Origin: Entomortierella parvispora E1425
Taxonomy: Eukaryota > Fungi > Mortierellomycota
Reading direction: 5' to 3'
Assembly (NCBI GenBank): GCA_020891255.1
Contig: BQFW01000011.1
Span: 1,240,001 to 1,304,000 of the forward strand
DNA length: 64,000 bases
Shown: one piece after another, positions 1-64,000 of the stretch
Layout: the number at the start of each line of letters is the position of its first letter
Position numbering within the stretch: the stretch's first letter is position 1
Notes under the pieces: generated by a model
Database searches by the model: none
Told to the model about the DNA's origin: nothing
What the model saw: only the letters and a program-made list of their open reading frames with translations
Translations under genes and position numbers: made by a program

Positions 1-632
1 CACCGTTGGGTGCATTGTCTCCAAAGAGAGACCAATTCGGCCGTGTCTTAAGGATCTCCTTGGTGGTCACGCCTTCATAATCTCCATAATCCCATTCGGT
101 CAACAGGGAAGTGGTCCGAGCTTGCGTCTGGACAAAACAAGAGAGAGGATGACCGTGCGAAGTGGATGTCTTGTTCAGTCCTCCGTCTCGAAGTTGCTCA
201 TATGTTTGCTGTGCTCGTTTTAAAGGAGAGACCAGGACCAAGGTGATATTGTTGATATGAACCATGTCCTGATACGGGTTTTCAAAGATGCTATGCTCCG
301 GTTCAAGAGTTGCAGCATTAGTAATTGATGGGTTTTTTTTGAGATACCGCGTCCTGTAGATACCATGGAGGGTTCTTAACAATGATGGTCCCAAACAAGG
401 CATAGAGAATCCTAGTTCCTGAGGAGGGATTGTCTTTCCTCATATGGAATCCAGTAGAGAGACAGGCTTTTACTCACCGAGACGAAAGCAACGCCGCTTG
501 CTCGAGACCGCTGGGTAAAAGTGGGACGTCTGTCAATCCAGTATGACGGCCGTTCTGACTCCACTCGGTCGTTCCATGACGGACAAGATAAACGCGCGGG
601 TATGGTCCGTGAACAGGCGAGGGAGCTGTCAT
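1..632 (-). CDS. SHB17: Histidine phosphatase (phosphoglycerate mutase family), sedoheptulose-1,7-bisphosphatase-like; 3' end lies beyond the window start
   Basis: Manual minus-strand translation from ATG at 632: [38 protein letters not shown] (RHG motif), GTGAGT donor at 477, then downstream exons with [11 protein letters not shown] and [17 protein letters not shown]. Absent from the ORF track because of introns. Confidence 0.85.
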
Positions 633-2297
633 GATGTAGTGGAAATCGTTCGAGGTGGGAGGGGAAAGTAACTGAAGAAAAGAGGAAGAGGGGTGAGGGG
701 TAAACTTGATTTAACTGGCACACTGGAAATGCGGGATAAAAAGCCACCGTGAATGCCGCGACCCCCGTCTCAGACGACACAACACGTTCATTCCAGGTCC
801 ATGCTGCAGCCTCAATTGCTTCAATTGGTTGCGCTCATGCACAGGGTTGCGTCAATGCGCCACCAAATGCACAGAAAATATTGTTTCTCCTGGTCCTGCC
901 AAGATATTTTCCCTCCCTTGTAAAGATGTGGGCGGCAAAGAAATGAAGCGCAGAAGAAGTAAAGAGGGCGACGATGACGCTGAGCCGGCACGGGGCGAAA
1001 AAGCCGCGACTACATCATTGCCTTGACCTTGCCGTTGGTTCTAAGAAAAGTGAGAAGTAGACCCGATTTGTCGATTCCCGCATTTTTTTTAAGTTACTCT
1101 GGTTGAGTCAGGGGAGAAAGGACGTGTCCAACCCGCAGTCCTCCACCGTTTGCTGTTCTCGTCAAGCAAAATCTATAGAGTTTCTAACGCTCAATTCGTG
1201 TGCCTTTCGGAAGACCACACGCTGACAGACCGACGAATTATTATTTTTGGTTAAACCGTAGCCTGGGCAAGGAGAGAGGACTGTCGAGACGATCCGGGTG
1301 ACCCTGACCGAGTAAAAATAATGAGCCTTTCGTCTGTTCTTATTTCTTTCCCTTTACTGGCTCTCGTCCACTGAGGAGAAAGCACACGAACCGGCGCAGC
1401 AAACTTTTCTTTACTCCCACATGGGGTGGAGGAAGGCAAGGAAAAAATGGAGAACAACAATAATGACTCGCGAGGTGATCGATTGGTTCTCGCAGTTGGC
1501 TCCCTTCCAATGTTCAGAAATACCGAAGCGTGAGAGTCCCTTCCAACGGAACAAACAAAAACTGGGAGAGACTGGGAGAGCAAAGTGAGCTTTTCTCCTG
1601 CTTTTGGTATCCATGTAGACTGCTGTGGCCTTCTTGAGAAAGTCCACCTTCCCACAAGTACATATACCGTGGCCGTAAAACAGCTGGATGCTCTCAACCA
1701 CGTCCAGCTGCAGCTGCAAGGAAGCATGTGCAGCTGCAGGAAAGAAAATAAAGCCTGAATGCGGGATGCAGAGTGTAAAGAGACGGATGGACACCAGCGG
1801 AAAAGGGAACCAGGGGCAAAAGCAACGGACATTATCAACCCTATTTACATTAGCTGCACCAAGCAGCTCCGTTTTGTTGGATTGGGGATTGTCCTATCAG
1901 TCATGCCGCCCCTTCCCCCTGAGTCTAGTTCTGGCGACCGACAGGGGCACTGAGAGTCAGAGAGTCAAGAAAGGAAACGAAGGGAAGAAGAGGAACTCTT
2001 TTTTTTCTTTAATTCGCCTTCCGCACAGGTCCCTCCGCTGGTCGGGTTGTCTATTCATTCCTCCATTCATTCGTCCAACACGCTTTCGTCGGAGAATGGC
2101 AAATTAAGAATCGCTTATATATAACAAACGGTGTCTCGACCCTGCCCCTGTTCCCAATTTTCAAAACGACTTTGCCCTCCTTTGTTCATTCTTTGCTTTG
2201 CTTCTTTTCATCGATCCTCTCTCCTCTACGCCTTTGCACTCTCTCGCCCCCCTCTCTCCGTCTCTCTCCCCCTCTCTCTATCACATTTACATTCCTC

Positions 2298-3554
2298 ATG
2301 TCACAACAATCAAAACCAGCAGCATACCTCAAAGCTGCTGCAAAGGCCCTGCGTCTGCAGCGGACCTTGAGCAGATCTAAGAGCTCAAAATCAAAAGATC
2401 TGGCAGCCTCGGCAGCCATGTCTGCACCTTGTTCGCCGGCTACGCCTACTTTCCAGCACTCAAATGGCCGGAGACTCTCCTACAGTCAATATATCCAGCA
2501 CCCACAGAGCGCCTACTCCATCCAACTTCATACCCCTCACCACCAGCACGATACCCCTCTTTACTCTCTCCAGCGCAGGCGCAACAACAGCAGCAGTACA
2601 TCTCGGCAAAGGTCTTGCTCACCCAGCTCCTCTCGACCCGCTGCTGTCGACTCGACCCTCTTTTCCAAGGGAGCCTCGTCTTCAAAACTCAGTCGCCGAT
2701 CTGGGCCCCCTGTCAACTTCCCAGTCATCACCATCCACCACATGCAGCCTGACCATTCCAGCTGCAATGGCACCTATGTGACCCTCACCCGTAGTAAATC
2801 CATGCCCCTCCGTCGCCGAAAGAGATTCTCACACCAGCCTCCCACAGCTCCCATGCCTTCACTGGCTCCCGTGGTGTCACATTCGCAATGGTGCACCAGC
2901 GGTCCAGTCCCGGTCCCTACACAGCACTTGCAACACCACACCTTGGGTACCATGTCCCCAACGAAACATGATACAACTCCAGCACAGGGAACAGGTCTAT
3001 CTGAGGTTACTGCCGCTGCAATAAACCGACCTGACACAGGAGGGTTGGAACAGTTGGTTTTGGACCTGGATTTGTGCGTTCCTGGTCCGACCGTCTCTGA
3101 TACCCAATCCCGCTCCTCTGCCTCAACCACGGCAGCGACCGTTTCAGCAGGAGCCGCAGCACCAGTCCCAGGGATTGGGCACATTCTCAATAGGACTGGA
3201 AGCGGTCAAAATATGGCCATCGCCTATGCCATGGCCAAACCCTCCAGGTCTCTGACCGGTTCCAGTCTCATCAGCAACAAAAGTACCCAGAGTGCCATGT
3301 CGATGCCGCTGGCGGATTCGAGCATGTCGATCCAATCCCATCTCTCGGAGGCTTCGATGCTTTCTGCTGCCATGTCGGCGAGCGGTCTGCCCTCTATGGA
3401 TGTGATGATGGATCAAGTTGACAGAAGCATTGCTGCTGACCAACAAGCACAGCTCGTCGAGAACGCTCATGTCTCGGTCCCTCATGTCACCTATGTCAAT
3501 CGATCCATGCTGGCCGAACCATGTTCTGCCAAGGTCGAGACTTGGGTGAGCTAG
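2298..3554 (+). CDS. Orphan Ser/Pro/His-rich intrinsically disordered protein; may continue through an intron (3546-3637) to a stop at 3739
   Basis: ORF of about 419 codons from ATG 2298 (MSQQSKPAAYLKAAAKALRLQR) after a pyrimidine-rich leader; no recognisable domain. Confidence 0.7.
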   Translation: MSQQSKPAAYLKAAAKALRLQRTLSRSKSSKSKDLAASAAMSAPCSPATPTFQHSNGRRLSYSQYIQHPQSAYSIQLHTPHHQHDTPLYSLQRRRNNSSSTSRQRSCSPSSSRPAAVDSTLFSKGASSSKLSRRSGPPVNFPVITIHHMQPDHSSCNGTYVTLTRSKSMPLRRRKRFSHQPPTAPMPSLAPVVSHSQWCTSGPVPVPTQHLQHHTLGTMSPTKHDTTPAQGTGLSEVTAAAINRPDTGGLEQLVLDLDLCVPGPTVSDTQSRSSASTTAATVSAGAAAPVPGIGHILNRTGSGQNMAIAYAMAKPSRSLTGSSLISNKSTQSAMSMPLADSSMSIQSHLSEASMLSAAMSASGLPSMDVMMDQVDRSIAADQQAQLVENAHVSVPHVTYVNRSMLAEPCSAKVETWVS

Positions 3555-4444
3555 CAACCTGACCTCAACAACTTGTAAAATAAAACCACTCCTCGCATCG
3601 GGTCTTTTTTTTTTTTTTTTTTTTTTTTTTTTGACAGGACCTCCTCGCTTTTGTTTTTTTTATTGTGCGTTTCTTTTGTGAAGCAACTGGGTCAATTAGC
3701 GGATGGTTTTCTTGCTTGGACCTCGTCCCCAGGAACTAGTTCACCGAACGACGAGAGGGTAATCAACGTCTCCGACTCTGCGCCGTCTAGACAAAAGGCT
3801 CATTCTTCCACATGCTCTCAGATGGTCGAAGCTCGTGCTCGTGCATTATAGAGGGCGGTGACACCACCTTTGCCTCTGGCCGTTCGTCTGCCCTTCAGAA
3901 AGGAGGGCTGTTTGCACCACGTCCGAAAACGCGCTAAAGCCGTCTGTTTGGTTCCTTTCCAATGTTTGTGCTCTCTGCATTTGTGGAGCGACAGTTGGAA
4001 AAAGAGAAGGCAAAAAGAGAAAAACATTAATGAACACAGAGCGTTGATTCTACGGCCCTACTCTGGACACACACGCAATGGCAGGGGGGGGGGGGGGCGT
4101 TCACGGCGCAAAGAACTTTTGAAGGCGGAAGATATTTCTTGAACTGCTGCTGTTTGGGCTGACAAGCAACAATGGGTCAAGCATACAGGGCGCGGGTGAG
4201 GTGAGGGGGGAAGTGGAGCATTAGGGTTGCTGCTCTTGTCTGGTCGCATTCAGAGGGCTGTCACCATATCATCGCGGCCTCACGAGCAATTCGACTTCTT
4301 TTTTCCTCTTTGCTCTTTCCGCCCATCTCCACCGATACCCTAAACTCTGCCTGACCCTCATCATCCCAATTCTTGGCCCCTCCGCTTCATATCACTCCCC
4401 ACCTCCTCACGCCACCTTACCCTTACCCTTACCCTAATTTAACG

Positions 4445-5535
4445 ATGCGTTTTACAATTGCTGCTGCCAGTGTTATGGCCCTGGCCAGTACCGTCATGGG
4501 TGCTGATATCTGGAAGAACTTGGGAGGAGACCTTGCCTTTGTTGGACCCAGTTACAATGCCACGTTCAAGGCGGGAGACACCATCCCCCTGGAGTATACC
4601 TTCTATACCCTCAAGAGCGTCAGCGTCAATGCCACCAACCCCTCCAACGCAACCGCTCCCAACATGGGCACTGGTAAGTGCCATAAATGTTGTCACTTTA
4701 GGAACCCAAACAAAAAAACAAAGAAGACCTCCGAAGCTCTGAGAACTAGAAAGAGAGAAAAACAAGGCGACTAAAACAGCATATCCTTGATGGTCTGTCA
4801 ACCTCTTATAGCCACTTTGACCTCTTTGGCATGGATTGGCGCCACTGGTAACCAGACTCTCCAGGTGACCTTGGACAATGACCGCTCGAGTGAGTACTCT
4901 TCTCCCTGCCTGGCCACCGATCCATGCACTGGGTCGTACTACCCCAAGCGTGTCAACCTGGTTATCCCTTCCGACACCTATCTTAGCAACTACACGGTAA
5001 GGACACCCATCGAGCACAAAGTCGAGTGATGAATCTGTCCATTGTGCTCTGATGATTGCAATGAAAAAGAGATGACCCAGGCAAACCGGACCATCGGTAC
5101 CTCTGTCGCTTGCGACCGAGGACAAAAATCGAGAGCACCAAAAAAAAAAAGAAAGAAAAAAAAATTATTTTGAGACCTGCAGGCACAGACGACCTGCGCG
5201 CCAGCCCGGAGATGGACGAAAGGGAGCTGGACCGAACCAACACGCAACACACTCATTCTTTCACTAATCCGCTGCTTCCACAACGATAGATTGAGATTGG
5301 ATACACGCTGTCGATTGCCGGCAACTACTCGATCTTCTACCGCGAGCCCGTTACTATCGTGGCCGCGACCGACAACGTGACCGCATCGGGTCCGGTCTTC
5401 CCGCAAGCGCCCCAAGTCCAGGTGACGCTTCCCGTGTTCGCAGCACCCAAGGGTTCGTCTGCTTTCTCCACACGGGTTCCCAAGGCCGTCATGGGTGCAG
5501 CCGCAGTGGTTGTGTCAGCCTTGCTCATGTTCTAA
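4445..5535 (+). CDS. Secreted, probably GPI-anchored cell-surface protein (3 exons: 4445-4673, 4812-4996, 5290-5535)
   Basis: Signal peptide MRFTIAAASVMALASTVMGA, several N-x-S/T sites, GT-AG introns that keep frame, C-terminal small-residue site plus hydrophobic tail KGSSAFSTRVPKAVMGAAAVVVSALLMF. Confidence 0.8.
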
Positions 5536-5776
5536 GATGGATCGTACGATCGGTTAAAAGATATGTGTAGAATGTCGGTCTTCTAAACCTCTCTAAAATA
5601 AAATTCAGATTGACAACAAAAAGTAAAAGTCACATGACCCGCAAAAGGTGAATCTCAGCCACCCAAAATTTCAATCCAACCCAGTCCACAAAAAAAAAAA
5701 CACACAAAACCAAGCGGACGACGGCAATTGCAACTTTTCTCCTCCTCTAAATTACCACTTTGGCATATTTTCCAAC

Positions 5777-7320
5777 ATGAGCTCGTTCGAAAAAGTAAAG
5801 AATCCAGCGCTACAACTCTCGTCATCGGATCAGGGGACACCTCATATACTCGGGAAAAGAATGGCGCATGGTCTGGACCCATCATCAGGATCTCTTCATT
5901 AGGAGGAATGGCTCGGGCGGGGTCCATTTGGTCCAGGATGGAACATGTCAAGGCGAATCCAAGATCGATCGGGGTCCAATGGGCCCATTGGACATTTGAC
6001 ATTCTGAAATTCAACCAAGCGTCAATTCAGGAATTATCATGCTCGCCCATCTCGTCATCACGATGGAATCGTCTGGCATGGTTCTGGAATCATCATCGTC
6101 ATCCATGTCGAGATCATTGTCAATTTTGGACATGGCATTTTCAACTTTTTACCCAACAAACCAATCAAAGGAAAAAGTCAACCCCAAGGAGTTCAACAAC
6201 AACACAGGCCGCTTTGCGATGACCAGTCGTCTAACCAAAGGAAACTTTTTTTTATTGTCTCTTTCAGGTGGTTGTCATCGACGGTAAAGGCCATCTCTTG
6301 GGTCGCCTCGCCTCCATTGTTGCCAAGCAGGCCCTCACTGGTCAGCGCGTCGTCGTTGTCCGCTGCGAGGAGTTGAACGTCTCTGGTTCCTTCTTCCGCA
6401 ACAAGCGTAAGTGAATCGTCCAACTTGAGGCAAAAATTCAAAAAAGGGGCAGACTCTGGAAGCATCGACACAAGACAGGAAGGACGACTGGACCACTGTG
6501 CCTACAGCGAGGAGGCATATCTTCATAGGAGCGATGATGAAGGGTTATCTCGTCAATGTTCTCAATATCAGTCAGAGGCACAGTGTTCGCGATAAGGCCA
6601 TGGTCCGTTATCAGCTGCTATGGTGATAGTCCTGGATACCTGTCAACTTCGACCGTTGCATCATGGTGATTCCTTCTTTGGACGGTGGACACGCTTCGCT
6701 ACAAGGGCGGCTGTCTGTGTAGAGACCGTTGAGGCGCAATCGACAATGAATCTCTGCATTGTCAGATTCTTTCGATAGCAGAGCAACCAGACCTTGGAGA
6801 CTCAAGACCTACTCTTTTCTCGAGACCATGCTGTTAACCCAAACAACTTTTATTTTTCTGGACTCTAGTGAAGTACCACGCTTTCCTCCGCAAGCGTTGC
6901 GTCGTCAACCCTGCCCGTGGTTCCTTCCATTTCCGCGCTCCTTCCCGCATCTTCTACCGTGCTATCCGCGGAATGGTTCCCCACAAGACCGCTCGTGGTG
7001 CTGCTGCCCTTGACCGCATCAAGCTCTTTGAGGGTGTCCCCCCACCATATGACCGCATGAAGCGCATGGTCGTCCCCTCTGCTCTTCGCGTCCTCAAGCT
7101 CAAGCCCGGTCGCAAGTACTGCACCATCAAGCGTGTCTCCCACGAGGTCGGCTGGAAGTACAACGATGTTGTCGCCAACCTCGAGGAGAAGCGCAAGGTC
7201 AAGTCCAAGGCTTTCTACGAGCGCAAGAAGGCTATTGCCAACGTCCGCGCCAAGGCTGTCTCTTCCAAGACCTCCGAGTTGGCTGCCGTCCAGGAGAAGA
7301 TCGCTGCTCTCGGTTACTAA
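5777..7320 (+). CDS. RPL16: 60S ribosomal protein uL13 (3 exons: 5777-5794, 6268-6406, 6869-7320)
   Basis: Spliced [27 protein letters not shown]...[47 protein letters not shown]; strong codon bias. Confidence 0.97.
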
Positions 7321-9321
7321 ATTCTTTAGAGTCGTCCTCCCATTGCTCTAATGAATATACGTTTCAAAAACATGGCTCGCTTCCGTTTCTGTTGCTTTTT
7401 TTTTTTTTTCGAGGAGTGCCACATATTATTGTTTGTTTTTCGGGATTATTTCTTTGAATCTGATGGAAATGATAGATATGCAATTGCTGTGGAATATGAA
7501 GAATGTGCAAGGATGCAACAGGGGCGGGATCTGGATCCGCTAAAAAGACTTGCACCAGGACACCAGGGGGCAGGATCAAGACTTGTCATCTCCACATTTC
7601 CTAGGAAATGTAGCATGTCAGACGCGACCTGAAGACTTTAGGCGACGCGATTAAAACTACAGGAACCTGTTTTCAAGAAAGAGTGTCCACAGCCTGTGAT
7701 ACCCGATGCTCACTATAGCTTCACCCCACAGTGGCAGGAGCAGCATGTGCAAAAAGGCCTTTTGCTCAGCACTTTGGATTTTTTTTCCTGGCTGAAAGAA
7801 GAAACTTTAGAGGAGAATGCTCCCAAGGATCCAGCATTATTCGTGTCTCACGTCCTCGCATTTTGGTGGCATGGAAGCAAGTTTTCCCAGCAAAGTTTTT
7901 GCCTCCCCAGTTTTTTGCAGATTGCTTTGCTCGGGGCGACGAAAGGCCACGAAAGGCCACGAAAGCTAGGGGTTGAGAGACGCTAAAGAATCCTATTTGA
8001 CGATCGGTCGATCATGCTTGGCCCGTTCTTCTTTTTTCTTCCTTTAGCCCCACCTTGCAGAATGTTTTGTTGACTGGGCGTTAGGCTCGTGCACTGCGGC
8101 CGGTCGGGATGCAAAGCCTCAAGAAACAGATGTTTAATGGACATCTATCCCTTGGTGGGTGGGTCAAGAGGAATGAGAGGACGTGGAGTGAGAAAGTAGT
8201 GTGTTTGTTATTGTTGTTCCGTTCTCTCTCCGGCATCCTGTTGGTTCATTGCTTGGGGGGTGAAAGAGGGTGTATGTTTGTTTGTTTTGATTCTCAGCTC
8301 GCTCTTGCCGACATGGATGGGCTGTGATGTATCTTTTTGGTTTGTTCCCCTTCCTTTCTAGCCTTCTTCCTCCATACGCTCTCATGGGCACAAAGACCTC
8401 GGAAGGCTCTTGTGACCAGGATTGTAGACGGAGAAAAAATGAGCGCAACCTGTCTTATTGAATCCAATGGGACATGGTTTTGAGTGATACCTTCGTGCAT
8501 GTAATGCGCTGAAATTCATGTCGGACATGTGCAAATAGATGGAGATGTGTTAAACGCCATACCAATGCAGGGCTGCAATATGAACAACTGAAAGACACCT
8601 TGTTTTTTTTGGGTTCCTACTCTTGTCCTCCTCTTTCCCCCCAATTCGTTGGCTCCCTTATGAGCGTAATCCCGTGCCAAGGAGCAATGGTGGTCCGCGA
8701 GTTGTTCAAGCTTGGCAGTTGCCGATCTGGCACCTGAAAGGACAAAACAAAGAGCAGTACGTCTGGGCAATCTTGCCGATAAACAATCGGGGTAATCTCC
8801 AATGGACAATGAGACCCCAAAGATAACACAATTGCGTCTTTATCATTCAGAGCGGCGCCAGGTCCACCCATATGCAGCATTCATAGGCGGAGTATTGTTA
8901 GTAGCACAACGAATGCCTTAGGTTCCCCCAAAAAAACCCATCGACAGATACCACGTCCATTTTACCTACCAGCGGCAGTAATATTTATCACCAGTTGCTA
9001 CTAATGGCAAAGTACCTCTGTGTTTCTGAGTTACGTATCTCCATCTGCAGAACTCGAAAGCGCGTGTCCATGCCCACGAGGAGGTACCGGATCGGTTGCC
9101 AAGGACGGTTCACGACGTCCTGCTGATGCAGGTCTCACCGATCCCCCTCGCCCTGCCCTGTTGTCCTCCGCTTGCCCATTTTTTTTATTTGTTTGTTTTG
9201 AATTCGGGCCAAAGATGAGTGTTACGTAGTGAACAAAAGGTACCGTAATTAGCAAAGACTGCAGTAGTTAAGTAGTCATTACAGAATTAAAGGGATAACA
9301 AGTAGAAAGCCAGAATGTTGT

Positions 9322-12300
9322 TTATTCAATCGCAGCTGCAGGTTTTTTTTTGATTACTTTTCTGTGGTAAGAACATATACCCCCGGCACGCTCAATTGGT
9401 TCCCGAAGACTTTCAAACGCCAATTGTTTTCGCACATCCAAGTCACGCTCAGCAGGCATCTCATGAATCATACCCAGAACGTGATAGATCACATCCTTGA
9501 AGTACTGGTAGTTTTTCCTATTGGAAACTCCAATATTGCCCCTGCGATATCGCCAATCTTTGCCAAAGGACACATCTAGTTGCCAGATAGGAGGGGTAGC
9601 TCCAGAACCTCTGAACCACCGTCGCCATATCTCATCCAAATCGACGGGTACGGCGTCTTTTCTGTTCCCATCTCGCGCCAGCACAATATTATCAATATTT
9701 GGAGTTATCTGAGGTAGGGTCCATATTCGCTCAGAAAAGCTTGCTGCAAGCGCCGCAAGGTGACCTTCGAGATTTCCCTCCAATTGACGCTGCTGCTGCT
9801 GCTGATCGTGCTCTTGTAAAATTGGCGTTTGCTGTTGCTGTTGCTGTTGCGGTTGCGGTTGCGGTTGCGGCTGCGGTTGCGGTGGTGGTGGTGGTGGTGG
9901 TGGTGGTGGTGGTGGTGGTGGTGTTGTTGTTGCTAGGTGTTGACTTTGTTGTTCTAGATCAAGATCTTCATCAAGTCTGATCTCGAGTCGCCGTTGCTTT
10001 GTTCGTTCCCTACGACGATCTATCAAAGTCTCGTCGTCGTCATCATCAACTTGTTCCTGTTCGTACTCTTCATCCATGATGGACAATGCATGTGGGGAAG
10101 GGGGTAGTGAGCGGATAGGAGGTGTTGACGATGGCACATCCACAACGTCTGGAGCAATACGTGCATTTTGATGAGTTGTCTGGTTCCGCTGCGCTACGCG
10201 GGCCTCCTCCCGCCGATGTTTTCTTAAATTCTCTGCCATGACCATTCCCGAGACTTCTAAGCCGAGCTCCATGCTCTCCATGTTTTTTCGCGTTTGTCGA
10301 GGTTGAGTAGAGGTGGGATGGATCTGAGGTTCTTGCGGTGTTAAAGATGCAGGCCTTCGGACTGCCTGTTGTATTTGCTGGACATGCTGAATGCATTCGA
10401 TAGGCGCAAAGACTTGAGTGCGCAACGAATTCTCCAGCTCTGAAGCAGTTCTTGCAAGGCTTATATCATTTGATGCGGATATGCCAGTCATCTGCCTCAT
10501 TTGTGCTCGAATCTGAAGATCCGCCGCTCGTAACATATCAGAGAGCATTGAGAAGATCCCCATTGTGGCGTGTTGGTTTAATTCTCGATGCTGCTTTGCA
10601 AGTGAATCCATGACGTTCACGTTCAATTCGCGAGATGTTGCTGCCTCGTCCCTTAGAATCTTGGGGAGACCTTCAGTGATCGCCTTTAGTTTGTCCAATT
10701 TCGACTCCACAACTTGATTGTGATGATGAAGACCCGGTAAATTGGCCTTGATACTATCTGACAGAGGCGAGACAGATGTTTCCATGGATTCGATCAGGTT
10801 TTTCTGAAATTCTAGGAACTCGATTGATTTGAAAAGATCGATGTCGAAGATCTCATGTCGATGGTAGGGGCGATCTGGGATTGAGAGAGACATCAAGGCG
10901 ACTGCGTCCTGCAGCACAACTTTGCGGAGGTGGGCGAGAAGAAGAAGAAACCGTATGAGCCTAATGTCCCTCTTCTCTATAGGCATGCGACGATCGACTG
11001 GTCGATTCAAATACATATCTCGATCCATCATGACGTTTTCGACCCATACTGTCCAGTCGGGGTACGTGAAGCATGTCTCTATGAACGGAAAGACTTTTCG
11101 CTGCAAGTTGGCGTCTGGAGTAAGAGTGTTCCGAGCTAACCAAAGGCGTTCTCCAGGCAAAGTACAACCAGCCAGTTTCATAGGAACATCCTTAGGGAAA
11201 CTGCTGAGGTAGTGAGTGACGACTCGCCTTCCTGTCTGCCAACGACCATGCTGAGAAATTGCTTCGATATCAGCTCCTGCTTCCTGTGCATGCCGTGCTC
11301 CTGATCCACGATGCCCGTGCAGTGGTTTGCTAGTTTTCACTCCAATGCTATCCAGCCCTGACTTGCCGGCCGCGCGGTGGGTGGAATCATGCATCTGTTT
11401 TCTTTCGTCATTTCCAACAAGCAGAAAAATGTCGACCCAGGAGTTATCTGCGGGGTCAAACTTTTTAAGCTGAAGTGGAAAAAAAAATGGGATAAAGTCA
11501 CTCAGTTAATTGTATGGCCTTCAACATATCAACAAAAACATATGGCACCAATATTTAATGGCTATTACCAAGAAACGTTCGAGAAGATGAAGCGCCAGGC
11601 TGCCAACAGGACATATCTGAACATCCTTGTTCCTGACAACGCTTCCATAGGCCGCCTTTCCATCTCGATTCGTCTTTCCTCGCAACATTTGAAGGATAAC
11701 TCCCAAAGTGAACTGGTGACCATCCTTCGGATGTTCATATGCATGAGAGAATATGTCAGACAACCTGGCCATACGCAAGTTTTCGCCTCGAGACATCATG
11801 AAGTGCAGCCAGGATCCACTAAGACGACTTCGAAATCCGACGATCTTCTTTCTCTTTGTTCTTCCGTGGTATCTGTGTTGCCAGCCATCCCACATTAAGG
11901 CAGACAACTCTGGTATATCATATCCACTGTCAAAGTTGAGAGTCGCTGTGTCTTCTGAGGTGAGTTGGGCGGAATACTCCAGAACATATCCCTTCATGAG
12001 TGAAGACAGCTCTGGAGATCGTAAACTGATCGTAGGATGCCCAAACATAACCTTGTTGCTCGGATCTGCCTTTTGCATCTTAAAAAGATCGAAGCAGGCT
12101 TTGACGTATTGCATGACTGTTTCTGGAGCCGGCAGTTGGCCGTCAGGATCATAGCCATCCTTTGTTTTGCTGACTCGTAGAGGGCGAATCCCTTTTGGCA
12201 GCTCAGGGTCGACAGGGTGTTTGGCGACGTTGTGGGTCATGTAAAGGAGGAAGCGACTGGGAAGTACATTGGGTTTGACATAGCCCATTCGTTTGCACCA

Positions 12301-13447
12301 GGCCTATTGTCATGGGAGGTAATGGATTACTCTGTTATGGTCAATAACGTTTGAAAATGATGAGCCAGTCAACTGTAGCAGCAGCATTCTATTACCACCC
12401 AGTGCCTCTGATAGCGGCCATATGTTGCCTGGGTACTCTTGGCCTGTTGTTGTTTGCCTTGGCGAGCAGCTTGCTGCAGTGCGGAGATCTCCATGTCTGC
12501 GAGTTGTTGGTCGAAGTCTTGATCGTCTAAATAATCTCGACGAGCGGCAACGTCCTCTGTTCCTTGCATGAGTGGGTCATCGCTAGCATCCAGCTCTTGA
12601 TCGGCGATAAACTGAACAGGTCCATCATCAACCTCCAACTGGGCCCGCTCCTCGTCCTCCGCTCTTTCACGGTCAATTTCTTGCTGGGACCGCATGATTT
12701 CTTCTGGCAATGATTCTCGGGAGGACTGAGTCAGCTTGGCCACAGCCAAACGCTTTTTGGTCTCCATCTTCCTCAATTCCCTAGTCTGGTCATCTTCCTC
12801 GTCATATTCCGAGTCAGAGGATCCATCGCTCTCGTAGTCACTGCCATGGGCCTCGGATGTCCTCAAATCCAACTCCCCCTGTGAATACACAAGCTCTGCT
12901 CCACCAAAGATATCATCCATGCAGTCTCGGTGAGGTCTCTGCGTCATATGCGCTTTTGGTAACCGCGAGCTAGCTTCTCCTTCCGACAGATCGCTAGAGT
13001 CTTGTGGGATAGCACGCTCTTTCCCCTTGGAGGCGCTATATGACAGGTCTCTGTCATTATTTTGCTGATTTCTGGGGCCACGTTTCTTGCCTTTGTCGCT
13101 CCTGGATTTTCTCTTTTGAGGAACAGCATTGCTTGCACTCGAACCAGCTTGCGCTCTTTCGTTTTGGTTCTCGTTCATTTCACCCTGTTCAGATAGTGGT
13201 AATGCATATGCTGATGAAGATGACCCTGAGGAGCTAGATCCCGAAGTCGCATGAACTTCATTAGACACCAAAGAAAGCGAATGAACATCCAATCCTTCTT
13301 TCGCTATGCAGCCATGTTTTCCATGCTAAAGCAGACAGTGCGACAATGTGCAAACATACCCAGCGCATGAAGAGCAGTTGTTGTCGCATTGAAGTCTACA
13401 TTGGGTTGGGTTGTCCTTGCCGCCCAATGGCTCTGGGAACTGAACAT
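9322..13447 (-). CDS. Crypton tyrosine recombinase with C-terminal GCR1_C-like DNA-binding domain, about 1290 aa (exons 13447-13360 tentative, 13303-12396, 12303-11569, 11469-9322)
   Basis: Three track ORFs join in frame through GT-AG introns. N-domain TQATYGRYQRHWVAWCKRMGY; catalytic-type motifs MMSRGENLR (R), RGKTN (K), LHGHRGSG (HxxR), HGRW (W), THYLS (Y); C-terminal DLDEIWRRWFRG...PIWQLDVSFGKDWR. Confidence 0.88.
9787..9932 (-). repeat. Compound coding microsatellite (CCA)n/(CAACCG)n/(CAG,CAA)n giving poly-Pro, Pro-Gln and poly-Gln tracts
   Basis: Visible GGT, GGTTGC and GCT/GTT runs on the plus strand inside Crypton exon 4. Confidence 0.9.
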
Positions 13448-16400
13448 GCAATCTTCCCTCGTTTGGAGATGAAACGTTGGCTAATGGTTGTCCAGCGTGG
13501 GAAAAAATAGTGAGCAGTCGGTAGGGATAGTTTGGCGAAGGAGGGGGAAGAAAGGAAAGAAACGAGGCGCTCTGGATCTTGAGAATTAGAGTGAGTAAGA
13601 AGGAAGGGTGTTAAGAATGGTTGAATGGTTCGCGGAAAGCATGCAGCGTGCAATGCAGTCGCGCCACCAACTCCAACATAAAAAGCCCAGCCCAAAACCC
13701 CTTAAAAGACTTAACTACCCTGTCCCTCGCCCCGATGCGATTTTCGCCTTCACGGTGTTCACGCACAGAGTGACTTTTCTTAGTTTTTTTTTACTTTAAG
13801 CCACCAATTGAATTGACCTTGTGAAACTGTGTTCACGTTAGACCAATACAGTACCACATCGACCGAAAGAGTCAAGTCACCCTTTTTTTTGTGACCAAAG
13901 CACCATTAACCATGAGTTTGTTTTCTTCAATTGCTTGTTCCTGCGTCGTCTTGTGAAGATGACCCTTTGTGTTCGTCCTCCCCCAGAACCGAGAGACTTC
14001 AAAGTTCTAATTAACGAGAAAAAAAAAGAAAACGGAGGCAATGGCTGTGCCATCCATCGAAAAATAATACTGTAATAAAAAAAAAAGGCAGGCGAGCTCT
14101 TCCTCCACCTCGGCTGAGGAAATTCAAAATACAACTTTCCTGGACAGGCCACAATAAAAATACATGGCCATTCCCCCCCCCCCCCGAGATCGATGAGCAG
14201 TGGTGTCGTGGTTAGATCGTCAGTGGGTAGCCTCGACGAGATAGAGAGCGTTGGGGGGTGGCGGAAGGATGCACCTTTGGATGAGCGACTCCAGGCATTG
14301 ATTGGGCAATGATCAAGTGGTCGATAACAAAAACAAAAAAATAGAAGCGGGCTAGCACTCTGCTGGAAAAAAAAAAGAGGCCGAGGTTCAACCACAGGTG
14401 GAGAAAAGTGAAGGGAAACAGTTCTACCTCGTCCTTACTGTGGCTGTTGCTTCCTCTCAACGGCACTGGAGGACTCTGTTCTCCTTCGACTCTCGTTCCT
14501 CCCCCCGCTTGCACCCCCTTTTCTTTTGTTGTTTCCTTCTCCACAATTCCTCTCAGTCATAAATTTTGTTGTTGTCACTTCAGGCGCTCGCTCAATCTTT
14601 TCTCCAGTAAGAAGGGAGGACAATCGACCATCCCTTGTTTTTTCCTGTGTAAAGTGAATAGTGAGTTCAAAAATGGGAGCTGTTCAGGCCTCCTTGCCTT
14701 TCGAGTCACCAGACTGGAGGTGGTTGCAACTTGGGTGAGGCTTGGTACATGTTCCTTTCTCTTTCTCCAGGCTTCGCAAGGTTCATTGCCTCCTACCTTT
14801 CTGGTTTCCGGTTTATCTTGCTATGCTTCACACCATGGAGCCCCCGCATGCAAAAAAAAACGAACGAGCTTGTCCCGTTGACATATGTTCGACCCGACAG
14901 ATAACTGATTTCTGTTTTGTCCTTTCGTCTACTGCTCTTGGGCGAACAAAAATAAATGGGCGACCTTTTTCACGTTTGTGTGCAACAAACAATAGACCAT
15001 GGGAGGAAGAGCCGGCTCGTAAACAAGTTTTTATTTTTCCTCCTTGTTTTACTGTCTTTGCGCGCTTTGGGCTACAATATTGTTCCCTCTTTTTTTTGTG
15101 TTCAGGGCGTGGGTTCATATCATTACGTCCTTGCATGCGGTACAGGTCACCCTGAAAGAGTTGTTCGTGTAGCCACAAAAAGGCGGAATGGTGCATTCAG
15201 CGCGTAGAGCATGTTTGTAACAGCGACAGGAAATGATGTTCCAGGGCTTGTTTGTATTAGGGCGGTTTGCTTTGTTTGTGTGCATTGTGCAAAGGGACAT
15301 CTGTTCAGGTACCATCGAAAAAACGTGCATGGGGGAGGGGGGATGAATCTAAGGTGGGAAAGCGGACAGATCATTCCTGATTGAGGGACAGGGAGGCAGG
15401 GAGTGGGTAAGAATGTGTCGTTGGGTACCTTTCTGCGGAATGACATGTTGCCCATAGAAGGCGATACGGATTACAGTACCGGTACAAGCAGAAGGGGATT
15501 GGCAACCTTTTTGGAGCGGAAAAGAAAGTTTTTCTTCTGACGGACAAGATGTAATTGCTCCTGCGAGAGTTGAGATCATTGTAGCGTGATGGGCCGTTGC
15601 GCATTTTTTTTATATCTTCTCTCCGTCGAGAGTTGCAGCAGATGGTGATGGTCGGAAGAGGTAGCATGACCTTGACTTTTCCTCTGCATCCTCAACGGAT
15701 CCCCTCCTGGTAGCCAAGGGTGAAGTTGGGAACCACGACTTTGTGGTCGATGAATTGCACATGTCACCTTTAACCCAAAAGACACCTGGCAACAAGTAGC
15801 AAGCGTGTGATCCAATGTAACCCGCGAGTAAGAATAGCCTACCAGGGGCAGGAACGAGCAAAACAACCAACGTTTGAAGCGAAGCTTCTGAATGGCCAAC
15901 TCTTTCTTCGGTACCTTGGATACCACCACGATGATAAAGCGGAACAACAACAACAATAACAGGCACATCCTGACAACAGCAGAGGCAACGCAGTCAATCC
16001 GACGAGTCGCCGCTGTGGTCGCTCTGAACTTTTTCTCAGCTGTTGCTTTTATTTCGGCTTATTCAATTCGCCAAAGTGCTTGCCAATGTAATGAAATAAA
16101 AAGTAAACCCAAACGGTCTCCATTCAATCCCGATCTGTGTCATTCAGTCCCTTCTCTCGACACGCTGTCATGCTCTGCTCTCAAGAGTTGCAACCTGTCT
16201 GTGCCATCAGGGCCATTTCCCTTTCTCGCTGTCATCATCACACTGTGGCTCTCATTGCTGCCTGCCATTGAATACTTTACGGTCCGTCTACCAATTCAAC
16301 CAACCCTATCCATCATTATACTTTGTGCCGTGGCCCTCACAGGGGTCTCTGGGTCCATTTTGGTCCATTCGATTTCCTGCTCCGCTTCTGTCGCCTTCGG

Positions 16401-16814
16401 CCTTCCTCTCGCTCCACTCGCGCCTCCACCTACTTCCCCTCTACCTCTCTTCCCCCCCACGGCTCTCGGACAGTGGCCTTCTTTCTCCACCTCCACTATT
16501 TAAATCCCCTGCTCCTCCCACATCGGAGTCCTCTTTTCTCTTCCCTTGTCGCTTGTCTCCTTCCCTTCCTTTGTTGCTGCTGTTGTCACCTCTCTTGTCC
16601 CTTCGGTCCCACTGCACACTCCAAAACACAACGATCCCTATCCTCTCCCTCTCAACATACCCTTGACCACCCATCTCCACGACAGGCAGCCCTAAGACAC
16701 GACCCTCCCCCTCACCCACCCTTCCTCTTATACCTCGCCTACCTCTTCCTCCTAGCACCCACTCTTCCTAATCCACTCGCTCCATCAGTACATTTATATC
16801 CACCTCTTTTTACA

Positions 16815-19800
16815 ATGGCAACACACAACGGTACTCCCTCTACGGAGGTTGAGAACCTGCCTTATGATGAACGCGATGAAGACTACCAAGAGTTTGAAGA
16901 ATACGACGAGGTCACAAAGCCCCAGACTCGCCCTTTTTATAAGAGGCGCAAGTACTGGATCTTTTGTGCCATCATGACTGTGATCATTGTCGCAGTCGCG
17001 GTCCCTATCGCGCTTTTCGTGATCTTGCCCAAGATCGCCCAGACGATCTTGAACAAGAGTAGCATGTCCTTCAACAGCATCCAAATCACAAATCCTACCA
17101 ACTCGAGCATGACCATGGCTATGGATGGCAAGTTGGGCAACACAGGTCCTTTCTCGGCCACGATCGTTTTCCCTCAACCTATCGATGTCTACTACAATGA
17201 CACCTTGCTGGGATCCATGATGTTGCCCGACACCAAGGTCAGCGGAGGAAGCGGCAGCCTCATCGCTGGCTCTTCCTTCAGCATCAACGACCAGGCTGCC
17301 TTTGGTGCCTTTTCCGCTGATATGGTAAGCCATTCTTCTCTTCTGGCAGAAAAAAAACCAAAAAAAAAAAAAAAACAGACAAACATTATGTGTCGTTTGA
17401 TTTCGCTCTTTACTCACACAAGAAAACGCGTCGTTCTTATTTCCTCATGTTATAGATGAACAATGCTGAGTTCACCTGGGTCTTGAAGTCCCAGATTACC
17501 CTCAAGGCTCTTGGCCGCACAGTCAACAACTTGAGCCTCAACAAGGCCCTTGTTGTCAAGGGTATGGGTGGTTTCCCCGATGTCAAGATTCTCAAGTTTG
17601 ATCTTCCATCGGATGCTGCGCCTGGCCAGGGTATTAACCTGGTCATCGACACTCAGATGAACAACCCTTCGCCCATCGGAGTCACCCTCGGAACCCTTGT
17701 CCTCGACATTGCTTTCAACGGCACCCAGCTGGGTCAAGTCACGGCCACTGATGCCTCCATCACCGGAGGTGCTCCTTCCATCCTGAACTTGACCGGAACC
17801 ATGGTTCCTCAGACGACGCCAGAAGGCCTTGCCACTCTCAGGTATGTTTCTATTTTTTATTTTTTCGTTTTTCTGGAGCTTTAGTGACTGACCTGACCGT
17901 CTGTTCATGTCCATTAGCGCCTTGTTCTCTGCCTACATTGGTGGTAACAACTCGATCACCACTGCCCGTGGTGTTTCTGTCTTGCCCGATGGTGTCAACG
18001 AGGTTGGCTGGCTCTCGGCCGGTCTCAAGTCCATGGTCCTCAATGTCGGTCTCCAGGCTCCTGGCCCCTTGAGCATCATCAAGTCCATCAGTCTCGGAGC
18101 CATGGGTATGAACTGGACCAACACCGATGCCTACGCTCCTCTTGCCAACTCGCCCGGTGTCGTGGCTGGTTTCCAGATGCCTTTTGGATTCAGCATCAAC
18201 GTCACCCAGGTCCAGAACAACATGGCCGTCATTTACAACAACAAGACCATCGCCAACCTCAATTCTGCAGAGTGGGGACCTGCTGTCACCACCAGTGGTG
18301 CCAATGGCACTGCCATCAACTTTGCTCTGCCTCCTACTCCTTTCGCCATCCTCCCTGACTGCCACCCCGACTTTGATAGCTTTGTCAACGAGTTGACTGT
18401 TGGCTCTAGCCAGGCTTTTGGCGTCTCTGGTACTGCCGGCACTGTTGCCTTGACACCCGTGGGTGAGGTTCGCATCACTGGCATCCCCTTCACGTCGGAT
18501 GTCTCCTTGGCCGGTCTTCAGGGTCTTAAGACTCAGCCCACTGTCATCAACAGCTTGGAGGTCATTGGTGGTCTCCCCACTGGTCTCCAGATTGCCTTGA
18601 ACTTGACCATGGTCAACCCCAGTGAGCTTTCGATCGACACTGGTGTTGGTGACACTGCTGTTGTCACCTTCACCATGGAGTACGAGGGCGACAACGTCGG
18701 AACGGTCATCTTCCCCACTTTGGATCTCGTCCCTGGTCAGAACATCCGCACTGCTGGTGCTCTTTTCACTCCCACCGGCACTGCTGGAGGTCAGGCACTC
18801 TTGCAGCAGTACATGACCAACCAGGTCTCGACTGTCAGCATCTTTGGTTCCAACTCTTCCTCTGGTATTGCTCCCTTGGCTGCCGGTTTGAAGGATATCC
18901 AGCTCCAGTCCAACATGCCCGGCAACCCTGCCCAGCTCCTCTTGGGCACTTCCTTGACCATCCTCGACAACACTGGCGTGACCGGTGTTGCCATGGCCTC
19001 GGTCACTGTTAACAACCCCTTCGGTACCGGTTTGACCATCAAGTCCATCAAGTCCACCGTCAACTACAACGGACGCGCTCTTGGTTCCATTGATCTTCCT
19101 TCGACCACCATCTCTGTTGGCGCCATGACCCAGCAGGCCTCCCAGCCCTTGCCCTTGACCATGAACTTGGCCATTGACTCACTCATCAGCTTGATGGTCG
19201 ACCAGGCCAAGGTCAACAACTTGAACGCCGCCCCTATTGAGGCTCTCGGACAAATGGCCAGCGACCCCACGGTCCAGATCCCTTCCTCGGTCTTTGCTGG
19301 TTTCAACCTTCCCACCTTTGTCACCGCTGCCATGCAGAACCTCAAGGTCGATGTTACCATGACCGTCGATGTCCTCGTCGGCGAGTATGCCACCTCTTTG
19401 ACCTTGACCCAGAACGGTGTCCCCACCGCCACTGATGACACCATCTTGAAGCTTCTTCCCATTGTCGGAACCCCCATTGCCCAGTCGATCGTCAACTTGG
19501 CCACCATGAGCTTCTCCAGCGTCATGATTAACAGCCCTGCTGAGACTGACTTTACCACCAACATCAATGGTTTGATTGCCAACACTGGTCCATTCGATGC
19601 CGACATCACCTTCCCCAGCGGCTCGACTGTTTCCTGGGTCAACGGTGGTTCCACCTCTTCCATTGGTTTGATCTCCATGCCTACTGTGTCTGCCACGGCC
19701 GATGTCGGTGCCGTTCTTCAGTTGGTCGACGTGCCCTTCCACGTCACCAGCAGTGCCAACATGGGTGCCTTTGTCGGTTACTCTCTCCAGGCCGAGTCCT

Positions 19801-21965
19801 TTGATTGGGAAGTCAGTGCCACGAACATGACTGTCATTGCCATGGGCGCCCCCATCCCCGGCATCAGCATGAACAAGACTGTCACTCTCAAGGGTTTCAA
19901 CGGTCTCAAGGGTCTCGTCATCAGCAAGTACGACTTGCCCTCAAACGATCCCGATGGTATCCACTTGGTCTTGAACGCCACTCTCCCCAACCCCTCCAAC
20001 GTTGGTATTGATATGGGTACCGTCCAGTTCACCAACATCTTTGAGGGCCAGAACGTTGGCTTTGTCCAGACTGTCGGCCTCAGCCTTCAGCCCAACGCCG
20101 AGACCCCCGTCTCCATGGAGGGTACCTTGACCAAGCAGACGACCGAGGCCGGCCTCAACGCTCTCGGTGACATGTTCCGTCTTGCCTTGAACGGTGGTAG
20201 CCCCAACTTGATTGTCAAGGGAGAGTCCGTGACCCCTGCCAGTGGACCCGTCTCCTGGTTGACCTCTGCCTTCTCCACCTTGACCATGAACGTCTCCCTT
20301 CCCAGTCTCGGCAAGATCAATATTATCACTGGCATCTCCCTCAAGAACATGACCTTGGACTTTACTGGCCCCAACCCTTACTCTGTCATGACCTCTTCCT
20401 CTGACATTGAGGCCACGTACTACATTCCCTTCTCCTTCCCCTTGAGCATCACTCAGGTCGCTGAGAACATGAACATCCAGTTGCCTCAGGGCAGCAACGT
20501 CGCCAACTTGCAGTTGCCTCTCGGAGCCGCTACCACCGTCAGCCAGGGTCTCCTCCAGACTACCTACGAGAACCAGCCCTTGAACGTCAATGACGATGCT
20601 CATGCCATGTTTGATGCCTTCTCCAAGGTTTTGACGACTGGCCCAGCGGTCGATTTCTACCTCGCTGGTACGGCCGACACGGTTGCTGAGACGGCCGCCG
20701 GAGCCATTACCATCCCCGGCATTGCCGTCTCTGTCCCCTCCAACTTGACCGGTATGAACCTCAACGCCGGTGGTGCTAGCATCACCAATGTCACCATCAC
20801 CGGAGGCACGTCCGAGTACCTCGTGATCAACCAGAACGTCGTTCTTCAGAACCCCTCTGGCTTGACGGTCAAGGTCGGTCAGGTCTCGTTCGATGTGGGT
20901 TATGCGGGCAATGCCATGGGTAAGGCCGTCGTCGCCAACATGGTCCTCGTCCCCGGCACCAACACCCTCCCCGCTGTCTTTGAATTGGCCCCTACCAACA
21001 CTCAGGTCCGTGATGCCTTCTTGAGCGGTTACATTGCCGGTGCCACTTTCACCCTCAATATTGCCGGTGCTTCCGATTCGACCACGGTCACCTCCCTCCA
21101 GGAGGCCATGGCTTCCGTCGCGATGCAGTCCTCTATCACCGGTGTGGCCGATGTGTTGATTCCAGAGGGATCCCACGCCGAGCCTGGTCTGTTGAACATG
21201 TTGCAGTTGACCCAGCCTCGTACTACCCCCGTCCAGGTCATGATGTACAACCCCTTCGATGCTGAGCTCTACATCCAGAGCATGTCTGCCAACTGTGTGT
21301 GGGAAGGAAACAACTTTGGTGTGGTCGACCAGGCCGTTGGCCTCACGATCCCCCCCAAGTCCTCGGTCTTGTCGCCTTCGGTGACCATGACCTCTCCTGC
21401 TGGTTTGGATTTCTTGAGTATTCTCTTCCCCTTCATGTTGACCTACCCCTCGTTGCTCATCGGCGATGTCGTTCCAGTGCCTTTCCAGATCAACTCGACA
21501 ATTGTTGCCTTGGTCGGCGGTCCTAACGGCTACCTCGGTAACGTCGAATACAACCAGGCGAGCGCCATCTTTAACGTCCAGGTCGGTGGAGATGTGCCTC
21601 AGAGTGCCTTGCCCACGACTTCGTCCTCGGCCACGGCCACGGGCTCTGCTTCGACCTCGATCGCTGCTTCTGCTGTGCCCTCGGCCACGGCTCCCGCCAC
21701 CACCGAGGCTGCTGCCACGACGACTGAGGCGGCTGCAACCACGACCGCGCATGCTTCGGCCGAGCCCACGACCTCGTCGACGCCCGAGAAGTCTGCCTCG
21801 GCGGCCCCTCTTGCCAAGCGTCAGTCCACCTCGACCTCGACCGGCGTGACGGATGGCTCTGCCCCTGCCAGCATGGACCCTGATGTTGTGGAGGCCTGGC
21901 TCAAGGCTGTGATCAACAACCTGGCCGTTCAGGAAGGTCTTGCTGCTCCTTACCCTGTTGTCTAA
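16815..21965 (+). CDS. Large type II membrane protein with tandem DUF3712/LEA_2-like repeats (Tag1-like); exons 16815-17324, 17456-17841, 17918-21965
   Basis: N-terminal acidic tail, RPFYKRRKYW followed by one TM helix, then recurring NPFGxxLxI, NPSNVGIDMG, NTGPFxAxI and KxVTLKGFNGL motifs typical of DUF3712 proteins; splice sites keep frame. Confidence 0.88.
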
Positions 21966-22751
21966 AAAAAAAAAAAAAACAAGAACAAAGAAAGAAAAAA
22001 AGAAAGGCAGATGAAGGGGGAATGGGGAAGGGTGTTTTCCTCCCCCCTCTCCCCTCATAGTAATAGAGTCTTTCTCATTTTTCTTGACTTTGTCTTTGAC
22101 CTCTCTTCACTTGGCCCCTCCTCCTCTTTTTTTTTGCTTCTGATCCTTTTCTTTTTTTCTTTTTGGGTGATGATTCTCCTCCATCCTTCTCTTGACAACA
22201 AATCGTTCTCTCTTCTTTTTTTTTCTAGCCTTGTTATTTATCGTCATGTATACCCCTCCCCACCGTCCTCCTCTTCCTCCTCCCCTTGTACAGTAATTTT
22301 AATGATATGATTCTGTCGTTCCATTCTCCGCTTTTCCCTAAAAGACAATATCTGCACTCAGTTTTGAAATCGACCCAGAAATAAAAAAAAGTAATGACAA
22401 TTGAAGACGTTAAACCAGCATTGAGTTTTTGTAAGCGATTGAGCTACGGTAGTCTAGTCGATGTTGTTGTACCGGTAGGAGCTCAAACATCTTGAGGACA
22501 CGACTGGACGTCCTTGTTTTTTTAACCAGTTCAATTGAAAAAAAAAAAAAAAAAAAAGTTGCGGTGATTTATTTTTGGGGAGAGAACGAGCAAGAAGGTC
22601 CCCCCCTCAAGAGTACGCTAGACAGGATGGAGAAACAAGAGCCAACATCAGAACCCAGAATCCCCCAGGACTCCAAAAACTCTCCGGGCCTGAGCAATTA
22701 GCCTATTCTGAAGACACTATTTTCTCGCCTTTAAAAACATCCTTGTTTTTT

Positions 22752-25700
22752 TTAATGACTGAACAGACTAAAGAACAGATAGATGACACTTCCAAAAAAC
22801 CGGAAGAGCGATAGTCCGAAAACGCTCCACATAATCGCGGCCAAATAGGCGTTGGATCCATCCTAAGAAATGAAAAATGAACAATTGAATTAGTTTCAAC
22901 CGTTTTTTCGCCCGTAGATTTAAACATCAACGAATGTACTATTAAAAACGTTGAAAAGGCGCTTAGAGAGGGCTAGAGAGCATGAGAGGAATACTTACGC
23001 TCATGGTCAGCTTTTTCTCAATGACAGAGGAGCAAATGACTGCAATCAGGATCCCGTTTGATCCGATCCAGGCCATGACCAATCGAGTTCGGAATCCACG
23101 GTAATAGTCGTCCTGTTTGGTCGCCGCACTTCTCGACTGATGCACCTCCACGGCCTTGTGAGATAATTCACAAATGGCCTCTTCATAGGCCTCGTTACTA
23201 TGAATCAGATGTGGATAAAGAGCAATTAGTACCATCGCGATGGAAACATATGTTGATAGAGTAATAGAGTAGTGAGCATGCCGAAGAATGACTTACATGT
23301 CAGCGGACGTAATTGGGACTTCGACTTCGACCACTTGTCCATCTCCTTTCTTGGCATCTCCCAAATCTGAATGCGTCGTGTTATCGCCCTTGGTTCCCCA
23401 ACTATTTTTTTTTGTACGATGGAGCAATTGTTCTGTTAATAAAAATAGTCCATAGACAAAAAGAACGAATCCCACAAGGAGATAGCTTACCTCACGTCGT
23501 GCGTATTGCAGAAGGCGTAAACGTTCAAGATATTGACATAGCTTGGCATCATGAACAGGTACTGGATAAAGCTGGTGATCATGTGCCAAGGGTCAAAGTA
23601 CAACAGTGACATAACGATATACAGTCCGTAGGTCGATAGCAGCGAGAGGATAATGTCCCGGAAAGCCGCATTCTTGATAATGGTTTGAAACGTCTGAAAC
23701 GCGTCCTGTGAAGGATCCAATACCGCAAAGGCCGCTTGAAGTGATTTAATCGTGATTAATGTCGCGGCAAAGAGCATGTAGCCCATGATGAGGGCGAATG
23801 CCAGCATCGACATGGTGTAGGTGGCCTTGGATCCTTGAGGTCGGTTACTATTTCAGATGCAATAAAAGTCGTACGAAATGCAATGCGAACAACGGTCAGA
23901 TGTCGGTCAAGAGGTTCTGTCCTGTATCTCGTTTGCCCACATTTCAATCCGATTTTCCTTGATTTTTTTCTTACCCCATGGAACAAATGAACTGTGTGCA
24001 GATGAGGAAAATGTACAGGTATCGCATCACCTCATAGATCCTGTCACCCCAGCCGTTTCCGAATGGGTCAATATCCGGATCCGACAGGGACCGTGTCAAG
24101 AAATAAAAGGTCAGGTACATGTTGCCCTAGAGAAAAAAAATAGAAGAAATAGTCAGTCCCGGTCCGTTCTCTTTCCCGATCACTTCTAGACCCTGCAAGG
24201 ACAATGCCAGTGGATAAAGGTCTTACCAGGGCAAACCACGAGAAAACGATGCTGACAAAGTTGTAAAAGAACTCGACGTGGAACCAAAGCTTCCTCACAA
24301 AGTTGTGATCCGATCTCCAGATGTTGGACGAGTGTGTCAATGCGTAGATCGCTGCAAAGAAGGATCCGTTCAACCATCTTCTCCGCTGCGAGATGAATTC
24401 AGGGACCGAATCCGGTACATCCGTCTCTCCTGTAGCTGATCTCACGTATTTCAAAAGCCACTGCCCTCCGCGTTTCGCCACCAGCTCAAAGCACAGAATT
24501 CGATCCTCTGCCAGGTACATGTTGGCCGAAAAGATGTCCTCCATCTCTCCTCCTTGAGATTCGCCCTTGAAATACGAGGCCAAAGGTCCATTTCCTCGGG
24601 CGTCGTTCAAAAGGGCTTTGTATCGATAGGCGGAAAAGGCTCCTGGCAAGACAGAAATGTATCCAAAGATCGATTCCATGGGCTTGTCCAAGATGTTGGA
24701 CATTTTGTACTCAAAGTTCTGAGCCGCCACCAGTGGGTTCAGCAGGTTGGAGCATCCACGTCCTGTCATGGCACAAATCTCTCCACAGGCGCCTGCCACA
24801 TTCTTGTTCACGTCAAAGGCCTTCCAGAGATGATAAATCGACGTGTTGCCCGGTTTGGTGCCTACATCCAAGAGCACACAGACGTTGGGGTTCAGGATCG
24901 GTCCGAACGCGTTGAAGAACCATCGATGGGAATTGAGCTTCTTCTTGTTCTTTTCCTTGAGACAAAACATGATCTGGACTGGAGGGATCCTGTGGTTGGC
25001 TGATTTGATTTTGAGGTTGGGGTCCAGTGAGATTTGCGTGGTATACTCGTACAGGTGAGCATGGACCTCTTTGCCCCCGACAGAGTTTTTGGCGATCCCG
25101 TCCTGATACACGCCCATCATGGCCAGAGCAGAGAGCACGCGCGGGTTGCATTTGTAACGGCCGTCCGCCACGATGCAGACCACGACTTTTTTCCATCCGT
25201 CGGGACCCCAGGTCTTGGACCGGTCGCGGGCCACGAGATGAGAAATATTTTTCATGACGCCGTGCATGGTTCGACAAAAGAGAACCTCGTCCTCCTGAAC
25301 GGCCAAAAAAAAGAGGTAGGTTGTAGGACAAAGAGGAAATTGAAAAAAGAAATTGTAGAAGTGTGTCAGCAACGGGCCAGGTTTCTTTTTGTTTTGTCCT
25401 TCATTTTTCGCACCAGTGGGAAAAGGCCCGAGAATATAACAATAGCACGCAGGAACCACATGAACGATAAAAAAAGCCTTGAAGGCTGCCGTGTCTCTCG
25501 CCTTCTTTCTTACGTTGTACATGGTCATGACAATGAACAGCTCTGTGTCGCGGTTCAATAACTTGGGCCGCAGGGTGTAGTTTTGGTTCCCAAACTCGTT
25601 CGGATCGCAGGTGACGGCCGTGTATCGCATCGACGTGAACTCTTCGTCGTCCTTTCTGGGGACAATGTCCAAAAGTTTGGTGGGTACAGGACAATCCAGG

Positions 25701-26440
25701 ACCAAATTACCCTGTGTGAGCGTTACTTTCTTTGTGGTCTTGTACCGCCGAGCTTGACGAAGGGGTGCTGGTCCATAATGCATGGTCGGGCTTCCGTATT
25801 GTTGTTGGGGAGGGTAATAGGGGAAAGAGGTAGGCTGGTTCAAAGGGGTTTGAGATCCAAAGCCGTTTCCGAATGGATAAGGCCCTTGGCCTGGGTGCTG
25901 CTGTCCTTGTTGTCCCTGGAGCGGCACATACGTCGACATGGGTGCAGGCATGGGCATGGAGAAGGACACGTTCTGGGCTCCGGTGGTTGCTGGTGAGCTG
26001 GTGTTGGTGGCTGCAGGTGCTTGGGCGTAGTGAAGCTGAGCCTGGGAACGTTGTCGGATCAACTGTGCTTCTTCACTTGGGTTGGGAAGGGGACGAAGAC
26101 TAGAGTTGGAAAGGCCAGATCTCATACCTCCACCGCCAGTGCCTCCACCACCACCACCACCACCACCACTTGGTCCTGCGCGTGGCGTTGTGGGACTGTT
26201 GATGGGCAGCATCTGCAATGTTCCATCGCTTCCGCTTCCACTTCGATAGCTCGTATTACTGGTATTGGGAACCAGTGGATTCCGGAGTGGGTTGGGAGGG
26301 TTATTCGAGGGTCGTAAGAAGTTGTTGTTGGATTGAGACGTGGTCGTTCCAACGCGGGAGTTGCCTCCAGGGCGATTTTGGGTCGTGGGCGTAGAGTTCT
26401 TGCGAGTGCTTGCAGGACTCGAGTTGGAGCTCTTGAACAT
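22752..26440 (-). CDS. CHS: Chitin synthase without myosin motor (division 1, class I/II/III type), multi-exon
   Basis: [85 protein letters not shown]; last exon [25 protein letters not shown] ending at TAA 22752. Confidence 0.96.
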
Positions 26441-27885
26441 TATTATGGATAGTACTTTTTGTTCTCTGGAAAGAAGGAGAAGGGAAGGAAGGAAGATCGA
26501 ATCGATATGGATTGTTGGCTCTCAAGGACGATTAAAAAAAAAAAAAAAAAAATGAGGCGTGTGGGCGCGTGGAAGGGAAGGTGGGGGCGTGTATTTCACG
26601 CCCTGTTCACTGGCTGAAGGGGAAGGGTCCTGCTTGTCGGTTGAAGGACAAGAAAGACAGGGGTCAACAAAGATGTGCCAGTGACCAGATTTGTTGTTTT
26701 CAGGCACAGGGCTTTCTTGTCGAAGGGACTAAAGAAAGACGACGTCAAATGAGGAGGGGGAAAGGGGAAGCAAAGGGTCGATGGTGCAGGCACAACGACA
26801 GAAAGCAAAGAGGAGCAGAGGAGGCGGCGCCCTGTGTAAACAAAGGAAGGAACAAAGGTATATAGGTATATAGTTCCTGTTCTATTCTCAGAGGTAGTGG
26901 CGCGCGTGGGTCCGGTGGCGGGCGGGCAAGGTTTGCGCAATGGGGGTTGGAGAAGGAGATGGAGCAGCGGGGATGACAATGAGATGAGCAGACATGCGCA
27001 CAGGCAGTATGAGCAATGGAAGGGACAGAGAGGAAGGCAAGAAGGAAGGACGGAAGGACGGAAGGACGGAAGGACGGAAGGAAGGAATCAAACGACCATC
27101 GATAGCAAAGCCATAGCGAGGCAGCAGCGTAACAACAGCGTGCGATTGCAGCAGTAATAGCCAAAGGGGCACCGTGCCTTAATCCCAAGAAGGTTTATTG
27201 CCCCAATTTGCCCATTGCAAGGGTCCTCTCCCTGTCTTTCACTGTTCTCCTCTTCTTTGCCTCTCGTCTCGTCTTGTTTGGCTGTCTGCCGTCGTCCTTC
27301 AGCCCTGGGCTGTCACTATCGAATGCTCTTGGCGCCGAAGCCCGCCCTCGTTGCATACATGTATATAGGACAATGATTTGATTTGTGGTGGGCGTCAAGG
27401 ATCTGTCAGTCGGTAAAAGAAAGAGCACAAGTAGCAGCAGCAAGCAACAACAGAGCCGGAAGGGCTGCGCGCAGACGACCAAAAAGCTCGTTCGGTTCAG
27501 GAAAGAACCAAAGCAATTCGTATGATCCCTTTTCCGGATTCTACTTTCGGTCCTTTTGTTTCCACTTCATGACGATCGCGCGGGAAAAGAAGGGGGAGGA
27601 GGATCCATCCGTTCATGTCGGTTTCGTGCATTGGGCAGGCACGCGCGTTTTATTTTGTTCCATGTGTGTTTGAGCGTTATCTAATCACCGCGTTTTATGA
27701 AGAAACATGAACAGGGCAAGGTCTTTTTACACTATAGGACAGAGCAAGGTATATACAAGGAGAAAAAGGGTGATGGGTCCGGTGGTATCCGTTCAAGACC
27801 CAGAGAGTGTACAAGGAAGAACTGCTGTGTTGACGGGCAAAAGGACTTTAGCGGGGTCCGTTCACAACAACAGCTGTTGAGCCTC

Positions 27886-29613
27886 CTAAGCCCTGTGGGG
27901 CGAATTGATGATCAACGCAAACAGCAATCCAGAGACAAGACCAGCGGCTGGGAGGGTAAAGACCCACGAAGACGCAACCAATCCCAGCATCTTCCAGTTG
28001 ATCGATTTGCGACCACCACCACTCACAAGTCCCACAGAGGTTGTCGCACCCGTGATACAATGGGTCGTCGAGACGGGCAGACCCAACTTTGAGCACGTCA
28101 AGACCGTAAGAGAAGTTCCCAAAGAGACGGCAAAGCCACGACTGGGGGAGATGAACGTGATCTTGTTGCCCAAGGTGGCCATCACCTTGTAGCCATAGGT
28201 CAACAAACCAATATCGATCGCAATGCCACCATAGGCCAAGATCCAGGTAGGAATCGGCGCCTTGCCCGACACATCTACGCTGCCATTCTTCCAGATGTAA
28301 AAGATGGTCGTCAGAGGTCCGATGGCGTTGGCAACATCGTTCGAGCCGTGGGCAAAGGAGGCAAAGCAAGACGTCAAGACCTGGAGAGTGCAGAACAAGA
28401 GCTCTGTCTTGCCGTCATAACGGGTCGACTTGTCGTGGATCTGATCTATCTCTGCAGTGTTCTTGTTGATATCTTGGTCCATACCGTGGGTCATCTTGGC
28501 CTTGAACTTGTTAAACAACATGCGACTCTTGGATAGACCTCTTGTATCGTCCAGGGCGGCAAGGCTGCTATTGACCTCGCCATGGTTCTCCTCATGGGCC
28601 GTATAGGCCTCTTCCATGGTCTTGACTTTCAGCCCATCGGGGGAATGAGGATCAGAACAACCTTTGTCGCTGGTAACTGTGCGGCTAGTATCCAATTGGG
28701 GGGCAGGGGCCATTCGGGTCTTGACGAAAGGAATGTAAAAGCAATGGTACCACTTTAGAGGCTCACCATTCTCAATCTTGCGACGAAGGTAGGGACGCAT
28801 GAAGAAGAAGCACCACAAAAAGACGGCTCCGGCCACACCAAACGAGATGCCGAGAATAACGCCAATAGGCATCTTGGACAGATTCAGACCAGGCGATCCC
28901 TTGAAGATGATGTAAAAGACGTTGATAAAAATGGTAATGGAAAAGTAAAAGGGAATGGCCCGCAAGCCGCGCTGGAGCGAGTTCTCGTGCTGGAGAATCA
29001 AGTACTTTGTGGCCAGGAAGATGCCGGAAGTGATCTGCAGAGTGGGGTTTCAGTCAGTGGGATTACCGGGGAATGCGGTGCCTTTATCCAATGAGAAAAT
29101 ACTCTTTTTTTTTTTTTTTTTTTTTTTTTCTTTTTTTTCTCTTACCAGACCGGCGCAGACGGGCGAGATGAGCCAACTGCTGACAATCTTGCCAATCTCA
29201 ACCCATTGGACAGCACTGGCACCTTGGAAGGCGATACCAATGCCGGTGATGGCACCGACGATGGCGTGGGTGGTCGAGACGGGCCATCCTTTGGAGGAGG
29301 CAAAGAGAACCCAGGTGGACGATCCGACCAAGGAGCAAACCATGCCCAGAAGAAGAATCTCTGGCTGAGCAGCAAACAAATTGACATCAATCAGACCTCC
29401 CTTGATCGTGTCTGCAGTGGAGGAACCCATGAGAAAGGCACCGAGGAACTCGCAGACCGAGGCGATGAGGACGGCTTGCTTGAGGTTCAAGGCCTTTGAG
29501 CCAACGGCGGCGGAGAAACTGTTGCTGACATCGTTGGCACCGATACCGTACGAGTCCAGGAAGGCAAAGATCATGCCCAGCACAAACAGAAACGTGTACT
29601 CATGAGGATACAT
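27886..29613 (-). CDS. PHO89: PiT/SLC20-family inorganic phosphate transporter (exons 29613-29146, 29035-27886)
   Basis: Signature motifs GIGANDVSNSF, PVSTTHAIVG, FAHGSNDVANAIGPL, SPSRGF, LPVSTTHCITG. Confidence 0.95.
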
Positions 29614-30369
29614 GTTGGAAAGAGAAGGAGGGGCAGAGGGTGAAAGGGGGATGAAGAGTGGAGAAAAGAAAACTGAGAGAGGAGAAAAGAAGAAAAAAAG
29701 ATATAGTCCGTCCTAGATCGACAAGCGCGCATCAACGGACTGAAACGGCGCAGGCGAATGAATGAATGGCCGCAGGGGTGTGGCGCAGGGGTCAAGGTGT
29801 ATTGTTCCCGCTAGTACCAGTGCACCGTCAGTGGGGGACGTGACGGCAGAGACATGGACGTGCGGCAGTGGATGACATCTTGCCTGTCTTTGGGAGCTGG
29901 CGAGATGCTCAATTCGATGGATATGAATCAAGGATACTATCTGGTGTTGATCTAGGATGCGCGAGACGCGATCTGGATCCCGTCATTGCTTCTAGTGGAG
30001 CAGGATTGAATAAGAGCTGCAAGTGAAGAGAACGAGTTGTTGGCGTGAATAATAAAAAATAGAAAAAAAAGAAAGGCAAACATCCCATGTCCCAGCATGT
30101 TTTGTTCCCAGCAGGTCTGTTCCTGTCTTCTGAACAGAGCGAGTCCCTTGCCACAGGAGATGCTCCTGTTCCTTCCGACGTGTGCAAGGTGGATGTCCTA
30201 TCTGGACCCTGCCTGACTGACTGACCCAGACCCAGACCCAGACCCTGTTGTTCCATTGTGGAGACAGCAGACATGGAATGGACAGACAGAGGAAGGAAGA
30301 GCAAGAGCCTGGAGCCACGAGAGAAAAGTGTGGGGTTTGCGTGCGAGTGTGGAGAGCAAGGAGGGCATC

Positions 30370-30623
30370 GACAGGACAGGACAGGACAGGACAGGACAGG
30401 AACAGACCCACAAAGTGAAAAAGTGCGGGGTAAAAAAGAGTCCAACGGGTCCGTTCTGGGCGAATTTCTTTCCTTTCTAAATTATAATCTATCTAGACAC
30501 TAGACACTACTATCGCTCTTTGCATTCGTTCATCCACGACGACGAACAACGAACGACGACGACGACGCTGACCAGGAACAAACGAACGATTGATTGACTG
30601 ATTGATTGATTGATTGATTGATT
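30370..30623. repeat. Microsatellite cluster in the PHO89/orphan divergent promoter: (GACAG)n about 30370-30400, (ACG)n, (ATTG)n about 30588-30623
   Basis: Directly visible tandem runs. Confidence 0.9.
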
Positions 30624-30662
30624 CTTCACCCTTATAATCGAATCAACCCATCTTCATCACCC

Positions 30663-32309
30663 ATGGCTGGACCCCCCTCCGCGTCGACCCTCATCCCCGT
30701 GCAGCCCTCGGAGCATGTCTTTGTGCTCATCTTGGAGCAGTTCTGGGGCGACGGCATCTCCAAACGAGAGATTCGCACCGTGTACACCACAGCAGCCGAC
30801 GCCAATGCTGCATGCCAGGACTACCTCCTGCGCACATGGCCGCGGGATCAGTTTTCGCTCTACGAGATCGGTGCATCTCCACAGCAACCCGAGCTCAGCA
30901 AGGTCTCTGCGCAAATCAACACGGACCGGTTCCATGTCTGGGTCGAGCGCCATTCATGGGAGGGCACCCTCGACTTTTCTTCAAAGGCGATTGCAAAACG
31001 CGCCGGCAAGGGACCCAATGCGTATATTCTCCAGCGCACCATCAAGGATGCGTCAGGCGGGAAGCGACGTTCGACCACCCGTGGGATCTTTGCGACGTAT
31101 CAGCTGGCGAAGCAGGCTTTGGCCCAGGAACAGCCTCCCTCAGAGTGGTCCTCCAACGAGGGTTATGTCGTCGAAACCCATGGTGAATATGCACATGCGC
31201 TCTCACCTTCGGGCAAGACGGCGTGGCTCTTTATCGAGATCCGACCTCTTTACATGACATACCAGCCAATGGACCAGGAGGAGCAGGAGCAACTGCACGC
31301 ACAAGGAGCCTCTTCGAGTCATATCGGCACTTCTGCATCACACCCCATCAGTCTCGACCATGGCGACGACAGTATAACAGGCACTCCAGTGGCGTCTATT
31401 CCTCCCTCGCCTTCGTTTGACTTTAGCATCCACAGGAGCGGCTCCTTGCGACCGTTCCATCTCGACAACCCCAGTTCCCCTATGCAATCGAATCCAGACG
31501 AGGCAGGTGCTTTTGTGTACTTAGTGCTACAGCTCAAGACTATTCCGTATACACCGCCTATTCTGACAGTGGAGGCTGTGGCGTACGAGATTGAGGTGGC
31601 CAATCGAGTAGGCATTGCGCTCTTGGAAGGTTTTGGTGGCCCAGCATATGTTTTCGAGCCTATTCTCCGAGAGGATGGGTGTCTCCAGGGGACAATCGAA
31701 CTGCGATCTCGGGACGAGGGGCTTACAGTTTGGGTGGAAAAGCGGGCAGTCGTGCTGGGAGAGCTGGACTTGGAGTTGCTGTCGGAGCCAGGATCGATTC
31801 CATCCAACTTGAACAAGTTGCCTCACAGCCCATTGCGTACGCACTATGAGCGGGATATAATTTCGACCCCTTCCTCCGCGTTGGGATTGGGATCTCATAA
31901 GCGCGAAGAACCCGAGGGCGGGTTCGATGACCCAATGCCAATTTCACCGCAGGCCAAGACGGCTCGGATCTCGAAAAAAATCGATGGACGGTTCAAGGTG
32001 GTAGAGTCAACTCATTCTACTTTGAGCACGATAGCAACATCTGCCACAGCGACATCATCAGAGGCAACCGCTACGACAACAGAGGACATCCATCGCTCCA
32101 TTGTCGACTCTTCAGAAGAGGTCACGGCAGCAGTGTTGAAGGCTAGGGTACGGTTTTATCATTCCGTGACGAATTGTGACCTGGACGCAGTGGAGATCCA
32201 GGATGAGCTCGACAAGGAGGATGTGCGAACCATTCAGGCAAAGTCTCGATCCAACCCCTCACTCTTTCTCCTCAAAGTCAAAGTCCAAGAAGGTCCTGCA
32301 TCTGAATAA
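30663..32309 (+). CDS. Uncharacterised intronless protein with about three copies of an ~80-aa domain
   Basis: 548-aa ORF from ATG 30663; recurring pattern of hydrophobic strand (VFVL/AYIL/VYLV), then V/I-Y/F/A-x-T/Y/E-x-x-x-A-N/K helix, ending in W-V/L-x-x-E-R/K. Confidence 0.75.
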   Translation: MAGPPSASTLIPVQPSEHVFVLILEQFWGDGISKREIRTVYTTAADANAACQDYLLRTWPRDQFSLYEIGASPQQPELSKVSAQINTDRFHVWVERHSWEGTLDFSSKAIAKRAGKGPNAYILQRTIKDASGGKRRSTTRGIFATYQLAKQALAQEQPPSEWSSNEGYVVETHGEYAHALSPSGKTAWLFIEIRPLYMTYQPMDQEEQEQLHAQGASSSHIGTSASHPISLDHGDDSITGTPVASIPPSPSFDFSIHRSGSLRPFHLDNPSSPMQSNPDEAGAFVYLVLQLKTIPYTPPILTVEAVAYEIEVANRVGIALLEGFGGPAYVFEPILREDGCLQGTIELRSRDEGLTVWVEKRAVVLGELDLELLSEPGSIPSNLNKLPHSPLRTHYERDIISTPSSALGLGSHKREEPEGGFDDPMPISPQAKTARISKKIDGRFKVVESTHSTLSTIATSATATSSEATATTTEDIHRSIVDSSEEVTAAVLKARVRFYHSVTNCDLDAVEIQDELDKEDVRTIQAKSRSNPSLFLLKVKVQEGPASE

Positions 32310-32848
32310 TAACTCTTAATATACGTACTAAAGAATCTTAAAGAACACTCAGCTCTCTATACCGGGTCATCATTCCATGCAGCCAAAGCTGAGAGATACT
32401 GCAACACTAAAAATTTAATCAAAGTCATGGATGTGCGAACCATGACGATAAAAGCAGTACCGGATAAAAGACGCATCGTATCATGATTACTCGCTGGTTC
32501 AAACCTAACAGACCAAAAAGATTTCGACGCGTCCGTTGGACATACAGCAAGGCAAGGCTCTAAACAGCACATTCGGACTAAGGAGGAGAGGACTCACGAT
32601 TCCACTGTCATGGTTCGGTCATTATTGCAAACACCTCTCACTCCCCACTTCCCCCGCCCCTGGTATACAGGATAGACAAGATACCGATCGCCAGTTCCCA
32701 GCATCCAAACATCATGTTTGCATCATGGACTTTTGAAAAGTATATAAAGGTCAGCCATAGCCCACCAATTGTTTTTTCTTCTTCATCAACTCAACACCAC
32801 ATCTTCCCTTACACACACACTCACTACAACAACCCACTTTTTTTCAAC

Positions 32849-33388
32849 ATGACCAACAAGATCTCCAACAACTTCAACGCCGCTATCGGAGGCGCCAAGG
32901 AAATGGTCGGCCACGCCACCGGCAACGAGAGACTCGCCGGACACGGTGCCGCCCAGAAGGCCGAGGCCCAGACCGCCAAACACATGCATGGCGTTGACAC
33001 CCATGGTGCCAACACCAACATCAACACCGATGGTACCACCAACCACGGCGCCAACACCCACGGTGCGACCCCCATCGGTTCCAACACCAACACCCTCGGC
33101 ACGGATGCCTACGGCAACTCCCAGGTCCCCGGTCGGGGCCAGGCTATGGGCGCCGGAGCCGGCATCTATGTGCCCGGTGACCAGACCCAGAGCGTCGGTA
33201 CAGGCAACAATGTCCCTGATGGTGCCGCCCACGCGCGCAGTGCCGGCATGGGCACGCACGCCAAGGGCGTCGAGCACAACATTGAAGGCGGTGTTCAAAA
33301 GGCCGTCGGAGGTGCCACGAACAACCCCGGGATGGAGGCCCGTGGCCACAACAACTCTGCCCTCGGAGATGTCGAGCGCCGTCTCTAG
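32849..33388 (+). CDS. CsbD-like/LEA-type hydrophilic stress protein
   Basis: MTNKISNNFNAAIGGAKEMVGHATGNERLAGHG at the N-terminus, a similar unit (IEGGVQKAVGGATNNPGMEARG) at the C-terminus, Gly/Asn/Thr-rich spacer; TATA-like TATATAAA upstream. Confidence 0.8.
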   Translation: MTNKISNNFNAAIGGAKEMVGHATGNERLAGHGAAQKAEAQTAKHMHGVDTHGANTNINTDGTTNHGANTHGATPIGSNTNTLGTDAYGNSQVPGRGQAMGAGAGIYVPGDQTQSVGTGNNVPDGAAHARSAGMGTHAKGVEHNIEGGVQKAVGGATNNPGMEARGHNNSALGDVERRL

Positions 33389-33887
33389 GCGATTCATTCC
33401 CTGATTGAAGCCAAACCTGTCTTTCGCCCAGAGGATCATAGTAGGATCGGGAGGTCGAGAGAACGAAAACTGTTTCCTGTAAATAAATCTATTTTATTAT
33501 ATATCCCCTCCATTGAGATATGAACATGAACAAGGTATTCAATAATGAAATGACGGAGATCGAGATCCAGGATCAGATAATGGTGCACGTACACATGAAG
33601 CCAGATACATGGAGACCGATCGCCCGATCACGTACGTGAGTCCGCCCCGAAAGACGGCAGTTGAGAGAGCCGTGCGCGAACGAACGGGTTTTTCTTTTAT
33701 TATTTCCACAAAAGACCTGATCAGTTCATCGCCATTGGTGGCATTCATTTATTCATTCATTCATTTATTCATTCATTCATTCATTCGCATTCCTCATCTT
33801 TCTTTCTTTTTCTTTTTCTCTTTTTCTCTCATTCCCTCACTCTCTCTTCTCTCTCTCTCTCCCCTCCACTTCAACCCTCTTATCCAC

Positions 33888-35839
33888 ATGGACATGGAGA
33901 CGGTCTCGCAGCTGCTCCTCGGCAGCCACCCCTCCCTGGGCTTCCTCAATGGCACCGACGCTGGCGCTCGTTTATTAAAGTCGCACCAGGACAAACCCCT
34001 TGTCCTCCCTCTCCTTGCTCTCCTCCCCGTCCTCGTCTTTTCCCTCTTTCGCCTCTACACCACCTCACCCGTCGCCCTCTTCTACAACAAGAACCCCGCC
34101 ACGATCAAACTCTACAACAAGCACTCTGGCAAGACCAGAGAAGAAAACCTGGTCGACTACATCAAGCGCAAATGCCCTTCCCTCTCAGATCCCTCCCGTG
34201 GCGCCTTGTTCAAGCCCACACTCTGGATGACTAGCGGACATTTGCAAACGGCCTACGCTGCTTACAGGGATTTCGACGACGTTTACATCATCCCCTACGA
34301 TCGGTAAGAGTCGAGATGCCTCGAAAGTGGCCAACTCCCTCATGATACCCCTGGGCTGCAGTGTTTCCCTTTTCCTTTTGGAACCCAACCACATTTTGTC
34401 CGACGCTTGATCGGACCCAACTTGGGCCAATGGTCTCTAGAAGCGGGGATGCACGTTTGGGCGGAAATCTATTCTTTTTGTTTCCACATGCTTACCTTTC
34501 TTTTCTCTTCTGATTGATGTTGTTTTTAGTGAATTGCTTACGACTCCAGATGGTGGTACAGTGTCCATCGACTGGGCCCCTTCTTTGGCCAAGATGCCTG
34601 CAGATGACACCCCTACTTTGGTGCTCCTGCACGGTTTGACGGGAGGATCGCATGAATCTTATATCCGTGCCTTGGTCGAGAAGATGACGCGGGACCATGG
34701 ATACCGCTGCGTCGTGTTCAATGCCCGTGCTTGCGCCAACACCGAGTTGACTTCAGCACAGCTTTATTGTGGATCATGGACCGAGGATCTCCGCATGGTC
34801 GTCAAACATATCCGAAAGGTCTTGCCCGAGGCCAAGCTGATGAGTGTCGGCTTTAGTTTGGGCGCCAACATCTTGATGAACTATATGGGCGAGGAAGGAG
34901 ACCAATGCGAGTTCTTGGGTGCCATGTCAGTTGGTAACCCCTATGATCTTTTTGGGTAAAAAAAATTTGCCGACTCTTTTTTTTTTTTTTTTTTTTGTTT
35001 TTGTTTTTTTTTTTTTTTTTGGAGTCGTCTCTGACAACCTATTCTCTCATCTCGTTGCAACTAGAACTGGATTGGCTATTGACCGTGGATTCTTGGGACG
35101 CAATGTTTATTCACCAGCGATGGGCGGCAACTTGAAGCGCATCTTTATGAAGCACACAAAGTGGTTCGAGGACAGCGATATCGTCGACATTGAAGCCGTG
35201 AAGCGTGGACGCACGATTCGTGATTTTGATGACCAAGTGACGCGCAAGGTCTTCAAGTACAGGACCGTGAACGAATACTACAGGATGGCCTCTTCCTCCC
35301 AGCGACTCTTGGACATCAAGCGACCTTTCCTCTGTCTCAGTGCCCTGGACGATCCCATCGCCGTGAGGGAATGCTTGCCCTATGACGAGATCAAGGGCAA
35401 CCCCTATGGATTGTTGGCCACGACAGAACGTGGGGGTCATTTGGGTTGGTTCGAGGGTTTCTGGTCCCAGGAGAGATGGTGCACACAGCCCTTGGCCGAG
35501 TACTGCATGGCCTTGTTCAATGCCGACACGCGTCCTGTTTCTGAAACGCCTTCGATGAAGCCTCCCGTCAAGAAGATGGCCACCACCGCCGCCGAGGATG
35601 GAGAAGACTCTCCCCCAGAGAAGGCTTCCTTGGAACGCAGCAACATCTCGGCTTCTTCTGGCGCGACCACGAAACCTGTCCGTCGATTGAGCCGATCCAG
35701 ATCTCAAGCACGGGATCGTTCTCATCACCATAACCATCCCGAAGAAGAGAGAAGGCAGGGCGGTGGACCCTTGAGACGCAAGTCTTTTTGGGCCACACTC
35801 GTGCCTCTGGCGGTTTACTTTTTGATGAAGCGCCGGTAG
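33888..35839 (+). CDS. Alpha/beta hydrolase of the ABHD1/ABHD3/Eht1-Eeb1-Mgl2 family (3 exons)
   Basis: PTLWMTSGHLQTAY, TPDGGTVSIDW, LHGLTGGSHESYIR, nucleophile GFSLGAN, ALDDP, GGHLGWFEG. Confidence 0.93.
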
Positions 35840-35927
35840 ACGGAGACTTGAACTAGAACTAGAGTAGCCCCCCCGTCATTGCATCTCCCGTTTGCCGCTC
35901 TAAAACCTATAGAGTCATAATAACATA

Positions 35928-35958
<31 letters not shown>

Positions 35959-36252
35959 CGCGAAATCACCCAACTGCATCCTTGTCCCCGTTGACGCGTC
36001 CCTTTACCTGGCTGAGCTGGCTGTAGCTTAGCACAATGTCTCCTTAGCCCTTTCTTCGCAGCTAGGAATGACCCCACTCCTCTTCCCCGGCATAACAAGG
36101 ATGTGGTGGATGAGTGGACGATTTACGATGCTATTTTTCATTTATTTATATACTCGCAAAGGGTTTCTTTAGTTGTTTTGAGGGCGATGTTGGAGTGGAA
36201 GTACTGCTCGGCTCTCATTACGATGAACAAAGCGGGGTATTTTTTTTTTTGT

Positions 36253-39126
36253 TTACTTGACATCGCAAAGTGTCGTACCGGCCTCAATCATATCACCCTC
36301 GCCAACGTTCAGGGTCAAGGTGCCGTCATGACGGGAGTAGAGACGGACCTCGGTCTTCATAGATTCCATGGTCAAGATGGCCTGATTCTTCTTGACGACA
36401 GTTCCAGAGGGGACCAAGATCTTGAGGATCTTGCAGGGCATGGGCGCAGTGTAGGGCGAGAAGACGTCGTCCTCACCCGCGGCAGCGCTCTTCAATTTCT
36501 CCTTGCGGACGAAAAGAATCTGCTTTCCGCCAAAGTCCTTGGTGTGCACGTACATCTCGGTCGAGTGGGACTCGATCGAGCCGTTGGCAATGTTGTAGTC
36601 CCGCGTAACACCATCTATTTTTTTTTTTTTTTTTTTTTGAAGGACAAAAAACATGCAATTGTAAGCAAACATGTCAAATATTGCGAGAAAATAACAATAA
36701 AAAAAGAACAAACAGAGAGAGAATAACATACCAATGGTGCACCGGAGGACACCGCTGCGTTCGCCAAGGTCATCCTCATCCACTTGAACCTTGCCCAATC
36801 CAACCTGGGCCGTGCGCCAGGGGCCGGGAGCCTCCTCTCCTGCGACCACAGCCCTGTACAAGACTTCAAACTTCTTTTCGGCCAACTTTTGGTTAGGGGG
36901 CACCCAGCCGCCCGGCTTGACCAAATGCGCATACTGCAATTCGATCGTCCTCTCGGCCACCTCGCCCGTGTAGCCATCCTCCTGCTTCTTGTGCTTGACA
37001 TAACGCCAGCCCGAAGGGATATACTTGAGCTCTGTCCGGGCCTGCTCACGGAGGTGCCAGCCCCACAACATGGGCACGATCGCCAACCGATCCTCATCCG
37101 GGTGCGGGGTCAAGTTTTGTTTATGGATCGCTTCCTCTTCAATGAACCGAGTCGACAACCTGCCCGATTGGAAACGAGGGTGGTTCAAGACCTGGATCAA
37201 GAATTTGCGGTTCGTGGTCACGCCCAACGCCACCGTCTCGCGCATGGCCAACGCCATCTTTTGAATGGCCTGTGCACGTGTCGGGGCCCAGACTGAGATC
37301 TTGGAGATCATGGGATCGTAAAAGATGGAAATCTCGGACCCCGTCTCGATACCGCTGTCGTAACGGACATTGTCGGCCGTGCACTGCTTCCACCGACGGA
37401 TCTTGCCCGTGCAGGGCAAGAAATCGTTCTCGGGATCCTCTGCATACAAGCGACATTCGATCGAGGAACCGTTCAGTTTCAAATTGGGCAGTTGAGTCTT
37501 GGAGATATCGAATCCTTGCGCGACCAGGATCTGGAGCTCGACCAAGTCTAGGCCTGTGACCAGTTCTGTAACGGGATGCTCGACCTGGAGACGGGTGTTC
37601 ATCTCCAAAAAGTAGAATTTGCGAGAGACATCATCCTAGAAGAAAAAAAGAAAAGTATACTTAGATCTCAGTAATTACTGGAAATTTGACCAAAATAAAA
37701 AAAAAAAAACCCCCCAAAAGAGCGAGATCCAAGATAGCTTACGACAATAAACTCGATGGTACCAGCTCCCTCATAACGCAACAACTTTCCAATCTTGACC
37801 GCAGCCGACGTCATCTCGTGACGCAACTTGTCGTCCATCATGGGCGAGGGGGTTTCCTCAATGACCTTTTGATGTCTGCGCTGGATGGAGCACTCACGTT
37901 CAAAGCAGTGGTAGACGTTGCCATGCTTATCGCCCATGATCTGGATCTCGATATGGCGAGCGTTGGAAAAGTACTTTTCAATCAACAGTTTGTCGCTTCC
38001 GAACGATCGCAACGCCTCTGATTTCGCCATCTCAATCTCATCCTTCAATGCCGCGGCCTCGTGGACGATACGCATGCCCTTGCCGCCACCGCCGGCCGAG
38101 GCCTTCAACAGGACGGGGAACTCGATCCGGATCGCTTGTTGAATCAAGTTGTCAATGTTTTGGTCCGCACCGTTGTAACCGGGAATCAAGGGGATGGAAG
38201 GTTCCTTGGCTGCAAGCAAGTTCTTGGAGGCAATCTATTTTTTTTTTTGTTCGTAGGGAGAATAGGAGAGGACTGTACGATTTAGACCGGGTTCAATCCA
38301 CCTTTCTTTGTGGTTTTCTTGTTGTTTTGTTCTTTGATGCAGTCGGCGAACTCCATGTCTACCTTGTCTCCAATGGCAAGAATTGATTCGGGTTGGGGTC
38401 CGATAAAGTTGATGCCGGCATCTGTGCAGGCCCTGGCAAAGTCTGTGTTCTCGGACAAGAATCCGTATCCTACAAAGCGGATGGCAGCAAAACAACGGAC
38501 GAGGTTAAAGAAAAATCGGCGATAATGTTATTCAATTTAGCAGACACCCATCCGGTTGTCGTCGACCAGCCCGTCATTCCGCCTTTCCCCCTGACGACTG
38601 AAGCGACCGATCTGATCCATCGTTGCCGCGAATGGGCTGAACCCGGCGTATAAAGACGGGGAGGGGTCGTTGTTACCTGGATGAATGGCGTCGGCTCCAG
38701 TGACTCGGCAGGCCTCCAAGATCTTGTCACCGCAAAGGTACGACTCTGATGAGGGAGAGGGTCCAATGAAGACCGACTCATCCGCCATGCGGACAGCAAG
38801 CGAGTTTTGATCACTGTTGTTTGAACAAAGGTCGAGATGTATATGTGTATAGGTTAGAAAAAGAAGAGAAAAAAAGACAGATCTGTGTTGCCCTTCGGGA
38901 TTTCTGATCTCGGCTGGGAATCAAAAAAAAAAAAAAAAACGTGGAGAAAAAAAAAGACAGAGTCCAGAGGGGGTCGGCGTATTTTTATGTTCATGTTCAC
39001 TTGCCTCTCAGAGTAGACGGCGACAGTGGCGATACCGAGCTTGCGGCAGGTCTTGATGACTCTGCATGCAATCTCTCCACGGTTGGCGATGAGCACCTTG
39101 CGAATGGGTTGTTGTCCCTGGGTCAT
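36253..39126 (-). CDS. Biotin-dependent acyl-CoA carboxylase alpha subunit (biotin carboxylase + BT + biotinyl domain; MCC/PCC/GCC-like), multi-exon
   Basis: [80 protein letters not shown], biotinyl site ESMKTE. Confidence 0.93.
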
Positions 39127-39558
39127 CGTTGTAGGTTTTGGTTTTGTGTTGTGTTGTGTTGTAATGTAACAAAGAAAAACGAAAAGGAGAAGAAAAGTAG
39201 AGAGGAAAGAAAAGAAGAGGAGAGGAAAGAGAAAGGGAGATGATTGTGGAGTGAAGAGACAGAAGGGAGAGCCCTGAATGATGGGGGCGCGAGAGAAGGA
39301 TGCGGAAGGGAAGAGAGGAAATGTGTTTGCTTTGATGAGAATGCGGGTCTGTCTGCCCCATTCAAAGAGGAAGGATTGCACGCGTGCATCGTCGCGTCCT
39401 TTTCGCTGTTCGCTCAGTCACTCGCACATAATAGTGCATGCAGACGACAAGGTTCGCTGGTCACTTGCGGTCACTTGCGGTCACTGTAAAGAGACATGTC
39501 CAAAGCGAACAGTCGCGTCGCCCGGTTGGGTTTCGGCGGGGTCCCAGTCGGCCTGTTC

Positions 39559-39559
39559 C

Positions 39560-39628
<69 letters not shown>
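39559..39628 (+). repeat. (GTCT)n tetranucleotide microsatellite, about 17 units
   Basis: Perfect GTCT run directly visible. Confidence 0.95.
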
Positions 39629-39629
<1 letters not shown>

Positions 39630-39973
39630 CCGAAGGGCCGTTCTACTACATGTACTCCCTTCCTTTCCCCTTCAATTGAAAACAGAACTCCCTGCCGCCT
39701 CATCTCTCCTCTTTTCCCCCGCTGTGCTCACTCTCTTTTTTTTACTTCTCCACAGTTCTGTCGCATGTGAATGTTCGACGCGTTTGGGTGGACGTGGTGT
39801 AATAATCAACATATGTATTACGACTTGTTTCGTCGGTATGTAGGTATGTAGGTAGGTAGTAAGAGAGTTGTTGTACATATCTATCTAGTCCTTGTTCACG
39901 TCGCCCCGCTTCCTGGTCCTTATTTCATGTTTCCCGTTTTTTTTTTTTTTTTTTGGTTTGTCTTCGGGTAACT

Positions 39974-41206
39974 TCAAAGGCCCATCGACAAGGCAGAGCT
40001 CGGTCGAAGATGAGGCGACGATGGAGGCGAGTCCATCATGGCGGCGCTCATCATCATCATGTCCGAGTCCCTCCTACGGTCCTTTTCGCCCACTTCGCAT
40101 TCCTCCAGATCGTACCCGAGTCCAAACCCAGCGTTGCGACCCTGAGGCACCGACCCCGGATCCAAACCGACTCCTGTGCCCACCCGGTTGGTCAAGTTGG
40201 AATAACTACGAGCACGCGTCGTCGGTGTCGTCATCATGTGGGCGGTCGAGGTCGGGCGAGGCAATGGAAGGACCCCGGACGAGGAGGGCGGTACAGGTGT
40301 GGAGGGAGAAGAGACCTCCTCAAAATCAGAGGCCTGTTTTTGACTGGGGGACTGAGGTTGTTGTTGGTGATGATAGTTCATATCCTGCGCAAACCCAGCC
40401 GGTGGAGGTTGACTCGGAGACGAGGGCACGGAGCAACCTAGACCACTGACCTGGGTCGGGGATGCAGGGTCTTGGTGGGGTGATTTGGTGTCCGTCACCC
40501 CTTCCCCATGATGGGTAGCGCCGGCACCAGAGGCAAGTCCATAAGGGGGAAGATAGGAGATGGAGGACGTCGCTGATCCACTTGTGCCTTGACGGTGGTG
40601 ACTTTCGTACTGATAAACTGATCGTCCCGGCCCCGACATCTCGGCCATACTGGGCCGGCCCTGGGGATTAAATCCTCTTTGCTGGAGGTCCTTCTTGTCG
40701 CGGTAACAAAGATAAAGACCGGCCCCGACCAGGACCACGGCCCCTGCCAAGGAAACGATCACGATTTGAACAAGATAGGATCGTTTCGTTTCCTTGCCCG
40801 TGGACAATGAGGGATCCACGAACGTCTCACCAGGAGTGCGGTTAGTTTGACTGGGATCCATTCCAATCCAGGAGACACCCTGAGGGACAGGTGCCCTGGT
40901 GTTGAGATCCTTTAGTAGCGACTCTACAGAGTAGAGATAGGTTTGGCAGGTGGCGTCCTGGTAAACGGCAAACAAAGGCGTAATCTGAGTGTTGGCCTCC
41001 TCTGCTGCAAAAGATGCAGCAGCACTGGGGAGCTGAACACAGCTGCTCTTTGTGGCCGTTAGGGTCGTCGTGCTACCATCGGTGTTGACAACGGACAGGA
41101 CGATTGATGAAGATGGATCGAGGGGGACAGCATCGGTCGATGAAAAGAGACACACAAGCAAGAACGCGAACGCGGTCGCAAGGTATGACTGGAGATGAGA
41201 TGCCAT
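39974..41206 (-). CDS. Orphan type I membrane protein (signal peptide, small Cys-containing ectodomain, one TM, S/P-rich tail)
   Basis: ATG 41206: MASHLQSYLATAFAFLLVCLFSSTDA; TM YLVQIVIVSLAGAVVLVGAGLYLCY followed by RDKK. The track's upstream extension is UTR microsatellite. Confidence 0.8.
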   Translation of the reverse strand: MASHLQSYLATAFAFLLVCLFSSTDAVPLDPSSSIVLSVVNTDGSTTTLTATKSSCVQLPSAAASFAAEEANTQITPLFAVYQDATCQTYLYSVESLLKDLNTRAPVPQGVSWIGMDPSQTNRTPGETFVDPSLSTGKETKRSYLVQIVIVSLAGAVVLVGAGLYLCYRDKKDLQQRGFNPQGRPSMAEMSGPGRSVYQYESHHRQGTSGSATSSISYLPPYGLASGAGATHHGEGVTDTKSPHQDPASPTQVSGLGCSVPSSPSQPPPAGFAQDMNYHHQQQPQSPSQKQASDFEEVSSPSTPVPPSSSGVLPLPRPTSTAHMMTTPTTRARSYSNLTNRVGTGVGLDPGSVPQGRNAGFGLGYDLEECEVGEKDRRRDSDMMMMSAAMMDSPPSSPHLRPSSALSMGL

Positions 41207-42218
41207 TCTGGAATACGGTTTTTTTTCAAGGTGCTGGGCAAAAGAAACGAAAGATATGACAAGGTGCCGAATCGAAGGAACAAAAAAAAAAAAACAAAAA
41301 AAAAAAAAAAAAAAAAAAAAGAGAATAATCAACAGCAATATAGGTGCTGACCAACGCCAAGAAGGAATGGATAAAGAAACGGAGAGAGAGAGACAGAGAG
41401 AGGAAGAGAGAGAGAGAGAAGAGAAAGAGAGAAAGAGAAAGAGAGAGAGAAAAAGAGAGAAGGAGAGGGCGCTACAAAAAGAACCGTGAAAAATGAAGGC
41501 TGCCAGGTGGGCGGCAGGGATAGATGGAGAATAGGATGCAAGGTCTCGACGGGTTTTTTGGAATTCGCTGATGGGAGGAGACCATGCAAGACGAGGAAGG
41601 AGAGACAGGGAAAGGGGACAGCCAGGAAAGAAAAGAAAAAAATAGAAGTAAGGGGGTAGCAAGAAAAAGAAAAAGAAAAAAGAAAAAAAAGATCTTATTC
41701 TGTGAACATGGCGAAGGAACATGCGAGATCGACCTGGAGGAAAGGAGAGGGCGGGTGTCAGGGGGGTAGGATATCTATTTCTCTTGCCATCGTTGCGGTG
41801 CAATGGGCTGAAAGAAATAGCGTTATGGGCGCTTTGGCAAAGCAAACGATAAAAAAAAAAGAATCGAGGAATGGACAAATAGCGTCGAAGAAGAGTGGGC
41901 ACAAAGATGCAACATGCATTGCCAGGGTTGAACTACTCTTTGTTTGAAAAAGTGTGCGCAAGGTGTTTTTCCAAAGCAGCGCCACTTGTTTGTGGTCAAG
42001 AGCAGCTAGTGGCTGGCCCTGTGGGGGGAAGAGGAACGAGCTTTGCTCGCGGCCTAGGATGAAAACGAAATGTAGAGCAGATCAGACAAGAGATGGAGGA
42101 GGAGGAAGGGGATGAGAGAGAGTCTTCTTTCCAGGCTCTCACCGGTTGGAGAGACGGCGTGACCTTCAAGGGCTCCGTGCTTCCTTTGTTCTTTGCATTG
42201 GGGGGAGCGAAAAGACAA

Positions 42219-42249
<31 letters not shown>

Positions 42250-42380
42250 AAGAGAGGGAGACAGAGAGAGAAGGCCGAATCAAGGGGAGGGACCGCGTCG
42301 CCTATGCTTGGGTGCCTGGCAGGACTTGGATCGAGGCGGTACAGTCGTCGCGTAGAAAGAACCGACACAAGTCGACACGA

Positions 42381-42416
42381 CAGATAAAACAGATAAAACA
42401 GATAAAACAGATAAAA
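42381..42416 (+). repeat. 9-mer tandem repeat (CAGATAAAA)x4 upstream of the ABCC gene
   Basis: Directly visible; each unit contains GATAA. Confidence 0.9.
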
Positions 42417-42951
42417 AAACAAGCAAGAACGTGTCGCGTCCCGTTTTGGGGTGAGACATCCGCTGCAAAAAAACGGCCATTTTCTGTTCCACGTCCGCAA
42501 TGCCTCTCGTGCGTGTGGTGTCAGCCAAGGTCATCCTGGCAGCGTGGCGGCGATCGAAAGAGGCGAGTCGCTGCTGCTGCTGGCCTTGTCTGTCCAGATC
42601 CCTCGTTTGTCCAGATCCCTCATCTTGATTCATCTCTGTCCATTTGCTCATTCGCTCCATTCCCCCCCGTGATTCCGACTCGTTTCTTGCTGGTACGGCT
42701 GAAAATCATCTTTTTTACTTGCTGGGCATGCGCACGATCGCCCTTGCAGCGATTTTGCTCTGTTTGGGTCTGCTTAGCCCAGACTCTAATCTTTTGTACC
42801 CGGTTTCCATTCTGCCCTTGCTCATAACCACAGAAAGACAGCTCAAGCCCTGCTGTCAAGACGACCCTCGAGGATTATACCTGACGAAACTATACCTGAC
42901 GAAACACATAGTGGATAACCCCTTTTTGATCGGCTGACGCACAGAGGATCG

Positions 42952-45900
42952 ATGGACGATATAGAAAAGGCCGTGTCTCGACGGGAGCTGGCCGCCAACG
43001 CCGATTTTGTGGAAAAAGGCGAAACCTCGGAAATCAACCACAACAATAACAACATCAATGTCCGCTCGAACGACGGGCGGAAGGTCAACAACAACAACAA
43101 CAACAACAACAATAACAACAATAACAACGTCCAGCGCATATCTGCTAAAAACAACAAGAACCAAAAACCACCCTTCCTCCTCGGAGATCGGTTTTTTCTC
43201 CTCAACTGGTGCTACCTTTGGGTCTTTCCTTTGATTCACCGATGCCGTCAACAAAAGAATTTTAAAAAGATCCTTCTTAAACTGGCCAACATTCTCACTG
43301 CAAAGAAGAATGGCGAAGATCTGGATGTCAAGTGGGCGCAAGAAAAGGAAAACGCCGCAAAAGCTGGAAGGTAAGGATGATGTCTGTCTGCCAAAAAAAC
43401 ATCATTGTGGTTATCTTGAGACAAGAGCCTTTATCTTTTTGAAGGTACTCCCTGGTGCGTCATGGCTGACATTCTTGGCTCGACCATAGACCGGCCAAGC
43501 TTATCAGGGCACTCTTCAGCCTCTACGGAACAAGGTACATCTTGATCGGCGTCTGGAAGCTGATCTGGGGAGCCTGTACTTGGGCGGGTGCCTACTACTT
43601 TTTGCGCGTCTCGCTCGAGTTTTTCGAACAGAACATGGCCGCGAAAACGGGTTATCTCTACGCCATGGGTCTGCTCTTGACCTCTTTCGGGAGCTCCATT
43701 GCGATTCATCAGCTGTATGGACAATGCACGGCCCTTGGTATCCAGGTATGGCACTAAAAAACAGACATGAATGACGGTCAGATCACAGTTTAGAAATTGC
43801 CCGCTGAAACGACGTTTCATGTAACCACATTGTTTTTTTTTTAGGTCAAAGCATCTATTTCAGTCTTGATCTATCGCAAAGCACTTGTGTTGGCCAGGAT
43901 CCGTGGAGGCGCTGGTGAAATCATCAACATCATTTCAACGGACGTGGCCCGCATTGTCGAAGCCGTCACCAACTTTCACTTTTTGTGGTCCGCGTTTGTC
44001 GAAACCATCCTTATTCTCGCCTTGACTTTCCCCACCGTGGGCTGGGCCGGAGCCTTGACAGCCGTATGCTTAGTCCTTGTGATCCTGCCCGTTCAGATCT
44101 TTCTCGGTCGATTGACGTCCAAGATCCAGATCGAGCAGACATCCATTACAACAGAGCGTGTGCACTTGATGAGTGAGATCTTGACGGCTATCAAGCTGAT
44201 CAAGTTCTATGCTTGGGAGGCGCCCTTCCAAGATCAGGTCAACCAGGTGCGCGCCAAGGAGCTGGCTCTGTTCAGAAAGAATTTGCAGGTCAAGGCTGTC
44301 AACATGGCTGTGGTCTTTGCACTCCCAGTTTTGGTCGCCGTCTCCTCTCTGGCCGTTTACAACTTGAAGCGAACAGGACCTATCGATTCGAGTGTGGTGT
44401 TCACGGCTCTCAGTATCTTTAACACTCTCCGTTACCCACTTTTGATGCTCCCCCTTGCTGTGAAAAGTACCTCTGGTGCTCGATTGGCTCTGCATCGTTT
44501 GGACGACTACTTGACTCAACCTGAAGTCGAGCCTCTGGAAGAACGGCCCCTGTCTGAAGGCGGTGATGTCGCTCTGGAATTGACCGACGGCGAATTTACC
44601 TGGGACGGGGACGACAGTGGACCCGCTCTTAAAGGAATCAACCTCAAGGTCAAGCGTGGAGAGGTTGTGGCCATTGTCGGAGATGTCGGTTCAGGAAAAA
44701 GTTCATTTATTGCGGCTCTTCTGGGACAGATTCGTCAGACAGGAACAGGTCCCAAGTTGAAACTCTATGGCAAGTCGTCGTATGTGCCCCAGGAGGCTTG
44801 GCTGATCAATGTCAACCTGAGAGAAAACATCATCTTTGGCAAGGAATACGAGGCAGAACGTTACAACACAACGGTCAAGGTCTGTGCTCTTGAACGTGAT
44901 CTAACTCTTCTGAGCCACGGTGACATGACCGAAATCGGTGAACGAGGAAGCAATCTGTAAGATCGATAGAATGGGGAATCAATGCGCTCTATACCTTTTT
45001 TTTCTCCAGGACTAACATTCTCTGAAAAATGTCACTTGTATCATCTATAGTTCTGGAGGTCAAAAGCAGCGCGTGTCCATGGCTCGCGCAGTTTACCACA
45101 AGTCCGACATTGTGCTCATGGACGATCCATTGTCGGCTGTGGACCAGAACGTCGGAAGGCACATCTTTGATCAGTGCATCCGTGGCTTCCTGTCTGACAG
45201 AACTGTGATCATTGTCACTCACCAACTTCAGTATCTTCATCGATGCGACAAGATTGTCATGCTCCAAAACGGAAGAATTGCTTACCAGGGAACCTACAAC
45301 GAACTCATGGCAAACGAGCCCACCTTCAATACCTTGATCAACACTCACGTTTCAAACGAGGACGACGAGGCACCGCCAGAGGAGGGAGCAATCCTTCCTG
45401 AAGAGGACCTTGGAAACAATGGTGATGTCGAGGACGAATCGCATATGACGCTGGCTGAGCAACAGGCTGCCAACGAGGCGGACAATCAGGTGACCGCCAG
45501 TGGACCGCCCTCCTTGATGAGGCTCGCTCGCATGGGCGCCGGTCCACGACGACACACTCTTCCACCCGGTACCAAGGTTGGAGACGTCCCCGGCACGGCT
45601 ACCATCGTCAACCAGAACTACGCGACCATCACTCCTCAGGAGCGACTCCGTCTTCTTCAGCGCCAGCTGCCCTACATCAACAGCGACAGTATCTTGGCCA
45701 GCACGCTTCAGGAACATACCAACCTTGATTTTATTAACCGATTTGGCCGAGACAGTGGTGCAACCGTGAGCAACGGATTCAGTCGTGCTGTTTATAGGAA
45801 CGAGTTGACAATCTACTCGATCCCTGAGGGAGTAATCTATGGCAGCCGAAGCAAGAACAAGAAGCGCTCCAAGACCATGAAGATGAAGCACCGCAGTTCC

Positions 45901-48735
45901 GTCACGGGGGCGTCCACTCGCAGGAGTAGTATGAGGAGCAGCGGAAGCTATGACTACTCGGATGATGAGGGCAACCTGCATCATCATTCTGGGACAACAG
46001 GTCAGGATGATATTGAGCCAGTGTATGATACTGCAGATATAACAAGTGATGAGGATTCCGAGGAAGAGGAGGACGAAGATGGCAGTGGACGATTGATCGG
46101 CGACGACAAGAGTATGGATGAGCTCGGATTTGCAGACTATGTCAAATACTTCCGATCGGGATCGGGTGTCTTTATCACGATCCTGTTGATCATCCTGTTC
46201 TTTGTTGCTCACGGTATCCGTATCGGATCCGATTACTGGCTTCGACTTTGGGTGCCAAATACTTTGAACGCGTCTGACTCGCTTTACTTGGGAGTCTATG
46301 GTGGATTTATCTCCATGTTCACTATTGCTGTCTTGATCAGAGGTCTTTGGTTTGCTCACGAGGCTACTCTCAAGTCAAAAGAGTTGCACGATCGTGCTTT
46401 CAAGGTAAAAACTTCATTCTCTTTTTTCTTCTTTTTCTCGAGATTGTGATTATTCCAGTCTCCTGTTACTGACTTGACTCTTCATCATTAGTCTGTGATG
46501 CGTGCTCCCATGTCCTTCTTTGAGACCACATCCTTGGGTCGAATTCTTTCTGCCTTCTCAAAGTGCATGTTCACTGTCGATGATTCGCTTCCAGATGCCG
46601 CACTGATGTTCTTGCAATATTGCCCTTTGGCTCTCGGTGCTTTCTTGCTGATCGCCTGTATTGTCCATTGGCAAAACGCTGTCACGGTCGTTGTTCTCCT
46701 GATCATTGCTATCCTTGTGGTCTGGTATGGAAGTCCTGCCGACTCGAAGCTGAAGCAGTTGGAAGGTAAGGGCGTTTACTTTTTCTTGTTATGGTGTGTT
46801 TTGTAGAAACGCAATGCAATTTGCTGACCCGATGTTGTTCGTTCGACTCGTTCGTCCATGATAGCTCTGAGCAAACCACCAGTATTTCAACACATTACCA
46901 CGACGCTCGAGGGTCTCTTTTCCATTCGAGCTTACAATGTCCAGAGTCGGTTCGATACCATGAACATGGCCGTCCTGGACAAGAACCACGAGAGTCTCTA
47001 CGCCATGCTGACAAGTAAGTTGTCAATGAGACAGCGCCTCTTTGCAGCTAATTAGCCCATCCCATAATCTTGAAGTTGCTAACACCAACGTTTTTCTAAT
47101 TGTCCTATATTAGCCAAGACGTGGACGGCTTTCTATTTGGATATCATCTCGTCGCTTATGATCTTCAGTACTGCCTTGTTTCTTGTCATCCACAGAGATA
47201 CCATCCCCGAAGCATCCTCGGTCGCAGGTTTGGCCCTCTCCAACGCCTTGCAGATGTTGGTCTTCTTACAGTGGACCGTGCGTCAAATGGGTGAAGTGCA
47301 GGCTCAGATCTCGACGGTCGGTCAGTTGGATTACTACGGCCGTATGATCGAACCCGAGGCGCCTGCTGAGAGACCCGAAGCTCGCCCCGATCCTTCTTGG
47401 CCACAGGAGGGCAAGATCGATTTCAATCATTTGGTCTTGCGTTATCGCAAAGACTCCCCTCCTGTTTTGAAGGATGTGTCCTTTACCATCAACCCCAAAG
47501 AAAAGGTTGGTATCGTGGGAAGAACCGGATCCGGCAAATCGACCTTGTTGGTCGGCTTGTTGCGCATTGTCGAAGCCTCTGAGGGTGCAATCAGTATCGA
47601 TGGCGTGGACATCTCTAAACTGGGCTTGAAGGATCTAAGGACCAAGGTCGGAATCATTCCTCAAGAACCAGTTCTCTTCGTGGGCACGATCCGCTCCAAT
47701 TTGGATCCTTTTGGTCAATTTGAGGATAACGCGATTTGGCGGGCGTTGGATGCGGTCCATTTAGGCGAAAAGGTCAAGGAGATGCCTCTGAAGTTGGACT
47801 CGCCTGTGATTGAGCACGGCAAGAACTTTTCGTTGGGTCAGCGTCAATTGATTTGTATTGCGCGTTCGTTGGTCATTGGATCCAAAATCATCGTCCTCGA
47901 CGAGGCTACGGCCTCGATTGATATGGTCACCGACAGGCTGTTGCAAGAGACCATCAAGGTCAACTTTGCAGACTGCACCGTGCTCACCATCGCCCATCGA
48001 CTCAATACCATCATCGAGTCTGACAAGGTGTTGGTCATGGACGGAGGTGTTGTAGCCGAGTTTGGTGAGCCTCACAAGTTGTTGCAGGATCCCAATGGTA
48101 TCTTTGCAGAGCTGGTGAGTCACGCCGGTGAGGCTGCGTCCAAGAAGTTGGCCATGATCGCAGCGGATTCCCACAAGGACAGGAACAAGGGATTAGATCT
48201 AGTCGCAGAGGAGATTGAGTCTGAGAAGGCCAAGCTGGCTCTCGGCCATGAATTAGCCGGACAACCGGTGGCACTTACGGACCATTTGGCATCCCCTCCC
48301 CCAGAAGGAGTGAAAAGAGCTCCCTCGGATTTGTCCTTGAAGCCACAATCGATGCTTGCCCCTCCAGGGAGCAACAACAATGACGGTGCATCTGCAACGA
48401 CAGGAAGTGGGGAAACCAAGGGATTGGCTAGAGCAAAGGCTCAATTACGCACGTTGAGTTCGACGAGCGTCGTGCCCGATGTGACGACGCAGAGTGGTGG
48501 AGATCTTTTGACAAGTGGGGCTAGCGTCGGAGCTACAGAAGGTTCGATGCCTTCCTTTGTGTCCGGTGACAAGCCCAGGGGCGAGGCCGCTGTCGAGAAG
48601 CAATTCAAGAAAATGTTCAAGGATCCTTCTGCTGATACGCCCGAGGGAAGTCCCGAAATGAAACCAAGAGAGATCCGTCCCGAGGATTATGATCCTGCAC
48701 AAGATCCCAACGCCGGGCCGTCCTCTCGGCCGTAA
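42952..48735 (+). CDS. ABCC/MRP-family ABC transporter, short type without TMD0, multi-exon
   Basis: TMD1-NBD1 (GDVGSGKSS; spliced NLSGGQKQRVSMARA; LMDDPLSAVD) and TMD2-NBD2 (GRTGSGKST, NFSLGQRQL, VLDEATAS, IAHRLNT). Confidence 0.95.
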
Positions 48736-49560
48736 AAAAATCATTGTTCAACAGTATTTACATCGTAATAATATATAATAGTTTGTTTTCTTTTTTCTTC
48801 GAAACATTGAACAAACATCTTTCGTGAACGTTGCCGCGAGCGAGCAGAATTGGCGAGAAACGACGCTGTCTTGGTTCTTAAATTGTAAACAATGAGAGAC
48901 AAAAGAAGTTCCTTCCCCTTTAATCGTTCTCGACCTTCTTTTCTCGCGCGTTCTTCTCGTGTTCATTTTATCTTTATTTTTTTTGCCCGGCGTTTTGGTA
49001 CTGGTGGGTCGTACAGCACCATGGCCATATTCTAGGCAATGCAAAAGTGCAACAAAACAAAAATCGCCATCGATGTGTGGATCCATCGTGTGCACCCACC
49101 TAACCCGTGGGTCAACAACGTCCCAAACATCCGGGAATTCCTCCGCTTGCCCTTTTCTCAACTCAAACGGACAGATTGAATAGCCTTGCACCTACCGCAC
49201 AGGGCCAAATGGGCAATAAACAAGTGCTCTTGACTTTTTTTTTTTTTTTTTTTTTTTTTCCTGCTCCAGTGAGGATGGATGATCGCATTGACACAAACAA
49301 AAATCGACAGGGCACGCCACTCGGACCTCCTTGCCTTCCTTTTCAGGCAGGTTCGTGTCCACATCACGCTACCTTGCACAAAGCAGATTGGGGATTGCTC
49401 CTCACAAACACACCTCTGGCGCAATGATGCGCAGAAAAAAGACGAGCGGGGAAAATCGATGATCACACTTCCCCTGGACGATTTTTTTTTGTCTCTCTTT
49501 TATTTCCTCCTTTCCCTCCCCAACTCCTTCTTGCCCTCCTTCTTTTTCGTCTTTCCTTCA

Positions 49561-49596
49561 CTGACACCTTCACTGACACCTTCGCTGACACCTTCC
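49561..49596 (+). repeat. 12-mer tandem repeat (CTGACACCTTCN)x3 in the F-box gene leader
   Basis: Directly visible. Confidence 0.85.
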
Positions 49597-49809
49597 TCCC
49601 TGCTTATTGTTTTCCCCAACATTTCCTTTATTCTCACGACTCAAGTGGAGTGAATGCTGCTGTCATCGCGATTTTCGTTTCACTCTGGTCCCTCTCCGCC
49701 TCAACTTCCCCCTCTTCCCTCTTCATCTTTATCTTCCTCCCCACCCTCCAAGGATACCACCACCGCCGCCGCCAACGTCTGCTCCGTCCCAAGCTCCACC
49801 TCGGCCACC

Positions 49810-51183
49810 ATGTCAAGTCCGATCCTCTACCAAAATCGCTTCCCAACCGAACTCTGGCGCCTCGTCCTCCAAGACCTCTCGACGCTGGATCTCTTCAGTC
49901 TCTACAACACGTCCCACCGCATGCGTCATCTCTCGGCCCCGTTCCTGGTCCAAGCCATGGCGACCAAGTCTCTCAGGTTATTTTTTTACCAGGAATACGT
50001 CCGTCGCGTCGGGATCCGGTTCGTGTTTGATTCGTTTGATCTGGCGAGGGACCGGGTGATCTTTCGACCGCAGACTGTCCACAACCAATACCGGTTCCGA
50101 TCCGGTCTGACGCTGCAGAACCCTCAGTTGGAGGAAGTGGCGATCAAAAGTGCCGCCGTGGGGATCGACTTGTCGAAACAGCGAGTCCATTGTCGGGAGG
50201 GCCGATACTTTACCATCCGGGAGGCGCCTGCCTCGAGTCTTTTGACCAAGAAATCATCCCACAACAGTAGCAGGACTCTGGAAGGAGGAGGAGCAGAGGG
50301 AGCAGAACCAGGACCAGGACCAGGAGGCGATGGATTCGTCCCCAAGAGACGCACGGTGGACGAAAAGGGCTACCAGGGCAACAAAAACTTTTTGGACAAG
50401 TCATGTCCAGTTCATATTCGACGGCATGGGATCCGTAAAGTGGACGGCAGTCGGTACTCGTTCCTGCAGGATTATCCATGGTCGCTGCATTATCAGGTCG
50501 AGAGTGAACCTCTGGACTCGACCCCCAGTGACAGCAGTAGCGGCCAGGGTCATGGCCATGGTAGCGGTGAAGGAGAACGGCGTGACAGTGGAACAGAGAG
50601 TGGGAATATTTCCTCGGGGGATGACAGCGCCCATTTCCCTTTGCCGTCCTCACCTGCTGTTGATTCCGATTCGCCGTCCGAGCTCATCGCCCTCTCACAA
50701 ACCAGCCCGCCATCGATAACAGGACCCCCTCAGTGTACAGCAGCGACGCCACGCAAAGGAGGCAACAACAGCAGTAGCAGTAGCAGTAGCAGTAGCGGCG
50801 GCCACAGCGGGCCAAGGTACTTTCGCGCGTTGCGGTTCGAGTGCAGCATGAACTTTTTGGATCCCAGACGGGCGACTCGGAACATTATCGGTCGATGGCT
50901 CGAGGGCAAGATGCAGCACTGGAAACGGGTGCTGGGAGGACGGCGCTATGGGATCTTGCCCTCTCCTTCGTCCGGATCAGGAAAAGCAATCGCGTCTCTG
51001 CCTCCAGTTTCGCTTTCGATGGGTCGTCATGATCGCTTGGATCCAGGACCTTTTCATGATGCGGACAGCTTAGGTAGATCAGAGGCGACTCCTGCGGTGG
51101 AAGCACCGGCAGCAGAGGCAGTTTCTACTCCTTCTTCGACAACGACGATGATGCAATTGGGACAGGAGGTGCATGCCTTCTAG
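49810..51183 (+). CDS. F-box domain protein
   Basis: N-terminal RFPTELWRLVLQDLSTLDLFSLYNTSHRMR matches the F-box pattern; remainder unrecognised; intronless. Confidence 0.75.
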   Translation: MSSPILYQNRFPTELWRLVLQDLSTLDLFSLYNTSHRMRHLSAPFLVQAMATKSLRLFFYQEYVRRVGIRFVFDSFDLARDRVIFRPQTVHNQYRFRSGLTLQNPQLEEVAIKSAAVGIDLSKQRVHCREGRYFTIREAPASSLLTKKSSHNSSRTLEGGGAEGAEPGPGPGGDGFVPKRRTVDEKGYQGNKNFLDKSCPVHIRRHGIRKVDGSRYSFLQDYPWSLHYQVESEPLDSTPSDSSSGQGHGHGSGEGERRDSGTESGNISSGDDSAHFPLPSSPAVDSDSPSELIALSQTSPPSITGPPQCTAATPRKGGNNSSSSSSSSSGGHSGPRYFRALRFECSMNFLDPRRATRNIIGRWLEGKMQHWKRVLGGRRYGILPSPSSGSGKAIASLPPVSLSMGRHDRLDPGPFHDADSLGRSEATPAVEAPAAEAVSTPSSTTTMMQLGQEVHAF

Positions 51184-51489
51184 TGCAGTAGCGACAATAA
51201 AAGAATAGAAGAAAAAGAAAGGAACAAGCGAGTAAAACACGTGGCATTACAAGAATGTGACCCGAATGGTGTTATTATGTTATCATGGCTCTTTGTTCAG
51301 GTCCTTTTTTTCTTTTGTCCGTTCTGTTCTGTTCTGTTCTCTTTACGCATTCATTCATTCATTCATCCACCCATCCTCATCTTTATCCTCATCCTCATCC
51401 TCTCGCTCCTTCATCTTTATCCGCATTCTTGGCAAGGCTACGCTGCTTGGGACATCTCCTTTCTTCACTCCATTCCTAGTCACCGATTA

Positions 51490-54400
51490 ATGCTCTCGCA
51501 CTCGCATTCTGCCAGCCAGCCTTTCGACCCTGCCAACGCAATGTCCCATTCCGACCTGCCTTCCCATGCAGCTGAGAACAATGTCCCCAAGGACGACCAT
51601 GACCACACCTTTGCCCCCTCGCCAGAACCCGTACGTTATCTGATCGACTGTGCCTGAAAGAGTCTGTGCCCCGCGTGCCCAGGAGGAAGGGGTGCAGGCA
51701 GCGCCCTACCCACTAGCCAAGGCACACGGACCCTTTTTTTTGTCGCCTTTATTTTTGTACTGACCATGGTCAATGTCCTTGCATTGCTTCTTGTCTCTGG
51801 ACCCCGAACATGACATTATAGATTCGATGGTTCCATGCTGTCGACTCGCCTCTGACGAAACCCAATGAACCCAAAAAGAATGCAAAGACCCCCACTCCGC
51901 CAAGGAAACCGGCTACCACTTGGGTGCCTTTCAGTTTACGGGACTCGAATGCACTCGAGCGTGCCTATGCACTCTCACAACCCCTGCGGGATGAGAAAAA
52001 GGCGGCCGCTTCTGGCATGGTCGCGGAGGGGGGAGAGACTCTAGCGGAAGGATCTGGACATGGACACCACAGGCATGACGCGCCTCTCAAGCTGCAGCTT
52101 CCAGACTCGACAGGATCTACCGTCTCTTCCAGCTCGACGAGTTCACATCATTCGCATTCGTCGTGGGGATCGGCTTCCACGGTGCTCGTGAACGAGGATT
52201 ATCTGTTTGAAGTGTGTATCCACAAGATGGAGATCCGTCCGGTAAGCAGAAAAAACACAATGGGCCTTTTTTTTTTTTTTTTTTTTTTTTTTTACATTTT
52301 TCGCCCAAAAGTTCGTTATGCTGACACATGCTATATCCCTATTGCCTTCTTTCGTCATTCAATTTGTCAGGTGTATTGGGTTGGACCAACCTATGAAGTC
52401 AGGCGATCGGTTTGGTTCCTCCAGCTCGACGGCAAATTTGTTCCCTGCGAGGCCAACCTTTCGCAACAGATCGAATATGGATACAAGTAAGGGTCTGGGT
52501 GGACAGTGCGCCTGCGGAAAAGGCTGTTGTTCCGCCATGCAATGTCGTGATGGTTATCCACAGTTCTAACCTCTTTGGGTACATTTATTCCTTGATAGCA
52601 AACACCAACCTTGGATCGTAACCCCGCCAGTATTGGATGCAGCAGGAAAGGAAATCACAGAGGACAAGCCAGAAAAGAGCTGGGCACTCTTGGGAAAATA
52701 CATTTCTCAATATGTCGTCTTTTCGGATGCTCACCATGCTTGGCTTTTGAGGTAAGGGTCAACCTTGTCAGAATTTACGGATAAATACGTTCTTGAGGAT
52801 GCCCCCTGGTATTTCAAAGAAAAAATAAGAGAAAGATCACTCACACAGGTTCCTCTTCCTCCTTTTTGGACGATTCATTCCCACACACAGTGACGACTTG
52901 ACGAGTAAAGTGGCCAAGAGTATCTTTACCAAAGTCACATGGAACGCAAATCTAGGAGGAGCACGTCTTATTCGCGGCTGGGATGAGGTCGAGAACTTTG
53001 TATCCAAAAAGGCGTCCGAGGAAGCGGCGCAAAAAAAGAAGGATGGATCCGACCCCAAGAAGAAGGAAACATCCGAGATGCAAAAGAAGCGCGAGGTAGC
53101 CCAATCGCTAAAGAACAAGAGCAAGCGGTTGACCGAGGAGGAAAAAGACACGATTCAGGAATCGCACGAGATGGGCGACTATTCCAACGAGGAAGAGAAC
53201 GAGGAGCGGATCATTGATCATTTGGTCTTGGTCATTCATGGAGTGGGTCAAAAATTGGGCGATCGCATGGAGGCTATTAATTTTATCCATGACGTGAACG
53301 TTATGCGAAGGACCATCAAGGAGACAGCCGCAACTTTTGCACCTCCCAGTGCCCCAAGTGCTGTTGCCAATGCTGCTGCCACCGCAGCTACTGGTGCAAC
53401 CAAGGATCACATCATTTCAGAAAAGGACAAGGAGGGAGCAACGCCCAAGATGGCTCCCAAAAACCCTTACGCGATGCCAACAGGATCTGGAGTACAGGTT
53501 TTGCCGGTTGAGTGGAGACGACAAATTGTGTTTGGAATGGCGAACGAGGACGAGGAGCTTCAGCGGGATCTGAGTACTCCTGAGGCAGAAGAGGGATGCC
53601 CCACAATGGAGGACATCATGCTGGATGGCGTACCGACTATCCGCATGCTGGTTTCCGATGTTCTCATGGATGGTAAGCAAACATTGCTAGGGACTCTAAT
53701 GCCATATGTTACTTTTAGTTCAGTTGCACTGGCTGACATTTTTTTTATATATGAATTTAGTTCTCTTGTACATGACCCCCAGCTACAAGCGCAAAATGAT
53801 GGAGGTGGTTACGGCCGAGCTCAACCATGTCTACGCAAAATTCATTCGTCACAACCCCGATTTCATCCGCAGAGGAGGAAAAGTCTCAATCCTGGGTCAT
53901 TCCTTGGGCTCCTTGCTGGCTCTGGATATCTTGAACCACCAACCCTTCAGCCCGAGCCATTACCAACCTATCCCGTCCTCGCCCGTTTACGAAAAATTCA
54001 TTTCGTTTGAGGAAGGATCGCTTAATCCCGTGTCGCTAGAGTTTCCAGTGACGAATTTCTTTGCGTTGGGAAGCCCTATCGGCCTGTTCCTGCTTCTCAA
54101 GGGATGTAAACTTGGCGCAAGACTGTCGGATTCAAGTGTAACTGGAGAATCTACAGCACAGCCTTGTGTTCGACCTGCGGTCGAAAATTTGTACAATATC
54201 TTTCACAGATCTGATCCCGTCGCCCACCGTGTCGAGGTGAGTTGTATTTTGTAATTTCTTTTCGAGTACTTTCTAGTCTGGTTGACTCACAGTCAATGCT
54301 TTCTTTTGTAGCCATTGATTTCACGGTCGTATGGATCCAAGACGCGACCTGCTCTAATTCCTTATCACAAAGGAGGCCTGAAGGGTTTGCATATTGGTAT

Positions 54401-55013
54401 TCAGGATTTCAGCAATGACTTGGCCAACAGGGCGAACACGATGATCGAATCTGTCAAGCAGGGCATCACTACCGCCATGTTTACTCGTGCTCTCGGATTC
54501 AGAACCAACCCAGTCGCGAATGCAGCAGTGATCCATAACGGCAAATTACAGGAGACTGGAGGAAGTAGCACTGGATCTGGATCGACGAGTGACACAGAGA
54601 TGAGCACCATGGGTGATGGAAATGAGCACTCTGCAGACGGCACTTCGACCCCCACCACCACCACCACCACCACCACCACCACAGGTGCTGCTGGCGCCAA
54701 GGATTCACCGAGATTGAACGCAGAAATGAATGATACCCTTAGTAAGGCCAAAGTCCGGGCGCTGAACAAGACGGGACGTGTCGATTATTGTCTTCAAGAG
54801 GGAGTCTTTGAAAACGCCTATCTTTCAGCATTGTCAGGTAAAAAAAGATTTGGACCATTTTTTTTCTCTTGTTGCATGTATCGACTTTTTGTCCGTTTCC
54901 TACCTATCGCTAACCATACCACCTCTTTTTGTTCTGGTCACGTAGTTCATATGCAATACTGGTCGGATAGTGATGTTGCTGCGTTTATCATTCGACAGAC
55001 GTACGATTTGTAG
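51490..55013 (+). CDS. DDHD-domain phospholipase A1 (PA-PLA1/DDL1-like), multi-exon; start could also be 51541
   Basis: WVPFSLRDSNALE, VNEDYLFEV, VYWVGPTYEVRRSVWF, IDHLVLVIHGVGQ, LPVEWR, lipase motif GHSLGS, NFFALGSPIG, NIFHRSDPVAHRVE, HMQYWSDSDVAAFI. Confidence 0.93.
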
Positions 55014-55180
55014 ACTTGAAGATGACCCTTCCTTATTGTAAAATACACGAAAGTGCTCGTTGATTTATTGTACATTCTTTTAGTCCGCTGAACAAAAAAA
55101 AAAGTTGCACTGTCCACTGTCGTCACTCTCTGCAGCAACACTCTGTTGATATTCCTGAAGAGGCGGACGGCTCTTTTGAT

Positions 55181-56485
55181 TTACTTGACTTCATACACAT
55201 CTGCCATTTTCTCCATTGCGATCGCTCGGTGGTGAAGACTCATGGCAAAGAACTCCATCAAGGGTCTCCAACCAGCCTATATCGTGAAAAGACACAAAAG
55301 TTAAAAAGAGGAGAAAAGTGGTGTGAGTACGATGCATTCTCATAAAATTTCTTTTTCTTTCTTTTTTCCTTCTCTTTACCTCGCTGTTGGGCATTCCATG
55401 ACCCATCCCATCGACGATTAATTGTTGCACATTGGCCTTTCCAAAAATACGTTCCAGATGCTTGAGCTTCTCCTTGGCGTCCTTGACGGATCGCAAATCA
55501 TCCTTGTCGCCCTGCATGACCAAGATCTTGGTCATGGACTTTTTGTTGGCCGGTTCCTCATTCTCGGATTCCTCCATCATGTAACCCGCAATACTGACGA
55601 CGCCCCGCAAGGGAATGCCCCCGAACGCAGCCAGGTCCAAAGCAATCTGGGCACCTTGTGAGAACCCAAACAGCATGATGTTGTTGGCGGGGAATTTGCT
55701 GTGGTCGATACAATGTTGAACAAATTTGACCAGCTCTGGGCGGACGACTTGCTTCACTTGTGTAATTCTCTCCTTGTGCTCAGGTCCGAGAACTAGAAAG
55801 AAAAATTACATCCCGTTGCAAAGGCCATACATTACATTAGCTGAAGCAGCAACAAGACAATACACGCATACCCTGTTTTTTTTTTCAACGAAACAAAAAA
55901 AAAAAAAAAAAAAAAAAAAAGTATCCTCGACTTACGTTCTCCAGTCATGATGTTGAACGAAGGGAACCATTGCCATCCAGCCTCCTCCAAGAAGGGGACG
56001 GCGGTGGGGGCCTGAATGCAGACCGTGGCGGTCTGAGGCAAGTTGAGACTCTTGGCCAATTGAACAAAGTTGGGTTCAATCTTGTCCCCCAATCCGTGAA
56101 AGAAGATCAACAGGTTCAGATCGATGCCATCCTGAGAGTGTTCAAATTTGAACTTGAGCTTGGTGCTCGAGGCCAAAGGCTCGGGCTTGAGGTCGGAGGA
56201 AGGGTCATGTTCGACAGGGGTGAGCTTGAGAGGTTTCGAGGGGTCGACGGGGATCTTGGTGCTGGTCGAAGAGGTGGATCCCTTGTTGCTGGTGGTGGTG
56301 GTGGTGGTGGTGGTAGCGCTTTCGAGGGTGGGAGAGGGTTTTCCGGCAGGGGTGCATGCGACCTTGTGTCGGGGCCAGTCCTTGCGCTGACATGCGGATG
56401 AGCAGTAGTGGATCACTTTACATTGTGAGCATCGAGTAATCGAAGGCGTTGCGCAAACGAAGCATGGGGGCTTTGTAGAGGACAT
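55181..56485 (-). CDS. MYND zinc finger fused to a phospholipase/carboxylesterase (acyl-protein-thioesterase-like) domain; 3 exons
   Basis: CFVC..RCSQCKVIHYCSSACQRKDWPRHKVAC in the same exon as LLIFFHGLGD; later exons give GFSQG (Ser), QGDKDD (Asp), GHGMP (His); last exon AGWRPLMEFFAMSL...EVK* ends at 55181. Confidence 0.88.
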
Positions 56486-56707
56486 GGTCGCGCGTGTGTG
56501 AATGGAGTGGGGAATGAAGAATGCCTGCAATGAAAGAAAAAAGGGAACAATAAAGAAAAGAAAAAAAAAAGAAATTGGTGGCGGGTCACGTGGGATGGGT
56601 GAGTGTTAAGGGTCTATTCTGATTTGGGCTCGGTCTTTTCTTCCCTTGTTGCTGCGTGCTCGATTCCTTCCTTCATTCATTCACGACTCGCTCTCATTTG
56701 GACGGAC
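56486..56707. promoter_or_regulatory. Compact bidirectional promoter with a GTCACGTG E-box at 56585-56592
   Basis: Only 222 bp separate the divergent ATGs of the MYND-hydrolase and CHL1; contains GTCACGTG and a CGCGCG element. Confidence 0.5.
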
Positions 56708-59700
56708 ATGGACCTCTGGGATTCCCTCTTTGACGCGGACAAGCAGGAATCGCGGCCGGAGGAGAAGCCGTTGTCCGTTCCAGAGTCGTTTCCCGCGTTT
56801 CCTTATCCAACACCCTACTCAATCCAGACTGATTTCATGAAGCAGCTCTTTCAATGTATCGATCAACGCAAGGTCGGCATTTTCGAGTCCCCTACGGGAA
56901 CCGGAAAATCCTTGAGCATGATCTGCGGTGCGGTCAGTTGGCTTGTCGAGCGTGAAAAGGCCGAGCAGCAGCAGATCGAGGAGGATCAAAAGGAACAGAC
57001 GAATCCTCAGAGCAGCAAAAATGGATCCAAATCCGGGACAAATGACAGTACCCCGGACTGGGTGCAACAACACCGTGCCCTTTCTGATGCAGCGATCGAA
57101 CGACAAGAGCGAGAGCAACGACGACGCGAGCTGGAGGAGCGGGTGGAAAGGATCAGGATCCGAGAAAAGAAAATGAGAGACAATTTGGCCCGCAAGATGA
57201 AACGACAGGCACAGGGACTGGCACCTGGCTCAGCCTTCAAATTAGGAGCAGGGCAGGCAAAGAAGAAGGTAACTATACTTGGTCTATAGTCTTCACGGAA
57301 GATCAATGTTTCCTCATGAGATATCGTCGCTCACCAACACTTGCCTCTGCCACTGAAATAGAAAGGGCTGGATTCGGATGAAGAGGATGCAGAGGATGCA
57401 GAGTTCCTTGTAGACGATTATCACAGTGATGAGGAAAACAAACGAGGAGGTCGAACCAAAGGCGGAGATTCCGCTTTCGGGAATGTCTCCAAAGAAGTGC
57501 TAGAGCTTTTGAAAAGGTACGCGTGCACTTTCATCAGTCATTTCAACCATGATACACATGCATGTATTAATCCAAGGTACACACGACTAGTTTTGACCAA
57601 AAGGAATCATCCCATAATGCGCGTGGAAAGTTTGGGATTGAAGATGAGGAACCGGATGTGCTCAAGGTATGTCAACAAATTTTGTCCGCCCCTTTGATCT
57701 CGATTTTTTTTTCTTTTTTTGATACTCACCTTAATGATCTTTTGCATAGATATACTACTGCTCCAGGACACATTCACAGCTATCGCAATTTGTGGACGAA
57801 CTTCGAAAGACATCCTACGGCGAGCATCTACACGTCGTATCACTGGGATCGAGAAAGTCACTGTGTATTAACGAGAAATTTCGACAAAAATCTTCTTCAA
57901 AACCCAATCGATCGGCCGACCCGGTTGTCAGTGTCAACAAACTCAACGACGCCTGCCTAGATGCGCAAAAATCAGGGACACCTTCGAATCAGCGATGTGA
58001 ATTTCTTCATACCCCAACAACGTCCTACAGTGGAGGCGCAACAGGACTATCTGGGTCTCTTCTAGAGGCAGGCGAGAGCGACGAGAAAATTCTTCAGTTC
58101 CGAGACCACGCGCTGGCGCGTGTTCGGGATATTGAAGAGTTGGCAGAGCTGGGATCTGAGCTGGAAACATGCCCTTATTATGGGTCGCGACAAACTGTCA
58201 GGCATTGTCAGTTGGTGACCCTCCCATACAATTTGCTGCTACACTCGTCGACACGGGAATCACTAAAGCTTGTGATCAAGGACAACATTCTGCTCCTGGA
58301 CGAGGCACACAACCTGATCAACAGTTTATTGCAGATGCACTCTGTCACGCTTACTCTCCAACAAGTTATTTTGGCGCAGGATCAACTCCGAGTTTACCTG
58401 GAACGATACGAAACCCGTCTGTCGACTGTGAACGAAGGATACATTCGAGTACTAATCCGGATCCTCACCTGCCTACAACAATTTATTACAAAATGGCAAA
58501 CGGGTGGTCAGGAGGACAACTCCTCAGCAAAACCCTCGATGACAGCTGGACCTACACCTCTCCAGCCGCCCTCTAAACCACGCCCTTCGAGACCAGCGGA
58601 TAGAGTAATGAGGGTGAACGAGTTTCTACATGACTCTGGCGTGGACCACATCAACTTGTTCAAAGCGCACGCTTATTTGGAAACGAGCAGTGTTGCAAGG
58701 AAACTTCAGGGATTTCACGAATCGCTGCAGCGGAAAGAAGCAAAGCGCTTGGCCAAGGAACAGGAGAAAAATGTGGGGTCAACACCAAGAGGTCGTGTTG
58801 AAATTCACCGAGGCAAGAGCGTTGCGTTTCAAAAAACAGGAGCATCATTAACGGCGCCCTCAGCTCCAACGACTCCTGTATTACTTCTTGTCGATGCGTT
58901 CCTGATGAGCTTGCTGAACGCGGACAACGATGGTCGTATCATTCTTACTTTGGAGGAGGAGGCGACAAGTCAGACAGAGAGTGAGGACGGCAGTCCTCTG
59001 TCGACAGCAGAAACAGATTCAAGGACTCCTGGCGCTCGGAAACCGGTTCTGAAGTTCATGCTTCTGAATCCTGCGAACGTTTTTAAGCCATTGGTCGAGG
59101 AAGCGCGGAGCGTGGTCTTGGCTGGAGGCACCATGGAGCCAGTATCGGATCTGCTCTCACATTTGTTCCCGTATCTGAAGGAAGACCCTGCGGCCGCTGA
59201 ACCATCACAGTCACTCACTGCACTTCCTCAACCGTCAACACAAGCTATCAGCCACTATCCCAGAATCCATCGATTCTCATGCGGACATGTCATACCGCGC
59301 GAAAACTTGATGACTATAGTCATGGAAAAGGCTCCCACCGGCACTGCTCTGGAGCTCAATTTTGCAACCCGGAATCTGGATCAAGTCATGGACAGTATTG
59401 GTCAGTCCCTTGTGAATGTGCTGAATATGATTCCTGATGGGGTCGTCGTGTTTTTTGTCTCTTATTCATACATGGCGCAGGTGTTGACGCGATGGGGGGT
59501 TAAGTCAGGTCCTACCACAACGTCCATTCTGGAGAGGATTCAAGCCAAGAAGCGAGTGTTTGTAGAGCCTAGAGAAGCCACTAAAGCGGATAAAATGCTC
59601 AAAGAGTACCAGGACTGTATTCTGGCGCACCCAGAGCATGCAGTTGCGGGATCAAGTGTGGCCAGTGGTCCTCGAGGTGCAGTATTATTCTCTGTAGTTG

Positions 59701-60176
59701 GAGGCAAGATGAGTGAGGGCATCAACTTTTCGGATCGACTTGGCCGAGGTGTTGTGATGGTGGGGATGCCCTTCCCGAACAAAGGATCCGCAGAGTTACA
59801 GGAGCGAATGCGGTATATGGACCAGGTCCAGGAGCAGGAACTCTTGCAGTTACGGCAGAAAAAGGTCAATGCTTTGTCGACACCTTCTACTCCAATGACA
59901 ACAAATCATGCGTCACTCCCTCGAATGACTGCAGGATCCGAGTATTATGAGAACTTGTGCATGAGGGCTGTGAACCAGTCAATTGGCCGTGCTATCCGAC
60001 ACCAAGGGGATTACGCTGTGATTGTACTCATGGACCGACGATATGGAACAGCACGGATCCGAAAGAAGCTGCCTGGCTGGATTGGCTCTTCAATTGAAGT
60101 CTGTGAACAGTTTGGACCCGTAGTAGGGAAACTGGCCGCCTTTTTCAAGACGAAGCGCACTCTGGCGTTGAAATAA
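56708..60176 (+). CDS. CHL1: ATP-dependent DNA helicase CHL1/DDX11 (XPD family, Fe-S), 4 exons
   Basis: FPYPTPYSIQ, FESPTGTGKSLS, IYYCSRTHSQLSQF, SRKSLCIN, Fe-S cysteines (NDACLD, RCEF, CPYY), LDEAHNL, GGTMEP, GKMSEGINF, NLCMRAVNQSIGRAIRH. Confidence 0.97.
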
Positions 60177-60358
60177 AAGCTCTGTACATGTACCACTTTT
60201 TTTCTTTTTTTTTTTCTGCAAGTTGTCAGTTATCAGTAGAGAGGTAGGTCGCGCGAATCTTTTTATTTGGGTTCGCTATGTACAAAAGAGATTCACGAGG
60301 TGCTGCCTCTTTGTTTTTGGAGTCAGAGTTGGCAAGCCGACCTGCTGTTGTTTGGCAT

Positions 60359-60652
60359 TTAGTTGCCGTACTGTTGATCGTACATGATGTTGGCTTGCTG
60401 CTCAGCCTCGTGCTTGGCGCGCTGGCGGTCGAGGGCATCAAGACCCTTGGTCTCGAAGAGCTTGTCGGCCTCGGCGCCTGCCATACCGGCAAACACCTCC
60501 TTGGTGAAGCTGTGCTTGCCACCAACACTGGCCTCGTGCTTCTTCATGGCCGCAAAGGCGGCAGCACCGGCAACGAGCTCGTGGGACCATTTGCTGTGGT
60601 GGGTCTTGCCTCCGTAAACTTGATCGTAAGCGTCTTGGTGGGAGCCGAACAT
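60359..60652 (-). CDS. CipC-like small protein (DUF3759)
   Basis: SKWSHELVAGAAAFAAMK, HSFTKEVFAGMAGAEADKLFETKGLD..DR.RAKHEA, ending YDQQY, the typical CipC pattern. Confidence 0.88.
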   Translation of the reverse strand: MFGSHQDAYDQVYGGKTHHSKWSHELVAGAAAFAAMKKHEASVGGKHSFTKEVFAGMAGAEADKLFETKGLDALDRQRAKHEAEQQANIMYDQQYGN

Positions 60653-61435
60653 TTTGGGATAGAGTGTTGTGTTTTGTGGAAAGGTGTGTGTGTGGGAAAA
60701 GGTGAATGGGTGAGAGGGATGAGGATGGATTGGTCGACAGTCTTTTTATACCCTTTTTTTTTTTCTCAATCTCTTCTATCATGTTCTGACGATAGATGAA
60801 GAGTCCGTGTCCAAGTGCCCATGCATTTCCATGCTTGGACCGCATGATGATGACACTGGAAATAAATGGAGCGGCCCTCTCTTCTGGAGCAAAAAAAAAA
60901 GAACATAAGAGAAAACTTGTCTTTCCGCACGTTCTCTTTTGGATACGTTCAAATAGAGAAGGCCCTTGCCTTTATTTCTCCACTAACCTGTTCCAAGCAT
61001 GAAAGGAAAAAAAAAGGCAGGAAAGTAAAGAAAAAAAAGAAGGAAAAACTGAAAACGGTTTCCCACGCACTAGGATGATTGACCCAAGGGAGGGTTCAAC
61101 GACCTTGAAGTGTCGACATGATGACAACATCCAGGGAAAGGAAGGGAAAGGAACAAAGAAAATCAGCTTGTGCACCCATGGACGGTTGCTCCCAAGGAGG
61201 GAGACGCGTCGTATGCTCCATCCTCCATCCTACGAAGGGTGCAGAAGCAAGTCACATCCTTGCGCAAAAAAATGACGCGTGTTCACAGGCAACGCGGCCT
61301 TGAGGCTCATCCACAGCATTGCCCAACGGACATTCTTCATTCTCATTCACTCGCCCTCTCTCCCTCTCTCCTTCTCTCTCCTTTTCTCTCTTTCTCTCTC
61401 TCTCTTTCTCTATCGCCCTCACATCACGGAACAGG

Positions 61436-62481
61436 ATGATGATCAAGGAACCCACGGACGCCACCACCCCCGAGGCTGGACTCCCCACATTTGAATCCAC
61501 CCTTGTCATTGCATTCCCAGACGTGCTCCAAGCAGGACCCAAGATCCTGCTTTCGTCTGCGCATGCCGCCTCCCAAGGCCAGACCGTCACTGCATGGTCC
61601 CACTACAGCACCGCACCCATCAGTGCCGCGAAAATATCCAGGGCTGCTTCAGGATCCGCAAAACCAGCCAAGAAACAGCCAAAGGACTTTGTTCACTATT
61701 CGACTGCAGCTCTCGGAGGTCAAACGATTGGACAATTGACCGTTTCGACGGCACCTGCCACCACAGAACAGGCGTCTTTTCTGTGTCAGGCGATCGTGCA
61801 CCAGGCCAAAGCCTCAGGAACTCAAAAGATCATTATCGTGGCTGCCTCCAACGTTGCGACGAAACAATCTCGAACGCATGTTGTCCAACTGCATCAAGGT
61901 AAAAAGAAGGCAGACAGGGTAGAAACCAAGCAAGGGATCTCATCAGGACGACTGTGCATCCTGACAGAAAGGAAAAGGAAGGAACATGTTATTGACTTTG
62001 GCGCTTGGGTTGGATTCTTTGTTGTTTGTCATCTATAGAAGGATCGCTCGGATTGCCTGCTCTGCCAAAGGATGTGTCTTTGGGCGATCATATTCTGAAC
62101 ACGTTGTTGGCTTTGTTGACGTTCATTGAGATTCCAACGACGGCGTTGGTGCACCCAGCCAAAAAGGGAACGAGTCTCCGGGAAACTAGGGTAAGGAAGG
62201 GCCATTGCTGGAATAGAATACGAAATAGAACAGTTGGACAGGGCGTTCGCGAATGCCTTTTTTTTTTTGTCTTGATTGTTCGCGTGGCGTGTCGCTGATC
62301 GGAATCTTTTTTTTTTTTTTTTTTTTTTGTGCGATAGTCGATCATCGAGAACCTGACGGCGTCATTGGCATTGACCCTTGGCGAAGGTGGTTCAACAGAA
62401 TTCTCGGCTGAGAGAGCATTTGAATACCGACCCTCCAAGGGAGAGGATGAGGAAGCAGCAGATAGTATGATGTACCTTTGA
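61436..62481 (+). CDS. Probable proteasome assembly chaperone (PAC1/PAC2-like) with C-terminal HbYX motif; exons 61436-61898, 62039-62190, 62338-62481
   Basis: Spliced product ends ...EEAADSMMYL-stop. Internal SFLCQAIVHQAKASGTQKIIIVAAS resembles the PAC2-fold helix-strand. Assignment is by motif, not by search. Confidence 0.6.
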
Positions 62482-63716
62482 GTGGCATCAAAAAAAAGGA
62501 AAAAGGAAAAAAATAAGAATATGAAAAAATAATGAAAGAAAGGGAGATGCGATGCAGTAGGATCCGCAATGACCCAATGCAGAAAGGATTCGCAACAGGA
62601 GGAGGAGGAGGAGAAAGAAAAAGAGGAGAACGAGAGAGAGGGATGTGCGAGAACCTACTCTGATATCATCTGGTATTTCTTTAGAGTCGCAAAAGCAGGC
62701 GGATCGAGATGGAGATCGAGGCTCTGTTTGAACAGCTTTGTCCGCGATCTGCGATTGTGAGCAGGAGAGAGAGAGAGAGTGGAATGAGCTGTCCAAACAA
62801 CAGATCGAAACGCAAAAGAGCGAATGCGCAGGAGCGGAGAGAAAGAGACGAGAAAAGAAAGAGACGGACGACATCCACCTATGCACATGTCCCAAAAGAG
62901 CGAGGGCCTCAACAGATCAGATCATCGCGCGTGTACATGTACACCCTATTTCATTTATCCTCCCATGGGAGTCTCCCACTTTGGACTCCTGCAAATCTGT
63001 TTTTGCACCCTTGCTGCTGTTGCAACAAGACGACGACGAAGGGGGTGCAGGACTGAGAATGGCAGTGGCGATGATCGCATGTGGTGACACCAGCCTGCGA
63101 CTCTGTCAGTCTGTCCCTGGTGTGCCCCTCTCGACCATGGACACCAATCAGCGCCCTCTGTTCCACACTGCTGGGTCTGTGAATGTCAATGGAGCATGCA
63201 CAGGGGATGGATGCTGTCAAGACAGACAGACAGACACACAGACACCAAAGGGAACGAAGCGACTCTTTTTTTTTTTTCTCCCTTGGTTCCTTCTCTTCCT
63301 CTCTCTCTTCCTCCCTCTCTCTCTCTCGGTTGTCGCGCTTTGCCAGAAGAGCAGATCTGTCGCAGTTCCACCCCTCTTCTTCCTCTTCCTCGCTCTCTCT
63401 CGCTCTCCACTTCGCACTTTCCATTCAAGCGCCATTCTTTTCCAAGTCATCAAGTCATTCAAGTCAATCAAGTCATTCAAGTCAATCCATCCATTCGCTC
63501 TCAACCATTTCGAACACGCCGACTCGCACCGCAAACGACAAAGCGCGCATTCCCATTGTGCGCCAGTCCATCGTTCGTGCCTGTCCTTCCCTTGCCTTGC
63601 CTTGCCTTGCCTTTCTTTGCCTTGCCTGCCGACCTGCCTGTCCCTCTGCCGTCCCTCTGGTGCCTGTCTGGTGGATAGCATCCTCCCTCCCTTAAACTGC
63701 TTCCTGTCGCCTCATC

Positions 63717-64000
63717 ATGTTTCCTCAAAAGCAAGGTCAACCGTCCTTCATGGCCTCCTCTTCCTCTCCTTCTGCTTCTCTCCCCACCTTTTCTCCCGCA
63801 GTCACTCTTCCGGCAGGTGAATCCTCCCTCCACCTCTTGCAACACCAGCAGCAGCAAGAGCATTACTCTCCGCAACAACTGCAACTACAGCAACCACAGT
63901 TGTCTGCCCCACCCTCCTTTCCTTCTTCCCACTCTCCATACCAAGAACCCCTCGCTGTCTCGCTTGAAGATCAACGTTCACAGCAACTTGAGCGGCAACG
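63717..64000 (+). CDS. 5' end of a Ser/Pro/Gln-rich protein, truncated by the window end
   Basis: ATG 63717 (MFPQKQGQPSFMASSSSPSAS...) stays open to position 64000 after a long pyrimidine-rich leader. Confidence 0.65.
   Translation, partial: MFPQKQGQPSFMASSSSPSASLPTFSPAVTLPAGESSLHLLQHQQQQEHYSPQQLQLQQPQLSAPPSFPSSHSPYQEPLAVSLEDQRSQQLERQ

Follow-up and report, generated by a model that had tools for sequence, protein, structure and literature searches.

Introduction

Cryptons are among the least-studied eukaryotic DNA transposons. Elements of the CryptonF group combine a tyrosine recombinase (YR) with a GCR1_C domain and carry 4- or 6-bp terminal direct repeats, and they have been reported in Zygomycota, including an earlier report from the zygomycete Rhizopus oryzae (PMC3212892). 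Fungal and oomycete CryptonF elements (Crypton-Cn1 and others) have a single YR + GCR1_C gene, no TIRs or LTRs, a low copy number, and short terminal direct repeats that are the supposed crossover site (Goodwin et al., 2003; Kojima and Jurka, 2011, PMC3212892). The element described here is like them in each of these respects. It has a different host, from the Mortierellomycotina. Its protein is long, starting with an acidic exon and containing a linker with a poly-Pro/Gln microsatellite, and its repeat, ACTG, has 4 bp, against the 6 bp said to be usual in fungal CryptonF elements. Our literature search found no published description of a Crypton from Mortierella or Mortierellomycotina.

The first Crypton directly seen moving is CryptonF-1_cRei of Chlamydomonas reinhardtii, which has CACCG ends and CAYCG targets (PMC9977147). 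The present family resembles it in having the same motif at its termini and its presumed targets (ACTG here), near-identical copies, and truncated copies. The activity of CryptonF-1_cRei was observed in mutation-accumulation lines as excisions and rearrangements, whereas here activity is deduced solely from copy identity. The yeast genes Ndc10/Cbf2 and Gcr1/Msn1/Hot1 share NDC10_II and GCR1_C, the domains by which Pfam recognises the protein studied here. These Crypton-derived genes are single-copy, and their catalytic site is not preserved (PMC3212892), whereas the present gene keeps H-x-x-R, W, and Y and lies in a multi-copy mobile unit.

The DNA analysed (the window) is a stretch of 64,000 nucleotides. 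We are confident that it holds one copy of a CryptonF-type YR DNA transposon with a single three-exon gene, in the genome of a Mortierellaceae-like fungus. The CryptonF assignment uses the NDC10_II and GCR1_C matches as a proxy for placement in a recombinase tree. Elements of this kind are already known from zygomycetes, and the picture of the kind is unchanged.

Element limits and genomic copies

The outer features of the copy in the window are as follows:
9256..13852, minus strand: Crypton copy, 4597 bp; similarity to the seven other copies begins and ends exactly here
13849..13852, minus strand: ACTG at the 5' end, one of a pair of terminal direct repeats of 4 bp, where crossover presumably takes place
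13179..13848, minus strand: 5' non-coding region, presumed promoter and 5' UTR
9256..9321, minus strand: 3' non-coding part, 66 nt, ending in ...ACTACTGCAGTCT at the truncation, with unique DNA beyond

A reading made from the letters of this DNA (the sequence-only reading) had placed the element at 9264-13718 and called it a complete copy. By similarity to the other copies, its real limits are 9256-13852, with the 5' end at 13852 and a 3' truncation point at 9256, and it is not complete. Complete copies (n = 7) are about 4.81-4.84 kb long, and all share a final stretch of 232 bp, with the ACTG of the 3' terminus, that the copy in the window lacks. This tail occurs in the genome only at the seven complete copies and is absent elsewhere in the window too. 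The start sequence is ACTGTATTGG in all eight copies, and the end sequence is ...TTCTGGATACTG in all seven complete ones. ACTG is therefore present at both termini of each complete copy, and the truncated copy retains it only at its 5' end. Because one recombination end was lost with the 232 bp, the copy in the window is probably not itself excisable; to judge from its sequence, it is probably still able to supply recombinase.

No TIRs, LTRs, or split direct repeats were found at the termini in a repeat scan of one complete copy and its flanks. A second gene was not found, and no further Pfam-bearing ORF lies inside the element (ORF 13396-13695 had no Pfam match). When the termini were compared with a relative from metagenome contigs (L037), no convincing DNA similarity was detected; the best match was 25 nt long (E 0.008) and lay about 2.6 kb upstream of the relative's gene. 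The 5'-terminal 30-mer of the element is absent from the metagenome contigs.

The family consists of eight copies that are 99.4-99.9% identical. They are spread over seven contigs, and no two have the same flanking DNA; the copy-number check proposed in the sequence-only reading came out in favour of a mobile element. Both flanks of the copy in the window are single-copy in the genome. The eight copies are dispersed and near-identical, have no TIRs, LTRs, or second gene, and, where complete, carry ACTG at either end, a hallmark of CryptonF. This indicates that the ACTG family belongs to CryptonF and was mobile very recently, and is not a domestication. The copies differ by 0-8 substitutions per 4.6 kb, which implies very recent movement.

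Copying of a 4.8-kb segment by segmental duplication or gene conversion, instead of transposition, might also yield similar copies. Two indels and the length of the microsatellite serve as three markers, and the copies show every one of their eight possible combinations, which suggests inter-copy exchange or recurrent change. Segmental duplications do not produce identical, site-specific ends. Here similarity stops at the same base in copies on seven contigs, with ACTG on both sides and unrelated DNA beyond, and we consider this explanation highly improbable compared with transposition of a CryptonF element.

Frameshifts bear on whether the family can still move by itself. As assembled, the six copies other than the copy in the window and L005 carry +1 homopolymer frameshifts. 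Four copies have an additional T in exon 2, near 12087 of the window, four have an additional A in exon 3, near 11402, and L004 has further indels. Both ends and open exons are found together only in L005, on contig 6. Differences between copies are mostly ±1 homopolymer indels, both in the ACTG family and in a second Crypton family with CATT ends (about 11 indel sites versus 2 substitutions in the latter). This dominance suggests that the frameshifts are assembly errors, and those of the six copies may be assembly noise. With six copies frameshifted as assembled and the copy in the window lacking one end, it is not certain that the family is autonomous at present. A family that moved until very recently and has since lost its autonomy would fit the frameshifts, the truncation, and the single complete and open copy. 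We regard this as unlikely, given the homopolymer nature of the differences and the near absence of substitutions. Moreover, one complete open copy together with the open gene in the window would suffice to supply recombinase in trans. The description of the element as apparently intact and potentially active can be kept in part: the open frame and the recent, near-identical copies agree with it, but the loss of the 3' end does not.

Gene model

Three minus-strand ORFs (13292-12369, 12288-11521, and 11394-9322) join in a single frame, as the sequence-only reading had proposed, via two canonical phase-0 introns, and the copy in the window is open in all exons. The three-exon structure is a predicted gene model, with splicing and the start codon read from the DNA:
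12396..13178, minus strand: exon 1, 261 aa from the first in-frame ATG; acidic and Ser-rich
12304..12395, minus strand: intron 1, 92 nt, GTAATAG...CAATAG, phase 0
11569..12303, minus strand: exon 2, 245 aa, N-terminal recombinase part with the candidate first catalytic Arg and Lys
11470..11568, minus strand: intron 2, 99 nt, GTAATAG...CTTCAG, phase 0
9322..11469, minus strand: exon 3, 715 aa and the stop codon; it encodes the recombinase's C-terminal half, a long low-complexity linker, and the GCR1_C-like domain
9829..9921, minus strand: coding microsatellite (poly-Pro, QP repeats, and poly-Gln) whose length varies in frame among copies

The positions of both introns are conserved in the metagenome relative. 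Intron 1 has the same position and phase in L037 (87 nt, GTAAGT..CTTAG), and protein similarity picks up at AWC immediately past its acceptor. Intron 2 is also at the same position (90 nt, GTATGG..TCCAG). All protein searches were run exon by exon, not on the joined spliced protein. The metagenome relative is 46-55% identical (46% between exon 2 and the L037 ORF), and the exon-3 homologues P0001-P0007 are 36-55% identical. Conservation of exon 1 is limited to its last ~36 aa (...KST..YGRYQRHW), and no Pfam family matched this exon. A look-up of the exact product of the 690-aa ORF in public assemblies returned no record.

The 5' end of the gene differs from what had been suggested. Exon 1 lies in a frame that is open as far up as 13325 but offers no ATG until 13178. 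A small, tentative first exon had been placed upstream; the only nearby ATG with a donor (13368, then GTATGT) needs an intron of 34 nt. Since this is far below the lengths of the other two introns, and since the N-terminal ORF of the metagenome relative, comparable in length at 332 aa, comes without an additional exon, the mini-exon is unsupported. The protein predicted from the first in-frame ATG is 261 + 245 + 715 = 1221 aa, and not about 1290 aa.

Domains and catalytic residues

The catalytic motifs and the C-terminal domain of exon 3 lie as follows:
11209..11319, minus strand: catalytic H51-x-x-R54 (11319-11308), W77 (11241-11239), and nucleophile Y87 (11211-11209)
9487..9636, minus strand: GCR1_C-like DNA-binding domain, exon 3 aa 612-661 (PF12550, E 0.0019)

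NDC10_II is split over exons 2 and 3, matching exon 2 at profile positions 38-116 (E 1.3e-7) and exon 3 at profile positions 131-314 (E 7.8e-8; 32.2 bits versus a cut-off of 26.3). The GCR1_C match is weak in the protein from the window (18.9 bits, under the Pfam cut-off of 23), and the domain is matched at the aligned position by 6/8 aligned sequences (best E 1.2e-9). Phage_integrase had no Pfam match at E<=1. Of the three domains suggested for checking, NDC10_II was thus recovered, GCR1_C was recovered below the cut-off in this protein, and Phage_integrase was not. Crypton identity is supported by the YR-type protein with NDC10_II and GCR1_C, the lack of TIRs and LTRs, and the 4-bp terminal direct repeats.

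Other YR elements also encode tyrosine recombinases, among them Starship "captains," DIRS/Ngaro fragments, CryptonA (DUF3504), and MarCry-like composites with a DDE transposase. The protein has no Pfam match to DUF3435, DUF3504, reverse transcriptase, or DDE, and the 4.8-kb unit has one gene and no TIRs, LTRs, split direct repeats, or cargo. There is very little probability that the element belongs to any of these groups.

The five motifs listed in the sequence-only reading are all present (SRGEN at 11793-11779, GKTN at 11679-11668, HGHR at 11319-11308, GRW at 11247-11239, and THYL at 11217-11206), and those of exon 3 fall on the active site of phage P1 Cre. H51, R54, W77, and Y87 align without gaps over 44-45 residues to Cre H289, R292, W315, and Y324 (active-site residues taken from the P1 record). 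Because a search of PDB with the full-length exon-3 profile was swamped by low-complexity matches, a trimmed profile was used; Cre chains made up 13/14 of its matches, at E 0.15, which is borderline in statistics and exact in register. Hhalign against P1 Cre gave E 4.6e-4 and a probability of 33%. Overall similarity to Cre is very low.

In exon 2, the candidate first catalytic Arg is R172 (11790-11788) and the candidate Lys is K210 (11676-11674). This assignment rests on the NDC10_II match and on motif spacing: by eye, the spacing from the first Arg to Asp is 11, which is also the spacing of Cre, and RGKT matches the RTKT of Cre, in an R-x-K-T hairpin motif. The N-terminal half of the recombinase gave no significant alignment when the exon 2 sequence and profile were compared with PDB, P1 Cre, and lambda Int. 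The R, E, R, and GK of exon 2 are kept in 11 paralogue pieces from the same genome; own-genome pieces with conserved motifs are 28-42% identical to the exons in the window. AlphaFold models of the two recombinase half-domains, built with paralogue alignments, were too poor to use (mean pLDDT 40.7 and 60.8, and <50 over the motifs).

NDC10_II and GCR1_C are the domains of the domesticated genes Ndc10, Gcr1, Msn1, and Hot1, which would suit a Crypton-derived host gene family, domesticated or on the way to it. Against this, eight near-identical copies have exact common ends and unrelated flanks, H, R, W, and Y are retained, the 5' and 3' non-coding parts were copied with the gene, and terminal ACTG repeats are present. 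Such a host gene family is therefore most improbable here. The sequence-only reading had offered a domestication in progress as an alternative to a live element; by its own test of copy number and synteny the idea is refuted, as the element is multi-copy, dispersed, and catalytically conserved.

Proposed mechanism and a second Crypton family

The predicted protein would consist of an acidic N-terminal extension, a recombinase domain, a long low-complexity linker, and a GCR1_C-type DNA-binding domain. Following the model of Goodwin and Kojima and the Chlamydomonas observations, the recombinase would pair two ACTG-bearing ends and excise the element as a circle with a single ACTG. The predicted circle junction would read ...TTCTGGAT, one ACTG, then TATTGGTC.... 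The circle would then insert at genomic ACTG sites, giving ACTG on either side, and the sites used would often have TGG just upstream, resembling the element's own 3' end. We infer that circles may form, that the family may be active at present, and that it may prefer such targets.

The predicted 28-mer of the circle junction is absent from the genome and the metagenome contigs, and no tandem junction of the ACTG family was found in them either. In the predicted junction (3' end, ACTG, 5' end) there is neither a clear inverted repeat of the lox kind nor a convincing palindrome. The second family in the genome, with CATT ends, includes head-to-tail pairs with one shared CATT. This is the pattern expected from integration of a circular form, and it provides indirect support for circles.

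Significance

In the ACTG family the ends are defined to the base, the presumed crossover site comprises 4 bp, and divergence is close to zero; the sister family adds tandem junctions. Together, the two families lead to testable predictions of what sequence a circle junction and an empty site should have and of which motif is targeted. For annotation, the gene model explains entries that are now in databases merely as exon-3 fragments named "hypothetical protein."

Our search of the literature found no fungal Crypton shown to move. A broader and tentative proposal is that the genome may hold at least two live CryptonF families (ACTG and CATT), whose footprints would show a circular pathway and targets that mimic the element ends. 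In this proposal the ACTG copies would also exchange sequence, because the three markers occur in every combination. If true, this Mortierellaceae-type fungus, which can be cultured, would lend itself to showing directly, for the first time in any fungus, that Cryptons form circles and how they choose their sites.

Copies, Ends, and Mobility of the Element

A search of the genome (38.9 Mb, 20 contigs) found eight copies of the element, on contigs 1, 4, 5, 6 (two), 7, 9, and 11. In an alignment of 4620 columns, any two copies differ by 0 to 8 substitutions. All eight share the same first base of similarity at the 5' end (ACTGTATTGG...), and seven share the same last base at the 3' end (...TTCTGGATACTG). 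Flanking DNA is unrelated among the copies, and the flanks of the window copy are single-copy in the genome. A complete copy was scanned without detection of a terminal inverted repeat, an LTR, a split direct repeat, or a second ORF with a Pfam match. Sources of protein homologues include Benniella and Lobosporangium, consistent with Mortierellaceae. The sequence-only reading was largely right in what it observed and right in calling the element a Crypton, and its proposed copy-number check gave a multi-copy result. It had left a live element and a domestication in progress side by side. The number of copies, their near-identity, and ends that are exact and site-specific lead us to favor a transposon family that is live, or was until very recently, over domestication.

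The window copy extends from 9256 to 13852, and its three exons are all open. It departs from the other seven copies 66 nt past the stop codon, and the final 232 bp of those copies, the 3' ACTG among them, are missing here; this tail is present in the genome solely at the seven complete copies. The window locus therefore is not the complete copy it had been taken for. It could supply recombinase, with one recombination end left.

The element contains 19 internal occurrences of ACTG, the presumed crossover site, and therefore these 4 bp alone are insufficient for specificity. TGG lies within the last four bases upstream of ACTG in four of the eight 5' flanks (compare the element's own ...TGGAT-ACTG end), and a half-site preference at insertion is suggested, post hoc, by these eight sites. 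The copy L008 (G000:C4 ~2124985-2129800) is flanked on both sides by an (ACTGG)n-like microsatellite, a run of its own crossover motif. A 14-nt exact direct repeat, GCAAATCCATTCTG, occurs twice at the contig 6 copy L005 (1379-1392 and 1402-1415, 23 nt apart), some 120-155 bp before the 3' terminus. It belongs to the 3' tail of complete copies, is absent from the window copy, and might be a protein-binding site.

Gene Structure and Splicing

The three minus-strand ORFs of the earlier reading are present, their frames joined across two predicted introns:

13292-12369, minus strand, first ORF
12396/12395, minus strand, junction 1: donor GTG|GTAATAG, acceptor CAATAG|, frame continues at 12303; intron 1, 92 nt, phase 0
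12288-11521, minus strand, second ORF
11569/11568, minus strand, junction 2: donor TTG|GTAATAG, acceptor CTTCAG|, frame continues at 11469; intron 2, 99 nt, phase 0
11394-9322, minus strand, third ORF

The donor heptamer is identical in both introns, and exons 2 and 3 are exact multiples of three. Each exon was used as a separate query in protein searches. The closest database relative is P0001, a protein from soil metagenomes (55% identity in exon 3, 46% in exon 2). Its 6.7-kb contig, L037, has three consecutive same-strand ORFs (332, 254, and 550 aa), as in the window, with NDC10_II on the latter two. Junction 1 of this contig reads RHWN|GTAAGT...CTTAG|AWC (87 nt) and junction 2 reads LWQ|GTATGG...TCCAG|HPR (90 nt); both match the window junctions in position and phase, and the relative's exon 2 has a length that is again a multiple of three. 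In both sequences, protein similarity begins right at the acceptor sites, before the respective ORFs reach their first ATG. The layout of this relative independently supports the predicted three-exon splicing.

An open frame for exon 1 runs from 13325, with its first ATG at 13178. Counted from this ATG, the exons encode 261, 245, and 715 aa, giving a predicted protein of 1221 aa rather than about 1290. The longer figure included a small tentative first exon, which is unsupported; it needs a 34-nt intron, and the relative's N-terminal ORF is similar in length without one. The sole nearby ATG followed by a donor is at 13368 (ATGCGCTGG|GTATGT). Window positions 13326-13368 hold this ATG, 9 nt, a consensus GTATGT donor, and a TTTAG acceptor 34 nt further on; spliced this way, the mini-exon would be in phase with exon 1, and the intron is probably too short to be real. 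Exon 1 is acidic and Ser-rich, its conservation is limited to the last ~36 residues, and it has no match in Pfam.

Recombinase and DNA-Binding Domains

The Pfam NDC10_II domain is interrupted by an intron, with profile positions 38-116 in exon 2 (E 1.3e-7) and 131-314 in exon 3 (E 7.8e-8, 32.2 bits, cut-off 26.3). GCR1_C is weak in the window protein (18.9 bits against a cut-off of 23, E 0.002) and matches six of the eight aligned sequences (best E 1.2e-9). For comparison, exon-sized pieces were collected from more distant Crypton-like genes in the same genome (28-42% identical) and aligned. In exon 2, R158, E174, R177, K210, and G215 are nearly invariant, G209 is invariant, and the putative catalytic R172 is retained in most pieces; in exon 3, R54, G75, and W77 are nearly invariant and Y87 is invariant (residues numbered per exon).

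When a trimmed exon-3 profile was searched against PDB, 13 of 14 matches were Cre recombinase (E 0.15, a gapless 44-residue alignment). Alignment of exon 3 with P1 Cre by hhalign (E 4.6e-4, probability 33%) places H51, R54, W77, and Y87 on Cre H289, R292, W315, and Y324, the Cre residues being taken from the P1 record. The statistics are borderline, and the residues fall exactly in register with the Cre active site. Searches with the exon-2 profile against PDB, Cre, and lambda Int found nothing. The first Arg and the Lys of exon 2 are supported by the NDC10_II match, by R and D being spaced 11 apart, as they are in Cre, and by RGKT as the counterpart of Cre RTKT; their assignment as catalytic residues is less secure than that of the C-terminal motifs. 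AlphaFold models of the two half-domains (pLDDT 41 and 61, <50 over the motifs) were too poor for use. In P0006, an annotated Benniella sp. protein in the alignment, the catalytic His and Tyr are gone (TLYSR..., ...AHSL), and the remaining domain and GCR1_C are retained; this protein is a copy in decay or else a domesticated derivative.

Frameshifts and Marker Combinations

As assembled, exon 2 has T6 in place of T5 (window ~12087) in four copies, exon 3 has A5 in place of A4 (window ~11402) in four, and one copy has further indels; all exons are open only in the window copy and L005. Combined with the long or short form of the in-frame poly-Pro microsatellite (9903-9924), the two homopolymer indels give three markers, and across the eight loci (L001-L008) every one of their eight combinations is seen. 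A simple copy-and-diverge history does not account for this pattern. It could come from recurrent slippage, exchange between copies, or assembly or polishing error. Error has to be weighed seriously against real frameshifts or exchange, because copies of a second Crypton family in this genome also differ almost entirely by ±1 homopolymer indels (~11 indel sites against 2 substitutions).

Other Crypton Families in the Genome

The genome has several further, more distant Crypton-like families. Copies of the second family are ~4.15 kb, are 99.7-99.9% identical, and have CATT at start and end; in exon 2 their protein is ~36% identical to that of the window element.

L039:2679-6838 (G000:C7 ~880679-884838), second-family copy; other copies at L040, L041, L042, L043, and L044
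L041:~6869-6873 (G000:C8), second-family head-to-tail junction, single shared CATT
L042:~7038-7042 (G000:C13), second-family head-to-tail junction, single shared CATT
G000:C1:1931737-1933176, C10:676642-678403, C2:1585572-1586389, C11:40635-41452, and others, distant Crypton-like coding pieces, 28-42% identical, some multi-copy and some with stops

Head-to-tail pairs on contigs 8 and 13 would arise if a circular form integrated at the end of a resident copy, or from a dimeric circle, and they lend indirect support to the circle model in Entomortierella parvispora. Neither the genome nor metagenome contigs contained the predicted circle junction of the window family, and the 5' end of the family was likewise absent from the metagenome contigs. 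A 240-bp stretch on contig 15 (L009, G000:C15:271286-271527) is 73% identical in DNA sequence to window ~9347-9588, the 3' end of exon 3, and this match takes in some of the GCR1_C-like part; the stretch may be a gene derived from a Crypton or belong to a related family. The Crypton population of this genome is diverse.

Relation to Known Cryptons

In the published description (PMC3212892), CryptonF elements carry a single gene that combines a YR with GCR1_C, lack TIRs, and end on either side in a direct repeat of 4 bp; the window family agrees in gene content, absence of TIRs, and 4-bp terminal repeats. CryptonF has already been recorded in a zygomycete (PMC3212892); our literature search for CryptonF in Mortierella found no paper. 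The window family thus adds to an established kind of element known from zygomycetes. The sole Cryptons observed moving are those of Chlamydomonas, which have CACCG ends and insert at CAYCG (PMC9977147), and the ACTG pattern of the window family follows the same logic of end and target. The window family is a well-defined candidate for testing Crypton movement, and its moderate interest lies mainly there.
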